Virus record (IMG/VR): IMGVR_UViG_3300035502_001274
Coordinates: 32,001-96,000 of that record
Length of the DNA: 64,000 nt
From: a virus
Taxonomy: Duplodnaviria; Caudoviricetes
Direction: 5' to 3' (one strand)
Part shown: one piece after another, positions 1 to 64,000 of the stretch
Numbering within the stretch: position 1 is the first letter of the stretch
Layout of the letters: every line of letters starts with the position of its first letter
Program-made: the position numbers and the translations under genes
Notes under the pieces: generated by a model
Seen by the model: only the letters and a program-made list of their open reading frames with translations
What the model was told of the DNA's origin: nothing
Database searches by the model: none

Positions 1-1
1 T

Positions 2-2902
2 AAAGAGGACGACAGTTCGGCCCGAGTACAGCTGGAGAAGAAGCTGCAGGATTCCGGTATCTCCAAGAATCCGTTCTGCTGGTATACCATCATCGACGAT
101 AGTACCATCAGATTGCAGTTCCCAGCCAATGCCTATTTCACGCCCAAGCTGAACTCTACCATCTCTATTGAGATTGCAACGACGCTGGGCACGGATGGCA
201 ACTTCGATACCTACGACTCCGATATCGTGTCGGAGAATAGCTCTTCCCGTTATCCTTACAATGCACAAGTGCCGGTCTTTGGCACAGTGGATGGCGCCAG
301 CACAGGCGGCAAAGATCTTCCCTCTCAGGAGGATTATCGTCTGGATGTCATGAGAGCATACTCTACCAACTTCACATACACGTCAGTGAACGATCTTCAG
401 CTGTATTTCAATACGCTGATGAAAGATACCTCTGATAAGTTCAAGTTCGTGAAGAAGCGTGACGATGCTTTCATCAGACTGTATGGCGCTTTCCTGCTGA
501 TGAAGGATGATGCGGGCAACGTCATTCCCAGCAATACACTGGACGTGGAACTGGATCCTCTCAGAGATGAAGAGGATTTTGACCTCTACAGTGATGCAGT
601 ACATCGTTTCATCATTAAGCCGGGTGCCCTCTTTACCTATGCTCATAAAGAGGACGATGAATACGTCGTAAAACGCATTCATGGTAAGAAGCTCAGTGAC
701 GATCTGTCCGAGTACGACTCAGACGATGGTTTCTACGTTTGCCCTGACTGCGGCTATCGCTATGAAGGCGATGATTTCAGAAGCGAATCTGATGATTACG
801 TATGCCCCAGCTGCGGAGCGGCTAAGAGCAGCTTCCTCAATGAACGATTTGTGTTTACCAATCCCTATCTGATCAGTGTCTCTACCAATAACTTCATGGC
901 AGGTTACTTCCTCAATTCCGTCAACGATCATCACAATCTGGTGTATAGTGCAGTGAATGACGACTCGATCGTGCAGTTCATTGCCCGGCACTTCAAGGTG
1001 ACGCGTAATGCCATAGCCGGCGAGAACTTCTACAAGTTCTCTGTGGTCATTTCGCCCTCTGTGGAAGTGGATAACGATACAATCTTCCAGGATAGAGATG
1101 ATGTGACTGTGGCAAAGCATAACGGATATGTGGAGTCCATCGAGCATGATGGAACGGCAGTCTATGCTACCATTCGTTACACTGATGATCCCACCATCGT
1201 GGGAGACTTGCCTGAAGAAGAGCAGTCTGAGCGGATTTTGGTTTCTTCTTACCTGAATAAGGTGGACCAGACCTTCTATATCTGCCCCGATTGTGGTCGT
1301 CGCATCTCTCCTGAAGAGTATGCTGAGATGAAAGCCGCTGGCTTTGTGGACAGTGAAGGCAATGCCTTGACTTGTCCTGACTGTGTCTCTGATGACGAGC
1401 ATACACCGGTCGAGATTGAGGACTATGAAGAGACATACATTGACTACGATTACTTCCCTGGCAATACGATGCAGTTTGATGTAGGTGATGAGCTTACAAA
1501 GAACGACGTCATCGCCATTGCCAAGCCTCAGGACCTCGGTCGAATTCGACTGATTATGGACCTGAATCAGAATATGGACATTGCCCAGCCTCGTTATGTG
1601 CCCTTCACTCTGGAAGAGGCACACAATGAAGGATCTGATTACTACATCTTTGCGGCCTACATCTCCACCACGGACATGATCGACTCCAGTCACATTATGC
1701 CCATTGAAGATGGCTTTGCCATGCAGGACGGCTCTTCTGGCCATAATCATGCCCTGTCCATTCCCATCGAAGGATTGAGCATGAAACTGCATGCATTCTG
1801 GCAATACCGTGAAGAAGATGACCTGGATGAAGCAACTCGGAACCCTCGTCATGAGTACTCTTCCTTCAACTACGTGACTGGCTATACGTTCACCAATACC
1901 TACGAGTTGCCGGAAAACGATACCCTGACTCTGATCAGAGCGATGGATAATGCGAGAGGCTTCTTAGATGCCATTGAGCGTCCGCAGGAGCCCGAGCCTG
2001 AACCAGAGCCCGAACCTGAGCCGGAACCGGATCCCAATCATCCTTCAGCAGAAGCTTCCGAGCTTCCCGATGATTCTGAGAATACGGTATTCCTGCGGTC
2101 CTATAATCACGAGCGTTTCTTAGTGGACGATCCCGATGACGACCGCACTACTGGCAACTATCTGACTGTCGATAAGACGGAAGAGCAGAAAGCCGATTAC
2201 GATCCTCCTGTGGTTTCTACCGTTGTGGAAGACAATTCTCCCACGGTGATTGATACCTCTACCATTGACACCGAAGTGGGCGTCTATGGCGAGAACTTCC
2301 TCTTTAGACTGCGTAACTGTCCCTTTGTGGCCGCTGCGTGGATCAAAGAATCTGCCAATGAAGCTGTCTTTATCGAGAAGATTGAGCAGCATTATGCAGA
2401 AGTGGAAGATGTCATGTGGAACTTGGAGAATGCTTTCGCAATTGACATGAAGTTCTATAATAGCTATGGCAAGTCCAAGTTCTATAAGATCGGCAACTCG
2501 TCCAATCTGGAGCCTCTGGATTCTGTCAATATCACTTTGAGCTTTGGTGTGGCTGTCAATTATCCCGCCTCTGCCGATGTCTTCCGTGGAAACTTCAGGA
2601 CATTCGTCCAGCAGTACATTGAGGCCACTGACGAGATGGTGGGTAACGGCATTGATCTCTACATCATGAATCTCATTGCGGCTGCCAAGGCCAAGTTCGA
2701 TGAGATTGGATACTTGGAGTACTATGGATTGAATCACTACGACTACTTCGCTCAGCGTCTGGTCATCATGTCCGACGATGAGATCCTGGAGACGGTCAAG
2801 GCGGATTCCTTCGTACCTGAGTTCCTCAACATTATCAGAGAGACCACGACCGATGGCACACGCCCCAAGGTGAAAATCGCTGTTTTGGAATCTTTGACCT
2901 GA
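2..2902 (+). CDS. Baseplate wedge protein (T4 gp6 / baseplate J-like), 5'-truncated, with inserted rubredoxin-like and Zn-ribbon domains
   Basis: Frame is open from position 2. TTLGTDGNF and STGGKDLPSQEDYR resemble the T-x-G-x-x-GN and GG-x-D-x-E-x-x-x-x-x-R motifs of gp6/gpJ wedge proteins. Contains CPDC/CPSC pairs and a PE repeat linker. Confidence 0.6.
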   Translation, partial: KEDDSSARVQLEKKLQDSGISKNPFCWYTIIDDSTIRLQFPANAYFTPKLNSTISIEIATTLGTDGNFDTYDSDIVSENSSSRYPYNAQVPVFGTVDGASTGGKDLPSQEDYRLDVMRAYSTNFTYTSVNDLQLYFNTLMKDTSDKFKFVKKRDDAFIRLYGAFLLMKDDAGNVIPSNTLDVELDPLRDEEDFDLYSDAVHRFIIKPGALFTYAHKEDDEYVVKRIHGKKLSDDLSEYDSDDGFYVCPDCGYRYEGDDFRSESDDYVCPSCGAAKSSFLNERFVFTNPYLISVSTNNFMAGYFLNSVNDHHNLVYSAVNDDSIVQFIARHFKVTRNAIAGENFYKFSVVISPSVEVDNDTIFQDRDDVTVAKHNGYVESIEHDGTAVYATIRYTDDPTIVGDLPEEEQSERILVSSYLNKVDQTFYICPDCGRRISPEEYAEMKAAGFVDSEGNALTCPDCVSDDEHTPVEIEDYEETYIDYDYFPGNTMQFDVGDELTKNDVIAIAKPQDLGRIRLIMDLNQNMDIAQPRYVPFTLEEAHNEGSDYYIFAAYISTTDMIDSSHIMPIEDGFAMQDGSSGHNHALSIPIEGLSMKLHAFWQYREEDDLDEATRNPRHEYSSFNYVTGYTFTNTYELPENDTLTLIRAMDNARGFLDAIERPQEPEPEPEPEPEPEPDPNHPSAEASELPDDSENTVFLRSYNHERFLVDDPDDDRTTGNYLTVDKTEEQKADYDPPVVSTVVEDNSPTVIDTSTIDTEVGVYGENFLFRLRNCPFVAAAWIKESANEAVFIEKIEQHYAEVEDVMWNLENAFAIDMKFYNSYGKSKFYKIGNSSNLEPLDSVNITLSFGVAVNYPASADVFRGNFRTFVQQYIEATDEMVGNGIDLYIMNLIAAAKAKFDEIGYLEYYGLNHYDYFAQRLVIMSDDEILETVKADSFVPEFLNIIRETTTDGTRPKVKIAVLESLT
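1981..2035 (+). repeat. (Pro-Glu)n linker repeat within the CDS
   Basis: Encodes PQEPEPEPEPEPEPEPDP. Confidence 0.9.
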
Positions 2903-2918
2903 TAAACCTCAGCAAATA

Positions 2919-2947
2919 AGGCGCTGTACGAGACCCGTACAGCGCCT
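2919..2947 (+). terminator. Stem-loop (probable terminator)
   Basis: AGGCGCTGTACG-N5-CGTACAGCGCCT, 12-bp perfect stem just after the stop codon. Confidence 0.65.
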
Positions 2948-2962
2948 GATTTGCCATCTCCG

Positions 2963-2974
2963 CACAACTGCATA
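2963..2974 (+). promoter_or_regulatory. Putative late promoter CACA-N6-TA
   Basis: Same spacing as the AACA-N6-TA motif upstream of other virion genes. Confidence 0.5.
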
Positions 2975-3019
2975 AGCAAATTCCCTCCCAATTCTTATGA
3001 AAGGATGTGACATTTTCTC

Positions 3020-6000
3020 ATGTTTAGAGACACTTCTATCTTTGAATCAAAAATTCACAATCTCGTCTCTAATATGTGTTTTGAGTCGATTGTCTCAGAG
3101 GCTTTCATTGAGAGTCTTCCTATCAACAAGTCTGACCTGACTGACGACCTGACCCATTCTCTGGCAGTGTATGCCACGGAGTGCGTACAGGACCTGGGCA
3201 GCATGGACTTGCTGAAAGAGGCTATGGAATCCTGCAAGGATCCTGCCAAGAAGGCTTACCTGAAGAGGATTTATACTACGTGCATGGAGACTGCCACCAC
3301 GGTCACCGCTCGCGTCATCGATGAAGCAGGCGGCGATACCGATGCACTGACAGAAGCTGCCAAGCACGTTGCTCTTACCGATGAAGAGTACGCGCGCTTC
3401 TCCAAGGCGGCTGCTCCTCTGACGCCCAATTCTCTGACCGAGATGATCAAGAAGAAAACGCTTGATACCATCAAGGAGGAGAAGGAAGCATATCAGAAGG
3501 ACGCCGAACTGACTGAGGAGCTGAAGGCTGCTCTGGCTGAAGGCGAAGATGACGGCGAGGACGCCGACAATGCGCAGCAGATCAGCACGGAACCCGAGAG
3601 CGATGCTGATATTGCGGCAGATGCTCCCGACAATAACAACCCCGAGGACGAAAACATCCCTGTGGAGAATGGCAATGACGACGCTACTGGCGCCGAGATT
3701 GGCCAGAGCACCGAGTCCTGGGCCGTTGCTGAAGAGGGCATTATCGGCAATCTGATCAAGAAGTTCTCCAAGAAGCAAGTTCCGCAGGCTGACGTTGTTA
3801 GCGGTACCAAGTATCTCTGTGCCCCCGAGGAACTGTGGAAAAACGGCGATGAAGACGTGAACCCCATCATGCTGTATTTCGACGGCCGCATTGATGCTTT
3901 TGATAGTATCAAGATGGCCATCCTGGATGCAGTGAAGGAATATGGCAGCAAGATGCCCCGTTCCGATATGGAATCCAAGCCCTTCAGCATCGCTACCATC
4001 AACCTCGATACCGGCGTGATCGCATACAGCGGCGCCAAGCCCTTGCCCGCACTGGGTAAGGAGAATGGCATCAACATCAGCCTGAGTGGCGGCAGCGCTT
4101 CCGCAACGGAATCTGAGACTCACTTTGTGATTACTCAGAATGACGCTACCAAGGAAGATGAAAAGGATGACGAAGTTGGGCTGAGGATCAAGATTGGCGA
4201 CAGCTACGTCAACCTGCAGAACATCGCCATGAAGAACGAGATCAGCCACTACAAGACCGGTGCTGACATTGGTCAATTCCGTACTGGTGTGGATGGTCCC
4301 GTCGAAAAATCTTCCAAGCCTGCTTCTGAAAGTGCAACCATGACTCCGGCCAATGAGGGCCTGATCAGCTTCGTGAAGCGCATGTTCAGCAAGAAGAAGA
4401 GCTCCAGCAACACCGACAACGCTGTGAAGCGCACTGTTTCTCAGGGCTCTACTGATCTGAACGCCATTCTGGCCAAGCTGCCTGTCCTCGAGGACGAGGA
4501 TATGCTCGCTCCCATGGTCATGTCTTTCCTGGATCATATCCAGAAGAAGTATGGCTTTGACGATATCCAGGCCTTCGGCATCATGGGGCCCAACAACGTC
4601 AGCTCCATGTTCTGGCGGAAGCAGGGTGAGCCCAAGTATGACTGCGATCACAACGGCTTCTATGCCTGCGCTGTCTACAACTGGGTACAGCAGGCGATCA
4701 ACTTCGGTGGCTCTTACAAGGGCGTAACCGGTTATCATATCACTTGGACCGATGGGCATTGCTCCATGGACATCGTGTCCACTCCCATCCGGGACGTCAA
4801 TGCGACCATGGAAGACTGGATGCGCAAATACATCGATCCCGAGGTTGCCGAATACAATGTTCAGAATCATGGTGATCCCTCTTATGAGAGCTTCACCCTG
4901 CGGAAGAACATGAACGGCAGCTACGCCATGGAGTCCCACTTTGTGGACGTCCAGAATCAGACCAACTGCCAGTGCCCCACGTACGGTTCTCGTATTGGCC
5001 AAGGTCCTATCGAGGCCTGCAAGAACTGCAAGAAGGATGAGAAGAAGGAGAAAGCCACCTTTGAGTCCTTCATGAGAGGCATGGCTGGTGACAATTACAG
5101 AGCCAATCACAGCTCTGTGTTCTCCCGCATTCAGGAGCTGACCTATGAAGGTCTCTCCGCCTCTAAGGAATCCTTCACGGAGATTCCTTTCGATACCATG
5201 ACGGCCATCACCAAGCAGAATACCTTCAGCAAGTTCAAGTCTTTCGGCAAGCAGGACCTGCGCCAGACACTGGACAACCTGAATCGGTATGCCTTTGAGA
5301 GCATGGGAACTCCCGACGCTCCTCATGGTGACGGTGAACATCCCCACGATGATAATCATGGTGAAGGCCATGAAGAGCATCGTGAGGAGTGCCTGAATAA
5401 TTCCCTGCTGGTTTCCAGCATTATCTATACCTTCTTCGAGACCCTGAACAGCATGAACCTGTACTGCCCCAAGCTGGATGAAATTCGGCGGTTCGTCGAC
5501 GAGTCCTTGCCTGTGGAAGCCAAGGTTCTGAAGGGTCAGGAAGAGTTCGCGCATCTCTTCAAGCATATGATGCACAAAGCCCACGAAGAAGTGCAGCATG
5601 CTTCTACGGTGCCGGAACTGGATGCGGTTTCCAAAGACCTGGAAATGGTCAGAGAGCGTGCATCTGCACCCGGCCTCGATTCCATGGAAAGCTACGTTGG
5701 CCAGATTGATGACCTGATGAAGGTGATCAAGACCAAGCGTGACCGTCTGGTGGAGCGTCAGCGTCCAACCGTGCCTGCGATGGAGTCTTCCTTCCAGACG
5801 CTGCAGCGGACCCGGGATACCCTGAAGTTCTCCCGCATCGCCTCTACGATGGGTCGTAAGCCCAACGTGACCATGGTGAAGTGCAAGGTGGATCCTCAGA
5901 AGAATCCCAAGTATGTTGCCATCGAGTGCTTCTCCGCCAATAACAAGTTGGCCAACACTGCTACCATCGTTCTGGAGGCAGCTTTGCCTGAGGATGTGGT

Positions 6001-6109
6001 TGGTTATGTGAAAGGTGCCATTGAGAGCTCCTCTCTGATGGACCTGGATAAGCGCATCGTCATGACCGACCTGCGATCCGGCAAAAAATATATGGACACC
6101 TGCAATTAA
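3020..6109 (+). CDS. Internal head/virion protein with multiple A/S/T-x-E prohead-protease-type sites (polyprotein-like)
   Basis: 1029 aa. Recurrent STES, AEEG, ATES, ASES, ANEG, AMES, AFES and SMES motifs resemble the phiKZ gp175 S/A/G-x-E cleavage consensus. Has acidic linkers and a late promoter. Confidence 0.6.
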   Translation: MFRDTSIFESKIHNLVSNMCFESIVSEAFIESLPINKSDLTDDLTHSLAVYATECVQDLGSMDLLKEAMESCKDPAKKAYLKRIYTTCMETATTVTARVIDEAGGDTDALTEAAKHVALTDEEYARFSKAAAPLTPNSLTEMIKKKTLDTIKEEKEAYQKDAELTEELKAALAEGEDDGEDADNAQQISTEPESDADIAADAPDNNNPEDENIPVENGNDDATGAEIGQSTESWAVAEEGIIGNLIKKFSKKQVPQADVVSGTKYLCAPEELWKNGDEDVNPIMLYFDGRIDAFDSIKMAILDAVKEYGSKMPRSDMESKPFSIATINLDTGVIAYSGAKPLPALGKENGINISLSGGSASATESETHFVITQNDATKEDEKDDEVGLRIKIGDSYVNLQNIAMKNEISHYKTGADIGQFRTGVDGPVEKSSKPASESATMTPANEGLISFVKRMFSKKKSSSNTDNAVKRTVSQGSTDLNAILAKLPVLEDEDMLAPMVMSFLDHIQKKYGFDDIQAFGIMGPNNVSSMFWRKQGEPKYDCDHNGFYACAVYNWVQQAINFGGSYKGVTGYHITWTDGHCSMDIVSTPIRDVNATMEDWMRKYIDPEVAEYNVQNHGDPSYESFTLRKNMNGSYAMESHFVDVQNQTNCQCPTYGSRIGQGPIEACKNCKKDEKKEKATFESFMRGMAGDNYRANHSSVFSRIQELTYEGLSASKESFTEIPFDTMTAITKQNTFSKFKSFGKQDLRQTLDNLNRYAFESMGTPDAPHGDGEHPHDDNHGEGHEEHREECLNNSLLVSSIIYTFFETLNSMNLYCPKLDEIRRFVDESLPVEAKVLKGQEEFAHLFKHMMHKAHEEVQHASTVPELDAVSKDLEMVRERASAPGLDSMESYVGQIDDLMKVIKTKRDRLVERQRPTVPAMESSFQTLQRTRDTLKFSRIASTMGRKPNVTMVKCKVDPQKNPKYVAIECFSANNKLANTATIVLEAALPEDVVGYVKGAIESSSLMDLDKRIVMTDLRSGKKYMDTCN

Positions 6110-6117
6110 ATGAGCTA

Positions 6118-6151
6118 AAAGCTAGGATGACATTTCTGTCATCCTAGCTTT
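6118..6151. terminator. Bidirectional intrinsic terminator
   Basis: AAAGCTAGGATGACA-N4-TGTCATCCTAGCTTT between convergent units. Confidence 0.8.
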
Positions 6152-6178
6152 ATTTGTCTTTGATACACAATGAGAACT

Positions 6179-6507
6179 CGATACGGAGTATTGTCTACCG
6201 TTACACTCGGGCCTAGAGCAATGAAGTTCTGCCCGAACCTCACCACGTCCATACAATGACTAACGCGTACGTTCAGCCTCACAGTAGGGCACCTCACGTA
6301 CCGAGCCTCATCACGGAACTTTACAAGCCTGCGCCATGCCAAGAGTCGGTCGCATCCGTTATTTCGTATCACCCAGGCTTTGGGCCATAATTCAGTAAAC
6401 TACAGGAGCTCTCTTGGTTAATCCTGCAGCTCATCAAGTCAGCCGCTGCCTCGCGGTCTCTTAGGACTCGATGTCGTCCGAATGCGACGCTATCAACACC
6501 GTACTCG
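6179..6507 (-). ncRNA. Candidate structured ncRNA (~330 nt)
   Basis: No credible ORF. Ends 6494-6507 and 6179-6193 can form a ~13-bp bulged closing stem. Internal hairpins need G-U pairs available only on the minus strand. Ends at the 6118-6151 terminator. Confidence 0.45.
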
Positions 6508-6542
6508 GATATCTATCTAACTTGACTATCGGTATGTTGGAT

Positions 6543-6989
6543 TCAGCGTGCCATTTTATAATAGATATATTCTCGGCCATTCTCCTTGACGCTATAACTT
6601 CCTTCAATATGGAATCCAAACATCTTGTAGAGATGGATAGCCGCGAGATTATCGATCAATACCGACAGCACCTTGGGTTTATAGGTATCCAGAATGATGT
6701 GCATCATCGCCTTTCCATATCCAAGATTTCGTGTGGACTTCTCGACTTCAAAATCATAGAGAAAGGGATCCTGGCAGTCGATGCTGCTCACACAAGCACG
6801 GCCCACATAGTGCTCCACCGAATCGCTGATTTCCTTGAGGTCTTCACGCTTATCCTTTGGTAAATCGAATTTGGAAATGAAAAGTTCTCGGTAGTCTTTC
6901 TCTTTGCAATAGAAACGAAGTTCGACCGCTTTCTGAGATTCCCAATCATTTGGATTGACAGTCTCTTTCACCTTATAAGTTAACTCCAC
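6543..6989 (-). CDS. GNAT family N-acetyltransferase
   Basis: FEVEKSTRNLGYGKAMM (acetyl-CoA motif A) and N-x-x-A-x-x-LY-x-x-x-GF (motif B). GTG start with GGGAG SD. Confidence 0.85.
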   Translation of the reverse strand: MELTYKVKETVNPNDWESQKAVELRFYCKEKDYRELFISKFDLPKDKREDLKEISDSVEHYVGRACVSSIDCQDPFLYDFEVEKSTRNLGYGKAMMHIILDTYKPKVLSVLIDNLAAIHLYKMFGFHIEGSYSVKENGREYIYYKMAR

Positions 6990-7016
6990 GATATTTACGC
7001 TCCCTTAAAGAAAATT

Positions 7017-7045
7017 GAGATGAATCGCCCTTTGCGATTCATCTC
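7017..7045. terminator. Stem-loop
   Basis: GAGATGAATCGC-N5-GCGATTCATCTC perfect inverted repeat. Confidence 0.6.
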
Positions 7046-7279
7046 TTATGATAACAGGATTCGATATTGACCTTGCTTCAGCAGATAGGCAAAGAGGGAT
7101 TCAACGGTGTCGAACGTGATCCCATCTCTGTTGGCAGGCAGGTTGATGCACTTGTAGTTCTTGAGAGGGCCTGATGCGTTACGGTCCTCATAGGTTTCCT
7201 TCATATAGCTGGTAGGTCCGCAGGGATACAATGCGATGCTCTGATTGGACGCAGTATTCATGACGATTGTCTGGTACAT
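7046..7279 (-). CDS. Small hypothetical protein
   Basis: ATG at 7279 preceded by AAAGGAGG SD; 77 aa. Confidence 0.65.
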   Translation of the reverse strand: MYQTIVMNTASNQSIALYPCGPTSYMKETYEDRNASGPLKNYKCINLPANRDGITFDTVESLFAYLLKQGQYRILLS

Positions 7280-7329
7280 GGGTCCTCCTTTCTGTCTCTC
7301 CATATTTTATGTGTTGAAATGACATAAAA

Positions 7330-7710
7330 GCATTCCTGGCGTGTCAGCCTCACGGGCCGCCGTGCTCCTGCGGTAGAGCATAGACCCTTGGTTGAGGATT
7401 TTGTAAAGTGTTATGGTTTAACGTTTGAGCGTTAAAGGTAGAAAAGCGTTAAACGTTAATCGTTACTGGTTAAGCATTAAGCTTTGAGTTCATAGAAGGA
7501 TTCGAACCTTCATGCTGTCCAACCCTTTCCGCGGGGGACGGCTTACCTCCAATTCCTTGACAAGGAACCAGCTTACCTGATTAACACTCAGGGGCTGACC
7601 AGTGTAGAGAGCCGTATCTTTCGCCGGCAGTCCACGATTATACCGTTAATACTTTCTCCTCAACGGTCAAGAAGCCACACTTCTACGGCGATTCGACACG
7701 TCAGGAATAC
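7330..7710 (-). ncRNA. Candidate ~380-nt structured ncRNA with a 7-nt repeat tract and a T-arm mimic
   Basis: Ends 7695-7710 and 7330-7345 pair at 15/16 positions. About 11 heptamers at 7406-7485. GAAGG-TTCGAAT-CCTTC T-arm at 7495-7511. Confidence 0.7.
7406..7485 (-). repeat. Degenerate 7-nt tandem repeat (AA-N3-TT-like)
   Basis: Minus strand reads AAAGCTT AATGCTT AACCAGT AACGATT AACGTTT AACGCTT ttc TACCTTT AACGCTC AAACGTT AAACCAT AACACTT. Confidence 0.8.
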
Positions 7711-7745
7711 TTATTATGCTAATTGGTTTGCGCTGCTATACGATT

Positions 7746-8375
7746 TTACTTGCCGTAGCTGAACTCGATGTCAGTGCGGGCGTTGCTCATGGACAGCGCG
7801 GTGTCCACATGCAGCCGGAACTCGTCGATCTCGTCGACCATTTTGGTGAGCAGTTCCTGAACCTTCAGAGGATCGACGTAGACGATATTGTGGCTCTCCA
7901 TGTAGGTCTTGTAGATCTCCGTGCTGGTGGGATCGGTGGTCTTGGAAGAAGCACCGGCGCTCTCCACCATCTTGACAGCGGAATCTTCCACGGACTTGAC
8001 AGCGCGCTCATAGTTGGCGTGCTGGGTATTGGTCTGACGAGCGATCTCGTCCATCAGCGTGGCCTTGTGCACCATGGCATGGGCCTTGGCATCGATGGCC
8101 TCGGCGACGGTATACTCCTTGCCGGAGATGGTCACCTTTGTGGTCGCATTGGACAGGACGACGGCCATCTTCATGGCGTTGCGGCGGTCAATCAGGTCAG
8201 TGACCTTCTGATAGGTGGCCTTAATAGCCTCCGCGGCGTCCTCGGGCGTAACGGGAGAGCTAACGGTGTTAATGGTGATGACGTACTTGCCGTCACGAAT
8301 CAGCTTATTGATTCGCGCGTCCAACGTCTTCAGCTCAGCCAACGCTTCGGTGATTGTCATTTTCTCAGTAATCAT
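7746..8375 (-). CDS. DIP1984-like helical/coiled-coil protein
   Basis: Internal pseudo-repeat ITEALAE/TVAEAID and SNATTKV/SNARTDI recalls the DIP1984-family pattern (LAEAL...TN..T...TLxEA...NWxTEL). Has an SD and an early promoter. Confidence 0.6.
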   Translation of the reverse strand: MITEKMTITEALAELKTLDARINKLIRDGKYVITINTVSSPVTPEDAAEAIKATYQKVTDLIDRRNAMKMAVVLSNATTKVTISGKEYTVAEAIDAKAHAMVHKATLMDEIARQTNTQHANYERAVKSVEDSAVKMVESAGASSKTTDPTSTEIYKTYMESHNIVYVDPLKVQELLTKMVDEIDEFRLHVDTALSMSNARTDIEFSYGK

Positions 8376-8448
8376 TGCTAAGACTTCCTTTCTGTATAAT
8401 AGTTAATCTTTGAATACACTTCTTTGGTGTACTAACACAGTGTCACTA

Positions 8449-8460
8449 AAATGATATGTA
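8449..8460 (-). promoter_or_regulatory. Putative early promoter TACATATCATTT
   Basis: Motif recurs upstream of non-structural genes and resembles the AT-rich early promoters of phiKZ/AR9. Confidence 0.55.
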
Positions 8461-8476
8461 TTTAAGATGAGCAAGA

Positions 8477-9151
8477 TCATTTCCGATCTTGCTCATCTTT
8501 CTCGTTGCCGTAAGGTGGCTCTTCATTCTTGAATTCTTTATCGTACCACTTAGAGGCTTTGACGCGCTTTTCGTTCTTCTTGCTGTCAAAACCAGTCTGA
8601 TATCGGATCTTGATCTCAATGCGAGGTTTCAGGGAGTAGAACTTCTCTAAGCTCGCAAAGGTCACTAGGTTATCATTCAAGAGAAGATGACCCTGAATCA
8701 TATCGAGATAGGTTTTCATCAGGTTATCCACATCGCAGGACCCGATGGGCCAGATCTGCTTCTGCTCCGCTGCATAAATTTCAGCGTTGGAGAATTGCGA
8801 TGTAGGTGTCGGTAGATACGCTTCAATCTTGATTTCACACCTTGTATAGACAACGTATCGTTCCAAGTAATGTTTAATGAGTTTACGATTCTCGGCGGCT
8901 CCCTTCACATAGAAGTGGGTTCCGTCCGATCGTGGTCTAGGAGCAGGTTTGGGCACCAGATAGAGCACAAACTCGACTGTGTTCCATTGGATCTGGTCAA
9001 TACGCTCCATGACCTTGTCAAATGACTTTTGTGAAAAGGGATACTTATCTCTGATGTAAGAGAGGAGGCCCTCCGTATCCGATGGAAGGCCTCCATACTT
9101 GAGATTGTATTCCTCTTCTTGAGTGGATAAGCGATTCTTTGGCTTAGCCAT
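8477..9151 (-). CDS. rusA: RusA-like Holliday junction resolvase
   Basis: PKPAPRPR N-terminal motif and DVDNLMKTYLD...NDNLV catalytic motif (DxDN..K...D). ATG at 9151 with AAGGAG SD. Confidence 0.8.
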   Translation of the reverse strand: MAKPKNRLSTQEEEYNLKYGGLPSDTEGLLSYIRDKYPFSQKSFDKVMERIDQIQWNTVEFVLYLVPKPAPRPRSDGTHFYVKGAAENRKLIKHYLERYVVYTRCEIKIEAYLPTPTSQFSNAEIYAAEQKQIWPIGSCDVDNLMKTYLDMIQGHLLLNDNLVTFASLEKFYSLKPRIEIKIRYQTGFDSKKNEKRVKASKWYDKEFKNEEPPYGNEKDEQDRK

Positions 9152-9181
9152 CGGAATCACTCCTTATCAAGTTAGAGTTAG

Positions 9182-9844
9182 TTAGCGAATGTAGCCAGCG
9201 CCAGGCGGGATCATACCAGGATTACGAGGTGCGCCAGGCATACCTGCCAGCATCTGCGGAGACATGACCTGACGGGTCAGTTGCTCCACAACCATCCAGC
9301 ACTGGTCCAGGGACTGTGCGTTCAGGGTTTCCATGATCATATGAGGCATGGGATCGTTGAATAACTCCAGAAGAGCTGCCTCGTATCCATTGCCCTCCAG
9401 GAGCTGAGCGCACTGGCTGTTGTATCCCGGATTGTCTGAGAAACGCTTCATGTAGCGGCTCTTCAAGAGCGGATCCGGCCGATAATGAGGAATTTGATTA
9501 GCCATTGAAGGCGGGAATTCGGGCGCAATCACCAGATAGAAGAGGCCGGCTTCCCGAAGCCCTGCCCGGACAACACTGTCGATGGTTACAAAGACGCAGC
9601 TGTTCTCACGGGCCTTTTCTTTACCCTCCTCTACGCAAGCCACTACCCGGCGAACATATTCGCCAGGGTCTGCAACATCAATGCCGTTGGTAGTTCCAAA
9701 GTCACGGACGTCCAGGTCGTAGCAGCAGGCACCAATTCGCACTTCACGCAGTTTCTTGGCAGTGGTGGTCTTGCCGATCCCCGGGAAGCCAGCTACTACC
9801 AGACAGTCGATGTGAGCGGTCACACCGCCTAATTCTTTAGGCAT
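9182..9844 (-). CDS. P-loop NTPase / nucleotide-kinase-like protein
   Basis: Walker A VVAGFPGIGKTT. Start taken at ATG 9844 (SD GAAAGGA). Confidence 0.6.
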   Translation of the reverse strand: MPKELGGVTAHIDCLVVAGFPGIGKTTTAKKLREVRIGACCYDLDVRDFGTTNGIDVADPGEYVRRVVACVEEGKEKARENSCVFVTIDSVVRAGLREAGLFYLVIAPEFPPSMANQIPHYRPDPLLKSRYMKRFSDNPGYNSQCAQLLEGNGYEAALLELFNDPMPHMIMETLNAQSLDQCWMVVEQLTRQVMSPQMLAGMPGAPRNPGMIPPGAGYIR

Positions 9845-9892
9845 TCTGAAATCAGTCCTTTCCGATACTTTTGAAGGTTGGTTATGCAAGAG

Positions 9893-12061
9893 TTAATAAT
9901 TGAAGAGTTTACGCAGCCAATTGGCGACAGCACTGGAATAGAACCCGCGCAGCATGGACGGAATGGTGTCCGTGATGGCGTTCACACCCAAACTCTCGAT
10001 GATATCCTTCTTCAGTTCAAGCTGGTTGCCTTCAAAAGAGATACCGCACATAGCACCAAGATACTCATGAAGAGCAGTGTTGCTCAAGAAGAGAATGGGA
10101 TGCCGAGAGTTGGTAACCATTAGTTTGGAATACAGAGGCGTGACGTCGAAGCTGACATCAACTTCAAAGGGCAAGCCATCGGCCGTCCAGCATGTACCAT
10201 CTTGGCCGCCTCTCTGAATACGCATGCCGGTGATGGCAGCCAGGTCACAGTGATACAGGCCTTTGGCGTTCACTTTGGCCAAGAACGGATAACGATACAT
10301 GTTATCACTCAGCATCTGAGGCAGAGAATATGGTAGGAGATAGCACAGAGGCAGATAGCAGTTCAGAAAGATTGCCTCAGGATCACCCGATGCCGAAATG
10401 AATCGGCACGTACCAGAATAGCTTCTATCATAGGTACAGTCATCCAGCATCTGCGGGAAGACCAGACGACCACCCTGTAGATAGTTGCCGCCATAACGTA
10501 CGATGTTTGCCACCGTGGTACTCATACTGTCGGCAACGCCCGACAGAGAGTTGGTGGCATCTTCGATAGCTTGCTGGAAGGTACTGCCTGTGCCGGTATC
10601 GCCACCAGCCAGAAATTGGATCTCCTGGGCCAACTCAGAGAAGTTATTATTGAAAAGTGATTCCAAGCCAGATTGCTTGGTACTCACACTCAGATTCTCG
10701 TTGACACTGGTGCCATCAGCCGTCATATAGAAGTGCAGATAGGTATCATCGTTAATGACCGATGAAAAGACGCTTGAAACACCATGCACAGCGCTTTCGG
10801 CCACGGCACCAAAGAGACCATTGGATGAAGCCGCCGTACCAGTCTGGATTTTATACCAAGAATAGTCCATATCACGATACTTGGTACTGGTATTCATGTA
10901 TGTCTTATCACCAATACCAAGATAGATGGCCATTGTCCGTGCCAGAAGGTTGACGGTGTTGATATAGGTTGCGTAATCAGGTTGAGCCTCGAAGAGCTGG
11001 CCCGTCAAACCCAGATCCGTGCCGTCCTTCAGAGCACTGTCGTCACCCAAGCTGATGTCACTTACAAGACCCCAGAATGTATTTTGGTCATCGTCGCTCA
11101 TGCCTGGAAGATATTTCACCTTACAGGGCTGAATCGAGAAGACCGTGTTACCCATCATAAACATCTCGGTGTAGCAACGACCGAAATTATTATCGGGGTA
11201 AATACCTCGCTCGCTTGTCATATATGGAATATCAGCCGTGGGTGTAATTTTAGGCGGAATTCCGATAACGTACTGCATCTTATTCAAAGCTTCGAGTGAT
11301 TCCGATTCCGCTTCGGTGACAGTATATGCCGCTTCTTTTAATACCAGTTGAACGGCATCCATGTCAGCATAGGTGTCATTGGAAGCATCCGTCACTGATG
11401 TACTGGTAAGATTGCCAGTGGTGTAGTTGTAGAGCTGACTATTGGTCGTAGAGCCAGTGGTCGTATCGACACTATCGGTAGTACTGGGCAGCTTATCGAT
11501 AATGGCAGCATTTCTCGTACCATTCGTTGAATAAAGAACCCAGTTAGAGCAGCTAGAATTGATCGCATACCACAGATTGCCGCCGTTATCTTTCCATGTG
11601 CCATATACTGAGAAGGGAGTATATGTAGACATGGTCTTCACAGTGGAATAGACGGTACCAGGGCCACTATAGACAGTCAAGGTACGACTGGCTGCAACGT
11701 ATTTGGTGACAGGAGTTGAAAGCAGATAGATATTGGAGATCGTCAAAGTATCACCAGCAATAGTTTTGCAGGTGACGGTGCCTCTCTTATCACTAGAGTC
11801 ACTTACTTCGATCATATTGGTCATCAGCACTAATTTGCCAGTGGCCGATTCCGTTCCACCCGTCACGTTCTTGGTATAGCTGACGGCGGGACTGCTCGCA
11901 ATCATGCCATACCAAGTATTGATTATGGCAAAGATCTTGGAAAATTTAATCACAGTGCCAGCTGCAATGGTGCCACAGCTCTTATATTCAATAAGAGAGT
12001 CGGTATATGCAGTGGTCGCTGTGGTAGTCTTATATTTTGAATCGACATTATAGGTTGCCAT
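9893..12061 (-). CDS. Tail/baseplate-associated virion protein with an SH3b-like cell-wall-binding domain
   Basis: 722 aa, downstream of the large tail lysin, with a late promoter. LTVYSGPG...WYAI...WV is an SH3b-like segment. Confidence 0.55.
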   Translation of the reverse strand: MATYNVDSKYKTTTATTAYTDSLIEYKSCGTIAAGTVIKFSKIFAIINTWYGMIASSPAVSYTKNVTGGTESATGKLVLMTNMIEVSDSSDKRGTVTCKTIAGDTLTISNIYLLSTPVTKYVAASRTLTVYSGPGTVYSTVKTMSTYTPFSVYGTWKDNGGNLWYAINSSCSNWVLYSTNGTRNAAIIDKLPSTTDSVDTTTGSTTNSQLYNYTTGNLTSTSVTDASNDTYADMDAVQLVLKEAAYTVTEAESESLEALNKMQYVIGIPPKITPTADIPYMTSERGIYPDNNFGRCYTEMFMMGNTVFSIQPCKVKYLPGMSDDDQNTFWGLVSDISLGDDSALKDGTDLGLTGQLFEAQPDYATYINTVNLLARTMAIYLGIGDKTYMNTSTKYRDMDYSWYKIQTGTAASSNGLFGAVAESAVHGVSSVFSSVINDDTYLHFYMTADGTSVNENLSVSTKQSGLESLFNNNFSELAQEIQFLAGGDTGTGSTFQQAIEDATNSLSGVADSMSTTVANIVRYGGNYLQGGRLVFPQMLDDCTYDRSYSGTCRFISASGDPEAIFLNCYLPLCYLLPYSLPQMLSDNMYRYPFLAKVNAKGLYHCDLAAITGMRIQRGGQDGTCWTADGLPFEVDVSFDVTPLYSKLMVTNSRHPILFLSNTALHEYLGAMCGISFEGNQLELKKDIIESLGVNAITDTIPSMLRGFYSSAVANWLRKLFNY

Positions 12062-12084
12062 AAGTTGGAGTCACCTCCTGATTT

Positions 12085-12096
12085 TATTGGGATGTT
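12085..12096 (-). promoter_or_regulatory. Putative late promoter AACA-N6-TA
   Basis: Minus strand AACAtcccaaTA. Confidence 0.65.
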
Positions 12097-12106
12097 AAAG
12101 GGCCAC

Positions 12107-12151
12107 AAAAGGCAGGAAGTTACGGTGTTTAAGCCGTAACTTCCTGCTTTT
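12107..12151 (-). terminator. Intrinsic terminator
   Basis: GCAGGAAGTTACGG / CCGTAACTTCCTGC 14-bp stem with A/T tails. Confidence 0.8.
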
Positions 12152-12155
12152 AAGC

Positions 12156-15100
12156 TCAGGCGTGCTGTGCTGACGCTACCTTACGATGCTGGGTTCTGAG
12201 GTACTGGCTAGCAGCATCCTTTTCGCCCAGTCGTCTGGTCTGTGTCTGATTGACCACCACGGTCGGTTGGACTTTGGTGGTATCGCCTTCGCCATAATTG
12301 ACATTGACTGAGGTTGTAGCGGGAGCAGTCTTGGTAGCATTATTGACGATGGTTCTCATCATGCCAATAATGGTGTCCAATCTGGTTTCCACGCCACGAT
12401 TGCTTGTGATGGTAGCCACTTCAGTGCCGTCGCCATAGTAAGTCGGCATAGTAGTATCATGGCTGCGCTGGCCAGTAGAGCTCACGCACATGCCATCTCC
12501 AAAGCCGACGGCTCCTTCTCCATTTCCAACGGAGCTGGAGTTCATGAAGCCTTTATAACGACGGACTTTCATGGTGTGTTTCTTACGATAGTCATTCAGG
12601 TCTTTGTAGGTGGGACCCATGGGAGGCGTACCACCATGGCTCAGATCCTGATTATCGCCAGCATACATCTCTGTGTGCTTCATGGTGTTGTTATTGGACG
12701 TTCTATCCCAGTTCTGATACAGAATATCACCCGGCTGCAGGATGGACGTGTCCAAGGTATTGCTGCCGTTATTGGTCCAGATCGTCTCAAATCGACTGTC
12801 TTGTGCCTGCGAAGTAGAACTTGCAGACATGTTATTGACACCCAGAGCCTTCTTGTAGGCCCAGCCAACCGTAGATGCACAAGACGCGACACCCTGATCG
12901 GGATCCTGCACCTCTGTGGTTGAATATCGCAGTTTACCCAACTTACTGGCCATCATGTCGACGACACCGGTCTGATTGGGACTTACAGTGGTGCTTGCAG
13001 AATAGCTACTGCCACTACTTTCGGTATCAGCAGTAGTATCGTCTGCAGACGATGTAGAGTTATAGGTCAAGCCCAAGCTGCTATACAGCGAACTCAAGCC
13101 AGTGGTAAATGCATTGCCAAGGTTATCCATGATACCGTAGCCAATGCCATTGCCTGTGGATGGAGCTTTATCAGTAATTGCATTATTCCGTCTACTGGTG
13201 GTTCCGCTTCTGTAGAGAACCCACTTGGTAGCGGTACTATCGATGGCTGCCCATGTATTGCCATCACTGCCCTTATAAGTCGCATAGATCTTGATGGCAG
13301 ATCCAGATTTGAGGTTCTCCTTCACTGTCGAATTGGCATTGGGCCCTGAATACACCTTCAGGGTCTTACCATCAGCGATGTACTTGGTCTGTGTAGTGGA
13401 GCTTACTGCGGCTCCGGGGTATTTGGACTTAATGCCGGCACTGATTGCATCAGAACGGCTCACGCCTCCACTGACGGTGCCTCCTGAAGTGTAAGCAATT
13501 GTGCCATCCGCACGGACAGCATCCACGCTATTATCCAGGGTTGCGTCATTGGCGAATCTATTGTAATAATCACGGGCTGCCAATTTACGCTTGTTATACT
13601 CATCGGGATACTTATTGGCATAGCCACTAAACATCTCGTAGTTGTCCAGGGCCAACTTAGTCGTCGCGTCAACACTATCTTCACCAGCATTCACTTTGGA
13701 GACAATGTTACTGTCTTCAATTTCTGTACTTGCATATTTCAGCTGCGTAGTTAAATCAGTCCAGTTCAGACCGTTCTTCTTCGCATACTGGAAGAGGGAG
13801 TATCCGCGAGGGCCAGTCCACTGAGCCAAGCCAAAGCCAGGATAGTAGTGACCATCGCTGCCCTTATATGCATCTTTATTGATGGAGATATTGGAGCGTT
13901 CATATGCAGGAAAGAGTACGTTGGTGGTATAATCGTCCAACGCAGAAGAACTATTCACCACTTGATAGCCGGGGAAGGATTTCAGGTAATAGCCCTCAAT
14001 ACAATCCGGCTTATTAGCGGACTCTGCTTGCCAGCAACCCATCATACCGGCAGCGCCTTCCTTGGTAAATCCAAGGGAGCGTAAATACCGCCAGATGGTT
14101 TTCTGCTGTTGCGCTCTTTCTTCAGTGGTATAGGTAGAACCTGCCGAGCTGCTGTATTCATCAGAGGCGTCTGCCGACGTAGACTCATCAGAGAGGCCCA
14201 GCATATTGCTGATACCACTGGTAACGGCCGATGCAATCGAAGAGAATGCACTGCCAAAGATGCTATCGATTAGGCCATAGCCGGCAGCGTCTTTGCGGCC
14301 AACCGACCAGCCATTGGTCATATTCTTCTGGAGATCGGAAACTTTGTACTTGGAGGTTCCCCGCATGGGGTCTTCTACAATGGCATTGCCCGCAGAATCC
14401 ATGCCAGTCAAAGTCACAATGTGACCAGCCTTGGTATAGGGAGTGGGGCCATAACCCTGGGATTTACCAGCCAAGATAACCGGATTTCCGTTTTTGAGGC
14501 TACTTACAATGTCAGCGGACGTTCCAACCTTGGAGGTTGTCATGCCCAGCTGAGAAGCTCCCTGATCGAAGAGTGCTTCAGAAGCGCCTCCCTGTGTAAT
14601 ATATCCATTGCCCGCTGCAAACTGTCCCACTGAAGCAGGAGAGAAGCCTAAGCCCATTGCCTGGGCAGCATTGGCCAGCGCGGTAGGACCGCATCCACCA
14701 GTGCCCATGGTACTCGTCTTACCATTGGGGAATTTGCCGATAGGCATATTTGCCCATCTCGGGTCATTTTGCATGCCAGCGCCATATCCGACGGCTCCTG
14801 TGCCATATCCAGCAGTATTGCCGGTCGTGGTGTCGCCAACGGAGACTTCATACTGGCTATAATCTGTCGTATCGCCCTTGCCAAACAGGTTCTTGAACCG
14901 GTTCCAAAGGCTACTCCGAGAGTTCTTGAGGTTATTATAAGCATCTACCGACAACGAAGTGCCGTTCGCTGCATTATAATTCTCGACCTCTTTGCTCATT
15001 GCACTGAGTGCAGTATCGAGCTTTGCATCATCGTCATCGTCGGCCAGAACCTTGTAAATGATGCATGCAATCGATTGGATGAAATCGATGCCCATCACTT

Positions 15101-18100
15101 CAGTGACGATTTCGGACAGAATCTGAATCACTGCGCCCCATCCAGTAAAGGCTGCAATACCTTGCCAAATGGCTGCGATGGTTCTCATCTTGCCATCGAC
15201 ATATTTCTTGTCGATCTTGAAGATCTTCTCAGGATACAGTAAGCCGTCGATAGCAGATGCTGCAGCAACGACTGCATTGATAACAGCCAACGGTGTCGCC
15301 AAGCTTGCTGTGGTAATGCCAGCGACGCCGCATGCAGCTGACAGCTTCTCAAGCATGCCCTGCACGAGATTATTGGCTTTGGTAGCGATGCCTTTACAAA
15401 GGTCATCAATAAACGTGCCAATCTTACCAATAACTTTTCCAGCTGTGGTTGTACCAAGCTTGGAACCAATCATGGTATTCAAGGCTCCTTTGATTGCCGT
15501 CAGCGCTTTGGTGATGATTGAAGTTTTGCCAGTAGCGGATGCTGCAACAGCAGCAGCTCCTTCAGCAGCAGCTGAAGCCACTTTGCCAGACTTGGTGGCG
15601 ATAGCAGCAGCCTGCGCTGCATAGGACGCACTCGCCGAGAGTGCTTTCTTGGCCACTGTAGATGTTGATTTACGTGCAGCTACCAGTCCACCCTTCACAA
15701 GAGCGGATTTTAGATCAGTATTGGAGACCGTTTTGGTAGCATTACCTTCCTCATCGGTTTCAAGTGCTCTAGAGTTGTTAACACCGCCAGTGCCATCGTT
15801 GCCGAGGCATTCGGCAAGAACTCCGCCAATGGCGTCTTTTGCTAAAGTAAAGCCATCGCTGATCAACTGGCCAACCGCCGAACGAATCTCGTCATTCTGA
15901 AGGACCATGCCCAGCGCTGCAACTCCTGCGGTAACCACGCCAGCTGTTTTCAGGATGCTAGTGAAACTATCAGCGTCATCGACTTCATCTTCGGCATTCT
16001 CAATATCGGATTCCTTATCGGACTTATCGTCCTCCTTTTCATCCTCATCATGAGCGTTGCCTGAAGTATTACCGGTGACTTTCTTGTGTTCTTCTTTCTT
16101 CTCGTTGTCTTTGCCAATACGGGCATTGACCTCAGCTTGGGCTTCAGCGGCGGCTTTTGCGTTGCTTTCCTGCACCTTCTTAGCCTTCTCTGAGTCAATC
16201 TTGTCGGCTACATCGTCATTGGCACCGAGCTCATCGGTGTCAAAGACATCACCAGTCTGCGCATCAAGCTGAGCCTTATTCAAGCCCACCAAGTTTTGCA
16301 GATGTGCGACGGCTGTCTGGCAAAGATCTCGAATGCTAATGATTGCTTGTCCTTCAGCGGTCTTAGGAGCTTCAGCGCCCTCGGGATTCTCCCGACGGTT
16401 CTTCCACTCATCGTAATGATAGGTAAACTGCCGAAGATCTTCCTGGGTGTTGATGTCGATGCCATGCTTCTTCAGCTCTTTGGTACGAGCCTTGAATTCC
16501 TTATCGCTGAGGACCTTATCAGAGACGTTATTATCCGTCTTGGCCCATCTACGGCGCAGATTGCTGAGCTTACGCTCTTCTTTACCTGCAGCTCTAGCAG
16601 CCTTACGGTTTTTCTTGTAGTTTTTCTTGTCACGTCTGGCTCCAAGCCAGTCAATTGCATTGCGCTTGCCTTCCGTGGTTTCATTGTAAATATCAGCCAT
16701 GTCGGCAGCCAAATCGCTGCTCTGGAAAAACTGACCAATGACAGGAAGAGATGCCAGATTATACTGGAAACGATCCAGAAGCTTATTGGTATCTTCACCA
16801 GCAGCTTCTTTCTTCTCCCAGTAGTCCTGCAAGTTGGCTTCCTTATTATCACGGAGGAAACTATTGAAGAGCTTTTGGCCCTTCTTACGAGTGGGCTTCA
16901 GCAGTGTTGCCAGCAGCTGGAGGGGAGCACCAACGATGGAAGCTCCTGCGAATAGGCCGCCTTTCAGCAATCCACCCGCTGCTTTTCCGAGAGGCCGCAA
17001 AATCCATTTCATGAAGACATTGCCAATTGGCTTGAGAATGCCCTCAATGGTATTCTGGACTTTTTCGCCCACCTTCTCGATAGCACCCTTAGCAGTATCT
17101 GCCATGGCGCCGCCGAGGTTTTGGAAAGCATCAATAACTGGACCAAATGCCAGTCTGAATGGAATTTCAATCTTCTCTTTGGCCCACCACATGAATTCTT
17201 CAGCAGTGGATTGGAACCAGATACTGGCAGGCTCGATAAAGTTCAGCTTCAACATGGTTCCAATTCTGGAGAAGAGACCATCTTTCGTTCGCTTGCCCTT
17301 ATCGTCCTTCGTGCCATAGAGATAATCGTTGAACTTGTCAGAAGCACCAGCAATACCCACGGCTGCGCCAGCGATGGCAGCACCGATAGGTCCACCAAAG
17401 GAGAATGCCGAGCCAAGAAGGCCCATCTGAGACAGGCCAGCAGCGCCAATGGCGCCAAAAGCACTGCCCTTCAGAGTATTCAGAATCTTTCCTACGAAAG
17501 ATCCTTTCTTCTTACCTCCGCCTTGAGCCTGGCCAGCTTTGATTTTACCAGTGAGCTTATTGTAAGCATTGCTGAGAAGCGTTCCAGTCCGAGAACCGTC
17601 ATCGTTCTTCTTGCCAAAGAGGATATCCTGGACTTTCTCGTTGCGCAGTGCAAATGCACCAGCGGCACCAACGATGGCAGCACCAAGAACGCCTCCGGGA
17701 AGAACCATGCTAGGCAAGAAACCAATGGCCTTTGCCATGCCAGTCCCGCTGAATCCTGTGGCAGTACTCAGCGCTTTGAGCATGACGCCACCAGCAGCTC
17801 CAAGCCCCAACGTGGGAATCAACTTCTTGAAGCTATCTCGAGTGCTCTTAGAGATCAAACCGCCTTCACGCTCGCCGGCTTCATTCTTCTTGCCGAAGAG
17901 CATGCTTTGGAATCCTTCCGACTCGGTTAGAATGGAGACAGCCATGCCAGCGATGGCACCACCAACGGGGCCTCCAGGTAGGAACATGGAACCCAGCAGT
18001 CCAAGATGACCACCAGCAGCCATGCCAACGCCGGCGCCAATGACACCTCCAGTGAGGATCTTGGGTGCCTTCTTACGAAGGAAAGCATTGAGTTGCTGCA

Positions 18101-20786
18101 GGATATTCTTCTTGGTCTTTTCAGGGTCTTTCTGAGTATCCTTATCACCACCTAACGCCTCTGCGTTGGCAGTGAGTGTTTCAGACAGATTCTGGGTTGC
18201 ATCGAAGAGAGACATTTGGCCATCAATTTCACCCTTGGTGGCTTTACCACTCTTGGGATCGATACCAAAGTACTCCATAACCTTAGAGCCCATTGACTGG
18301 AAATTGGTTTTCACGGAGTTATCGTCTCCAAAGAAGACGTCCTTAAACCAATCTCCAACTTTACCAGCTTTCTCTTTGACTCCCTGGCCAAACTTGGTCT
18401 TGGATATCCAGTCCAAAGCCTTCTTAATGACAGGAGAATTGAATACTTTTGCCATGAAACCAGTCTTGGGGTCCCAAGCTTGCTTCGTGGTTTCATTCAT
18501 CTCCTGCACATTATCGGCGGTACGCTTCTCCGGGGTTTGATTCTTATTTAGGGCTCCCGAGAAGTCACCATTAACGATACCACCGTTACTGGGAGTTTCC
18601 GGTGTATTATCACCGCCGTCTCCATTGCCTCCGCCACCACTCGGTCCAGTAGTAGGACCTTGTGTAGTTTCCACATGGGGAGGAAGCGCTAAGACAGCAG
18701 GAGCAGCTCCAGGACGATCGATCATGGTATTCTCATAGATCGTCCCAAAGAACTTGTCAATGACACTGGAGACACCCTTGGAGTATCGGTTATTTCCGCC
18801 TTGATAGAAACGATATGCACGATTAGCAGCTCGATGAATATTGGCTTTGGCACCTTTAACGCGCTTATCGGGAGCATTATTCAGCCAATCGAAGACACCT
18901 CTAGCAAATCCTTCGGCGTTCTCCGTCTTCATCCGCTCTTCTTCGGTCTGCCGATCACGGCGTTTACCACTCTGGGTATAGGCGCCACCGTTGGACTCTC
19001 GTAAGTCAATGGCTTCCGACTCGATCAACTCCCGGAGCTTATCCAGGGTCATCTTACCGTACTCGTCGGCAAAGTCCATGCCGTATTGGGTGAACGCACT
19101 GTCCGTTGCTTGCATCTGCTCCAGCATGGAAGCAGAATTGGCACGGGCAATATTCACTGCTTTTTGCAGTTCCATCACCATGCGCTGGGTATCGACGGCC
19201 GTCTTCTTCGTCTCTCCGTCAATTCCACTCGTCTCATTGATGGTCGTGATGGCCTTGCGCATGACAGAATCGAGCTGCGTACGCATAGCCTTCGTCATGC
19301 CCTCTGTATTAAGAACGGCATTATTGACGATTTCATTGACTTTATCCTGGGTATCCTTATCGAGTTGAGCCCACAGTTTGGCATCCCGAACGTCATCGGG
19401 ATTGGTGCTAAACTGCTTATTGAAGATATTGGCGAAGGGCTGCTCGATGGAATCCTGGAACCGGTTCTTCACACGGCGCTTGATCTCAGAGGCGTTCTGG
19501 AAGCGGCCTGTTCCTGCATCATAATAGCGAGCTTCCTGGTGGGTAATGGCAGCTTTGATCTCGGCCAACTCTTTGGGAATGACTGTGACCAATGCTTTTT
19601 GTGCATCACCGTTCCAAGACATCTCGCCATGTTTATATTGATTGAAGCGAAGCGTGCGATGAGTGTTGGGGTCGATACCCAAGATGCCACCAATCAGACC
19701 AAGGATGGTATCCTTGGTACTGCCGGAGTTCATCTTATATTGGTAACTACCCAGCTCCGTCAGAAGGGACTTGGTGATGGTGTTGATCTGAGAATCACCA
19801 CGAGCGATAGACCGACGTCCACCTTTGGTGAGCGCTCTTTTCATCAACCATTCCAGAGCGAACTTCTGAGGCTGGATTTTGCCACCTCCGCCCAGTGCCA
19901 TCTTGATCATGGTAGGATCCATCATACCTGTCAAGGCCATAATCTGGCCCAGAGCAGATGCATCGATGTTATCCTTGACCATCTCTTTATAAGAGCTCAT
20001 ATCAAACCAATCTTCACCCAAGAACTTGGCGTTCTTATTCTGGGTGGAAGATAGGGTCCGACGTTCTCTCCTGGCTTGGCGCTCTTCTTGCTTCTTCATC
20101 CAGCGCGTCATCTGGTCATAGAATTGGAGATGCGCCTGGTTGGTCGCCGACTGAGACTGTGACTGGAACTTCACCAATTCTACCAAATTGGAGTTGATGG
20201 CGCCCAGTTGATTCTCAATCTTGGCGAAGTGCTCGTTCTGATTGGCCATCTGCATAAAGATGGCGTTGGTGATTTGCGCTGTCTGGTACTCCGCAGTCTT
20301 GATCTGGGTTTTACCCAGAACAGAGCTCATCTGTTGGAGTCCAGCCAGCGTTCTATAGTCAGTAGAAGTAAAATTAACCGCACTGGCATTCAGTCCGGCA
20401 GCTCTATCGCTCTTCGGTTCATCACTAGGCTGCTGATCCGAATAAGAGATAGTGGATGATTCCGAAGAACCATCCAAGAACGCTTGCCAGTCGTCGTAGC
20501 TTTCTTCTGAGAGATCTCCCAAAGCTAAATTGCCCTGCTTAATGTCGTTCCAGGCATCCGTCAAGAAGGATTTGGCCTTCTTGGAGATGACAGTCCGATC
20601 ATATTGGGTAGTGGTCGTCCGGATCTTCGTCTGATTAAGCCGGATGAAGTCTCTCATAGCGTCAACGCCTGAACGTGCGCCACGAACTAATTCTGCCGTA
20701 TTGGGGGATAATGAGGTTGCCACTTCCAGGGAGGAATAAGCAACGCTCTTGCCCAAGTTGCGGAATACGTTACGGCTAGTAGCCAA
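12156..20786 (-). CDS. Giant tail-associated / tape-measure-like protein with C39-like peptidase, phage tail lysozyme, SH3b and NlpC/P60 domains
   Basis: 2876 aa. C39-like: MQNDPRW...GCGPT...GHIV...EDP. Phage_lysozyme2: IWRYLRSLGFTKEGAAGMMGCWQAES...GFGLAQWT. NlpC/P60: ASCAS...LQPGDILY...HTEMY. Also glycine-zipper repeats. Confidence 0.8.
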   Translation of the reverse strand: MATSRNVFRNLGKSVAYSSLEVATSLSPNTAELVRGARSGVDAMRDFIRLNQTKIRTTTTQYDRTVISKKAKSFLTDAWNDIKQGNLALGDLSEESYDDWQAFLDGSSESSTISYSDQQPSDEPKSDRAAGLNASAVNFTSTDYRTLAGLQQMSSVLGKTQIKTAEYQTAQITNAIFMQMANQNEHFAKIENQLGAINSNLVELVKFQSQSQSATNQAHLQFYDQMTRWMKKQEERQARRERRTLSSTQNKNAKFLGEDWFDMSSYKEMVKDNIDASALGQIMALTGMMDPTMIKMALGGGGKIQPQKFALEWLMKRALTKGGRRSIARGDSQINTITKSLLTELGSYQYKMNSGSTKDTILGLIGGILGIDPNTHRTLRFNQYKHGEMSWNGDAQKALVTVIPKELAEIKAAITHQEARYYDAGTGRFQNASEIKRRVKNRFQDSIEQPFANIFNKQFSTNPDDVRDAKLWAQLDKDTQDKVNEIVNNAVLNTEGMTKAMRTQLDSVMRKAITTINETSGIDGETKKTAVDTQRMVMELQKAVNIARANSASMLEQMQATDSAFTQYGMDFADEYGKMTLDKLRELIESEAIDLRESNGGAYTQSGKRRDRQTEEERMKTENAEGFARGVFDWLNNAPDKRVKGAKANIHRAANRAYRFYQGGNNRYSKGVSSVIDKFFGTIYENTMIDRPGAAPAVLALPPHVETTQGPTTGPSGGGGNGDGGDNTPETPSNGGIVNGDFSGALNKNQTPEKRTADNVQEMNETTKQAWDPKTGFMAKVFNSPVIKKALDWISKTKFGQGVKEKAGKVGDWFKDVFFGDDNSVKTNFQSMGSKVMEYFGIDPKSGKATKGEIDGQMSLFDATQNLSETLTANAEALGGDKDTQKDPEKTKKNILQQLNAFLRKKAPKILTGGVIGAGVGMAAGGHLGLLGSMFLPGGPVGGAIAGMAVSILTESEGFQSMLFGKKNEAGEREGGLISKSTRDSFKKLIPTLGLGAAGGVMLKALSTATGFSGTGMAKAIGFLPSMVLPGGVLGAAIVGAAGAFALRNEKVQDILFGKKNDDGSRTGTLLSNAYNKLTGKIKAGQAQGGGKKKGSFVGKILNTLKGSAFGAIGAAGLSQMGLLGSAFSFGGPIGAAIAGAAVGIAGASDKFNDYLYGTKDDKGKRTKDGLFSRIGTMLKLNFIEPASIWFQSTAEEFMWWAKEKIEIPFRLAFGPVIDAFQNLGGAMADTAKGAIEKVGEKVQNTIEGILKPIGNVFMKWILRPLGKAAGGLLKGGLFAGASIVGAPLQLLATLLKPTRKKGQKLFNSFLRDNKEANLQDYWEKKEAAGEDTNKLLDRFQYNLASLPVIGQFFQSSDLAADMADIYNETTEGKRNAIDWLGARRDKKNYKKNRKAARAAGKEERKLSNLRRRWAKTDNNVSDKVLSDKEFKARTKELKKHGIDINTQEDLRQFTYHYDEWKNRRENPEGAEAPKTAEGQAIISIRDLCQTAVAHLQNLVGLNKAQLDAQTGDVFDTDELGANDDVADKIDSEKAKKVQESNAKAAAEAQAEVNARIGKDNEKKEEHKKVTGNTSGNAHDEDEKEDDKSDKESDIENAEDEVDDADSFTSILKTAGVVTAGVAALGMVLQNDEIRSAVGQLISDGFTLAKDAIGGVLAECLGNDGTGGVNNSRALETDEEGNATKTVSNTDLKSALVKGGLVAARKSTSTVAKKALSASASYAAQAAAIATKSGKVASAAAEGAAAVAASATGKTSIITKALTAIKGALNTMIGSKLGTTTAGKVIGKIGTFIDDLCKGIATKANNLVQGMLEKLSAACGVAGITTASLATPLAVINAVVAAASAIDGLLYPEKIFKIDKKYVDGKMRTIAAIWQGIAAFTGWGAVIQILSEIVTEVMGIDFIQSIACIIYKVLADDDDDAKLDTALSAMSKEVENYNAANGTSLSVDAYNNLKNSRSSLWNRFKNLFGKGDTTDYSQYEVSVGDTTTGNTAGYGTGAVGYGAGMQNDPRWANMPIGKFPNGKTSTMGTGGCGPTALANAAQAMGLGFSPASVGQFAAGNGYITQGGASEALFDQGASQLGMTTSKVGTSADIVSSLKNGNPVILAGKSQGYGPTPYTKAGHIVTLTGMDSAGNAIVEDPMRGTSKYKVSDLQKNMTNGWSVGRKDAAGYGLIDSIFGSAFSSIASAVTSGISNMLGLSDESTSADASDEYSSSAGSTYTTEERAQQQKTIWRYLRSLGFTKEGAAGMMGCWQAESANKPDCIEGYYLKSFPGYQVVNSSSALDDYTTNVLFPAYERSNISINKDAYKGSDGHYYPGFGLAQWTGPRGYSLFQYAKKNGLNWTDLTTQLKYASTEIEDSNIVSKVNAGEDSVDATTKLALDNYEMFSGYANKYPDEYNKRKLAARDYYNRFANDATLDNSVDAVRADGTIAYTSGGTVSGGVSRSDAISAGIKSKYPGAAVSSTTQTKYIADGKTLKVYSGPNANSTVKENLKSGSAIKIYATYKGSDGNTWAAIDSTATKWVLYRSGTTSRRNNAITDKAPSTGNGIGYGIMDNLGNAFTTGLSSLYSSLGLTYNSTSSADDTTADTESSGSSYSASTTVSPNQTGVVDMMASKLGKLRYSTTEVQDPDQGVASCASTVGWAYKKALGVNNMSASSTSQAQDSRFETIWTNNGSNTLDTSILQPGDILYQNWDRTSNNNTMKHTEMYAGDNQDLSHGGTPPMGPTYKDLNDYRKKHTMKVRRYKGFMNSSSVGNGEGAVGFGDGMCVSSTGQRSHDTTMPTYYGDGTEVATITSNRGVETRLDTIIGMMRTIVNNATKTAPATTSVNVNYGEGDTTKVQPTVVVNQTQTRRLGEKDAASQYLRTQHRKVASAQHA

Positions 20787-20832
20787 GAGTATTACACCCC
20801 CAAACTTCGTGGGATTTAAAGGACTACGAGCT

Positions 20833-20844
20833 TATCGGGGTGTT
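20833..20844 (-). promoter_or_regulatory. Putative late promoter AACA-N6-TA
   Basis: Minus strand AACAccccgaTA, about 47 nt upstream of the TTG start. Confidence 0.65.
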
Positions 20845-20867
20845 CGGGCCGGCATTTCCCGACATAA

Positions 20868-20901
20868 AAGCACCATGAGAGAAAATTCTCTCATGGTGCT
20901 T
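20868..20901 (-). terminator. Intrinsic terminator
   Basis: AAGCACCATGAGAGAA / TTCTCTCATGGTGCTT inverted repeat with a U-tail on the minus strand. Confidence 0.75.
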
Positions 20902-20911
20902 AAGGCGACAA

Positions 20912-21732
20912 TGGTAAGAAAGACAGGTCGATCCATACTCCATCGGCAGAGCAGCGATCACTCACTCCGTCTCTACTATCAAGAGAAACTGCCATTCGCA
21001 ATAAAGGCAAGCTCCAGCATGGCACATTTCTTAAATCCGAAAATCAACGCTATTTTCGTCATAAAAGCCGTCAGTCACTGAGGTTTATCAACAGTGCTTC
21101 ACGCGATTTTTCCGGAGAAATTTGAGGTCTAATAGAAAGCTCGTTCGACTCCAAACCTTGGAAGACCCATGAAGACGCCATCAACGCACGTCAATGGTAA
21201 CCGTACGATCGCAACGTCCACAGTGTGACTTAGGATTCAAAATAGAGGTAGCCAATTAGGAAGAAAGGCCAATATCGACCCTGGTAGTTCTCTCCACAGT
21301 AAAGCTTTCATGTCATCAACCGCATACTTGCAGTGGAAAGATGTCCCTGACAAACTTGGTCCAATGTCAAAGAATTCAATTTAAATTATGATTGATTTGA
21401 CCACGGTCCTCTGGTTCCAATACCAATACATCAAGTCGCATATTTCAGCAGTATCGGTTCAACGCTCCCAAACATCCAAGACAACGTCTTGGAGAAGATC
21501 TAATGACAGGGTACCACCCCATCGCGCGTCGGGTATTGGGAAGACATTCGGTGGCGGCTTGCTTTGCAATGACTTGGATCTTTCCCAAAGGAAACTTCCG
21601 ATAAAGCAAGAAACTTCCAATGATCCATTTCCTTATCATGCAAACCTTGACCTATCTGGGCCGATTGTACCACGCACAGCCGTCTAGTGGATAGGCGCCT
21701 ACTCTGCCTTGCGTTCTACTGGTAAGAAGACA
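20912..21732 (-). ncRNA. Candidate large (~800-nt) structured non-coding element
   Basis: No credible ORF. 10-bp closing stem between 21699-21708 and 20945-20954 (G-U on the minus strand). Local hairpins such as CCAAGAC-AAC-GTCTTGG at 21476-21492. Flanking direct repeat TGGTAAGAA(A)GACA. Confidence 0.4.
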
Positions 21733-21813
21733 CAGCCGCACAAGACATTCATCATAGTTTGAAAGTTAAAGATTAGTTAGAATCATTGGAAGAATTTGAG
21801 AAAAGACATAGAA

Positions 21814-21853
21814 GAGCCTCCTACCGGGACGGGAAGATCCCAGTAGGAGGCTC
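21814..21853 (-). terminator. Intrinsic terminator
   Basis: GAGCCTCCTACCGGGA / TCCCAGTAGGAGGCTC, with one G-U pair and a U-rich tail on the minus strand. Confidence 0.65.
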
Positions 21854-21859
21854 CGCTCC

Positions 21860-22285
21860 ATTTCGCTGCAGCGACCCGGTGACGTTATTCACGTGCATAG
21901 GTCAATGACCTGCAGCCTCCGCCCTGCCGACCACCCGCAGCCGCGGGCCGGACTCATAAGGCGGTTTGCCCAGTTGTGGGAACTGGTACTCGGCTATATG
22001 GCCGACTCTTGACCCGCACCAGTTCGCAGGAGACCGGACGAGGAGGGCCCAGCATTTGATATGGGCGGCCAAGAGCACGCGCCGAGGTGATAACGGCACG
22101 GCGGCGGCCCGGGATGCCGGATCGTCAAGTCCAAACTGATGCAAAGTCGACCAAAAGATGGCCGAATAAACCCCACAAGGGCACTTCGTAAGCGCACGAC
22201 GGCGACATGCCAAGCGAACCGTCCCCGGAGGACTGCCGCTTATCCGGCAATGCGTCAATGTGGCCAACGCCACTTGCGCTTACAT
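21860..22285. ncRNA. Candidate GC-rich structured ncRNA (~420 nt)
   Basis: Markedly GC-rich, with nested hairpins (GAACTGGT/ACCAGTTC enclosing TCGGC/GCCGA). Lies between a terminator and tRNA-Ser. Its ORFs lack SD and have atypical composition. Confidence 0.35.
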
Positions 22286-22341
22286 TATATGTAGTCTCTT
22301 TAGTAAAAAAAATATATCACACATTTCTCACCTAAGAGACC

Positions 22342-22431
22342 TGGCGCCGAGTAGAGGATTCGAACCTCTGCTTACCTTCCAGCAAGTCCGGTTTTCAAGA
22401 CCGGTGCTATCGACCACTCAGCCAACTCGGC
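22342..22431 (-). tRNA. tRNA-Ser(TGA)
   Basis: GCCGAGT/ACTCGGC acceptor stem, CCGGT-CTTGAAA-ACCGG anticodon arm, long variable arm, TTCGAAT T-loop, G73 and encoded CCA. Confidence 0.95.
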
Positions 22432-22527
22432 ATAAAAAAGAATTAGCGCTTTGTAACGCTTAAAGGTTGCGGGAAGGCAGACCCTTTCGAGTCTGCCCTC
22501 TCGCATGAAGTCCTCAGACGAAGAACC

Positions 22528-23094
22528 TTACTTGGCGTCGACGGTCTCCTTCAGCCACACGGGGACACGGTTGCCGACCTTGACCTTTTCATGGGCCTTG
22601 GTGGTCACAACCTTGCCGGTCGGGGTAGTGCTGTATGTGCCATCGTCATTGCGCACGATCATGGTCGTGGCGCGCTTCTCCTCCTCGGCGGACTCGCAGC
22701 TGATGGACTGCACCGTCTCATTGGGGGAGGTCATCGGCAGGGTCAGCTTGCGGCCCATGCCATTTGCCGAAATATACTGCTTGATCATCAGCAGGGCGAA
22801 GTCAGCCTGGGCTTCGCCGGCGGCTCTGGGGAACTGGAAGCTGTCCATGCGGGCCATCTCGGCCTTATCCACACCGTAGGCCTTCAGAACGGGGCCAATC
22901 ACGTTATTGCGGACAGCCTGAGAGGGATGGAAGACCTTCTCCTCATAGGTGTCGCCCTTCTTGACGAAGGTGCTGATGCTGCACTGAGGGTCATTCAGCA
23001 TGGCGGTGGCCAGATCGACCAGATCGGACTTGCTGTAGTTCTTACCGCCAGAAGCGGCTTGGGCCTGCTTGATGAATTCACTATAGTTACTCAT
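22528..23094 (-). CDS. Putative HU/IHF-like DNA-binding protein
   Basis: N-terminal SKSDLVDLA helix and C-terminal TGKVVTTKAHEKVKV...LKE recall the HU beta-arm. Strongly biased codons suggest high expression. Confidence 0.4.
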   Translation of the reverse strand: MSNYSEFIKQAQAASGGKNYSKSDLVDLATAMLNDPQCSISTFVKKGDTYEEKVFHPSQAVRNNVIGPVLKAYGVDKAEMARMDSFQFPRAAGEAQADFALLMIKQYISANGMGRKLTLPMTSPNETVQSISCESAEEEKRATTMIVRNDDGTYSTTPTGKVVTTKAHEKVKVGNRVPVWLKETVDAK

Positions 23095-23272
23095 AGTGGT
23101 TTCTCCTTTCGAATCGGCATTTTAGAATTTTGCATTGAAGCATCACGCTCCAAAGAAGATTTTACATCTCCGTTGGCCGCGTTATATTTTTTAGCACGAA
23201 ATGCCGATGATTAAGGGGATGAGGAGCTCTCACTCCTCATCCCCATGGGGTGATTTGTGAGAGCTCCTCTAA

Positions 23273-24409
23273 TTAGGCCTCAGGGTCGGCAGCAACAGGA
23301 CGGTCATCGGGTTGTGCAACCTCGACAGGCACTTCAGCAGCGCCACCATTCTGAAGCTTCTCGTTCAGGGCCATAAAGTCGTTGATGGTCCGAGGCGGAT
23401 TCTCCTGCCCAGCAATGGGCACTTCCTCGTCCTCGTAGTCATCGGTCAAGCTGTCAGCCAGATCGGCCATCTGACCACTCAGTTGATTGAAGCCGCCCTT
23501 GATGGTATTCAGGATGGCCATGATGCTGGGATCAACACCACTGGGCTCGTCCTCTTCGCCATCGTCGTACTCTTCATCCTCGTCTTCGGTCTGCTGAAGA
23601 GCACCGAGCTTCTTCAGGATGCGATTGGCGACACGCTCCTCAAAGTCCTCGCCTTCATCGTCATCCAGGTCCTCGAAAATATCCCCGTCATCGTCTTCAT
23701 CATCGAATCCACGATGGCTAAAGATATCCAGGGCACCTTCCCGAGCCGGCATGGCTTTCTTCCGCTTGCCCTTGCCCGCACGACGGACATATGCATCCAT
23801 GGACTCGATAGCATCGGAATCGAAGCTATCATAGCCCAGGCCATAAAAGATGTCATCCTCGTCGTCGTGACGCTCCAGCCATTCGTCCAGAGAATCCAGA
23901 ATGGAGTTGGTGCCGCCAACGTCCACCCGCTCGATGTCGAAGATGTTGCGGAAGGTCTTCACGACCTGCTTGTAGGTCTTCTTGGACGCCTTGATCGTCT
24001 TGGCCAGCTTCCGCATCTTACGGGTCGGGCGCTCAGCAGGCTCCACATTTTCCATCTTGCTGTAGCGCTTCTCGTCCTTGACGATCTGGTTGTCCAGCGC
24101 GACCAGCTCGCAGAGGAGCCGATAGTGCTCCTTGCTGCGGGTGATCTGCCAGAGGGTTTCGGTGTCCAGCTTCTTCATGAGCTGAATCATCAGGCCCTCG
24201 TTGTAACGGGCTTTCTCCAGGGTCTTGGTAAACTTCTTGACCCCGAAGATGTCCTTCATGACCTGGTCCATGTTCTTCGCATAGACCGGCTTTCCGGAAG
24301 AATTCCGGTACGCAGCTTCCAGCTGTTGGACGATATATTGGACTATCATCCGCTCATTGGCGCTCATGCGCACCAGCTGGTTGCCGGGGACTTTTCTCTT
24401 CTTACGCAT
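23273..24409 (-). CDS. Hypothetical protein, basic N-terminus and acidic C-terminus
   Basis: 378-aa ORF overlapping the upstream stop (TAATG). Confidence 0.8.
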   Translation of the reverse strand: MRKKRKVPGNQLVRMSANERMIVQYIVQQLEAAYRNSSGKPVYAKNMDQVMKDIFGVKKFTKTLEKARYNEGLMIQLMKKLDTETLWQITRSKEHYRLLCELVALDNQIVKDEKRYSKMENVEPAERPTRKMRKLAKTIKASKKTYKQVVKTFRNIFDIERVDVGGTNSILDSLDEWLERHDDEDDIFYGLGYDSFDSDAIESMDAYVRRAGKGKRKKAMPAREGALDIFSHRGFDDEDDDGDIFEDLDDDEGEDFEERVANRILKKLGALQQTEDEDEEYDDGEEDEPSGVDPSIMAILNTIKGGFNQLSGQMADLADSLTDDYEDEEVPIAGQENPPRTINDFMALNEKLQNGGAAEVPVEVAQPDDRPVAADPEA

Positions 24410-24975
24410 TACTCGTCATCGTCCTCCCCTGTGTCGAACTCATATTCCTCATCGTCGTCCTCGAGGAGAGGATCATCGTCGATGGAAACGCCGGTCTCGA
24501 CGTCGTCCAGGTTGGACGCAATGTCGTCGGTCTCCTCGGCGTCTTCTTCTTCCTCTTCCTCGAAGTCGGCTTCGGGCTCTCCGCCAATCAGATAGTGGCG
24601 GGCGGCAACCGCATCATCGGCGGGCAGGAACTCTGCCAGAGCCTCAGACACGGCTTCCTTGATGTGCAAGTCGCGATGCTCCTCATAGATCTCCAGAGCG
24701 CGCTTCGCGATCGCATCCTGGTTACCCTTGATCAGGTCCAGGGACTTGGCGGACACGTGTTCGACCGCGCTGTCCACGGCGTTCACAATGTCCTTCATAT
24801 CGTAGTGGTTGATGGGATTGTATCCGAGGGTCTCCTCGAAAATGTCGCCCATCTCAGACCGGTCCTCTACCGGGTTAAAGAGACCGAGCAGCTTCTCGAC
24901 ATCTTCTTCGCTATCGGCCGTCGCAGTTGCGGTGAGATAAGCCATCAGCTTTTCTCTCTTGGTGGTGTTCTTCAT
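24409..24975 (-). CDS. Acidic hypothetical protein
   Basis: 188 aa, AAGGAGG SD, D/E-rich tail. Confidence 0.8.
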   Translation of the reverse strand: MKNTTKREKLMAYLTATATADSEEDVEKLLGLFNPVEDRSEMGDIFEETLGYNPINHYDMKDIVNAVDSAVEHVSAKSLDLIKGNQDAIAKRALEIYEEHRDLHIKEAVSEALAEFLPADDAVAARHYLIGGEPEADFEEEEEEDAEETDDIASNLDDVETGVSIDDDPLLEDDDEEYEFDTGEDDDE

Positions 24976-25184
24976 CTGAATAGGTCCTCCTTGATTTTGA
25001 TAAGGGTATTGCGCGTTATCGTTCCGGTTGAAGATACGATAAAGTTTACAACGTCCTCAAACTGTCAAATGACGTTGGCCCGTAACGGTGAGTCCCAACG
25101 CCATCCTCCACGAATTTCCACAAGAATAATATGCGCTCAAATTTCTTCTCAAACATCGGCATTTCCTGAGGTTTGAGGACCTTT

Positions 25185-25196
25185 AACATCCTGATA
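25185..25196 (+). promoter_or_regulatory. Putative late promoter AACA-N6-TA
   Basis: AACAtcctgaTAatcg; the same 16-mer occurs at 62844-62859. Confidence 0.7.
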
Positions 25197-25246
25197 ATCG
25201 CAAAGGACTATGAAATTCCTCAATAAGATACGAGGTGAACGCAAGC

Positions 25247-28200
25247 ATGAATAACTTTAACATGTCTCCCAACTGGTCTTCAGCGATGGAGATGATGTTT
25301 GAGTCCATCAGGCCCAATCTGCTCTATAATAAAACGTATATTCCTCTGCCAAGAGCTGGCACAACGCCTGTTCCGGAGGATGAAGCAGAACTGACTGAAG
25401 AGGTCAAGAAGCAGCAGGGCAAGGGCTCTGCCATATTCTTTGTGTGCCCCAGTTCTGAAGATACCATCAAGGAGATCCAGGCGGATTATCTGCGGTGGTA
25501 TATCGATATGTATCGCTGGTACACGACGGATACCTACTTCCGTCAGAAGATCGGCAAGAAGCATATCATGATCAACCTGAAACAGCAGACGAGAAGAGAC
25601 TGGAATAACACCAAGTTCCCTCATCCGCTTAAATACATGCAGCCCGTTCAGCGCAAAGCGATGCTGCAACGCAAGCCCAATATCCTGGTTGACCTGGGTG
25701 AGTGGACCAAGTTGTATTTCCAGTACAGCTACAAGGTCACGATCCCTGTCATCGTCAAAAACTATGTGTCCTTCATGGCCTCCAAGCTGAATGATGCAGA
25801 ATGGAACGGCTATCAGAAGGTCCTTTATATCCCTATCAACGTCTGGTTCACCGAAAAGCAGACGCCTCTTGGCTTCACCCGCAAGCAGCTGAATAACCCC
25901 CTGGCCATTCTGATGTTTGCGGCCTATAAGTTTGAAGATGTCTTGAAGCAGCTGCCGGAGATGACCATCATTCTGGGCGATAGCCACTATCACCAGTTCT
26001 TGATGTATCATACCTCCGACTTCACCAAGAAGAACTTCAATAAGATCAAGATGCGTCTGAAGCTCATGCGCGGCTTTAAGTGGGATGAATCATCCGAATC
26101 TCATCTGGAGGATACCTTCAGTGAAGAAGAGGAAGATGAAGACTCCGATCTGAATAATGGAGGCACCGTCTCCTATGAAGATCCCCGGTCTGTCATTCCT
26201 GAGGTGAAAGAAGACGCTACCGTCGAAGAGAAGGCCAAAGCCGAGCTCATGCAAGAGAATCGCGCTCGTCTAATCAACGACATGAAACGCAATCTGGTAG
26301 GGGGTACGGGTGTAGATACGGGGGTATCTCCCAAAATCGATAATTCGAAGAAAGTGGCCGCTCAGAAGCCGGCAACTGCCGAGGTTAAAACGGCCCCTTC
26401 TGCGAAAAATCCGCAAGTTGCCCCTAGTAAAAATCCTCCCGAAACTCCTACGAGGCCGAAGCCCGCTTCCAAGTCTAGTAATGATCCCAAGGTAAAGGAA
26501 GCAAAGAAGACGGTAGGCCAGCCTGTTCGTCCGACCCGCCCCGTCATCAATAAAATGGAAGATCTGACCGTTGATGATGAGATCTACGACGATGAAGATA
26601 TTGAAGATGAGCAGGAAGACACTACGCCCATCCATCTGGAGGACGAGGAGCTGGACGAACTCATCGAAGATGGCGTAGATGACGCCATCGCCGAACTTCA
26701 GGAAGAAGATCCAGAAGTTCTTCTGAATAAGGAAGGCGATCTGGATGCTTCCGACGTCGTTGAGAAGGTTCGTAAGAAGGTCAAGATGACTTACATGCCT
26801 CCTCACAGTGAAGAGGAGATCGCTCATATCAAAGAGCTGGAGTCTGAGCATAATAAGGTCATTCCCAAGATGCCCACGGCCCAGCAGGTGAAATCCAAGG
26901 TCATTACAACCACGGACTACTCCAAAGCCATCAAGACCACCAATAAGGCTATCACACAGTCCAAGTACGCCAACTTCGATAAAGACTACAACGAGAAGAA
27001 GTTGCAGGGTGATATCGATCATGCGGTGGGTGCTATGGCAGATGCTTCAATCAGGGTCTTTGTGACCAGTAAGGAAGAGGAAGATACTTCTACTCAGCTG
27101 GACCTGAAGAAGACCGTGACCTATCATCTGGAAGATGAGTGGGGCAATAAACATACCGTGAAGTTGGATATTCCCGTCATCATTGACGATAAGTATATCT
27201 ACATCAATGGCGCCAAGATGCTTCTGGGCCATCAGCAGATCATGATGCCCATCGTGAAGTCTGGTCCCAACGATGTGCAGATCGTCTCCTGGTATAACAA
27301 GCTGACGTTGCATCGGGAAGGCGTGAATGACACTCGTACCAGTGCAGTGAAGCGTTACATCGATACCGGTGGTAAAGACAAGTTCGGCCTGGTGCTGGGT
27401 AATGCCATGGCCAAGAACGCCGATGCTCACTATAAGTCCACCCTGGACATCGATATGTATGCCAAGCAGATCTCCCAGTTCAAGATTGGTCATACCCACT
27501 TCGTTCTGGATAGAGCTGCTCTTCTGGATAAGATCCAGAAGACCTATCCTACCATGGAGATCCTCAATGACGATGACCACATTCCTGTCGGCTATAATAC
27601 CGATCGGAAAGAGATGATCTACGTCACACCGCAGAAGACCTTGACGGACATCATTCTGGATCTGATGCCTCCCGACGCCAAGTCCAAGATCGTTAAGAGC
27701 ACCAAGGCACGGGAGCAGAAGATGCTCCGTACCAATGTGAAGATCATGAACCAGATGATTCCTCTGATTCTGCTGCTCTGCTTCTATGAGGGCTTCACGA
27801 CCGTCATGAAGAAGGCGGACATCAACTGGTTCGCTCTGAAGAAGGACAAGGACGGTATTGCTCCTGAGCTGGTCAATATTGACCGGTCCAAGTATGACGT
27901 TCTGGAATGCCAGGACAACTTCATCGTGTGGGAACGAAATCCCATCTGGAATACCATGCTGATGAATGGCTTTGCCCGGACAGACCTGACCATCTTTACG
28001 TTGGAAGAGCTGGATGATCGGGAAACTTTCGCCAATCTTCTGACGGCTTACTATACCTCTCGTAATATCGTGACGAGTTTGATGCAGTATTATGACTTCA
28101 TGATCGACCCTGTTACCAAGGAGATCCTGGAGGACTATGAACTGCCCACCGACCTGGTGGGTGTTGCTCTGGTTGGCAATAGGATGCTGGCTGATAACTC

Positions 28201-29968
28201 TTACACACCCATCAATAATGCAAAATCCTTCCGAATCAGATCCAACGAGATCATCGCCACAGCCGTTTATCGCTGCATTGTGGATGCCTATCGAGATTTC
28301 CGTGGAACCCAGAATCGTATGGGCCGAAATAGAAAGCCTGATCGCATCTCTGTGAAGCAGAACGCTGTCATTGATTATGTGACGAGAACTTCCTCTCTGA
28401 CAAATGAGGCTTCTATCCTGAATCCCATTCTGGAATTGGAAAAAGCTCGTGCAGTGACTCCTCGTGGACCTCAGGGTGTCGGCAAAGAAAGAGCCATGAC
28501 GTTGGCCAAGCGTGCTTATGATCCCTCTATGCTGGGCATCATTGGCATGACTACTTCTCCCGACTCCAAAGTTGGTGTCACGCGTCAGCTGACCCTTGAA
28601 CCCAACATCACATCTACCAGAGGCTATGTTCAGACCACCGATGCTGATCACCTGGATGATCTGAATAGTGCCAACCTGTTGACTCCTGCCGAACTGCTGT
28701 CTCCTCCTGGTGCACTGCATGATGACGGCCCTCGTACCGCTATGAGCTATAAGCAGACGGAATACATGCTGCCTGTGGATGGCTCTACGCCGGTCTTCTT
28801 TGGTAATAAGACTGAAGAGGTCATCCCGTACCATATGTCTCGGGAGTTCGTAATCACCGCCAAAGATGATGGTCAGGTTGTAGACATCAAGAATGGCATG
28901 GTGATCGTGCAGTATAAGAACGGCAGTTACGATTCCATCGATACCAACCCCAAGATGAAGAAGAACTCTTCATCGGGCTTCTACATTCAAACCCATATGA
29001 AGAGTGATTTGACTGAGGTTGGTCAGAAGTTCAAGAAGAATGAGGTCATTGCCCAGGACGAACGTGCCTTCAGTAAGAACACCAACGACCTGTCGGCTTC
29101 GATGAACATCGGCGTCCCGGTGAAGGTGGCCATCATTCCCAACTACGATATCTATGAGGACGCTGGTCCCATTACCCAGAAGCTCTCCGATAAGTTCACG
29201 ACCTACATGTCCATGCGAGAAGAAGCTGGTATTCCGGCGCAATCTTACGTGGAGAAGATTGTGGATGTTGGTCAGCGTGTGGAAGTGGGCGATCCTCTGA
29301 TTATCTACGATCCTGCCCATGAAGATGCAGAGACCAATGCGTTCCTGAACGAGATCCGAAGCAAAATGGGAGACGAGATTGGAGATCTGATCGATCTGCG
29401 ATCTATGCCCCAGGTGAGAACGGAGTATGCTGGTACCATCTCGGCCATTGAGGTATATACTTCAGTGCCCATGGAAGAGTTGTCTCCTTCCCTGCAGAAG
29501 ATCGTGCAGAAGCATACGGCCCATTCCAAAGCCGTCTCTTCTACCCTTGACAAGTATAAGAATGAAGGCGATCTGAAGTACTACAAGTGCAACCAGATCA
29601 TCTCCAGCACCGATGAAGTGGTCCAGCCGGACTACCAGCGGCGTGTGAAGGGTGTGAGAATTGGCGATGATGGAAGAGGTGTCGTCATTTTCTTCTATAT
29701 CCAGTTCAAGGATATCGCCAAAACCGGTGATAAGGGCTCGGCATTTACCGCCCTGAAGTTCACCACATCTCACGTCATTAAGAAAGGCCTGGAAGCCTAT
29801 TCGGAATATCGACCCGATGAGGAGATCTCGACCATCATTGCGCCGGGTGCCATCTTGGCTCGTAAGACACCCTCCATTCAGGTTACGATGTTTGCCAATA
29901 AGTGCATCATCGAGATGAAGCGACATGCCATGACCATCTTCTTTGACGATAAAGATCCCAATAAATGA
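25247..29968 (+). CDS. rpoB: Phage multisubunit RNA polymerase beta-like subunit (split; probably virion RNAP)
   Basis: RpoB-type motifs HDDGPRTAMSYKQ (cf. HDDANRALM..MQRQ), YEDA (cf. FEDS), GDK and APGAILARKTPS (cf. NPLGVPSRMN). Lacks the RpoB C-terminus and has a ~550-aa N-terminal extension. Late promoter; ATG at 25247 after GAGGTG. Confidence 0.9.
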   Translation: MNNFNMSPNWSSAMEMMFESIRPNLLYNKTYIPLPRAGTTPVPEDEAELTEEVKKQQGKGSAIFFVCPSSEDTIKEIQADYLRWYIDMYRWYTTDTYFRQKIGKKHIMINLKQQTRRDWNNTKFPHPLKYMQPVQRKAMLQRKPNILVDLGEWTKLYFQYSYKVTIPVIVKNYVSFMASKLNDAEWNGYQKVLYIPINVWFTEKQTPLGFTRKQLNNPLAILMFAAYKFEDVLKQLPEMTIILGDSHYHQFLMYHTSDFTKKNFNKIKMRLKLMRGFKWDESSESHLEDTFSEEEEDEDSDLNNGGTVSYEDPRSVIPEVKEDATVEEKAKAELMQENRARLINDMKRNLVGGTGVDTGVSPKIDNSKKVAAQKPATAEVKTAPSAKNPQVAPSKNPPETPTRPKPASKSSNDPKVKEAKKTVGQPVRPTRPVINKMEDLTVDDEIYDDEDIEDEQEDTTPIHLEDEELDELIEDGVDDAIAELQEEDPEVLLNKEGDLDASDVVEKVRKKVKMTYMPPHSEEEIAHIKELESEHNKVIPKMPTAQQVKSKVITTTDYSKAIKTTNKAITQSKYANFDKDYNEKKLQGDIDHAVGAMADASIRVFVTSKEEEDTSTQLDLKKTVTYHLEDEWGNKHTVKLDIPVIIDDKYIYINGAKMLLGHQQIMMPIVKSGPNDVQIVSWYNKLTLHREGVNDTRTSAVKRYIDTGGKDKFGLVLGNAMAKNADAHYKSTLDIDMYAKQISQFKIGHTHFVLDRAALLDKIQKTYPTMEILNDDDHIPVGYNTDRKEMIYVTPQKTLTDIILDLMPPDAKSKIVKSTKAREQKMLRTNVKIMNQMIPLILLLCFYEGFTTVMKKADINWFALKKDKDGIAPELVNIDRSKYDVLECQDNFIVWERNPIWNTMLMNGFARTDLTIFTLEELDDRETFANLLTAYYTSRNIVTSLMQYYDFMIDPVTKEILEDYELPTDLVGVALVGNRMLADNSYTPINNAKSFRIRSNEIIATAVYRCIVDAYRDFRGTQNRMGRNRKPDRISVKQNAVIDYVTRTSSLTNEASILNPILELEKARAVTPRGPQGVGKERAMTLAKRAYDPSMLGIIGMTTSPDSKVGVTRQLTLEPNITSTRGYVQTTDADHLDDLNSANLLTPAELLSPPGALHDDGPRTAMSYKQTEYMLPVDGSTPVFFGNKTEEVIPYHMSREFVITAKDDGQVVDIKNGMVIVQYKNGSYDSIDTNPKMKKNSSSGFYIQTHMKSDLTEVGQKFKKNEVIAQDERAFSKNTNDLSASMNIGVPVKVAIIPNYDIYEDAGPITQKLSDKFTTYMSMREEAGIPAQSYVEKIVDVGQRVEVGDPLIIYDPAHEDAETNAFLNEIRSKMGDEIGDLIDLRSMPQVRTEYAGTISAIEVYTSVPMEELSPSLQKIVQKHTAHSKAVSSTLDKYKNEGDLKYYKCNQIISSTDEVVQPDYQRRVKGVRIGDDGRGVVIFFYIQFKDIAKTGDKGSAFTALKFTTSHVIKKGLEAYSEYRPDEEISTIIAPGAILARKTPSIQVTMFANKCIIEMKRHAMTIFFDDKDPNK

Positions 29969-29972
29969 CACA

Positions 29973-30010
29973 TTAAGAGGATAGACAGTAGAAACTGTCT
30001 ATCCTCTTAA
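29973..30010. terminator. Intrinsic terminator
   Basis: TTAAGAGGATAGACAGT / ACTGTCTATCCTCTTAA 17-bp perfect stem. Confidence 0.8.
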
Positions 30011-30356
30011 CTTCATCAAATTCGATCGCCGTGGCCTGGCCTCCCAGACACATGCAAACAGACGGGTCAAGCCTGTCATATAGCGAAAAGGTCGCTTTCC
30101 TTGATGCATGGTAGCAACGTCACTGGAAGACCAGATCTCGCCACAGCGTATTTGATCGTTTACGCATTGCCAAATCGTCGACTGGAAGCACATACCTGGG
30201 AGAGGTGTGTAACGGAGACGAATGGTGGGACGTTTATCTCACTCGTTAAAGAGTATGAGCTAAACTTGGCAACACCTAAACGTTACTTTCTTGTATCCAT
30301 TTTCTGTAAATTCATGAATTTCTATTATGAATTGTAATTTCTTCTGTCAGAGCATC

Positions 30357-30368
30357 CATATATCATTT
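30357..30368 (+). promoter_or_regulatory. Putative early promoter CATATATCATTT
   Basis: The same 12-mer occurs on the minus strand at 41715-41726. Confidence 0.6.
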
Positions 30369-30421
30369 AGGTAGCAACTGAACCCAGTCCATAATCTTTA
30401 TAGTGAGGAGGGAAATATCCC

Positions 30422-31114
30422 TTGAAAGCAAGACCAAAATGGAACGTATATTTGGGGACGACCTATTTTTATGACGCTGATCACTTTCATTCGCCACAGT
30501 TGACGTGTCTATCTCCATCTTATGATGAAGTGTATAACTATCTGGCCAAGATCAGACGCATCCAGGTAGTCAATATCGATGATAGGTGTCCCAATCTCGG
30601 TGATGCACATGGTGTCTGTGCAGCAATCACCGCCGCTACCTTTGCCAATGAAGGCAATTATCAGGGCTTTGTGAATGACCCCAGCAGAACGCCATTCTTC
30701 CTGGTAGAATATGAAGTGCCCATTGACCGGCACATTGCAGGCATCTCCAAGAAGGACGCCAAGAATGCCATGATACCTCAGATCATCTTGGATATCATCA
30801 ACGATGAGGCCGTTCATTTCCGCACTGAACTCAATCAAGCAAACTACACGCTGAAGGAGCTGCTCTATTATCTCAACGGGTTAGATGCCACCAAGATGAA
30901 GATACAAGCGGACTCCAGAGCATTGGTACACGTCTGCGACATGATTGAGGACTTTGTGCACAAAGATGGCTATGAAGTTACCAAGGGCATCTACAAGAGG
31001 CATCCAATCCTCTTTTGCGATGAGCATGAGTATCGAAGCTACGTCACCAATGAACTTCGTAGCAGAGAGCTGGACGAGATGTACCATAATCGAATTGATG
31101 ACCCATATAGCTGA
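30422..31114 (+). CDS. Hypothetical protein
   Basis: 230 aa, GAGGAGG SD, TTG start. Confidence 0.75.
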   Translation: MKARPKWNVYLGTTYFYDADHFHSPQLTCLSPSYDEVYNYLAKIRRIQVVNIDDRCPNLGDAHGVCAAITAATFANEGNYQGFVNDPSRTPFFLVEYEVPIDRHIAGISKKDAKNAMIPQIILDIINDEAVHFRTELNQANYTLKELLYYLNGLDATKMKIQADSRALVHVCDMIEDFVHKDGYEVTKGIYKRHPILFCDEHEYRSYVTNELRSRELDEMYHNRIDDPYS

Positions 31115-31138
31115 TAACCCGTCAAAATGCGAGCGCAA

Positions 31139-31172
31139 GCCCCTAGTTTCGAATCTCTTCGAAACTAGGGGC
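31139..31172. terminator. Stem-loop
   Basis: GCCCCTAGTTTCGAA / TTCGAAACTAGGGGC perfect inverted repeat. Confidence 0.7.
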
Positions 31173-31465
31173 TGAGGAACTCCGAGCACGATATAACACG
31201 AACCCGATACAGAACGACGAATTCTATTATCGGGTGAAATCGGTCGTGGCGCACTATGATGCCAAAAATGATATTGCTACACGTTGCGTTGCCCGGGTTA
31301 ATTTCTTCCACCGAGACGTGCAGTACGTCGATTTGGCGCCGAAAGAAGTTAGAGAGGCTTCTTTGGCAGCCGACGCATCATGGTACACAATCCTTCACTG
31401 AATATATTTAAATGAAGTATCTATTTACGTGCATACTGATATGTACTCGGTAATTATTTTCCTAA

Positions 31466-32047
31466 TCACTTACCAGGAGGCGTCTGATATCCTCTCTTAT
31501 CTTTGAGCGCTGTGGGCTTCTTAGGCGTATATCTACTGTAGAGCTCGCTCAGTTCGTCGGTGAGCTTCTTAGTGTTCTCAATTCTCTTCCAGTAGAGTGC
31601 ATCGTTGGGGTCGGTACTGAGTAATGCCATGTGCGTGATGTATTCATAGAACTTGGACTCATCAATGCGCAAAGCTTTATCCAGCATGTAAGAGAAGTAG
31701 CCGTCCATGTTTCCCTGTTCCACAGCCATGGTCCAACCTGCAATACTTCTCTCTGTGAAGATGAGAGGTGCATCCAAGATGACGATACTCTTAGGCGGCC
31801 TTCTCGGGTCTTTACTGACCAGCTTTCCCTTGCAGATCAGGATGAAGTCCTGGTTGGGATGGTCCGGATCCAACTTAGCACCCATGGTGTCGTTGGCATA
31901 GATGATTTTCAGACCAGGAAACTTCTGCTTGAATTTACGAATCATGTCATTGAAGTACTGATCTCTGTTGGCAGAGATGGTGAGCGCTCTGCGGATGAGC
32001 GCATCGGAGTTGAGTTTCAATCCAACTTCGTCTTTCATACTTATCAA
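31466..32047 (-). CDS. Hypothetical protein
   Basis: 193-aa ORF with phage-like codon usage. Confidence 0.75.
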   Translation of the reverse strand: MISMKDEVGLKLNSDALIRRALTISANRDQYFNDMIRKFKQKFPGLKIIYANDTMGAKLDPDHPNQDFILICKGKLVSKDPRRPPKSIVILDAPLIFTERSIAGWTMAVEQGNMDGYFSYMLDKALRIDESKFYEYITHMALLSTDPNDALYWKRIENTKKLTDELSELYSRYTPKKPTALKDKRGYQTPPGK

Positions 32048-32101
32048 CCTCTGGACTTATTTGCAAAATCTTCAACCAAGAAAGGTGGTGAAATCTAGAA
32101 G

Positions 32102-33403
32102 ATGGGTCATAAGAAACGCAAAACGTATCTTCTCAAGCGTAATCATGTCTTAGAGAAGATCAAAGGACCTCTATCTCAGTTGAATGATAAAACGCTGGCC
32201 TCCTATCGATGGGTGCTAATTCCCATCATGAAGACGAGCGCGACTTATATCGCTGTGGATGCTCAAATAATGTCAACCCTAAACTTTGACAGGGCAGACA
32301 TTCGATTCCATATGAAGCTCAAGAACCTCTCCAGGGAAAATAACGCCAATAAAAACTTCATGGAGAATGTACTTTGGGATTACTACACAACCACCATCAC
32401 AGCTACCAGCTACGAAGAACTATACACGGCTCTCTATAACATCATGGAGTTCCGCTATGTGAAAGAACTCTATGGATGCTCCGATTCCACAGACTTCTTC
32501 TGGTTCATTGATGTGGTGGATTTGGAAGTGACGTTCTATAAAGGCCGAAAGAAAACAGGGCATTTCTTTGTGGAAGGTGAAAAGACCGCCGATGAAGTTC
32601 CCTTTGACTATGAAGTGGCCGATGCCATGGCCAAAGAGATCATTGATTACTTCGGCTTAGGCATTGTGACAGAAGATGGGAAACACGCCATGCCCAATCT
32701 CTACTTCCGTAAAGTGGAAGACGGCATGCGTTGGTATGAGCGAAATGGACCTGTGGAGATCTTCTCCAATATCTCGATGGTCTGCGCGGCTGATTATATC
32801 ACCAAAAGCTATGCCATCTGTAAGGCCGACGACTATGACCAGTTGGCGCGGATGAAGAACGCTTCGCTGTATCTCACACCCATTGACTTGAGCTATACCG
32901 ATGAGTTTGACCCTGAACTTCTCTCCATAGCAGCCTTCTATAAGCTGCCCAAGTATAACATTGGAGAGTGGAATGGGAATGAAGACACCTATGCCGAACC
33001 TGGAACCCAAGTCTTTCATGATTTGGGCTCAGCTTGCATTGATGTGGTCAATATAGAGGCGCTGGACGTCAACGACATCATTCATATGATAGACAGTCTA
33101 GGGTTCATTCTCAAGGTTTTCCATGAAGGAACGGCAATGCATATCGTGACCAACTCTGAGACCACAGCCGAGAAGTATGACCATTTGGAAGATCAAGATC
33201 TTTTCATGCCTACCAAGAACTATACGAAGGATCCACATCTCATGTCTACGGTCTTGGCCAATCTCGTTGTGGAGTTGGATTGTGGTAGAGACAGTCCACA
33301 GGAAGATCATCAGCTCATCATTTACACGGACATCTTTGAAGATGAGATGCCCAAGTTGAAGGAAGTCGCTTATTTGCTACGACTTGACGATCAACCATTT
33401 TAA
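32102..33403 (+). CDS. Hypothetical protein
   Basis: 433 aa, AAAGGTGG SD. Confidence 0.8.
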   Translation: MGHKKRKTYLLKRNHVLEKIKGPLSQLNDKTLASYRWVLIPIMKTSATYIAVDAQIMSTLNFDRADIRFHMKLKNLSRENNANKNFMENVLWDYYTTTITATSYEELYTALYNIMEFRYVKELYGCSDSTDFFWFIDVVDLEVTFYKGRKKTGHFFVEGEKTADEVPFDYEVADAMAKEIIDYFGLGIVTEDGKHAMPNLYFRKVEDGMRWYERNGPVEIFSNISMVCAADYITKSYAICKADDYDQLARMKNASLYLTPIDLSYTDEFDPELLSIAAFYKLPKYNIGEWNGNEDTYAEPGTQVFHDLGSACIDVVNIEALDVNDIIHMIDSLGFILKVFHEGTAMHIVTNSETTAEKYDHLEDQDLFMPTKNYTKDPHLMSTVLANLVVELDCGRDSPQEDHQLIIYTDIFEDEMPKLKEVAYLLRLDDQPF

Positions 33404-33412
33404 TTCTCAGCC

Positions 33413-33422
33413 AGATATCATT
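33413..33422 (+). promoter_or_regulatory. Putative early promoter AGATATCATT
   Basis: Matches the ATATCAT core upstream of the 33457 start. Confidence 0.45.
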
Positions 33423-33456
33423 AAGATAGTTACTAATACAAGGAGGAAATTACACC

Positions 33457-34251
33457 ATGAAACTGAAAGACTTGGACGACCTGAAGGACTTGGAGACGCG
33501 ATTCAATGACCCCGTCTCCATCCTCTTCGATGATGACGAGGATAAGCCCAAGAAGAAAAAGAAGAAAGACAAGGAAAAGAAGAAAGAGAAGAGCGAAAGC
33601 GGCTCTGACAGCTACAAGGAGAGCCTGAAAGAGCTCTCCAAGAAAGAGCTCCGCAAGAAGGCGGAAAAGATGGGCATTGACCTGTCCGACGTCGACACCG
33701 ACAGCAAGAAGGCCATGCGGAAAGCCATTATGAAAGTCCGCAATAAGGCCGTCAAACCTGAGCAGGTCTGGGACGGCACCGATGAAGTCAAAGAATCTCT
33801 GAAGCCGGCCGGTAAACTCAAGCAGGTGGATCCTCGCCCTCCCTACTACTATGATGAGGACAGTGAGGACTTCGTGATTGCCAAGGCGTTGGAGACCGAT
33901 GACATGGCTTGCTTCCAGGCCATGCGGTCTCTGGGCAAGATGCGCCAGGAGAAGCGGCCCGATGATGGGTTTGGTGAGCTCATGGAGCGCATCACCCAGA
34001 AGATCAACGAGGTTGACGTCAAGCAGTTGGAAGCCCCGGCCAAGAAGGAGTCCCACAAGGACGCCATTGACGTCGAGTATCGGGAAGTCAAAGATGAGAA
34101 GCCTCTGAAAGATACCCAGCGGAGCGCCGAAGCTGTTGAGCTGAGCCCTGAAGAAGTGGCCAAGTTCGCCGAGGACGTGGATAAGGCCCTCAGCGCCATC
34201 CAAGATAAGAAGAGCGATGGCCAGCCCCAGAAGAAGAGAAAGAAGAAGTAA
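33457..34251 (+). CDS. Highly charged Lys-rich protein with a Rho-N/HeH-like nucleic-acid-binding motif
   Basis: LKELSKKELRKKAEKMGID...SKKAMRKAI resembles the Rho N-terminal helix-extension-helix. AAGGAGG SD. Confidence 0.5.
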   Translation: MKLKDLDDLKDLETRFNDPVSILFDDDEDKPKKKKKKDKEKKKEKSESGSDSYKESLKELSKKELRKKAEKMGIDLSDVDTDSKKAMRKAIMKVRNKAVKPEQVWDGTDEVKESLKPAGKLKQVDPRPPYYYDEDSEDFVIAKALETDDMACFQAMRSLGKMRQEKRPDDGFGELMERITQKINEVDVKQLEAPAKKESHKDAIDVEYREVKDEKPLKDTQRSAEAVELSPEEVAKFAEDVDKALSAIQDKKSDGQPQKKRKKK

Positions 34252-34372
34252 TCTGCGGGCTACTTAAAACCGTTTACCAAGCGGGCACTAATCGGAGCAA
34301 TTTCCAAGTGGAGAGGGAAAGTGACGATACCGATTAGTGCCCGCTGGTAATTCATAAGGAGACAGATTAGAC

Positions 34373-35476
34373 GTGATATTTTTATTCAAGGATCATACTT
34401 ACAAGGTCTACAGCGTGATGATGGATGACCATAAATTGGCCAAGAAGTTCCATAAAGATCGCAAGAAGATCGAAGCAGTGTTGGTCGAATGCGCCACCGA
34501 TTGCCACAGCGATGTGTATACTGTGGTGAAAGCGGAGCATTTCAAGACCAACTTCAGACCCTTTAGCATCAAGTACACCATTGGACTCTATGATGTGGAA
34601 AGCCCGCTCGATGAGCAGCAGTCCATCACTAGAACGCTCCACATTGACACCATCTTGGACTACTACAATGCGACAGCCCTCATATATCAGATGCTCTACA
34701 CGGACAACGTTGGTGACATGCTGTCCATTGGGGACCGCAGAGTGACCATCGGCTCTCTGTCAATAGAGACGGGACGAGATAGCATCAAGTGGGATAGCGA
34801 TGGTGAAAACCTGATAGACTTCCTTGCCCGTAATGAAATGGTCTGCGACACGGACAAGTTTCTGGACGCTTCCATTCCCAAGGACTTGGCAATAGAAGAG
34901 GGCGCATATGTAACCCGTTATGATAAGTCCACGGGCAAGCACCAGATGATGTACTATTACCATGATAAGAAGTATTTCCTTTGCATGTATAATGGCAAAT
35001 GGGAATTGAGCTTAGATAGACCGACCCTAAGAGTGGTAGCAGAGGGTGCCATCAGTGTCTATGGTATCTGCATGAATAGCACCGGCTTGCTCTATTTGGC
35101 AAATGATCAGATTGCAGTATCCCTCTATAACTGTGACAGCATCAGCCTCATTGTGGAGCTTGGAGAGTGGTATAATGAAAACCACATCTGGCTCTGCGAT
35201 AAAGAGAAAGTCGCATTGACCTATGAGGGCTGGAATATGGAGGACATTCTCTACATGGGCCTGTATCTCCCACAGATTTGGGACATCGATCGATATCTTA
35301 ATGATATTTCACCGGTCTTTCTATCGGCTGAGTTTGTGCATAATAAGCACTACACCAAGAGAGGCGAGTACCATATCCCTCATAGAGCAGCCGATTTGGG
35401 ATTGGAATTGGATTTACTTGCGATTTTCTCGATGATCTTGACTTCCCAGTCGGAGGATATCTCCTTTGATGATTAG
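34373..35476 (+). CDS. Hypothetical protein
   Basis: 367 aa, AAGGAG SD, GTG start. Confidence 0.75.
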   Translation: MIFLFKDHTYKVYSVMMDDHKLAKKFHKDRKKIEAVLVECATDCHSDVYTVVKAEHFKTNFRPFSIKYTIGLYDVESPLDEQQSITRTLHIDTILDYYNATALIYQMLYTDNVGDMLSIGDRRVTIGSLSIETGRDSIKWDSDGENLIDFLARNEMVCDTDKFLDASIPKDLAIEEGAYVTRYDKSTGKHQMMYYYHDKKYFLCMYNGKWELSLDRPTLRVVAEGAISVYGICMNSTGLLYLANDQIAVSLYNCDSISLIVELGEWYNENHIWLCDKEKVALTYEGWNMEDILYMGLYLPQIWDIDRYLNDISPVFLSAEFVHNKHYTKRGEYHIPHRAADLGLELDLLAIFSMILTSQSEDISFDD

Positions 35477-35526
35477 ACGATCGACATCTTGGTAATTGTC
35501 AAGACTACACAGAAAGCGGTGAATTC

Positions 35527-35739
35527 ATGAAAGACAAGAAGGACCAGAGTGTCGTCCGATCGATCATCAACCCCGAATTCATGGGAATGAGTCCGGCGGA
35601 GATGAACGAGTTTGACGGCATGATCGACAAGCTGGAGAAGGAGTCTCTCAGAAAACTGGAGAAAGCTGACGTACGAAAGAACGATGCTTATCTGAAAGAT
35701 GACATCGTGGAGACCGAGAAGGGCGGTGAGTCCACATGA
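35527..35739 (+). CDS. Small hypothetical protein
   Basis: 70 aa; ATGA overlap with the next gene. Confidence 0.65.
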   Translation: MKDKKDQSVVRSIINPEFMGMSPAEMNEFDGMIDKLEKESLRKLEKADVRKNDAYLKDDIVETEKGGEST

Positions 35740-36230
35740 GGACCAGCCGCCCTGACGGCATTTCACAAGAGAATAGAAGTCATTCTTTTTTCATCATTCT
35801 GCGTAATGTAGCGGAAGATCAGAAGAAGGTTTCGGCCAACAGCATGAAACTGCTGGTCAAAGATTGCATCTTGGAGACCATCATCCCCATCGTTCTTTTT
35901 TGGGTCATCAATCCCCTGAGCTGGTTCACCTACGTCATGATGTTTTTCTATCTCATGTATATGGTCTTCCACTTCATGCAGCGTTATGGCGAACTGAAGG
36001 ATATTGTGGCAGTTTGCTGCTTCAATGAAGTGGATCACATCATCTATTCCAATGATTATCAGTATCAAGAACTCAGCGTCATGGAACTCACCAACATGAT
36101 GAATGACGCTTTCAGAGTGATTGGAAGGCTGGATGACTTTGACGTGGTGGTAGAGAAAGACCGAGGTATGATCTCATGCCTGGCGCTCTTCTTTGCCGTC
36201 GCCATTGTGTTACTCCGGTTCTTCGCATAA
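35736..36230 (+). CDS. Putative membrane protein
   Basis: Two to three hydrophobic segments. Confidence 0.7.
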   Translation: MRTSRPDGISQENRSHSFFIILRNVAEDQKKVSANSMKLLVKDCILETIIPIVLFWVINPLSWFTYVMMFFYLMYMVFHFMQRYGELKDIVAVCCFNEVDHIIYSNDYQYQELSVMELTNMMNDAFRVIGRLDDFDVVVEKDRGMISCLALFFAVAIVLLRFFA

Positions 36231-36242
36231 GGAGAGAAAGCT

Positions 36243-36980
36243 ATGTATAATGGAATCAAGAATCAAACCGACCTGGAGAAAGGGAGAGCTGCTGGAGGTA
36301 TGTCCACGCCCCGTGGATTCAAGCCGGCGCATCTGCCAGGTGAAGGCCAGGTCATTCCCCACAGCGATAAACCCGTGAAGGTTTACAAGCCATTTCATGG
36401 GCAGGGCATGGGGCCCATCTACAACCTGCCACAGACGACTCGCTTCTACGATCTGCTGGTCAATCCTGATTTGGAAGGCCTGCGTTATGAGTCCTTTGAA
36501 GATTGGACATTCCCCATTCTGACTGAGCAGGATAACCAGTGGCGGGCCAATCCTGTTCGCAATATTCACAGAGGAAGTATGCGGGTTTCCGACGCTCCCT
36601 CTCAGATCACCGAGAATACACTGACACAGTATCTCTACGTCGTCCTGAACCCCAGTAGACATCTGGTGCAGAGCTTTGGAGAGTTTCCCGGCTCTGTCAT
36701 GCGGGCATCTGACTACCTGGTGTGCGTAGAGGTTGGCAATCCCGTCTCAGGAAGACTGGATGCGGCTTTCATTCAATATGCATTGCCGCTCAATAAGCCG
36801 GTACGGGACTGCATCCAGCTTGCTACCGTCGTTCCCACTGGCGGGAGCTACACCTATCTCTATAAGATCGTGGGTGATGGCGAACTGGAGAAGGACATCT
36901 TTGATCGCTGGTTTAATTCCGGTGATTACTACTTCAACTCTGTCATCTATCCCAAGGTCAGAGGATTTGGCGACAGGTAA
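36243..36980 (+). CDS. Hypothetical protein
   Basis: 245 aa, AAGGAG SD. Confidence 0.75.
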   Translation: MYNGIKNQTDLEKGRAAGGMSTPRGFKPAHLPGEGQVIPHSDKPVKVYKPFHGQGMGPIYNLPQTTRFYDLLVNPDLEGLRYESFEDWTFPILTEQDNQWRANPVRNIHRGSMRVSDAPSQITENTLTQYLYVVLNPSRHLVQSFGEFPGSVMRASDYLVCVEVGNPVSGRLDAAFIQYALPLNKPVRDCIQLATVVPTGGSYTYLYKIVGDGELEKDIFDRWFNSGDYYFNSVIYPKVRGFGDR

Positions 36981-37059
36981 GTACCATGACAGGGAAGACC
37001 TTTTAGAAAGGCCTTCCCTGGATTTTTCATCATGTATGCGTCGGGATTTCATGGGCTAA

Positions 37060-37071
37060 AACAAGGCCTTA
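37060..37071 (+). promoter_or_regulatory. Putative late promoter AACA-N6-TA
   Basis: AACAaggcctTA upstream of 37120. Confidence 0.6.
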
Positions 37072-37119
37072 ATCATGATAATCCACGGAGATTGACTCGA
37101 GAAGTGAGGTGAATTTGAA

Positions 37120-37800
37120 GTGGATCTACCTGGTATTGTGTATGAAGGCGGTATTGAGAAGACCATCTCCTCGGATGATACGTCGGAGATCATCATGATG
37201 TATAAGCCGAGAGAGTTTTTCAGCGATGCCAATGCATACACCAAGTTCGTGAAGAGTGTGGAACGTGTCGTTCGACATTCTGACGACTATAAGGCCTTTG
37301 TGAACTGGATAAAGAACGTGCTTGGGATGAACTTCTGTCAAGTTTCTTCCAAGATCGTGGAAGGTGATGCTACCATTGAGATGCATCATGGTCCAATCTT
37401 TACCCTGTTTGACTACTGTGCCATTGTCCTGAATGATGCGATCATGAGAGGCGAGAAGATTTCCACTTTTCGCATCGCCGAAAGAGTCATACAGGAGCAC
37501 TTTGAACTGAGAGTTCAGGTTGTCATGCTTGCCAAGACCAATCACGAGGCGATCACCAACAGAGATCTCTTCCTGAATGTGCGGCAGGGCGTGGGTAACG
37601 TGGACGCCTTTATCAAGAAATATGCGCATGCTCTGGACGATGAGCAGAAGTACAAGATCTGGAGCTACATCAACTTCTCCAAGGTGAATGAAACATTTGA
37701 CACCGGCATCTTGGACGCACCCAGTATCACCAAGATGATCAAGCAAGCAGAGAAGAACTCTGCTTCTTATTCTTCTCTCGACAGAGATGACTTCGACTAA
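37120..37800 (+). CDS. Jumbo-phage protein with an HNH-like motif (paralog of 56872-57648)
   Basis: KFVKSVERVVRHSDDYKAF...C...IEMHHGP...LAKTNHE. Confidence 0.6.
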   Translation: MDLPGIVYEGGIEKTISSDDTSEIIMMYKPREFFSDANAYTKFVKSVERVVRHSDDYKAFVNWIKNVLGMNFCQVSSKIVEGDATIEMHHGPIFTLFDYCAIVLNDAIMRGEKISTFRIAERVIQEHFELRVQVVMLAKTNHEAITNRDLFLNVRQGVGNVDAFIKKYAHALDDEQKYKIWSYINFSKVNETFDTGILDAPSITKMIKQAEKNSASYSSLDRDDFD

Positions 37801-37851
37801 AATTTATAAATGACCCTTTCCCTGCCAATTTGTCAGGGGGGGGAGGTATTT

Positions 37852-38313
37852 ATGGACAGAATTGCTGAAATGAGCAACATGATTGCTATGGAGGGCTTGC
37901 TGGACAAGTTCCGCAAACCCAAGACCCTGGAGCAGATTCATAGCGAACTGGAAAAGTTGGCTCGTGACATGCAAGGTGATTTGCGTGCAATCTTCAAGAA
38001 TTACGACTTCTTTAAGAAAGACGATGGCACCATCGTCCATTTCTTTCAAGGCGAAGAAGGCTTCAAACGGACTTGCGATGGTGACTACTGCACCGTCGAA
38101 TTCCGCTGGGAGCTTCTCTTCGATGATGGATATACGTCCGATGACGTCGATAAGATCCTGAAGGATGTTGAGCCTAAGCTGGATAAAGTTGGCGCTAAGT
38201 ACGATAAACGCGCGAAAGCCATTTATCCCAAGTGCTGGATCGACTGCCTGAAGGACGACTTTACCGCACAATTCATCAATTTCCGAGATAAGTGGCTCGA
38301 CGAAGACCAATAA
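37852..38313 (+). CDS. Putative internal head protein with an N-terminal AME|G leader
   Basis: ATG at 37852 after GGAGGT; begins MDRIAEMSNMIAMEGLLDKFRKPK. Confidence 0.7.
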   Translation: MDRIAEMSNMIAMEGLLDKFRKPKTLEQIHSELEKLARDMQGDLRAIFKNYDFFKKDDGTIVHFFQGEEGFKRTCDGDYCTVEFRWELLFDDGYTSDDVDKILKDVEPKLDKVGAKYDKRAKAIYPKCWIDCLKDDFTAQFINFRDKWLDEDQ

Positions 38314-38355
38314 TTTATTCGCCCTCTCCGATTTCATCGGGGGGGGGAGGTATTT

Positions 38356-38907
38356 ATGGACAATTTTGCTGAAATGAGCAACTTTATTGCCATGGAGGGG
38401 CTCTTGCAGAGTATCAAAGAGCGCATCCATGGCAAGAAAGCCGCCAAATCGGAGCAACCTAAGGTTGACCCTCAGATTGAGCAGCTTTATCAAACTCAGT
38501 ATAAGCCCAAGATTGAAGCATTGGGCAAGACCTTGGCCAACGCTGTCAAATCAATGATGGGCAATTGGGATCATCTTGAGATCGCCGTCCGCGACTCAGA
38601 TCCCGATCTTGGTATCATGGACGATGGTTCTTATATCGTCGCCGTATACCTGTGGCAGTCATACTATGGCCCCGATGGCGACATCCCGCAGTTTTCTGAA
38701 AGGGAGCAAGCCAGGCGCAACGATGATGACAACGGTAAAATCTGCGCGATGGACCTTTGTGAGTCCAACTTCAATAGACTCAAGAGCACATTCGATGCTC
38801 GAGTAAAGGAGATCCATCCCAAAGCGTCCATCGTCGTCGGTACCGATGATATCGACTATCTTGCTATTAACTTTAATAAAGAATGGCTTAAGGACGCCAC
38901 TAAATAA
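38356..38907 (+). CDS. Putative internal head protein with an N-terminal AME|G leader
   Basis: Begins MDNFAEMSNFIAMEGLLQSIKERIHGKK; leader DNA is shared with the previous gene. Confidence 0.7.
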   Translation: MDNFAEMSNFIAMEGLLQSIKERIHGKKAAKSEQPKVDPQIEQLYQTQYKPKIEALGKTLANAVKSMMGNWDHLEIAVRDSDPDLGIMDDGSYIVAVYLWQSYYGPDGDIPQFSEREQARRNDDDNGKICAMDLCESNFNRLKSTFDARVKEIHPKASIVVGTDDIDYLAINFNKEWLKDATK

Positions 38908-38928
38908 ACGCAGAGATTTAGTAGTCCT

Positions 38929-38940
38929 CACAATATCTTA
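38929..38940 (+). promoter_or_regulatory. Putative late promoter CACA-N6-TA
   Basis: CACAatatctTAatcg. Confidence 0.55.
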
Positions 38941-39025
38941 ATCGAGAAAATACGTTAAGTGATCTGCACATCTATCTCACAATCTAGCAGATCATTGTAT
39001 TCCTTAGAAAGTGAGGTCATTTACA

Positions 39026-40516
39026 ATGGCTAATAGATTCCTCGATAGCCTGTGTGCTGCTCTGGAAAATGAGGAGCCCACGGACGATATCCTGAAGGAT
39101 GTTGGTCAGGCCGGCTCTCCCGATCTGCCCACCCAGAAGGAAGCAAATGACCCTGACGGCAATCCGGACTCCCCGGGCGATAACGACGGCAACCCCGTTG
39201 GCAAAGATGACCCCGATCGCAGTCCTGAAGGTGCCGATCTGCCGGCCGAGAAGGATGCCAATGATCCCAGCGGCAATCCTGATTCTCCCGGCGATGAAAA
39301 TGGAAATCCTGCTCCCGCTTCGGAGTCTGCCATCGATGGCGCTGCCATGGAGCTCTTTGGTAAAGCCAATATTGAACGTACCAAGGACATGAACGTCGAT
39401 GATGTGGTGAAGAAGTTCGTGGAGATGACCAAGGACCAGAATCATTACGATTCTTCTCCCGATGCCACCAATCGGCTGAAGGAGTCCATGAACCAGTATA
39501 ACGAGCAGTACGGCGAGAAGACGGCTATGACCTTGCGTTTCAAGACATATGCCGGCGTTCCCTGCCTGCTGAGCGTTGAGACCAGCAATAACAACGTTGT
39601 CGATGTCCAGTTCGCCATTCCCAATGCGCATAAGTATCGTGCTTTCAGCATGAATGCCATCCGCAAGGCAGTTGGCAAGGACATCAAGAAGAATACCGCC
39701 GCCAATCCCGCGCCTGCCTCCGAGATGGAAGGATTCTCAGAGGATACCCTGACTGGTCTGAAGGGTGAAGTGGAGCTGCATAAGAGCCACAACCTGATCG
39801 AGACAAAGCAGGCAAAGGATGCGAAGGATCCTTCTGGCAACACCGGCGACCCCGCGGCCAACGGTCAGCGGACGAGTACGCCCACCGGTATCAAAGACGC
39901 CACTCTGGACAAGTTTGTCAACGACAGCTATGACAAGAGCGGCAATACTGGTGATCCCTCAAGCGTCAACGGCACTCCCGTGTCGAAGAGCGGCGATTCC
40001 AAGGAACTCGGCAAGAATTCTTGGGAGAAAGCCGCCGATGATAAAGATGGAAATCCCGACAGCCCTGGCGTGAACGGCGACCCGGCTCCCTCCTTTGATT
40101 CTTTCATCGCTGCGTGTGAGCAGTTGGTGATCGGAGACCAGCTCGGCACCGTGATTGTACCCGAATCCATGTCCCTTGAGAGCTATGCCATGGAGCTCGG
40201 TATGGGTGAGATTGCTTCCAGAGCTATGGAAGCCCGCCTGACTGCAGCGGAGAAAAACGCTCTCAAAGACTCCGACTTCGGCCTTCCCAGCGAGCGCAAG
40301 TGGCCCCTGCATGACGAAAGCCATGTCCGGTCTGCCATTCAGAACTTCCATTGGTGCCCCAAGGAGAAACAGCGTGAACTGGCCAAGAACATCCTGAAAG
40401 CCATGCGCAAGTTTGGCATGAAGGATCTCGAGGTCAGCCAAGGCAATCCCTTTGCGGCCTACTATCCGGAAGCGAAGATCGTGCCTCGTAAGAAACCTGA
40501 AAAGAAGGCTCAGTGA
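39026..40516 (+). CDS. Virion head protein with D/P/G/N repeats, A-x-E sites and a C-terminal DUF6582-like domain
   Basis: DP(D/S)GNPDSPG repeats; AAME, SLES, YAME and RAME sites; LKDSDFGLPSERKWPLHDESHVRSAI resembles DUF6582. Confidence 0.6.
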   Translation: MANRFLDSLCAALENEEPTDDILKDVGQAGSPDLPTQKEANDPDGNPDSPGDNDGNPVGKDDPDRSPEGADLPAEKDANDPSGNPDSPGDENGNPAPASESAIDGAAMELFGKANIERTKDMNVDDVVKKFVEMTKDQNHYDSSPDATNRLKESMNQYNEQYGEKTAMTLRFKTYAGVPCLLSVETSNNNVVDVQFAIPNAHKYRAFSMNAIRKAVGKDIKKNTAANPAPASEMEGFSEDTLTGLKGEVELHKSHNLIETKQAKDAKDPSGNTGDPAANGQRTSTPTGIKDATLDKFVNDSYDKSGNTGDPSSVNGTPVSKSGDSKELGKNSWEKAADDKDGNPDSPGVNGDPAPSFDSFIAACEQLVIGDQLGTVIVPESMSLESYAMELGMGEIASRAMEARLTAAEKNALKDSDFGLPSERKWPLHDESHVRSAIQNFHWCPKEKQRELAKNILKAMRKFGMKDLEVSQGNPFAAYYPEAKIVPRKKPEKKAQ

Positions 40517-40635
40517 TTCGTCACTGCGGCTCCATTTCGTAAGGTTTTAAGGGAAGGTAACCAACGGTTAATTTTGACCGTCCAAGGGAATCATACACCT
40601 GAAAATCTTCGAAACGGAGAAGGAGGCAATTTCGC

Positions 40636-41475
40636 ATGGACTTCGAACGCCGTCTTATTACGAAGAACGTCATTTTTGACGCTCCTCAAAAGATTACGCC
40701 GAAGGGAATCATCATTTACTCATCCGGGTTCCCCATTTACCGCCAAGCTTTGTATAAGCTTTACAACCGTCCAGATTACAGAGCCTCAGTGCACGCTCTT
40801 ATTGATGATGACGGTATCACCCAGACGCTGCCTCTCCACTGGAAAGGCTGGCACTCTGGCACTGGTATCGGCAACTTCGGATATCTGGGTGTGGTGGTTT
40901 GTGAACCCAATCCAACACGCAAGAATTATCTCGCACTGAGAGATTCTACGCGCAATAATCTGGTGCAATATTTAGTGTTTCTATGCAGGTATTGGGCTGT
41001 AGAGCCCGTGAACGTATGCAACGTTATCCAGTTTGCAGGGACTGCCTCTCGAAACCACATCGTTGCATCAGAGATGCTGAAGTCATGCCAGAATCACCAA
41101 AGCTATTTCGGTAGAGTTCCTGGTGATGCTGAATCAGACGATGAAGCATATTGTAACGAGAATTCCATAATTACAGAGGTGAAACAGACTCTGGAACAGC
41201 TTGCCATTCTGTATGGAGATGTAAGGCACGCCACCGAAACGCCGTTGACGCAGATAGGGGTTGGTGACATTGTCCTCTTTACAGGTGGCGACCTGTTTAC
41301 TACACGTGGCAGCTCCACAAGAGAAACCTACGATAAGCGCATGCAGCATGGTATCGTCATCGAGACGGCACCTGCATCCAGGCATGCCTATCAGGTCGCG
41401 TTTCCGAGTGGTTCCACCGCTTGGGTGAATAAGAGCGCCTTGGTGCGATCGACCCTCGGGCACGTAAGTTTTTGA
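40636..41475 (+). CDS. Amidase_2/PGRP-like protein with a degenerate active site and a C-terminal cell-wall-binding-like domain
   Basis: PKGIIIYSS, ASVHALID, QTLP...GWHSG..GN..YLGVVVCE. The His ligand position is Tyr and the catalytic Glu position is Val. Confidence 0.7.
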   Translation: MDFERRLITKNVIFDAPQKITPKGIIIYSSGFPIYRQALYKLYNRPDYRASVHALIDDDGITQTLPLHWKGWHSGTGIGNFGYLGVVVCEPNPTRKNYLALRDSTRNNLVQYLVFLCRYWAVEPVNVCNVIQFAGTASRNHIVASEMLKSCQNHQSYFGRVPGDAESDDEAYCNENSIITEVKQTLEQLAILYGDVRHATETPLTQIGVGDIVLFTGGDLFTTRGSSTRETYDKRMQHGIVIETAPASRHAYQVAFPSGSTAWVNKSALVRSTLGHVSF

Positions 41476-41627
41476 TTAGTCGGGGAAACTCGACAGTCGT
41501 TCCTCATTGGATGAAGTAGATTGAGCTGCGGTCTACTTCATCCGATGCTTAATTCGTTTCCTGTCTGCCCACGCCAATAAAATACAAAAAAGAGGCAAGA
41601 AAGAAGCCAGCGCCCTTTCGGGCGCCA

Positions 41628-41700
41628 GCCACCCAGCCGGACTCGAACCGACGACCTTCAGTTTATTAGACTGACGCTCTACCAACTGAGCTATGGTCTT
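41628..41700 (-). tRNA. tRNA-like RNA, anticodon AAT (Ile), with a defective acceptor stem
   Basis: D-arm TAGCTCAGTTGGTAGAGC, anticodon arm TCAGT-CTAATAA-ACTGA, T-arm GTCGG-TTCGAGT-CCGGC. Acceptor AAGACCA/TGGGTGG pairs at only about 4/7. No CCA. Confidence 0.7.
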
Positions 41701-41714
41701 TTTCTTTCTCATAA

Positions 41715-41726
41715 AAATGATATATG
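41715..41726 (-). promoter_or_regulatory. Putative early promoter CATATATCATTT driving the tRNA-like RNA
   Basis: Identical to the motif at 30357-30368; lies about 15 nt upstream of the tRNA-like body. Confidence 0.55.
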
Positions 41727-41844
41727 CGTTAAAGTATAGAAAATACGGGAAGTTTTAAAGTGCTGATTTATGGACCCATGACCAATATCATAAAAGGTCA
41801 GGATCTATAAATCAGCATTTTATCTCAAGGAGGAATATCCGATC

Positions 41845-42411
41845 ATGCTTGGTAAAAGATTACTCGTAATTGATAAGCTGGTTCTCGCTGTGCCCGACAG
41901 TATCCCTAGCAAAGATGGGCGCGAAGAACTGACCATTGATGACATGCTGGAATGGCTGCTGCGGTATCGCAAGACGGCCGACGCTGTCACCCAGAATAAC
42001 CGCTATGGAAACTTCCGCTACTTCAGCGCCGATATCCCCAAGGGCGCCAATCCCAACGATGAATCCACCTATAACATGCAGACCATCCTGGACTATCTCT
42101 CCGAGTCTCCTGAGAAGCATGTCGGCGGCATGATGACCGCTCTCGTCTATGACGACGAGCTGAAGTCTTATCGCAATGCCTACACGCTGGACGAGGACGA
42201 AGAGTTCCAGGAGAGAAAGGCCCAGCTGCTGGAGCAGCGCGCTCGTGAAGCACAAGCTACCGCCGAAGCTGGCTTTGATTACGACAGGGCTTCTGAAGAT
42301 CCCGATGCCGGCACTGCATGTGAAGGATGTGAAGAGCTCTGCGGGGAAACTTGCCCCGACGAAGGTCGAGAGGAGGACGATGGCAATGAAGCTGCATCTG
42401 ATGCAGAATGA
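41845..42411 (+). CDS. Hypothetical protein with an acidic, Cys-containing tail
   Basis: 188 aa, AAGGAGG SD, CEGCEELCGETCP near the C-terminus. Confidence 0.75.
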   Translation: MLGKRLLVIDKLVLAVPDSIPSKDGREELTIDDMLEWLLRYRKTADAVTQNNRYGNFRYFSADIPKGANPNDESTYNMQTILDYLSESPEKHVGGMMTALVYDDELKSYRNAYTLDEDEEFQERKAQLLEQRAREAQATAEAGFDYDRASEDPDAGTACEGCEELCGETCPDEGREEDDGNEAASDAE

Positions 42412-43186
42412 TAACATCATTCACACCTATGACATTCCCATCTTTGGCGAAGAGAGCGACAGTGAGAAGACTCTGAAGAAGTTGCGCAATATCTGGCGCG
42501 ACGCCTGCAACTTCCGGGATAATGTGGACGGCGTTGTCCGTCTCAATTTCCGTGGAGAAGTGGATGCCGCCGGCAAGGAAGCCATTGCTGTGGGCATGAA
42601 TATTGGCCAGTTTGCCAAGATTCTGAGCTACTACGTCAATGCTTACCTCCCCAAGACCGAAGGAGCAGCCGCTGTGAAGAGCATCTTTGCAGAGGAGCCT
42701 GGTCTGAGCCTGGATACGACGCTGGACTGGATCCAGCATACTGGCGAAGTGAAGAACTTCGCCATGGGCAAATATGGCGTCTTCAACTTCCATTTCTATC
42801 CGCCGATGGAGTGGGCCAAGTACAGCATGACCACCATCGCCGGCGCGGCCAGCTTCATGCCGTTCGAGATCCAGGATTACAGTGTCATCTGCAATGCCAT
42901 CACCAAATGTCCCAAGGGAGCTCGTCCGATGGTGTGGCTTAATCCCACCATCATCCAGGCTTTCTGCGAAACGGCAGAGTGTGACATTGATTACGCCAAG
43001 ATGCAGGCTTACGTCTCTTCTTTTGTGATCATTGCAGCTCTGGAGAATGATGGGACCATTGATGATGCGATGGTTACCCAGCTCTGGGAATCTCTGCGGA
43101 ACTTCTGTGAAGATGACTGCAGCATTGAGATGTTGCAAGGTCTTTATGACAGCGCAGAGACGCTTCTTCACACAGTTCTCAAATAA
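42386..43186 (+). CDS. Hypothetical protein
   Basis: ATG at 42386 (or 42380) after AGGAGG; the ORF-track N-terminus overlaps the previous gene. Confidence 0.75.
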   Translation: MKLHLMQNDNIIHTYDIPIFGEESDSEKTLKKLRNIWRDACNFRDNVDGVVRLNFRGEVDAAGKEAIAVGMNIGQFAKILSYYVNAYLPKTEGAAAVKSIFAEEPGLSLDTTLDWIQHTGEVKNFAMGKYGVFNFHFYPPMEWAKYSMTTIAGAASFMPFEIQDYSVICNAITKCPKGARPMVWLNPTIIQAFCETAECDIDYAKMQAYVSSFVIIAALENDGTIDDAMVTQLWESLRNFCEDDCSIEMLQGLYDSAETLLHTVLK

Positions 43187-43269
43187 AATAAGAAATTATG
43201 GACGATTGCTTAACGTATTTAGCAGTCGTCCATTCTTTCACCCAGGGCGACAGATTTAGGAGGGTCTAG

Positions 43270-43461
43270 ATGGAATTCACCTGCATTTGGTATAACATGG
43301 ACCAAGAAGTCAAGAGGGACATCATTGAAGCCAAAGATTCCGAAGAGGCCAGCGCCAAAGTCTACAGCTTATATGGCGGAAACCCGCCCGCGCCTGCATT
43401 GAGCATCATGGCCAGCAGCGGCCGATGCGATATTGGTGGGTATTTCAACTCACGTTGGTAA
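43270..43461 (+). CDS. Small hypothetical protein
   Basis: 63 aa, AGGAGG SD. Confidence 0.65.
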   Translation: MEFTCIWYNMDQEVKRDIIEAKDSEEASAKVYSLYGGNPPAPALSIMASSGRCDIGGYFNSRW

Positions 43462-43474
43462 GGAGAATATTCTC

Positions 43475-43885
43475 ATGACATTTCTCAACGTATTGGGAGC
43501 ATCCTTTGCCATTGGCATTGTGATTCTCCTTGTATTGATGGCATATCGCACTTTTGATAATTGGGCCAATAGAAAGACCCGGCAGAAGGAGATGCTTCTG
43601 CAAAATCACATGTCCATTGAAGAACTTCTGGTATCACTGGAATTCATTCTCAAGACCGAGATGGATCTCTATGAGAAGATGATGGCCAACACAAGCGACG
43701 TGGATTTGACCAATCTCCAGAATTCAGAGTTCAATAGCATCTACCAGAGCTTATCCATGCAATGTCTCAAAGCAGTCTCACCACAATTCTGGGAACTGAT
43801 CGAGATTTACATGGACAGAGAAGCCGTTCAGACCTACATCACACAGCGGGTCTATAACTATCTGGCTGATAAGGTCAGAGAATGA
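43475..43885 (+). CDS. Membrane-anchored hypothetical protein
   Basis: ATG at 43475 after AAGGAG; N-terminal transmembrane helix. Confidence 0.7.
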   Translation: MTFLNVLGASFAIGIVILLVLMAYRTFDNWANRKTRQKEMLLQNHMSIEELLVSLEFILKTEMDLYEKMMANTSDVDLTNLQNSEFNSIYQSLSMQCLKAVSPQFWELIEIYMDREAVQTYITQRVYNYLADKVRE

Positions 43886-43930
43886 GAGATATGACAGATG
43901 ACATGAATTTCGTGTCATCTGTCATATCTC
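43886..43930. terminator. Long stem-loop
   Basis: GAGATATGACAGATGACA / TGTCATCTGTCATATCTC. Confidence 0.75.
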
Positions 43931-43964
43931 AAACTTCCATGTAACTCACTTAAGGAGGACCAAG

Positions 43965-44747
43965 ATGGCCAATTTACTGGGAGCCATGTATCAAGCGGCT
44001 CTTTCTAAGGTGAATGCAATCCGGATAAGCTGTCAAAGATTTACCCTCAGCGCTGATGCTGTCGATCATCTCTCCATTGACTATACGACGATCCCGATGA
44101 AGAAGGAATGTAATCAGGCCGTCGTCTATTACTCTGGGGAGACCATTGCAGCTTATCGTAAACTTCTCAATCTCTATGATAAGATCACCAATGACCAGTA
44201 TGTCGGTATGACAGAGGTGGGAGACCTCGTGACGACCTACATCAGCGGCTGGTCATCTCTGAAAATCATTACAGATCAGAATATTGCGCAGCTGGATGCC
44301 ATGATTGAAAGACGTCGTACCAAACTTACGCAGTACCATACGCTCTTTGATCAGGGCATGAGTGCTTTCAACGTCAAGAATGAAGCCATCGTGGAAATGG
44401 TTGACCATATCAACGTTCCACTGTATCATTACACCACAGAGTTTCCCTATCGTAAAGCATATGCGCATTTCTATAAGAGGCAAAGGGTCAATGAAAAACT
44501 GGTGCAAACGCATATTAACAATGACATTGATCTTCTGGATCAGCTTGCGGATCTTCTGGGCCTACTTTATGCAGGTTGGGAGAAAAGTGGCAAAGGCGAA
44601 GATTATGAACGCTATCGGGATCTGCAAAGACGTCTTATTGTCACGACGCAGAACCTCGCTGACGTACTGGAGCTCGATATTACACTCTACGAAAAATTCA
44701 CAAGACTGAATGAAACTGTCATCAACTTCAAGATCTATCCCAAATGA
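43965..44747 (+). CDS. Hypothetical helical protein
   Basis: 260 aa, AAGGAGG SD; a late-like AACT-N6-TA lies at 43932-43943. Confidence 0.75.
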   Translation: MANLLGAMYQAALSKVNAIRISCQRFTLSADAVDHLSIDYTTIPMKKECNQAVVYYSGETIAAYRKLLNLYDKITNDQYVGMTEVGDLVTTYISGWSSLKIITDQNIAQLDAMIERRRTKLTQYHTLFDQGMSAFNVKNEAIVEMVDHINVPLYHYTTEFPYRKAYAHFYKRQRVNEKLVQTHINNDIDLLDQLADLLGLLYAGWEKSGKGEDYERYRDLQRRLIVTTQNLADVLELDITLYEKFTRLNETVINFKIYPK

Positions 44748-44752
44748 CATCA

Positions 44753-44789
44753 AAAAACGAAGACTGCCAAAATGGCAGTCTTCGTTTTT
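44753..44789. terminator. Bidirectional terminator
   Basis: AAAAACGAAGACTGCCA / TGGCAGTCTTCGTTTTT between convergent genes. Confidence 0.8.
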
Positions 44790-45165
44790 ACATCTGGCCG
44801 ATATCTCCGCACTGCGGGCGCTTGTAGTTATCTCGGACCACCTGATAGTAGACCTTGTATGCAGCGGTGGAACCGCAAGATGCGGGATCCGCATACTGAA
44901 GGGTGAACACGTGGTCCACGGTCCTGAAATAGAAACTCACCGCGGAAGCGCATGGCAGATGCTTGGATTTATCCTCGAGCTCGGCTTGGAGCTGATCGAA
45001 GTCGTGCTTCTGGATGTCAAGCGCATCGTCAAAGCGGGCCTCAATGTACTCACGTACGACAGCATCGACGCCGTCATTGGACGCCTCGGCTACGGTCATG
45101 GCCAGTCTCGTTGCAAAGGGAATGATCTTCCGGCTAAATTCGGTCAGAATGTCAGTCGTTGTCAT
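44788..45165 (-). CDS. Hypothetical protein
   Basis: 125 aa, AAGGAG SD. Confidence 0.7.
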   Translation of the reverse strand: MTTTDILTEFSRKIIPFATRLAMTVAEASNDGVDAVVREYIEARFDDALDIQKHDFDQLQAELEDKSKHLPCASAVSFYFRTVDHVFTLQYADPASCGSTAAYKVYYQVVRDNYKRPQCGDIGQM

Positions 45166-45234
45166 AAGAATCTCTCCTTTATCGAATTACAGCGTTGCTT
45201 GCAAAAAAAGAAGCTGCCATTTGGCAGCTCCTCT

Positions 45235-45663
45235 TTAAAGGCTAATCAGCCCCAATGCAGGTCTGGGATATATGCGAGTTCTGTGCTCGTCATCATCGGG
45301 CATTGACGGTAGTTTGGTAGCATCTTTGATGGCCCACTCAAATTCCCTAGCAATCGATTTGCGAGCTCTACGGTCCTTTATGGCGACCATATATTCGCCC
45401 AATCGTGCGCTAAGGCTATTGTATAGTTTGATATCTTCGCTGCTAAGCGTCGAGGGCTTGCTAAAATAGCTCCGAGCGCACATCCCATGCAGCGCATAGT
45501 TTGTAAGATCCAGACTCAGTTCAATACCTTGTGAAATAGTCCATTTGGCGTCCATCACTTCCTGCTTCTCAATCAGCATTATGAAGCCATTGACGAGCTC
45601 ATTCCACTCGGCATCAAGTTTCTTTGCGGATTCGGTCATCGAATGATTGATCACGACAGACAA
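45235..45663 (-). CDS. Hypothetical protein
   Basis: 142 aa, GAGGAG SD, TTG start. Confidence 0.6.
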   Translation of the reverse strand: MSVVINHSMTESAKKLDAEWNELVNGFIMLIEKQEVMDAKWTISQGIELSLDLTNYALHGMCARSYFSKPSTLSSEDIKLYNSLSARLGEYMVAIKDRRARKSIAREFEWAIKDATKLPSMPDDDEHRTRIYPRPALGLISL

Positions 45664-46024
45664 ACTCTCCTCTCAATTTATGTGGCACACGCCACTTCAT
45701 TTCATCTATGATACCCTTGCCGGCCCTACGGATACCATCATTCTCAAAGATTGAAAGCAGATCGCTTATACGCTTTCCAAGAGCCCGAATTGTCTCAGCG
45801 CATTCAGGCTCAATGTTCTGCAAATAGTACTCAGGCTCGTGGTCATACCTCATAATACTCTTGTATGGCTTAATGAGCGCATTGAAATACCCACTGATAT
45901 TTGATGGTGCACAAGTCAGCGGTGATTTTACCAGATCTTCATACGCACTGAGAATACTTTCGCGCTCATCGAGAACAGGCTTCCATAGACTAGCCATCAC
46001 GTTTTCATTTTCCTTTGGATTCAC
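45614..46024 (-). CDS. Hypothetical protein
   Basis: 136 aa, GGAGG SD. Confidence 0.65.
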   Translation of the reverse strand: MNPKENENVMASLWKPVLDERESILSAYEDLVKSPLTCAPSNISGYFNALIKPYKSIMRYDHEPEYYLQNIEPECAETIRALGKRISDLLSIFENDGIRRAGKGIIDEMKWRVPHKLRGEFVCRDQSFDDRIRKET

Positions 46025-46183
46025 CTAATCGCCTCCATTATAGAATTTATCAAATCTTCAATTCGCCATTATGTGAGAAAATACTTCGTCAGAACTCAGC
46101 AAATTACGGCAAATAAAAGACCTCATTTTCGCTAGAATCGATTTTGAGAGGAGGGTCCGTGTGTAGACACGGACCCTCTATTT

Positions 46184-46573
46184 TTATGCCTCGCTGACGA
46201 TGCTGATGACGTAAAAGTGCTTCGGTGTTACGCCAAACAGGTAGGCGGTATCTTCGGGAATGCAGCCATATGCACTGGGATTGAACTGGCCATATCCGGC
46301 CATCGTAATGCCCATGGTCTTCTCGACAATGTCATCTCCAATGGTGACGGGCAGCTTTTGCCAACTGAAAGCACCATTGAGCGCATAGAGGCTGCCAGGC
46401 TGGCAGGCCGGAATTTCCTGCTCCAATGCAATGAGTGCACGAGCGCCGCAGACAGTAGCACTCGGCATCCCATTCCTCATGCTGGCAATGCGGAAACCGT
46501 CAAACACGTTCAGCATCGTTCTCTCATAGTCCGGCACGGTAAACATGCACGTCCAAAATCCTTTCTTTTTCAT
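46184..46573 (-). CDS. Hypothetical protein
   Basis: 129 aa, GAGGAG SD. Confidence 0.7.
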   Translation of the reverse strand: MKKKGFWTCMFTVPDYERTMLNVFDGFRIASMRNGMPSATVCGARALIALEQEIPACQPGSLYALNGAFSWQKLPVTIGDDIVEKTMGITMAGYGQFNPSAYGCIPEDTAYLFGVTPKHFYVISIVSEA

Positions 46574-46583
46574 AAACTCCTCC

Positions 46584-47360
46584 TCAGACGATGATTTGTA
46601 ATAGTGGAATGATGATATTGCGATAATTGAATGTGATGTCGACGTCGTCGATCATATCGTCTGGCACTATGTCCATCATGGTCGGCCCGTCGAATCCATT
46701 CACACGGAAGAGCGCCTCTCTTGTGAATTCTCTATAGTATTCCACATCGAGCTCTCTTTCCTTGTAGTATTTGGCGAACTCTTTGATCCACGCATAAACC
46801 TTGCGCAGATCCATATTGCTGCCCTCTGCCACATCGACGAACTCCTGGAGAAAAGACAGCATGCCGGGTTTCAGTTTCACCAGAGCATGGCCAAAGTCTT
46901 TATCTTCCTGCACGAAGTTCTTGATGTCAATCTGGCCATTTCTCTTGAAGTAGAACTCCAGGCGAGGGCCAATCTGCAAGGCAGCGTGATATTCATTCTT
47001 GGGTCTAAACTTCAGGTGTTCTCCAAACTGAGTTTGCCGGATCGGTCTATTGACCACAAAGACGGCATCCCTTCTAATGGCCAGAATATCCACGTCCCTG
47101 TCTAAGTCATTGGCGTCGATGAAACGATTCACGGCGTCATTGAAGGACGCTTCCAGCGCTTTGGAGAACTCTTTATTTTCACGCATGAGTAAGCCCACTC
47201 GGATGAGGCGCTGGTCTTTCTCCAACGCCTCCAGCTCCCGAATGGTCTCCTCTGGCATGAGGTGATAGGTATGCATAATGGATGTATTGCCGCTCTTGAT
47301 GTCATACTCCGTAATCTGGGAATTGATCAAGAGCGGCAGACCGTCGTTGGTCCAGGTCAT
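46584..47360 (-). CDS. Small family-B DNA polymerase palm-like protein
   Basis: ITEYDIKSGNTSI (motif A-like DxxS) and ILAIRRDAVFV (motif C-like). Confidence 0.5.
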   Translation of the reverse strand: MTWTNDGLPLLINSQITEYDIKSGNTSIMHTYHLMPEETIRELEALEKDQRLIRVGLLMRENKEFSKALEASFNDAVNRFIDANDLDRDVDILAIRRDAVFVVNRPIRQTQFGEHLKFRPKNEYHAALQIGPRLEFYFKRNGQIDIKNFVQEDKDFGHALVKLKPGMLSFLQEFVDVAEGSNMDLRKVYAWIKEFAKYYKERELDVEYYREFTREALFRVNGFDGPTMMDIVPDDMIDDVDITFNYRNIIIPLLQIIV

Positions 47361-47363
47361 GGG

Positions 47364-48035
47364 TTATCCTCTCCTTACAATGGGACTGGTATGCGCATGT
47401 GCAATGAACGACACTGCGGACGGATAGATGAATAGCACATGAGGATCCATCAGGAGGCTGTCATCGACGAGGATCTTCTCATCATGCTCCTGGTAAGACG
47501 CCGGATTGACTCCAATCATGTAGATACTGAAGTCATTTTTCACGGTCGTGAAAGGCTTCAGTTCATACATGAAATCCACAGCGCCTTGGACGTCGACAGC
47601 CATGAAAGACTTGGGCTCGTCATGAATGACAAAGTTGCCCAGGCGCGGGCGGAATCCTTGATGTCCACGGAAAGCGACGCTTCTCGCAAAGATCCGGTAG
47701 GTCGCTTCTGAGAGAGGAATTGCCACACCAGCGTGGGCAGGATATCTCATCTTGCTGAAACTCTCGCTAACGGAATTGCCAATGGTCTTCAGGTTCGGCT
47801 CCTGATCATCCAAGCAGATCTCGCAGTGGATCTGCTTAGACTCGAAGTTGGAGCAGAACGCAATGCGGGAAGAGTAGGAATTGGTGATATCTTCCCGATG
47901 CGCGTCATACATGGAACCCAACTGGTCCACATACTGCCGAGGGGTCAAAGGGATAGGCCGCTGCTCGCTGATGCGAGCGCCATGGACAGTCCCCATGCAA
48001 TTATGGGTGGCTGCGCTCAAAATAATGCTAGTCAT
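47364..48035 (-). CDS. Hypothetical protein
   Basis: 223 aa, GAAAGGA SD. Confidence 0.7.
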   Translation of the reverse strand: MTSIILSAATHNCMGTVHGARISEQRPIPLTPRQYVDQLGSMYDAHREDITNSYSSRIAFCSNFESKQIHCEICLDDQEPNLKTIGNSVSESFSKMRYPAHAGVAIPLSEATYRIFARSVAFRGHQGFRPRLGNFVIHDEPKSFMAVDVQGAVDFMYELKPFTTVKNDFSIYMIGVNPASYQEHDEKILVDDSLLMDPHVLFIYPSAVSFIAHAHTSPIVRRG

Positions 48036-48099
48036 ATTCTATACGTTCCTTTCTTGTAAAGCTCCAATGCAGATTCTAGAGAATGAAATGGACGACTTC

Positions 48100-48687
48100 T
48101 CAGTCGAAGTCGTCCATTCCCTGCATCTTCATTACTTCTTCGGGCTCCAGGTCTAAGTGTTTGCCCATGAATTTGATGTGTTTCTTCAAGGTCTTGTAAT
48201 ACTCCCGGTCATGTTTCCGGCTTAAGACCTCTTTAATGGTGCTCTTGTCGAGCTTGTGGTTGATGCCAACGGCCAATTCTACGCCATAGTCGTCGTTGAT
48301 CTTCTTGGCCAGCGGCTCCCAGAGCTTGAAATAGAGTGGTGTTCTCATCACCAGGAAGATATTCAGGTCTTCACCGGCAGTCTTCCATTGACGATAGATG
48401 CAGGATGCCATATAGTGGATCCGTACATTGACACTCTCATCATCCAGCCAAGCTTCCAGATAGCGCTTATAGTGCTTGATCTTGATCTTGGATTCCTGGC
48501 TGTCAGGCTCCAGAATGATCTTTTGCAACGTTGGTGTTGGCGCCAATTCATCGCACTCAGCGCGGCCGCCGAGCTGCTTCATGGCCTCATCATAATGCTG
48601 CGTGGAGTCCAGAATCAGGAAATCCTTATGCCGGACCCACTTATCGATCTTCTTCTTGAAGGACTTTTCGGGACAAATGATGATCAT
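48100..48687 (-). CDS. Hypothetical protein
   Basis: 195 aa; ATGA coupling to the upstream gene. Confidence 0.75.
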   Translation of the reverse strand: MIIICPEKSFKKKIDKWVRHKDFLILDSTQHYDEAMKQLGGRAECDELAPTPTLQKIILEPDSQESKIKIKHYKRYLEAWLDDESVNVRIHYMASCIYRQWKTAGEDLNIFLVMRTPLYFKLWEPLAKKINDDYGVELAVGINHKLDKSTIKEVLSRKHDREYYKTLKKHIKFMGKHLDLEPEEVMKMQGMDDFD

Positions 48688-49547
48688 GCAATTTCACTTC
48701 CTCTCTTAATCTTGGGATCGATCACAAAGGTGCAGAGCAACTTATGGTCAGCAGCCAGTTGCTTGGTCTTTCCAACCACTACCTTGATCTCTGCCGCAGT
48801 ATTGATGGCTGACGCCAAATTTCCCAGAATCTGATTCATGCGATTGCTATTGCTGGAGATAATCAGCGTCACGTCATTGTCAAACTGATTCTTGAAATCG
48901 GTCTCAAAGATATAGTACGCGGTTTCCGTGTCGTAGTAAATGGTGCTTCCCAGAGCATCTTTGGCCAACCAGTCCATCTGGATGTTGATGTTGGACGGCT
49001 TATTGCTCTTGCGGCGGTACATCATCCACGGAGTATCGCTTTGCAGCTCCTTCTCAATGTCGTAGAATGGCATGCTGGTCATGGAACTCGGATAGAGTTT
49101 GGTCCAGTCGCTGAAGATGATGGCCCCATGTGTGATGATGGCGTCGTAGAGCACTTCAGCGATACTGGTCTCGTTTCGATTCTCCAGCTTGAAGTAGTCT
49201 TGCAGAGCTCCGCAGATGGCACTGGGCTCCATGCGCAGTCTCATATAGCGGTCCAAGATGTTGGCATTGGCCAATTCATCAATGGTCCTATTGTAGACAT
49301 AGCGATAGAGCGCTTCAATGTCACCATAGTACATGCGTGCATTCTGCTGGTTCTGATGCTCCTGGAGTTGGAGATAGAATCCAGTCTCCAGGATGGTGGT
49401 GTTAAATACCTGATGATGGCCCGGTTCCATGATGATCGGACTCTCGCAGGATCTCGGCGATGTCTTCATATCGGATGCAATCCGCTCCGACATCTTCTCC
49501 AAGGCTAAAGCCGGTTGCAGGTCTTGCTTTACCGAGTTCATGATCAA
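48684..49547 (-). CDS. Hypothetical protein
   Basis: 287 aa, GGGAGG SD. Confidence 0.75.
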   Translation of the reverse strand: MIMNSVKQDLQPALALEKMSERIASDMKTSPRSCESPIIMEPGHHQVFNTTILETGFYLQLQEHQNQQNARMYYGDIEALYRYVYNRTIDELANANILDRYMRLRMEPSAICGALQDYFKLENRNETSIAEVLYDAIITHGAIIFSDWTKLYPSSMTSMPFYDIEKELQSDTPWMMYRRKSNKPSNINIQMDWLAKDALGSTIYYDTETAYYIFETDFKNQFDNDVTLIISSNSNRMNQILGNLASAINTAAEIKVVVGKTKQLAADHKLLCTFVIDPKIKRGSEIA

Positions 49548-50391
49548 TATGCCCTCCCTTCATCAAATTATTCCGGTACATCGTGCTATTGAGCTGACTG
49601 AAGTCTGGTAACTCAAAGCCAGTGACGTCCTTATAGAGCGTATCTTCCACCTTATTGGTCAATCGACGATAAACGTCAATGAATCCAAAGTTCACGGCAC
49701 AATGCTCACATGTAAAGGCTGTGAAATTGGTGGTATATCGCAGGTCTCTACCGCAGATGGGACAGGTCATGGCTTCTTCATTGCCCAGTCTGGGAATCAG
49801 ATAACCGATATCCAGAACGACGAGCTCGCCATTCCTTCGAATGCCCCAATTGCAGAAATTCTTCTCAGCGTAGCCAATATCGGTGAAGATGTAGGCATGA
49901 CTGAGCTGTTCACAAATGGACAGAATGCCGGCCTTATTGGCACGAAACTCCTCTTTGGAGAGAAGCTCGACGTTCTCTGCAATCAGAATGGGCCCATTAC
50001 ACTCATAAACGTGCGGAGAAACCCATTCCAGCTCGGGAGAACGCTTGAATTCTGTCACATTATCCACAATGCCCCGTCGATCGAGGGCAATCTTGTGGCA
50101 ATATCCGTCAGGCCCCAGCAATCCCACTCGATTGGTGCCAGGTCCCAACTCCGAAAACTCATCGCCCACAATCTCCTTCACGACATCGACCTTTTCATTA
50201 TTGCTTTCACAGTCGATCAGGAGCGCGTGCGCATAGAGCTTCTTGATGATGTCAGGCGGATAGAGTCTCAGAATGTGGCTTTTGGGCCTTTCATCATACT
50301 CTTCCTCATCGACATCTACTGCGGGTCTCCCCATCGGACGTCCACTCCCACTCAGGAGCACGTCCATCGGATCGAAATCCTCAATACTCAT
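49402..50391 (-). CDS. Protein-kinase-like protein with a C-terminal Zn ribbon
   Basis: LGPGTNR (Gly loop), HKIA (catalytic Lys), NVTE (helix-C Glu), TDIG...NWG (catalytic loop), VLDIGY (DFG-like), CPIC...CEHC. Confidence 0.7.
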   Translation of the reverse strand: MSIEDFDPMDVLLSGSGRPMGRPAVDVDEEEYDERPKSHILRLYPPDIIKKLYAHALLIDCESNNEKVDVVKEIVGDEFSELGPGTNRVGLLGPDGYCHKIALDRRGIVDNVTEFKRSPELEWVSPHVYECNGPILIAENVELLSKEEFRANKAGILSICEQLSHAYIFTDIGYAEKNFCNWGIRRNGELVVLDIGYLIPRLGNEEAMTCPICGRDLRYTTNFTAFTCEHCAVNFGFIDVYRRLTNKVEDTLYKDVTGFELPDFSQLNSTMYRNNLMKGGHIDHELGKARPATGFSLGEDVGADCIRYEDIAEILRESDHHGTGPSSGI

Positions 50392-51562
50392 CGTCTTCTC
50401 TCCTCTTTACCCGCTTCATGTCTTCAAAGCGGACCGTTCCGCCATTGACGCAGATCTTGTTATTGAGCAGGACCTCTGCCAACCGCTGATCTGCTCGAAG
50501 CGCCTTATTGGCATGCTTGTCGAGCTTCTTCTGCTTCTTGCGAAGCTTCTTCTGATCCTTCTCAGACAAGCCCGGGTCATAGCCCAAACTGGCCATGCCA
50601 GTTCTGATGGCTTTCACACGGCTCTTAGCGACACCTTTGCTGGTCATCGTACCGAGAATATCGACTCCCAGATACGTGACCATCTGCTGATAAAGCTCGA
50701 GCTCGGCGGCCTTGGACTTATCTCTCAGGCAAGTGCCATCATAGAAGATCTTTCCGCCTTTGGCTTCATCTTCTTCAGCGGCAATCTGGCCTTCATGACG
50801 GAATTTTCGTGTCTCCATACGAGCCATCTGTGCCACCAGAGAATCGCCAATCTTATCATGATCGGTGAACTCGGTGTCATAGACGCCTCTGGACACGTTG
50901 GCATAGTAGTTGTCAATGAAATTCATGTTACTACCAATGCCCGAAACGGATCCGCCATTGAGCAGAATTTCACGCCGGTGCATTCTCCGATACTTATCGG
51001 TCGTGCGCTGGAGCAATTCTCGCTCTTTCTTGCTCATCTTGTGATTCAGAGCCCAATCGATATCAGGCTCTTCATCATGAGCGGGCTCTTCTTCCATGTC
51101 ACAAAGCTTCTTCACATATTCCATGCAATCTGCTTCGCTAATGCCATAGGGCGCAAAGGACGGCACAATGCCCTGCTTGAGCATTCTCCGTGCCTTGGCT
51201 CTTCTTAAGATGGGACGATGGTTGAAACTTGGCAGAGGATCCTTCAAAGCACCTGCTTCTTCCAGTTCCACCGCCATGTCATAAGACCCATATTTACCCA
51301 CCAGATAATCCATATAGTCATCATAGAGAGCCACCCACTCAAGATACTTGTCTACGCGCTTGGTGGATCCTCTCATCCGAGCGATATTTCGTCTGGTGAA
51401 TCTAGGGTCTGCTTGGACTGCCTCCTGCCCATAGTCTTCGATGTCGATCCTGAAATAGAGATCTCCAAAATCGTTCATCAAAGGCTCAAAGAGCATTTGA
51501 GGGAAGGCATCATCCATTGCGTGTGCTGCTTGCTCTAGTTTGGCTGCATAGGTCGCATCCAC
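50381..51562 (-). CDS. Hypothetical protein
   Basis: 393 aa; first gene of a leftward operon; early-type motif at ~51690-51702. Confidence 0.75.
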   Translation of the reverse strand: MDATYAAKLEQAAHAMDDAFPQMLFEPLMNDFGDLYFRIDIEDYGQEAVQADPRFTRRNIARMRGSTKRVDKYLEWVALYDDYMDYLVGKYGSYDMAVELEEAGALKDPLPSFNHRPILRRAKARRMLKQGIVPSFAPYGISEADCMEYVKKLCDMEEEPAHDEEPDIDWALNHKMSKKERELLQRTTDKYRRMHRREILLNGGSVSGIGSNMNFIDNYYANVSRGVYDTEFTDHDKIGDSLVAQMARMETRKFRHEGQIAAEEDEAKGGKIFYDGTCLRDKSKAAELELYQQMVTYLGVDILGTMTSKGVAKSRVKAIRTGMASLGYDPGLSEKDQKKLRKKQKKLDKHANKALRADQRLAEVLLNNKICVNGGTVRFEDMKRVKRREDDEY

Positions 51563-51689
51563 AATTCTAACCCTTCTTTCCTTTGGAATTCCATCTTGGC
51601 TATCGATGGTGATGTGCCATACGTCCGTAGCCTGAAACTACAGCCTCCTTCATCTAAAAATTTGACGTACCAGATAGTTTGACACATAA

Positions 51690-52250
51690 TGATGATATAT
51701 TTTTGAAGATGCTGTCAAATTTGGAAGCTGCGTAAAATTTTACAAAATGGCATTTTAGGCCAAAAATGTACTGTATTAAAAATCTACATCCACATATCAT
51801 ACTATAGGGTGTTAGATTAGAATGGAAGCGCGTTGAACTTGTCATTTTCAACCGCACTTTTCTTTTTTATAGAGAAATTTTGAGGTCATTTTTAGACCTC
51901 AAAATTTTCTCAGAATTTCCAATTTAGATAAAAAATCGCGTAAATTTCTATTTTATAGAAATTTACGCGGTAATTTTACCGTATTAAAATTTTATATCCA
52001 CATATTATACTATGGGGTGTTAGAATAGAATGTACGCGTGACCTTCTTTTTTGGTCACGCACGTAGAATTTAAAAATAATGAAAAATGGTTTCTTTTTGG
52101 GTTCTTTAAGAGATATAAATTTAATACAAAAATCCAGAGAAAATCCATAAAAGAAATTATAAAATCTAGAGAAATTTAGAAGAAATTTAACCTGACTAAA
52201 GAGAGAAGATCCGAAGGATCTTCTCCCTTTAAGTACATATTATTTCCATG
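51690..52250. other. AT-rich origin-like / divergent regulatory region
   Basis: Very AT-rich. 56-bp direct repeat (51769-51824 / 51977-52032, 49/56 identical). Inverted repeats at 51875-51907, 51937-51969 and ~52036-52060. Confidence 0.5.
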
Positions 52251-52341
52251 AAGGAGGTACACAAATTGTATATCCCAAGAATTTTATTGGGAACGGTAAT
52301 ATCCAAACTCTATTTTCAATAAAGAAAGGAAGTAATAATCA

Positions 52342-53670
52342 GTGGAAGCAAGTATGTGGCCCTATACCAGAGGAGCTGTAGTAGTATACAATGCACCTTT
52401 TAAGAAAGAGGTATGCGAGAGATATGGTATTTTGGCTTCTCATCCGGTATTGATTGTCAATGCAGTTACTCCAGGACCTAGAAAGAACTATCAGTGTATG
52501 ATGTGTACTTCCAAAGTTGACAAGTATCCAGGATATCGGTTCTTTATGAATGCAGCCAATCCCAAGAATAGAATGTACGATGTGATTAGATGCAATCAGA
52601 TTTTTACGATTGAGACTGCCCAGTTAGGGCAGATTATTGGATACCTTCCTCCAGCATTAGTCGAGAAATGCGTAAAGGCGTATGGTTTCGAGATTGGCTT
52701 AAATAATGAGATTCCCGAGTATTATGCCAACGATGAAACGGCTATGGGATGGCTCAATGCAGGAGAAGTCAATGTACCCAAACAGCCTGATGCCTATAAG
52801 GTTCCTGGACAGCCTGTGGGATCGCATAAGAAGATCACAGTAGCTACGGCTTATTCTCCCAGAACGACATCTGATACTCCCTTTAGTGTTGGAGGTATTA
52901 CAACCACTCAGCCTATCACTGTCGATGATGCAAGGGAGTTTATTCCAGGAGATGAAGAGACTTCTTCCAGTATGGGTGGACCCACTACAACGGTATTCTC
53001 TCAGAAATCTGTATCGGAAGAAGTTGCTGAAGAGGAAGCTGCTAGTAAGATGCCAGAAAAGGCTCAAGAAACTCCTATGGTAACAGCTCCTGAGATCAAG
53101 CAGGATGAGGTTCATATCAATGAGCCCAATGCCAAGGCTGAAGTTCATGCGTTGGCAGTGAAGGATCTGGAAGATGAACCGACTTTGGAGTTCATTTCTC
53201 ATCGGCCTGAAACCCAGCCCAATGACACGCTACTTACTCCTGAGGATAAGCAGATGATTGAGGAAACCAGACAGTATCCTTACATCAAGAAGACCGATAT
53301 CATCACCAAAGGTCTGCCTATGCTGACCATGGACGACAAGTACGATATCTGGATGGGCAGACTTTCCGGCTATGCTCTCATCAAGAGAGGCATTGCAAAC
53401 TCCTCATATGCGGCCAAGCAGCTGATGATGTATGTCAACTTTAATACCAAGACCCAAAAGGATCGTCTGGTAGATGGCGTCTATCATCACAATATCGATT
53501 TGCAGTATCTGGGCGAAGCTTATATGCTGGCATTCAGAGTGATGACCGTCAGTGATGTGCGGGATATCAAGATGGGTTTAACGGCCTACGAGACCTACGC
53601 CAAGAAGTTTGGAATGGATATTGAGAAAACCTATATTGGGGAACTTCGCAAAGCCAATCTGATCATCTAA
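52342..53670 (+). CDS. MazF/PemK-like domain fused to a long C-terminal extension
   Basis: YTRGAVVVY...SHPVLIVN...MCTSK...VIRCNQIFTIETAQLGQIIGYL...EIGL follows the PemK consensus (RGDI..., RPVLVV, PITS, CDQIRTID..RL...IG.L). Confidence 0.7.
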   Translation: MEASMWPYTRGAVVVYNAPFKKEVCERYGILASHPVLIVNAVTPGPRKNYQCMMCTSKVDKYPGYRFFMNAANPKNRMYDVIRCNQIFTIETAQLGQIIGYLPPALVEKCVKAYGFEIGLNNEIPEYYANDETAMGWLNAGEVNVPKQPDAYKVPGQPVGSHKKITVATAYSPRTTSDTPFSVGGITTTQPITVDDAREFIPGDEETSSSMGGPTTTVFSQKSVSEEVAEEEAASKMPEKAQETPMVTAPEIKQDEVHINEPNAKAEVHALAVKDLEDEPTLEFISHRPETQPNDTLLTPEDKQMIEETRQYPYIKKTDIITKGLPMLTMDDKYDIWMGRLSGYALIKRGIANSSYAAKQLMMYVNFNTKTQKDRLVDGVYHHNIDLQYLGEAYMLAFRVMTVSDVRDIKMGLTAYETYAKKFGMDIEKTYIGELRKANLII

Positions 53671-53682
53671 GGCGAAATTAAG

Positions 53683-53711
53683 GAAGCTTACTACCTCGTG
53701 TAGTAAGCTTC
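53683..53711. terminator. Bidirectional terminator
   Basis: GAAGCTTACTAC / GTAGTAAGCTTC followed by a T-run. Confidence 0.8.
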
Positions 53712-53721
53712 TTTTTTGATG

Positions 53722-54552
53722 TTAATGAGCGGTGGTCTTCATTTTCTTGAGATAATCGGTCATAAAAGTGCCGTTGTAGAAAGGCAGCATTGAGAAACTC
53801 TCAGCCACCCAAGGGCAGAGCTTATCAATGCGACCCAACTCTACCAGAGCATCATAGTCCACTACATGGACAGAATGCTTCTGAGGCTCTGCTGTGGTAA
53901 TGCAGTCCAGCAGATTGGCCGACGGTGTATTCTCCAAATCGACGTCCAAGAGGAATCCCAGATGAGAACTCATGGTTCCAGGGATCTCCTCAAAGATGGG
54001 AGTAATGCTGGCATAATTCGCGATCCGATCTTGGAGATCAGTGCTCAGTTGCCGCAGCATAACGGGATCTTCAATAGTGATTTCTTCCAAAGCTTCGCGC
54101 AAACCTTCCTTACGAACGCAGTCGTAGATGAAAGGCAGATTGACCCGAGTCTGCGGAGAAGACACGGTATTGGCAATGACGCTGTACTGACAATGGCCCT
54201 GTGGATAGGTGTAAGTGCCTTTCAGGTAGTTGGTGGTCGGACAGTCTTTGGCCAGCTCCAGCATAATGACCTGGGCATTGGTATGAATGCAGAGCGTTGC
54301 AACCAGCTGAACGTAGACACCGTAATATTCGATTTCCCCACGCTCTTTGCCATAGAGAGTTGCCAGAATGCTGTTAGGTGTGACACCCTTTCTGACAGAC
54401 AGGATCCGCGGAATGTCGGATCTGTGGATGCAGACCACCTTCTCATGGTTCAGATTGTAGCAGTAGTCTCTGATTGCGTAAGGAGCAGTCTCTATCTGGC
54501 AACTTTTCTTGAATAAAGAGAAAAGCTGCGCTTCATGATCCAGATTAGCCAT
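53722..54552 (-). CDS. Nudix-like hydrolase
   Basis: YPQGHC...GLREALEEITI (Nudix box with an insertion) and HLGFL. Start at ATG 54552 after GGAGG. Confidence 0.6.
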   Translation of the reverse strand: MANLDHEAQLFSLFKKSCQIETAPYAIRDYCYNLNHEKVVCIHRSDIPRILSVRKGVTPNSILATLYGKERGEIEYYGVYVQLVATLCIHTNAQVIMLELAKDCPTTNYLKGTYTYPQGHCQYSVIANTVSSPQTRVNLPFIYDCVRKEGLREALEEITIEDPVMLRQLSTDLQDRIANYASITPIFEEIPGTMSSHLGFLLDVDLENTPSANLLDCITTAEPQKHSVHVVDYDALVELGRIDKLCPWVAESFSMLPFYNGTFMTDYLKKMKTTAH

Positions 54553-55021
54553 CGTCTTCCTCCAATTCGTAAGCGTCGTAGACATAGAGAGAATAGAACT
54601 TCTCGAAGCTGGGAATCACTTCACCATAGTTCTTCATCAGATAGGTGGTGAACTTATCCAGCATATCGAGAATCTTATCGCCGGACCCTATGGTCTCTTC
54701 CGAGATGCCCACCACGATGTAGTCCTTGGACTTCACGTTGATCTCTCCGCCATCGCCACAGACAATGATGATGAGACCAGAAATGGGCTTCAATAGGTCA
54801 GTCTTGCACATGACAGCCACAGCCATCTGGCCATTGGCGATCGCATTGCGTGCCGCCGTATTCTTGGGAAACGTTCTGTTGATGTTTCGTAAGACGTCAG
54901 CAATGCTCAGCATCGTGACATCCATATCGATCGTTGCGAAATTGATTTGTTTGACCTTCTCAGGGAAGATCTCTTTGAGCATCTGATATTTGGGATTGCT
55001 CGAATCCAGAGGCTGACCCAT
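54545..55021 (-). CDS. Hypothetical protein
   Basis: 158 aa, AAAGGAGG SD. Confidence 0.75.
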   Translation of the reverse strand: MGQPLDSSNPKYQMLKEIFPEKVKQINFATIDMDVTMLSIADVLRNINRTFPKNTAARNAIANGQMAVAVMCKTDLLKPISGLIIIVCGDGGEINVKSKDYIVVGISEETIGSGDKILDMLDKFTTYLMKNYGEVIPSFEKFYSLYVYDAYELEEDDG

Positions 55022-55115
55022 TGATAAGGTCCTCCTTTCAATAAACTTGATAATTCGTTTCTCAGATTATTAAGTCGTATGTTAATGGGTGATTTTCAGG
55101 CATACCGGAGATTTC

Positions 55116-55127
55116 CACATTTTGATA
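55116..55127 (+). promoter_or_regulatory. Putative late promoter CACA-N6-TA
   Basis: CACAttttgaTAatcg. Confidence 0.5.
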
Positions 55128-55160
55128 ATCGGCAAAATACTTGAAAGGAGGCCATTTCTT

Positions 55161-55673
55161 ATGGTCAATTTGACACAGCATGACATGGTGAATGGTGCAT
55201 ATTGCACTTGTAGAGATTGCGAAATGACGCATCTCAAGTTCGCGCTGTTGAAGCTTTTGGAATACCTGGTCATCTTCCTGATCGGTGGCACAGTCTATGT
55301 GGGAATTGAGATCCTTTACAGGGGATACAGCCACTGGTCCATGTTTATTGTGGGCGGCATCTGCCTCATTGTCATTGGACTACTCAATGAAGGGCTCATT
55401 CCATCAAGCTGGGGCATTATCAAGCAGATGCTTCTAGGAGCTGTTATCATCACCTGCATTGAGTTCATCACAGGATGTATTGTGAACCTGGGACTTGGAC
55501 TGAATGTTTGGGACTACAGCAATCTGCCGTTGAATATCGCTGGGCAGATTTGCTTGCCTTTCTCCATCATCTGGTTCTTCCTGAGTTATGTAGCAATCAG
55601 AGTTGATGATGAGATCCGTTATCGCTTCTTTGGAGAGGCCAAACCCAAATACGTTCTCTGGAGCACCAAATGA
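55161..55673 (+). CDS. Membrane protein of the CmpB/'putative ABC transporter permease' type
   Basis: RGYSHWSMFIVGG...IEFITG...VWDYS..PLN..GQICL.FS with four transmembrane segments. ATG at 55161 after AAAGGAGG. Confidence 0.7.
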   Translation: MVNLTQHDMVNGAYCTCRDCEMTHLKFALLKLLEYLVIFLIGGTVYVGIEILYRGYSHWSMFIVGGICLIVIGLLNEGLIPSSWGIIKQMLLGAVIITCIEFITGCIVNLGLGLNVWDYSNLPLNIAGQICLPFSIIWFFLSYVAIRVDDEIRYRFFGEAKPKYVLWSTK

Positions 55674-55682
55674 GATCAAAAA

Positions 55683-55718
55683 AAAGAGACTACTACCATG
55701 ATTGGTAGTAGTCTCTTT
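55683..55718. terminator. Bidirectional terminator
   Basis: AAAGAGACTACTACCA / TGGTAGTAGTCTCTTT. Confidence 0.8.
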
Positions 55719-55729
55719 CACGGGCCCGC

Positions 55730-55999
55730 TCAACGGCGTTCTGCCCGAAGTTTATAGACCCGGTCCTGGCCGGCCCGCTTCATGGATGCGCACCACATGA
55801 AGTCGAGGCCGCCGATGGTGCAGCCTTCCTCAAAATCATAATTATCCCGTCTGGTATCGCGGGCGAATCGATCATAGCATTCCAAGGCATAATCCTTGTC
55901 TTCACCGGTAATGCCAGCCACTTCGAGAGCTGCGGTGGTTGCTTTCTTCAGCTCGTCAAGTGAGGTGGTCTTTGCTTTCTTTATCAATTTTGAGCTCAT
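55730..55999 (-). CDS. Small hypothetical protein
   Basis: ATG at 55999 after AAGGAG. Confidence 0.65.
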   Translation of the reverse strand: MSSKLIKKAKTTSLDELKKATTAALEVAGITGEDKDYALECYDRFARDTRRDNYDFEEGCTIGGLDFMWCASMKRAGQDRVYKLRAERR

Positions 56000-56072
56000 T
56001 GATAATTCACTCCTTACTAATATAAAGTAAAGTATAGATGTGTCAGTTCCAGTGTTAAAATTTAATACAGAT

Positions 56073-56354
56073 TTAGCTCTCAATGTAGGCGACTGTCAGA
56101 CGATAGTATCGAGGGAAAGTTGGCGGCAAGTCTATACTGGCGGTAAACATGAAGCCATAGCCGCCTGCAAAGCTTGCCCATTTCTCAGTATCATCTTCAG
56201 AGTATCTTGCGCGGAAAAGGAAATAGCGATAATCGAGATATACATGAAGTTTCTGAATGAAATTGAGCTTGGACTTTCGGAGACACTGATGAAATAACGT
56301 CTTGAACTTCCTACGAGACAGATTATCTTTCCTTACCATGACAGTGGGTTTCAT
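56073..56354 (-). CDS. Small basic hypothetical protein
   Basis: 93 aa, AAAGGAG SD. Confidence 0.65.
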   Translation of the reverse strand: MKPTVMVRKDNLSRRKFKTLFHQCLRKSKLNFIQKLHVYLDYRYFLFRARYSEDDTEKWASFAGGYGFMFTASIDLPPTFPRYYRLTVAYIES

Positions 56355-56412
56355 AATACACTCCTTTCTTGATGAAAATGAAGCTACTACCTTTGATGGT
56401 AGTAGCTTCGCC

Positions 56413-56844
56413 TTAGGTTAAGTAGAGATCGGAAAGGGACTTGATGCGCTCAATGGCTTGGGCCGGTGTATGGCCGTCAAACTCGGGCGCTCTTTCCAAC
56501 TCCTTGCACTGAAACATATCCCAATATGGATCCACATCGTAATGATATGTGGCCTGGCCCTGTGGGGTCTCGATACCCACGATGAACATGCCGTCATACA
56601 TGGGTTCATTTGGATCATTGTGTTGCTTGGACTTCCAGGCCAGTTCTCTGAAAATGGGGTTATTCACCAACGTTGCAAAGAGAATGGCCCGGTGATGATA
56701 GAGCTCATTGAAAGTATGATAGCCGTCAGAGACTTCTCCCACTTCATAACCAGCATCTTTAGCTCTACTGATGATCTTGCTGATCGATTCCGCAGTGTAA
56801 GGGTTGGGAGCAGCCATCTTTTGGCTGAAATCATCGAAACTCAT
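56413..56844 (-). CDS. Conserved phage protein (DGYHTFxELY...FDGH, WDGH-like)
   Basis: SDGYHTFNELYHHR...GQATYHY...APEFDGHT. Confidence 0.65.
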   Translation of the reverse strand: MSFDDFSQKMAAPNPYTAESISKIISRAKDAGYEVGEVSDGYHTFNELYHHRAILFATLVNNPIFRELAWKSKQHNDPNEPMYDGMFIVGIETPQGQATYHYDVDPYWDMFQCKELERAPEFDGHTPAQAIERIKSLSDLYLT

Positions 56845-56871
56845 GTCAGATTGGTCCTTTCTGTAGTGATG

Positions 56872-57648
56872 TTAACTAGCAATGCCCGTGGATAGAGTCT
56901 CCTGGGGAGGTAATGGCGCCGGCTCTTCACCGGCTTCAATCTCCCGCTGACGGGCCAAAGCATCTTTCCATTCCTCCGGAACTTCAGGATAGTTAAATCC
57001 ATCCACTTCCACATAGGTTACCAGAGGGTTATCCAAGATGTCCGATTGTATCTTATTGCACTTCCGTGAAAGGTCCACCTTGAGCTGGATAATCTCTTTC
57101 ACGTAGTCACTAATCCAGGGTTCATACTCGTTGGCAAACAGATCGTATCTTTGATAGATATACTGCAGAGGCAGTGCAATCCGATCAGAGTGTACCAGTT
57201 CATGAGCAGTCACCGACAGAGGAATGAGTCCAACCCAGCCCTTGTAGTGCAGGTCCATGATCTCGTCCGCAATCAGATAGGGGCTCAGAGATTCATCCAA
57301 GTCCTGCCGCTTACTAATCACCGTATCGGTAATCCAAGAGAGCTGGAACGGCTCATGATGGATCTCGATGGAGTATTTCTTCCCGTTTCCATTGACGATG
57401 CCCGGAAACACTTCGCAGTGGGACATGTCAAAGTGCTCTTTGAGATACTTAATGTAATCTCTATATTCGTCAGAGGATCGCACGATACGTTCCACCTTGG
57501 TGACGAACTTGCGACGTTCTCTGGCGCTTCTATCCATGAAGCGAGGACGCTCTGGTCCCTCTTCAATCTGGATGTTAAGGGTCTGCCTTTCCCGCTCTAC
57601 ACGGGGCTTTGTGGCTTTGCTATTTCGATAGAGTACCATCACACTCAC
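56872..57648 (-). CDS. Jumbo-phage protein with an HNH-like motif (paralog of 37120-37800)
   Basis: KFVTKVERIVRSSDEYRDY...C...IEIHHEP...LSVTAHELVH; GACA-N6-TA at 57683-57694. Confidence 0.6.
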   Translation of the reverse strand: MSVMVLYRNSKATKPRVERERQTLNIQIEEGPERPRFMDRSARERRKFVTKVERIVRSSDEYRDYIKYLKEHFDMSHCEVFPGIVNGNGKKYSIEIHHEPFQLSWITDTVISKRQDLDESLSPYLIADEIMDLHYKGWVGLIPLSVTAHELVHSDRIALPLQYIYQRYDLFANEYEPWISDYVKEIIQLKVDLSRKCNKIQSDILDNPLVTYVEVDGFNYPEVPEEWKDALARQREIEAGEEPAPLPPQETLSTGIAS

Positions 57649-57862
57649 CTCACATTAAAAACGGCTTCTACGAAAAATAGCTTACGTAGATGTCGTGAGT
57701 TACTGATGTCTGACGGAGCACTTTTTGAAATTTGAGGCACTTTTCATTTTCGTGAAACATCTAAGAAATGTTTGTAGTCTTGCCCGCCCGCTCCTTAATC
57801 CTCTATATAAGGTTGAATGCGCCGCAGGCGAGCGCGCCGCCTGCGGCGGCTTAAGCGCCTTC

Positions 57863-58375
57863 ATGGCCAACGGAATTTTAGTGCCATTTAACGGCAGTAC
57901 TAATGGTGATGTGCAAAGTATCACCACGTCATATAGCGTATCTGCTACGGTTACGGGAGTTACATCTCTGAGTACTGGCAATAAAGGATCGACACGAGTC
58001 AGCATCAAGTCATTTGATAGTGTCGATGCAGATATTGCTATAATTACAATGCCGCAATTATCGGTTGCTGGTACAACATATTTCAGGTCCGATAATACGC
58101 AGTCTACAGTATGCTTATATTGGGAAATTACAAATTACAGTAGTTCATATACAAGTAGCAAGAGCAATATCGTTACGTATACGACAAATGGAGCATCTGC
58201 AACATTAACAGTTCCATCGTTTCGACTGATGATTACGCATACAACTAGCCCAATCGCAATCTATATCGTTGTGTATTGGACAAGCACGGCTTCGGGAGAT
58301 CGGTATGGCGGTGGATTTACTGCAAAGACATCGTCCAATATCACATTTAATTGCCGGCTGATCACTTTTGCATGA
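57863..58375 (+). CDS. Ser/Thr-rich beta-type protein (tail-fibre-tip-like), start uncertain
   Basis: AT-rich codon usage unlike its neighbours, no SD, GC hairpin at 57820-57848 upstream. Confidence 0.45.
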   Translation: MANGILVPFNGSTNGDVQSITTSYSVSATVTGVTSLSTGNKGSTRVSIKSFDSVDADIAIITMPQLSVAGTTYFRSDNTQSTVCLYWEITNYSSSYTSSKSNIVTYTTNGASATLTVPSFRLMITHTTSPIAIYIVVYWTSTASGDRYGGGFTAKTSSNITFNCRLITFA

Positions 58376-58377
58376 AC

Positions 58378-58415
58378 TAAAGGAGACTAGAACCTTCTAG
58401 GTTCTAGTCTCTTTA
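58378..58415. terminator. Bidirectional terminator
   Basis: GAGACTAGAACC / GGTTCTAGTCTC. Confidence 0.75.
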
Positions 58416-58422
58416 AGTCGCC

Positions 58423-59136
58423 TTAGAGCATCGCTCTCGTGGGAATGCAAAAGCCAGTATTGGCAGCTTCGGCGTACTCTTCGGTACAGCCGTAGTTATT
58501 GGGCACGATCCGCCCAGTCCACTGGCTATTCAGCGCTCCACATTCTCTGCCAGTCAATCCACCATAGAAGGTGCAATTGTATGGCATGTGAATCTGGTCA
58601 TAGTGATCGGTGGAGGTCATCAACTTGGTGAGCTTTTCGGCGTCCATGTACATGCAGAAGACGATATAGGAATCATCTCGGCAGACATAGATGTCATAGA
58701 AGCGATGATTTTCATCCCTACTGGAGCTCAACTTGAACTCAATGGTGGTTCCTCCAATATCACTTGCCAGATAGTTATTGGTCATCTGTGCCATCTCAAA
58801 GAGGACGTTGGCAGGTGTGGTCGCGATGTGCTCTGGATAGTACCACTTCACAGACTTCTTGATCTTCATGAGATCGGTCACCAGCCGGAAAACATCAGAG
58901 ATGAAAAGTACGTCCATGGACGGCACTATCAGCTTAATACGCTGGAAGCTCATGTGGGAAGCCAGAGCGAAGGCCTCCTTATAGCAGCCAGGCGTTAACA
59001 GGATCAGAATCAGCTCTTGCTGGTTCTCATCCGTGATTGCATAAATGCTGTCCCCATAACACCTCAGGTCCGAGTAGGGCTCTCGATAAATACCGATATA
59101 CCCTGCTGTGCATAATGTAGACATGAGAAATGTCAC
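58423..59136 (-). CDS. Hypothetical protein
   Basis: 237-aa ORF. Confidence 0.7.
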   Translation of the reverse strand: MTFLMSTLCTAGYIGIYREPYSDLRCYGDSIYAITDENQQELILILLTPGCYKEAFALASHMSFQRIKLIVPSMDVLFISDVFRLVTDLMKIKKSVKWYYPEHIATTPANVLFEMAQMTNNYLASDIGGTTIEFKLSSSRDENHRFYDIYVCRDDSYIVFCMYMDAEKLTKLMTSTDHYDQIHMPYNCTFYGGLTGRECGALNSQWTGRIVPNNYGCTEEYAEAANTGFCIPTRAML

Positions 59137-59170
59137 ATCCTTTCACTAAGCAGATAAACTACCTCGTGCG

Positions 59171-59536
59171 TTACAGGGGTGTTTTAGTGGAGCCGTTATA
59201 GGAGGACTCTCCCTTCATGTAGGGCGCTACCATGATGCGCAGTTTATCGCCCAGCTTCACCGTGCCAACCAGGCCGTTCTCATAGACGACCTCAATGCGC
59301 TCTTCGCAGGTCTCCACATCTCTGATGATGCCCACGGACTTGACGGCATTGACCATCATATCAATGTCGGCCCAATCTGCCGTCAGAGGCTGATCTGTCA
59401 CGCCATTGATATCCATGAAGAAGTTCACGGTGGGATTGACCGGCCGGTCATCAATCAGCACGATGGTATTTTCGCATCCACGATACTGGTTGGTGGTGCC
59501 AATTCTGGTAGAGTTCAGGATAATTTCATGATTCAT
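59171..59536 (-). CDS. Hypothetical protein
   Basis: ATG at 59536 after GGGAGGT. Confidence 0.7.
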   Translation of the reverse strand: MNHEIILNSTRIGTTNQYRGCENTIVLIDDRPVNPTVNFFMDINGVTDQPLTADWADIDMMVNAVKSVGIIRDVETCEERIEVVYENGLVGTVKLGDKLRIMVAPYMKGESSYNGSTKTPL

Positions 59537-59631
59537 AATACTTACCTCCCTTAAAAGTTGGAATACCATGTTGTCATCACGGATCTACCTAAAGAGTATG
59601 TCTCTTAAAGTGCGGAGAAATACGTCCAAAA

Positions 59632-59643
59632 AACACCCTCATA
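59632..59643 (+). promoter_or_regulatory. Putative late promoter AACA-N6-TA
   Basis: AACAccctcaTA. Confidence 0.65.
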
Positions 59644-59678
59644 ACGTCACAACGTTCAGAAAGGGTGACTCTAATCTT

Positions 59679-62600
59679 ATGGCAAATCCGGATATTTCCG
59701 CGAAGTCATTTCTGAATGAGTTGATGGACATCTCCCTTCATCTGATTTGGAAAGATCCGTATTATGTGGTGGCCAATGAGTCGGCAGAGACCAAGATGGA
59801 AGCCGAAGCCTATGTGGCTGCTCGTAATGGCGATCTCTATTTTAACTCGGTTTACCAGTTTCATGAAGAAGTTCTTCAGGGATTCTTTCCCGATCCGGAT
59901 GAATTGGCCATTGTGCTTCTCAATAAGAGAATGATTCCCGATGAGCTGCGAGATGCCATCGTTCAAGCTGAAGCAGAATATCTGATCGACTATTGGGAGA
60001 ATAGAGATGGTGAGACCAACGCCTACTATAGAATGCTGTTTGGTCTGCCTCCCATAGACACCGATGAGTCTGATTATGTCTATAATACCCGTTACGCTGA
60101 TATCGATATGACCACGCCCATCCATAAGCTGCCCTACACAGAGCGGCTGAAGTTGGAGAATCGTGGCTATCTGGACGAGCTGATGGCCGAAGAGGCCAAC
60201 GCTGATAAACTCTATCTCAAATACCTCGGCAAATATCGCATCTATCCCTATGTGGCACGGCAAGCTGAAAACTTCCAGCTGCTCTATGTGCAACCTTCCA
60301 ACTACGACTACCTGCGCAATGACTTCATCGATACTTATGAAGAAGCACGGAGAATGGTGATTCGTGTCTATTACAATGACGCCTATCGCAATAACTCCCA
60401 CCTCTATGAGGGCTTCTTGGGCATGTGCATTCTCTTCATTACCCAGCAGCGAATGTATGCCAAGTATCTGGAAGCCGATGTGGACCGGAACTTCTATGAC
60501 CTTCAGTCCTTGAAGCTGGTCTACGATGCGTATGGGATGCCCTTCTACTCATCCATTCCTTTGAAGTATCATGAGAAGATCGTGAAGCACATGAATGAGC
60601 TCATCTCTTATAAGGGCTCTACGCAAGTCTTCTACGACCTTTTCGATCTATTTGACTTCGGTAAAATGGACGTCTTTGAATACTTCTTGGTGAAGGAACG
60701 TAAAACAGATAGCGACGGCAATCCTGTCTTCCGGGACAAGGACGGCAATGCACTGTCTGAAGAGGATAAATGGAACCTGCGCTTCGCCAAAGTGGGATGG
60801 AAAGATAACAAGTTCGTCGAGGTCACTGACCCTGACAATGTCGTGGAGTATGACAAGTTGACGACCGTCGATCCTTACTGGGTTGAAGATAGCAACTTGA
60901 AGAAGAAGCTCTATGAGAGCGACTGGAACTATTTCCATTCCAAGTACATGGGCGTTCAGCTGATGTTTGAGCTGTCCAAACTTCTCTTTGAGATGTGCTA
61001 CTTCCTGCATTTGCTGGAAGATAATCGCTCTACGCTCAGCAAGTTGACTACCTACTACTCCATGATTGCCGAAGATGTACCCATCTTTGATATGGTGATC
61101 TACACCATCGCCGTGATGTGCAAGAATGCTGGCTATACTGGAGAAATTCCGTCCGACCCAGCGTCCGTTGCTGCCATATACGGCTTCAACTTCAAGGAAT
61201 ATAACTCCTTGATGAAGATGGGCACTGAAGACATGTCTGATTTTGTGGTCAACTTCAAGAAAGAATGCACCGACTTTGCCAAAGCCAATGCTGCTCTGGC
61301 TGCCGATGATACACTTCTCTGGTTGATTGATCACATTACAGGAGGCGCATTCAACTACCTGGGAGATGATTTCCCCTATAACGAATGGGGATATGCTCCC
61401 AGTCCTGTCTTTTTGAAGGATTACTGGCCGACCCGCAATAGTGTGGAAGCCGTTCGATCCTACCTCAAGGGAACCATTGACGTCCTGAAAAGTGACGCCA
61501 CTCTGTCTGAGTTTGAAATCATTCAGCTCTATCAGAGGCTGGTTACCAAAGACAACTATGAATTCAAAGTCCTGACGGATCCTTCCTTGGGAGACCAGGG
61601 ATATGAGACATTCTTGCTCAAGAATAGGGACTTTGATGAAGAGGACGTGCAAACTCTGCGCAATGCAGTGATTGCATCCTATGAGCACATGCTTGCCTGG
61701 ATGATCAAGTTGCTTGATACCCGGAGAGCGCTCACCTATGATCCTCATATTATGGAGCTCATCAATAACATGAACGTGGATAGCGTCGATGACGTTGATC
61801 GGCTCTATAAGAATATGGAAGAGCTGGACGAGTACCTGTCCTATAGAATTAGAAAGGCCCAGCATAAGGACGAATATGAAGCCTTTGCCAATCTGCGAAA
61901 GATCTTGATGACCACCCATCTGGTGACTGAGACCTTCACCAAGCGGAATGGAGAAGTGGCTTCCACCTATGAAGACCTTCTGCAGGATATCAACTCCACG
62001 CTCTATAATAGACTCAATAACGATGACCTGGATATGGAGACGGAAGAGCAATATGCCATCCAGACGCTAATGAAGCTCTGTGATGATCTGGAACTGATGG
62101 AAAGTATGAATACAGATAACATCAGAAGGATCGTCGAGCATCTCTTCAAGATTCTGGCCTTCATCAAGTCTGCCAAAGTAGACCTGACAGAGTTCCAGAT
62201 CATCTACCTCATCACTGATAGAGGCATGAACTATATCAAACTCATTGGTGAGCTCTGGGAGCAAGATGTTACACATCTGCCCTGGAAGGTCGATCCCGAT
62301 AAGTTCTATCTGTTGGATAATGGAATGCCCTGGGCTATCTTTATCGTCCAGTATTTCTTAGACAGAGTTTATTTGGTAGACCAAAAACATGCCATGAAAG
62401 TCCAGTACTTGCTGACTTCCAGCTTCGAAGATTTGACAGATTTGCTCCTTCAAAATGTGGAGCAGTATGGCTACTCTTCCCTGGAATATCTCTTTGACTG
62501 GTTGCATGACGAAGTCCTGCATATCAAGGTACTGGAAGATGCGCGGTTCTTTGAACTCATCAAGACCGACACAGAAGGCATGACACCCACCAGTGACTTT

Positions 62601-62834
62601 GATTGGAGTACGACCCTGAAGCAGATTGGTGATATGATCGTGAAGATCGCTGACGGGATCATGCTGCAAATCAAGAATAATCACTTTGAGTTGACAGACG
62701 CCCAAGTGGAACATCTCGATCTCATGACCGATGAGTTCCATTTGGCAGTCATCAATGAAGAGCCTATCAACGACGCCATTATGATGCAAGATACCCTCAT
62801 TAAGGTGGAGGATTCGTCAGAGGACGTAACTTGA
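59679..62834 (+). CDS. Large virion structural protein, probable baseplate wedge subunit (gp7/gpI-like)
   Basis: IVKHMNELISYKGSTQVF resembles the gpI/gp7 'xxKGT' motif. Late promoter; ATG at 59679. Confidence 0.5.
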   Translation: MANPDISAKSFLNELMDISLHLIWKDPYYVVANESAETKMEAEAYVAARNGDLYFNSVYQFHEEVLQGFFPDPDELAIVLLNKRMIPDELRDAIVQAEAEYLIDYWENRDGETNAYYRMLFGLPPIDTDESDYVYNTRYADIDMTTPIHKLPYTERLKLENRGYLDELMAEEANADKLYLKYLGKYRIYPYVARQAENFQLLYVQPSNYDYLRNDFIDTYEEARRMVIRVYYNDAYRNNSHLYEGFLGMCILFITQQRMYAKYLEADVDRNFYDLQSLKLVYDAYGMPFYSSIPLKYHEKIVKHMNELISYKGSTQVFYDLFDLFDFGKMDVFEYFLVKERKTDSDGNPVFRDKDGNALSEEDKWNLRFAKVGWKDNKFVEVTDPDNVVEYDKLTTVDPYWVEDSNLKKKLYESDWNYFHSKYMGVQLMFELSKLLFEMCYFLHLLEDNRSTLSKLTTYYSMIAEDVPIFDMVIYTIAVMCKNAGYTGEIPSDPASVAAIYGFNFKEYNSLMKMGTEDMSDFVVNFKKECTDFAKANAALAADDTLLWLIDHITGGAFNYLGDDFPYNEWGYAPSPVFLKDYWPTRNSVEAVRSYLKGTIDVLKSDATLSEFEIIQLYQRLVTKDNYEFKVLTDPSLGDQGYETFLLKNRDFDEEDVQTLRNAVIASYEHMLAWMIKLLDTRRALTYDPHIMELINNMNVDSVDDVDRLYKNMEELDEYLSYRIRKAQHKDEYEAFANLRKILMTTHLVTETFTKRNGEVASTYEDLLQDINSTLYNRLNNDDLDMETEEQYAIQTLMKLCDDLELMESMNTDNIRRIVEHLFKILAFIKSAKVDLTEFQIIYLITDRGMNYIKLIGELWEQDVTHLPWKVDPDKFYLLDNGMPWAIFIVQYFLDRVYLVDQKHAMKVQYLLTSSFEDLTDLLLQNVEQYGYSSLEYLFDWLHDEVLHIKVLEDARFFELIKTDTEGMTPTSDFDWSTTLKQIGDMIVKIADGIMLQIKNNHFELTDAQVEHLDLMTDEFHLAVINEEPINDAIMMQDTLIKVEDSSEDVT

Positions 62835-62843
62835 TGGCTCCCA

Positions 62844-62855
62844 AACATCCTGATA
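62844..62855 (+). promoter_or_regulatory. Putative late promoter AACA-N6-TA
   Basis: AACAtcctgaTAatcg. Confidence 0.7.
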
Positions 62856-62899
62856 ATCGTTTGAAATAATAAATTCCTTGTATGAGGAGGCTTTCCCTT

Positions 62900-63757
62900 A
62901 TGGAAAATATCCGTATGCTGAAGGATGCCATGATTCCCCTGGACAAGATGATGCCCAAGCATAATCAAAATTCCAAGGTGGCCAAGGGCATTCTTTACCG
63001 TGACGACGGCGTGGACGGTTTTGGACGCCGGATCTTCACCAAGGTTGCTGAGAATACAGTGACGCTGGGCGGCGCCATCGCTGCGCTGGAGCGTCTGACC
63101 AATGTGGAGTCCTCTTTCAGGCCCAATACCCTGAACCACATCATGAGCCTGAATGACGGCTACACCTACAACCTGAACTCCACGCCCATCGCTCTATTTG
63201 GATGCGGCATTGGCGGCGCTGGCATGACCTTCGGCGATGTTTATGATCCCGACGTCAAGCAGAATAACATCGCCCAGCTGATCCCCATGATGGTGTCTGC
63301 CAATGAGCTGACCGGCACTGAGGCCGACAAGTACATGATGCGGACTACTGTCAAGACGACCGATGGTACCAAGCTGAACTGCTGGTATCTGAAGGAGTTT
63401 GATACTGTCGCTCGTATCACTTCCCTGTGGAAGGATGCGCCGGCGGAGAACGAAGATGGCTCCGAAATTGTGGAAGACATCTCCGACAGCGAGTCTGAGA
63501 ACGGCGTGGAATCTTTCGCGCAGTTCAAGTTGGCTCTCAACGATGATGACTGCCGGAGCTACTTCGAGGCAATGGGCATGCTGCCCCAGGCCCGCTTCAA
63601 CAGCATCGGCCTGTACGTCGGTGAAAAGGTGATCCTGGACGACGGCAGCACCGATTACGTGAACGTGAGCCTCTTCTCTGTGGTCAATATCAATAACGAG
63701 GCATTGGCCGAGAGAAAGAGCCTGGTTTACTACTACAGAGTCTACGCCATGATTTAA
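62900..63757 (+). CDS. Virion structural protein (baseplate/tail-associated)
   Basis: ATG at 62900 after GAGGAGG, late promoter, follows the wedge-like gene. Confidence 0.55.
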   Translation: MENIRMLKDAMIPLDKMMPKHNQNSKVAKGILYRDDGVDGFGRRIFTKVAENTVTLGGAIAALERLTNVESSFRPNTLNHIMSLNDGYTYNLNSTPIALFGCGIGGAGMTFGDVYDPDVKQNNIAQLIPMMVSANELTGTEADKYMMRTTVKTTDGTKLNCWYLKEFDTVARITSLWKDAPAENEDGSEIVEDISDSESENGVESFAQFKLALNDDDCRSYFEAMGMLPQARFNSIGLYVGEKVILDDGSTDYVNVSLFSVVNINNEALAERKSLVYYYRVYAMI

Positions 63758-63763
63758 CGGCAA

Positions 63764-63797
63764 AAAAGAAGACTACCATTTCTGGTAGTCTTCTTTT
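63764..63797. terminator. Bidirectional terminator
   Basis: AAAAGAAGACTACCA / TGGTAGTCTTCTTTT. Confidence 0.8.
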
Positions 63798-64000
63798 CAG
63801 CCCTCCAGGATGCGAGTATGCACCCAGTAGTTCTTCATTTTGTAGGAGCGATCTTCCGTTACATCGGCGATAAGGCCGTCGAACGGATACTGGTAAGCGA
63901 GCGCTTCTTCCTCACTATCGAATTCCACTTCAGCGTAGTAGAACTCCGAAGCCGAGCCGGCATCCACACGAGCCACCACAACTTCATGCCCGTTATCATT
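63797..64000 (-). CDS. CYTH-domain protein (C-terminal part, 5'-truncated)
   Basis: YAEVEFDSEEEA...DVTEDRSYK matches the CYTH C-terminal pattern (EVEF...DVT.D..Y). Confidence 0.7.
   Translation of the reverse strand, partial: NDNGHEVVVARVDAGSASEFYYAEVEFDSEEEALAYQYPFDGLIADVTEDRSYKMKNYWVHTRILEG

What the first reader, a model, noticed from the sequence alone, without database searches (positions are those of the whole stretch)
7330..8460. DIP1984-like protein plus a closed ~380-nt RNA with a 7-nt repeat tract and a tRNA T-arm mimic: candidate ribonucleoprotein system
Seen: an early-type promoter (8449-8460) precedes a 209-aa helical protein with an internal two-fold pseudo-repeat. An RNA starts 35 nt after its stop, and its ends (7695-7710 / 7330-7345) pair at 15/16 positions. 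Inside are a perfect T-arm (GAAGG-UUCGAAU-CCUUC, 7495-7511) with no rest of a tRNA, followed by about 11 in-register heptamers (AA-N3-UU-like, 7406-7485). Established: T-loop modules are used by tRNA mimics such as tmRNA and bacterial YrlA Y RNAs. Inference: the 7-nt period is an array of binding sites on which the protein oligomerises, one subunit per heptamer, to form a defined RNP of unknown function expressed early in infection. I know of no described function for this gene-RNA pair.
Basis: partly seen in the sequence, partly recalled or inferred. Interest (0 to 1): 0.88.

Follow-up and report, generated by a model that had tools for sequence, protein, structure and literature searches.

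The report
Phage helical protein with heptamer-repeat RNA
Just behind a small helical-protein gene, this giant gut phage encodes a real, knotted 385-base non-coding RNA with a run of 7-base units and tRNA-like hairpins. It is a divergent copy of a gene-plus-RNA pair found in over a hundred phage and prophage loci here (the protein is in 745 GenBank phage records, phage T5 included). Its job has never been described.

Summary
The RNA features are real. A 385-nt RNA lies at window 7328-7712 (minus strand), 33 nt after the stop of the 209-aa ORF. Its ends pair 15/16, it has a perfect T-arm, and it shows strong 7-nt periodicity (lag-7 z = 6.6).

It is a divergent member of a widespread module: a PHROG-1491 helical protein followed by a pseudoknotted RNA of 310-470 nt. 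I found the RNA behind the gene in every one of the 79 untruncated IMG/VR loci, in 25 of 27 bacterial-assembly loci, and in T5, pVp-1, BM15 and KIL1.

Covariation on 38 representatives supports the closing stem, three 3'-domain helices and two pseudoknot helices. All are kept in the window through compensatory changes. In typical relatives only the first ~86 nt are catalogued, as the orphan Rfam motif RAGATH-27. The window copy does not match that model.

New here:
- Anticodon-arm-like hairpins are strongly enriched in the central region of the RNA.
- Heptamer units also sit beside the gene's own ribosome-binding site.

Not supported: the 'DIP1984-like' label and the internal protein repeat.

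Most likely this is an autoregulated protein-RNA particle tied to tRNA biology. Binding is untested. The same module was already reported by this scan on at least eight other genomes.

The parts
8449..8460 (-). Recurrent phage promoter-like motif (contains ATATCATTT), placed just after the hairpin that ends the RusA gene
   Evidence: The 9-mer occurs 17 times in the 188.8-kb genome against 1.2 expected, mostly upstream of genes. No sigma-70-type site was found.
8401..8414 (-). Two heptamer-like units (UUCAAAG AUUAACU) in the mRNA leader, about 10 nt upstream of the Shine-Dalgarno GAAAGGAAG
   Evidence: Sequence. It is one of 16 two-unit hits in the genome. Leader units are enriched across the family: 21 of 38 against 3.4 shuffled and 0 of 35 control windows.
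7746..8375 (-). 209-aa helical protein of family PHROG 1491 (the T5.085 family); no Pfam family
   Evidence: phrog_1491 E 2e-52 over the full length. There are 1065 homologs and 745 GenBank phage records. The AF2 model is helical with no specific fold match.
7328..7712 (-). The whole non-coding RNA element, 385 nt
   Evidence: Boundaries come from closing stem P1. MFE z is -5.85. It is conserved in syntenic relatives.
7695..7712 (-). P1, 5' strand of the closing stem, followed by the conserved junction GAA
   Evidence: P1 is 97.6% paired over 38 lineages, and all 15 pairs show changes on both sides.
7328..7345 (-). P1, 3' strand, preceded by the invariant GGCU and followed by a U-run
7685..7690 (-). 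Pseudoknot PK-b, 5' strand CGCCGU, pairs with ACGGCG at 7358-7363
   Evidence: The same helix reads AACCU/AGGUU in L017, GACCAA/UUGGUC in L002, AUCCGA/UCGGAU in L025 and UACCAU/AUGGUG in L096 (read). Core pairs are about 90% paired.
7670..7684 (-). Hairpin H1 (AGAAG-UGUGG-CUUCU). Its loop UGUGG can pair with CCGCA in the P4 loop (7369-7373), giving candidate pseudoknot PK-a.
   Evidence: PK-a columns are 74% paired, with changes on both sides in all 8 pairs of the family alignment. The window-clade pairings were read by eye, not tested statistically.
7576..7592 (-). Anticodon-arm-like hairpin 1: CCUGA-GUGUUAA-UCAGG
   Evidence: Homologous hairpins occur in L002 (loop CUGUAAA), L005/6 (CUGUUAA) and L025 (CUGUUAA), each with a different stem.
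7552..7568 (-). Anticodon-arm-like hairpin 2: GUUCC-UUGUCAA-GGAAU
   Evidence: Sequence, plus Rfam's tRNA alignment.
7495..7511 (-). T-arm GAAGG-UUCGAAU-CCUUC
   Evidence: Present in 6 of 38 representatives. The loop varies little and the stems differ: CUAGG/CCUAG, CUGGG/CCCAG, GCGG/CCGC, ACAGG/CCUGU.
7446..7488 (-). Heptamer tract 1: six units in exact 7-nt register (CUCAAAG, CUUAAUG, CUUAACC, AGUAACG, AUUAACG, UUUAACG)
   Evidence: The three-unit pattern occurs nowhere else in the genome.
7408..7436 (-). Heptamer tract 2: 4-5 units in a register shifted by 3 nt after the break at 7437-7445
7396..7407 (-). Family-wide conserved motif UUUACAAAAUCC, which leads into helix P2
   Evidence: The motif ACAAAAUCC, allowing up to one mismatch, is present in most loci at the same relative place.
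7348..7397 (-). 3' domain: P2 (CCUCA 7393-7397 with UGAGG 7348-7352), P3 (GGGUC 7383-7387 with GGCCC 7354-7358) and hairpin P4 (7364-7379)
   Evidence: P2 is 99.5% paired and P3 86% paired. A covariance model built without the window clade hits 7331-7412(-) at 31.3 bits, E 0.0013. That is the only such hit in the window.

Best explanation
This is a divergent member of a widespread, undescribed phage module. A promoter-like motif drives one transcription unit. That unit encodes a helical protein of about 210 aa (PHROG 1491, the family of T5 gene T5.085). Starting 33 nt after the stop codon, it also carries a 385-nt RNA.

The RNA has a rigid core. A long closing stem joins its ends, and its 5' strand is tied to a three-helix 3' domain by two pseudoknot helices. 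Between these lie a variable central domain and an array of roughly 10-14 heptamer units. In this phage the central domain holds tRNA-like parts: two anticodon-arm-like hairpins and a T-arm.

I think the protein and the RNA most likely form a ribonucleoprotein in which the protein recognises the heptamer units. The few units beside the gene's own ribosome-binding site would then let surplus protein repress its own translation.

The particle probably acts on tRNAs or on enzymes that handle them. In most phages the module sits inside tRNA gene arrays, and the RNA itself carries tRNA-like modules.

Shown here: the RNA structure, the strict gene-RNA linkage, the periodicity and the leader units. 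Inferred: binding, stoichiometry, autoregulation and the link to tRNA biology.
For: Linkage:
- The RNA follows the gene in the 80 IMG/VR loci. The motif and P1 scans found it in most. Four loci those scans missed gave 44-84 bits with model R1. One locus is truncated.
- It is also present in 25 of 27 bacterial-assembly loci and in syntenic close relatives.
- It lies in the unannotated gaps behind the homolog in Vibrio phage pVp-1, Bacillus phage BM15, Pseudomonas phage KIL1 and T5.

Structure:
- On 38 lineages, 86% of cells pair. The covariation score is 0.648, against 0.196 in shuffles (0 of 500) and at most 0.169 when partners are slid.
- A model trained without the window clade finds the window's 3' domain.

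Periodicity:
- Lag 7 is the best lag in 35 of 38 lineages. In the window z is 6.6.

Link between protein and heptamers:
- Heptamer units lie next to the Shine-Dalgarno sequence in 21 of 38 lineages, against 3.4 shuffled.
- In this genome, runs of three or more units (multi-unit arrays) occur only in the RNA. A two-unit site lies in the gene's own leader.
- Conserved basic residues are K16, R21, K52, K57, R64, R65, K69, K97 and K104.

tRNA link:
- The gene lies inside same-strand tRNA arrays in most loci.
- Hairpins with anticodon-type CU-NNN-AA loops occur at positions 80-150 in 13 of 38 lineages, against 0.4 shuffled.
- T-arms occur in 6 of 38.
Against: No experiment or transcript data were available.
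- The protein family is acidic overall (pI mostly 5-6, net charge -2 to -11). That is unusual for a protein that would coat RNA.
- Its fold matches only generic helical bundles (Z at most 9), so nothing marks it as RNA-binding.
- Thermodynamic folding predicts the tract to be only slightly more unpaired than the rest (0.42 against 0.36).
- The two-unit leader pattern is not enriched genome-wide, and the window's own leader match is loose.
- This phage has only one tRNA gene in 188.8 kb, so the array context is missing here.
- The lineages counted are related, so the enrichment counts overstate independence.
Confidence: 0.55

Rival explanations
1. The RNA works essentially alone, as a large ornate RNA like ROOL, GOLLD or OLE. 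Its heptamers and tRNA-like loops make RNA-RNA contacts. These could be within the molecule, between copies (AACGUU and AAGCUU in the units are palindromic), or with tRNA anticodon loops. The upstream protein would be only a co-expressed helper or chaperone, or functionally separate.
For: - The core is very well defined and pseudoknotted, with strong covariation.
- The protein is acidic and has no RNA-binding fold.
- In the window and in L025, the loop UGUUAA of the anticodon-like hairpin is complementary to the dominant unit UUAACG (read).
- Like ROOL and GOLLD, the RNA sits beside tRNA genes.
Against: - The near-absolute gene-RNA linkage across very distant phages is hard to explain without a direct partnership.
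- Heptamer units beside the gene's own ribosome-binding site point to the protein.
- The loop-unit complementarity does not hold in L002 or in typical members (read).
- There is no Rfam match to ROOL, GOLLD or OLE.
Confidence: 0.2
2. The protein is a translational or RNA regulator of other genes, and the RNA is its sponge or antagonist, as CsrB/RsmZ is for CsrA. The useful output would be control of a regulon, not a particle.
For: The layout resembles Csr: many repeated short sites on a structured RNA, plus a few of the same sites overlapping a ribosome-binding region.
Against: In this 188.8-kb genome the three-unit pattern occurs only in the RNA. The two-unit pattern is not enriched (16 found, 17.4 expected), and its only hit beside a start codon is the gene's own leader. 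A sponge would not need an elaborate pseudoknotted core or tRNA-like modules. Host targets were not searched.
Confidence: 0.12
3. The region is not a free-standing RNA gene. It would be a cis element of the transcript or of the DNA: a 3' UTR stabiliser or processing site for the operon, a decayed remnant of a tRNA cluster, or DNA-level iterons for replication or packaging.
For: - The RNA is probably co-transcribed with the gene: only 33 nt separate them, and no promoter motif lies between.
- The closing stem looks like a processing stem.
- The T-arm and anticodon-like hairpins could be relics of tRNA genes.
Against: - Compensatory changes preserve RNA pairing, including long-range pseudoknots. 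A DNA-level site or a decaying remnant would not keep these.
- Size and architecture are conserved from T5-like to Bacillus and gut phages.
- Several members have their own intrinsic terminator directly after the closing stem.
- T-arm stems co-vary.
Confidence: 0.08

Closest known systems
RAGATH-27 RNA motif (Rfam RF03100; orphan candidate sRNA, 86 positions, one annotated hairpin)
   Same: In typical relatives the first ~86 nt of the RNA align to this model from end to end (L017 56.6 bits, E 6e-7; also L058, L024, L016 and L056). The window RNA is homologous to those RNAs through P1, PK-b, the 3' domain and the heptamer tract.
   Different: No hit reached Rfam's gathering score of 76.1, and the window itself gives no hit at E up to 10. 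The Rfam model covers less than a quarter of the RNA. It treats as unpaired the strand that forms P1 and both pseudoknots, and it records no partner protein. I found no paper that mentions RAGATH-27.
TRAP with the trp leader, and CsrA with CsrB/RsmZ (proteins that read arrays of short repeated RNA sites)
   Same: An array of about a dozen short repeated sites on one RNA, with copies of the site near a ribosome-binding region.
   Different: The period is 7 nt, not GAG/UAG triplets or GGA loops. The protein is an acidic helical bundle of about 210 aa, unrelated to TRAP or CsrA. The RNA has a pseudoknotted core and tRNA-like modules. No regulon is detectable in this genome. This comparison rests on my knowledge of those systems; it is not a homology test.
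TnpB/IscB omega RNAs (including RAGATH-18-derived reRNAs, PMC11061315)
   Same: The genetic layout is the same: a protein gene is followed immediately by its structured partner RNA in the 3' part of the same transcript. An orphan RAGATH motif turned out to be that partner.
   Different: There is no nuclease domain, no guide segment and no transposon ends. The protein is small and helical.
Bacterial Y RNA-like YrlA with Ro (Rfam RF02553), and tmRNA
   Same: A stem formed by the two RNA ends, combined with a T-arm-containing tRNA-like module.
   Different: There is no YrlA hit in the region at E up to 10, and ARAGORN finds no tmRNA. The RNA is three to four times longer and has a heptamer array and pseudoknots. 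The neighbouring gene is not Ro or RtcB. The T-arm is present in only 6 of 38 lineages.
ROOL and GOLLD large ornate RNAs of phages (bioRxiv 10.1101/2024.12.08.627333)
   Same: Large, highly structured phage non-coding RNAs of unknown function. As I recall, they also lie next to tRNA genes.
   Different: No Rfam match to either. This RNA is smaller and strictly coupled to one protein gene. It also has repeat tracts that, to my knowledge, those RNAs lack.

Membership tests
RAGATH-27 (Rfam RF03100) | Covariance-model score at or above the gathering score of 76.1 bits | tested here: not met
   The window region gives no hit at E up to 10. Typical relatives score 43-56.6 bits, also below the threshold.
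RAGATH-27 (Rfam RF03100) | Conserved 5' sequence UUACCGAAAACUUUAAAC followed by a hairpin | tested here: inconclusive
   The window keeps only the CGAA junction after P1, then a hairpin (7684-7670). The rest has changed, but it still pairs with the 3' domain.
Extended heptamer-repeat RNA family (not yet catalogued; defined here on 38 lineages) | Closing stem P1 followed by GAA on the 5' side and preceded by GGCU on the 3' side | tested here: met
   Window P1 7712-7695 / 7345-7328, score 37. P1 is 97.6% paired in the family.
Extended heptamer-repeat RNA family (not yet catalogued; defined here on 38 lineages) | 3' domain with the ACAAAAUCC motif and helices P2, P3 and P4 | tested here: met
   Model R1, built without the window clade, hits 7331-7412(-) at 31.3 bits, E 0.0013. 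It is the only such hit in 64 kb.
Extended heptamer-repeat RNA family (not yet catalogued; defined here on 38 lineages) | Pseudoknot helices between the 5' strand and the 3' domain | tested here: met
   PK-b is CGCCGU/ACGGCG in the window, with different complementary sequences in L002, L025, L096 and L017. PK-a in the window (UGUGG/CCGCA) was read by eye only.
Extended heptamer-repeat RNA family (not yet catalogued; defined here on 38 lineages) | 7-nt periodic tract upstream of the 3' domain, with the RNA directly 3' of a PHROG-1491 gene | tested here: met
tRNA (Rfam RF00005 / ARAGORN) | Cloverleaf with acceptor stem; score at or above 29 bits | tested here: not met
   21.4 bits, E 0.2, with four non-pairs in the acceptor stem. 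ARAGORN finds nothing. The T-arm and anticodon-like arms are present.
YrlA / bacterial Y RNA (RF02553) | Match to the family model | tested here: not met
   No hit at E up to 10 in 6900-8600.
tmRNA | tRNA-like domain with a tag reading frame, detected by ARAGORN | tested here: not met
DIP1984 family (NCBIfam NF038048) / DUF6847 (PF20935) | Profile score above the curated cut-off | tested here: not met
   NF038048 scores 12.2 bits against 70, E 0.15. There is no Pfam family at E up to 0.01. The Atlas gives DUF6847 as a lead only: score 0.88, 15% of members, TM 0.51.
PHROG 1491 (annotated 'tail fiber protein') | Full-length profile match | tested here: met
   E 2e-52, residues 3-205 on profile positions 2-209 of 211. 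The 'tail fiber' name has no support from context or fold.

The most novel reading that the evidence does not exclude
The particle is a tRNA-directed device. Its core would display anticodon-arm mimics, sometimes with a T-arm. The 'anticodon' of these mimics differs from phage to phage. The core also carries a heptamer array sized like anticodon loops. Together these would let it act as a decoy or holder that shields tRNAs from anticodon-loop nucleases of host defence systems, or that captures host tRNA-handling enzymes. In this phage the mimics carry GUU and GUC loops (the queuosine family), and the unit UUAACG is complementary to U33-A38 of a GUU loop.
Probability: 0.12. Interest if true: 0.92.

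Novelty: categorically new. Interest (0 to 1): 0.8.

Why it matters
A large, pseudoknotted RNA with a dedicated partner gene is present in over a hundred phage and prophage loci examined here. The partner protein occurs in 745 GenBank phage records, including the classic model phage T5, yet the RNA is unannotated and has no assigned role. It would add a new class to the short list of large bacterial and phage non-coding RNAs. Because it occurs in T5, it can be tested directly by deletion, pull-down and cryo-EM.

Two things connect it to current work on why phages carry tRNAs and how they escape tRNA-cleaving defences: its usual home inside phage tRNA arrays, and its built-in anticodon-arm and T-arm mimics.

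The copy in this window is informative because it is divergent. The unit sequence and most primary sequence have changed, while every core helix is kept through compensatory changes. It also persists in a phage that has almost no tRNA genes.

Tried and rejected
- blastn of the RNA against GenBank phages found no match.
- Single-protein pattern search of IMG/VR found none. The profile search then worked.
- An exact-pattern scan for the 3' end of the RNA in IMG/VR gave 9 hits, all chance matches inside coding sequence.
- PDB sequence-profile search found nothing. Foldseek and VIA-align gave only generic helical bundles, Z at most 9, so no function can be read from the fold.
- PADLOC defence models gave no hit.
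- An internal repeat in the protein is not supported.
- A sigma-70 promoter before the gene or the RNA was not found.
- A wider regulon of heptamer sites in the phage genome was not found.
- I tested whether the tract is single-stranded using base-pair probabilities. The effect is weak (0.42 against 0.36), so this is not used as support.
- I checked by eye whether heptamers are generally complementary to the anticodon-like loop of the same RNA. This holds in the window and L025 but not in L002 or typical members. I keep it only as speculation.
- Literature searches for RAGATH-27, DUF6847, T5.085 and phage tRNA-cluster RNAs with heptamers found no description.
- In the window's MFE fold, GUUGAGGA (7664-7657) pairs with UCCUCAAC (7398-7391) in place of family helix P2. 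This pairing is not conserved in relatives, so I treat it as an artefact or a local alternative.
Full report
**What is in the window**

On the minus strand, the RusA-type resolvase gene (8477-9160; Pfam RusA) ends in a perfect 15-bp hairpin (8499-8464). It contains ATATCATTT. This 9-mer occurs 17 times in the 188.8-kb virus record against 1.2 expected, nearly always shortly upstream of a ribosome-binding site. It is therefore a credible phage-specific promoter element, although no sigma-70-type site is present.

The 209-aa ORF (7746-8375) comes next. The RNA element starts 33 nt after its stop codon. I place the element at 7328-7712, 385 nt. The window is bases 32001-96000 of an IMG/VR record estimated to be 76% complete. 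That record holds a single tRNA gene.

**Check of the observation**

- The ends pair as stated: 15 of 16 positions, with one A.C mismatch. The MFE fold extends this to about 24 bp.
- The region folds far better than shuffles (-141 kcal/mol, z -5.85).
- The T-arm is exact, at 7511-7495.
- The periodicity is real. Over 7396-7490 the lag-7 identity is 0.59 (z 6.6, 0 of 2000 shuffles) and the lag-14 z is 3.6.
- The units lie in two registers. Six are in exact phase (7488-7446). A 9-nt break follows, then four or five more units shifted by 3 nt.
- The T-arm is not isolated. Two hairpins with 5-bp stems and 7-nt anticodon-type loops precede it (GUGUUAA at 7592-7576; UUGUCAA at 7568-7552), along with a long variable hairpin. 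Rfam's tRNA model aligns this stretch at 21.4 bits, below its threshold of 29, and the acceptor stem does not pair. ARAGORN finds no tRNA or tmRNA there.
- The 'DIP1984-like' label fails: 12.2 bits against a cut-off of 70, with no Pfam family.
- The claimed internal repeat is not detectable.

**The protein**

The protein matches PHROG 1491 over its full length (E 2e-52). That family carries a 'tail fiber' name which nothing here supports.

Homologs are numerous: 1065 proteins in the large collection and 745 GenBank phage records. These include Salmonella, Escherichia, Vibrio, Pseudomonas, Bacillus, Klebsiella and Erwinia phages.

The AlphaFold model (pLDDT 77.5) shows four long helices with small beta elements. 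Neither Foldseek nor VIA-align gives more than generic helical bundles.

The family is acidic (pI about 5-6). It keeps a set of conserved basic residues, mainly in the N-terminal half.

**The gene-RNA pair is conserved far beyond this phage**

The closest relatives (45-50% protein identity) keep the synteny and the RNA, with compensatory changes in the closing stem and the T-arm.

A profile search gave 80 IMG/VR loci. Most of them have the motif CGAAAACCUUAAAC 22-40 nt after the stop codon. They also have the motif ACAAAAUCC about 300-400 nt further on, and a long-range stem joining the two ends. My stem finder missed four loci. Those four give 44-84 bits with a covariance model of the 3' domain. 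The remaining exception is a truncated contig.

In bacterial assemblies (mostly Clostridia MAGs, with a few isolates, presumably prophages), 25 of 27 loci have the RNA.

Four GenBank phages carry the same RNA in an unannotated gap behind the homolog. In pVp-1, BM15 and KIL1 an intrinsic terminator follows it; in T5 an annotated promoter does:
- Vibrio phage pVp-1
- Bacillus phage BM15
- Pseudomonas phage KIL1
- T5 itself (gene T5.085; gap 43,141-43,504)

In most loci the gene lies inside an array of same-strand tRNA genes.

**Structure**

I aligned 38 non-redundant elements (A4) and looked for covarying columns without a prior model. The resulting helices were then counted:

| Helix | Percent of cells paired | Note |
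|---|---|---|
| P1 | 97.6% | all 15 pairs change on both sides |
| P2 | 99.5% | |
| P3 | 86% | |
| P4 | 74% | |
| PK-b | 75% | core about 90% |
| PK-a | 74% | |

PK-a and PK-b are long-range helices that tie the 5' strand to the inside of the 3' domain. They cross P2 and P3, so they are pseudoknots. The overall covariation score is 0.648, against 0.196 in shuffles (0 of 500) and at most 0.169 with slid partners.

The window keeps each helix with its own sequence. PK-b, for example, reads:
- CGCCGU/ACGGCG in the window
- GACCAA/UUGGUC in L002
- AUCCGA/UCGGAU in L025
- UACCAU/AUGGUG in L096
- AACCU/AGGUU in L017

A model of the 3' domain built only from typical members finds the window at 7331-7412. 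It scores 31.3 bits (E 0.0013) and has no competing hit in 64 kb.

**Relation to Rfam**

In typical members the first ~86 nt align end to end with RAGATH-27 (RF03100), at 43-57 bits. This is below the gathering score of 76.1. The window copy gives no hit.

The Rfam model marks as unpaired the very strand that forms P1 and both pseudoknots. It is therefore a fragment of this larger RNA. I found no paper that discusses it.

**Heptamers**

Lag 7 is the best lag in 35 of 38 lineages, and the periodic stretch spans roughly 14 unit lengths at the median. The typical unit is Y-Y-A-A-A/G-G-N. In the window clade it is U-U/C-A-A-C-G-N.

Following a lead from earlier notes of this scan, I tested the gene's leader. 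Two-unit patterns lie right next to the Shine-Dalgarno sequence in 21 of 38 lineages. Shuffles give 3.4 (maximum 10), and control windows give 0 of 35. The window has UUCAAAG-AUUAACU at 8414-8401.

In the whole 188.8-kb genome the three-unit pattern occurs only inside the RNA. The two-unit pattern is not enriched, and its one hit beside a start codon is the gene's own leader. This fits an autoregulated particle better than a global regulator with a sponge.

**tRNA-like modules**

T-arms occur in 6 of 38 lineages, in most of them a short distance before the tract (in L019 further upstream), with co-varying stems.

As far as I can tell, the following point is new to this scan. Hairpins with anticodon-type loops are strongly enriched at element positions 80-150:
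- CU-NNN-AA loops: 13 of 38 lineages, against 0.4 in shuffles (maximum 2).
- The broader YU-NNN-R-H pattern: 20 of 38, against 3.7.

The 'anticodon' differs between phages: GCU six times, and also GUU, GUA, GAU, UAA, UGA, CAU and UUU. The window clade keeps a UGU-containing loop in four lineages on four different stems.

The lineages are related, so these counts overstate independence. Even so, the differing stems and loops argue for selection.

**Interpretation**

The structure and the linkage are shown. Binding is inferred from three things: the linkage, the repeat array, and the same units at the gene's ribosome-binding site.

Weighing against binding are the protein's acidity and its uninformative fold. 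The tract is also predicted to be only weakly unpaired.

I put 0.55 on an autoregulated protein-RNA particle tied to tRNA biology. The rivals are:
- An RNA that acts largely alone (0.2).
- A regulator-plus-sponge pair (0.12).
- A cis or DNA-level element (0.08).

**Earlier work in this scan**

Before consulting the notes I had already reached the reading of a widespread gene-RNA module whose 5' part is RAGATH-27.

The notes show that the same module was reported on at least eight other genomes, with the same conclusion. Other notes call this genome an AR9-like giant gut phage. I did not test that.

Noticed in passing
window 41633-41696 (-), with flanks 41600-41730: A second tRNA-like gene. Rfam's tRNA model scores 54.4 bits but covers only model positions 5-66, and ARAGORN does not call it. 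The anticodon loop reads CUAAUAA and the acceptor stem is imperfect. The ATATCATTT promoter-like motif precedes it (41715-41726), and a GC-rich terminator hairpin follows.
   Followed up: partly
whole genome G000; in the window at about 8457, 30360, 31274 and 41723: The 9-mer ATATCATTT (consensus roughly CATATATCATTTTAGTG) occurs 17 times against 1.2 expected, mostly in intergenic DNA 20-40 nt before a Shine-Dalgarno sequence. It is probably the promoter of one temporal class of this phage.
   Followed up: partly
window 8464-8499 (-): A perfect 15-bp inverted repeat with a 6-nt loop overlaps the stop codon of the RusA-like gene. It is a likely terminator or processing hairpin that separates RusA from the gene-RNA unit.
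   Followed up: no
window 7657-7664 and 7391-7398 (-): GUUGAGGA can pair with UCCUCAAC (8 bp), in competition with family helix P2. This pairing is not conserved in relatives. It may be a chance or local alternative fold.
   Followed up: partly
L132 (phage T5, NC_005859), record 43,141-43,504, minus strand: T5 carries the RNA in an unannotated gap between T5.085 and T5.084. The T5 record annotates eight other 'stable RNAs with unknown functions' in its tRNA region, but not this one.
   Followed up: partly
L058:2508-2659: Directly after the heptamer RNA of this IMG/VR phage lies a near-threshold match to another orphan motif, RAGATH-36 (61.1 bits against a gathering score of 70).
   Followed up: no
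window 12156-20786 (-): A 2876-aa ORF lies three genes upstream of the module. Its counterparts in relatives L002-L004 carry Peptidase_C39_2 and Phage_lysozyme2 domains. The synteny from this giant gene through a 722-aa gene, a 235-aa gene, RusA and the protein to the RNA is conserved in those relatives.
   Followed up: no
window 7046-7303 (-): An 85-aa ORF with no family match follows the RNA and ends at a terminator-like hairpin (7045-7017). A 76-aa ORF holds the same place in L002-L004 but not in L096 or L097, so it is probably not part of the module.
   Followed up: partly
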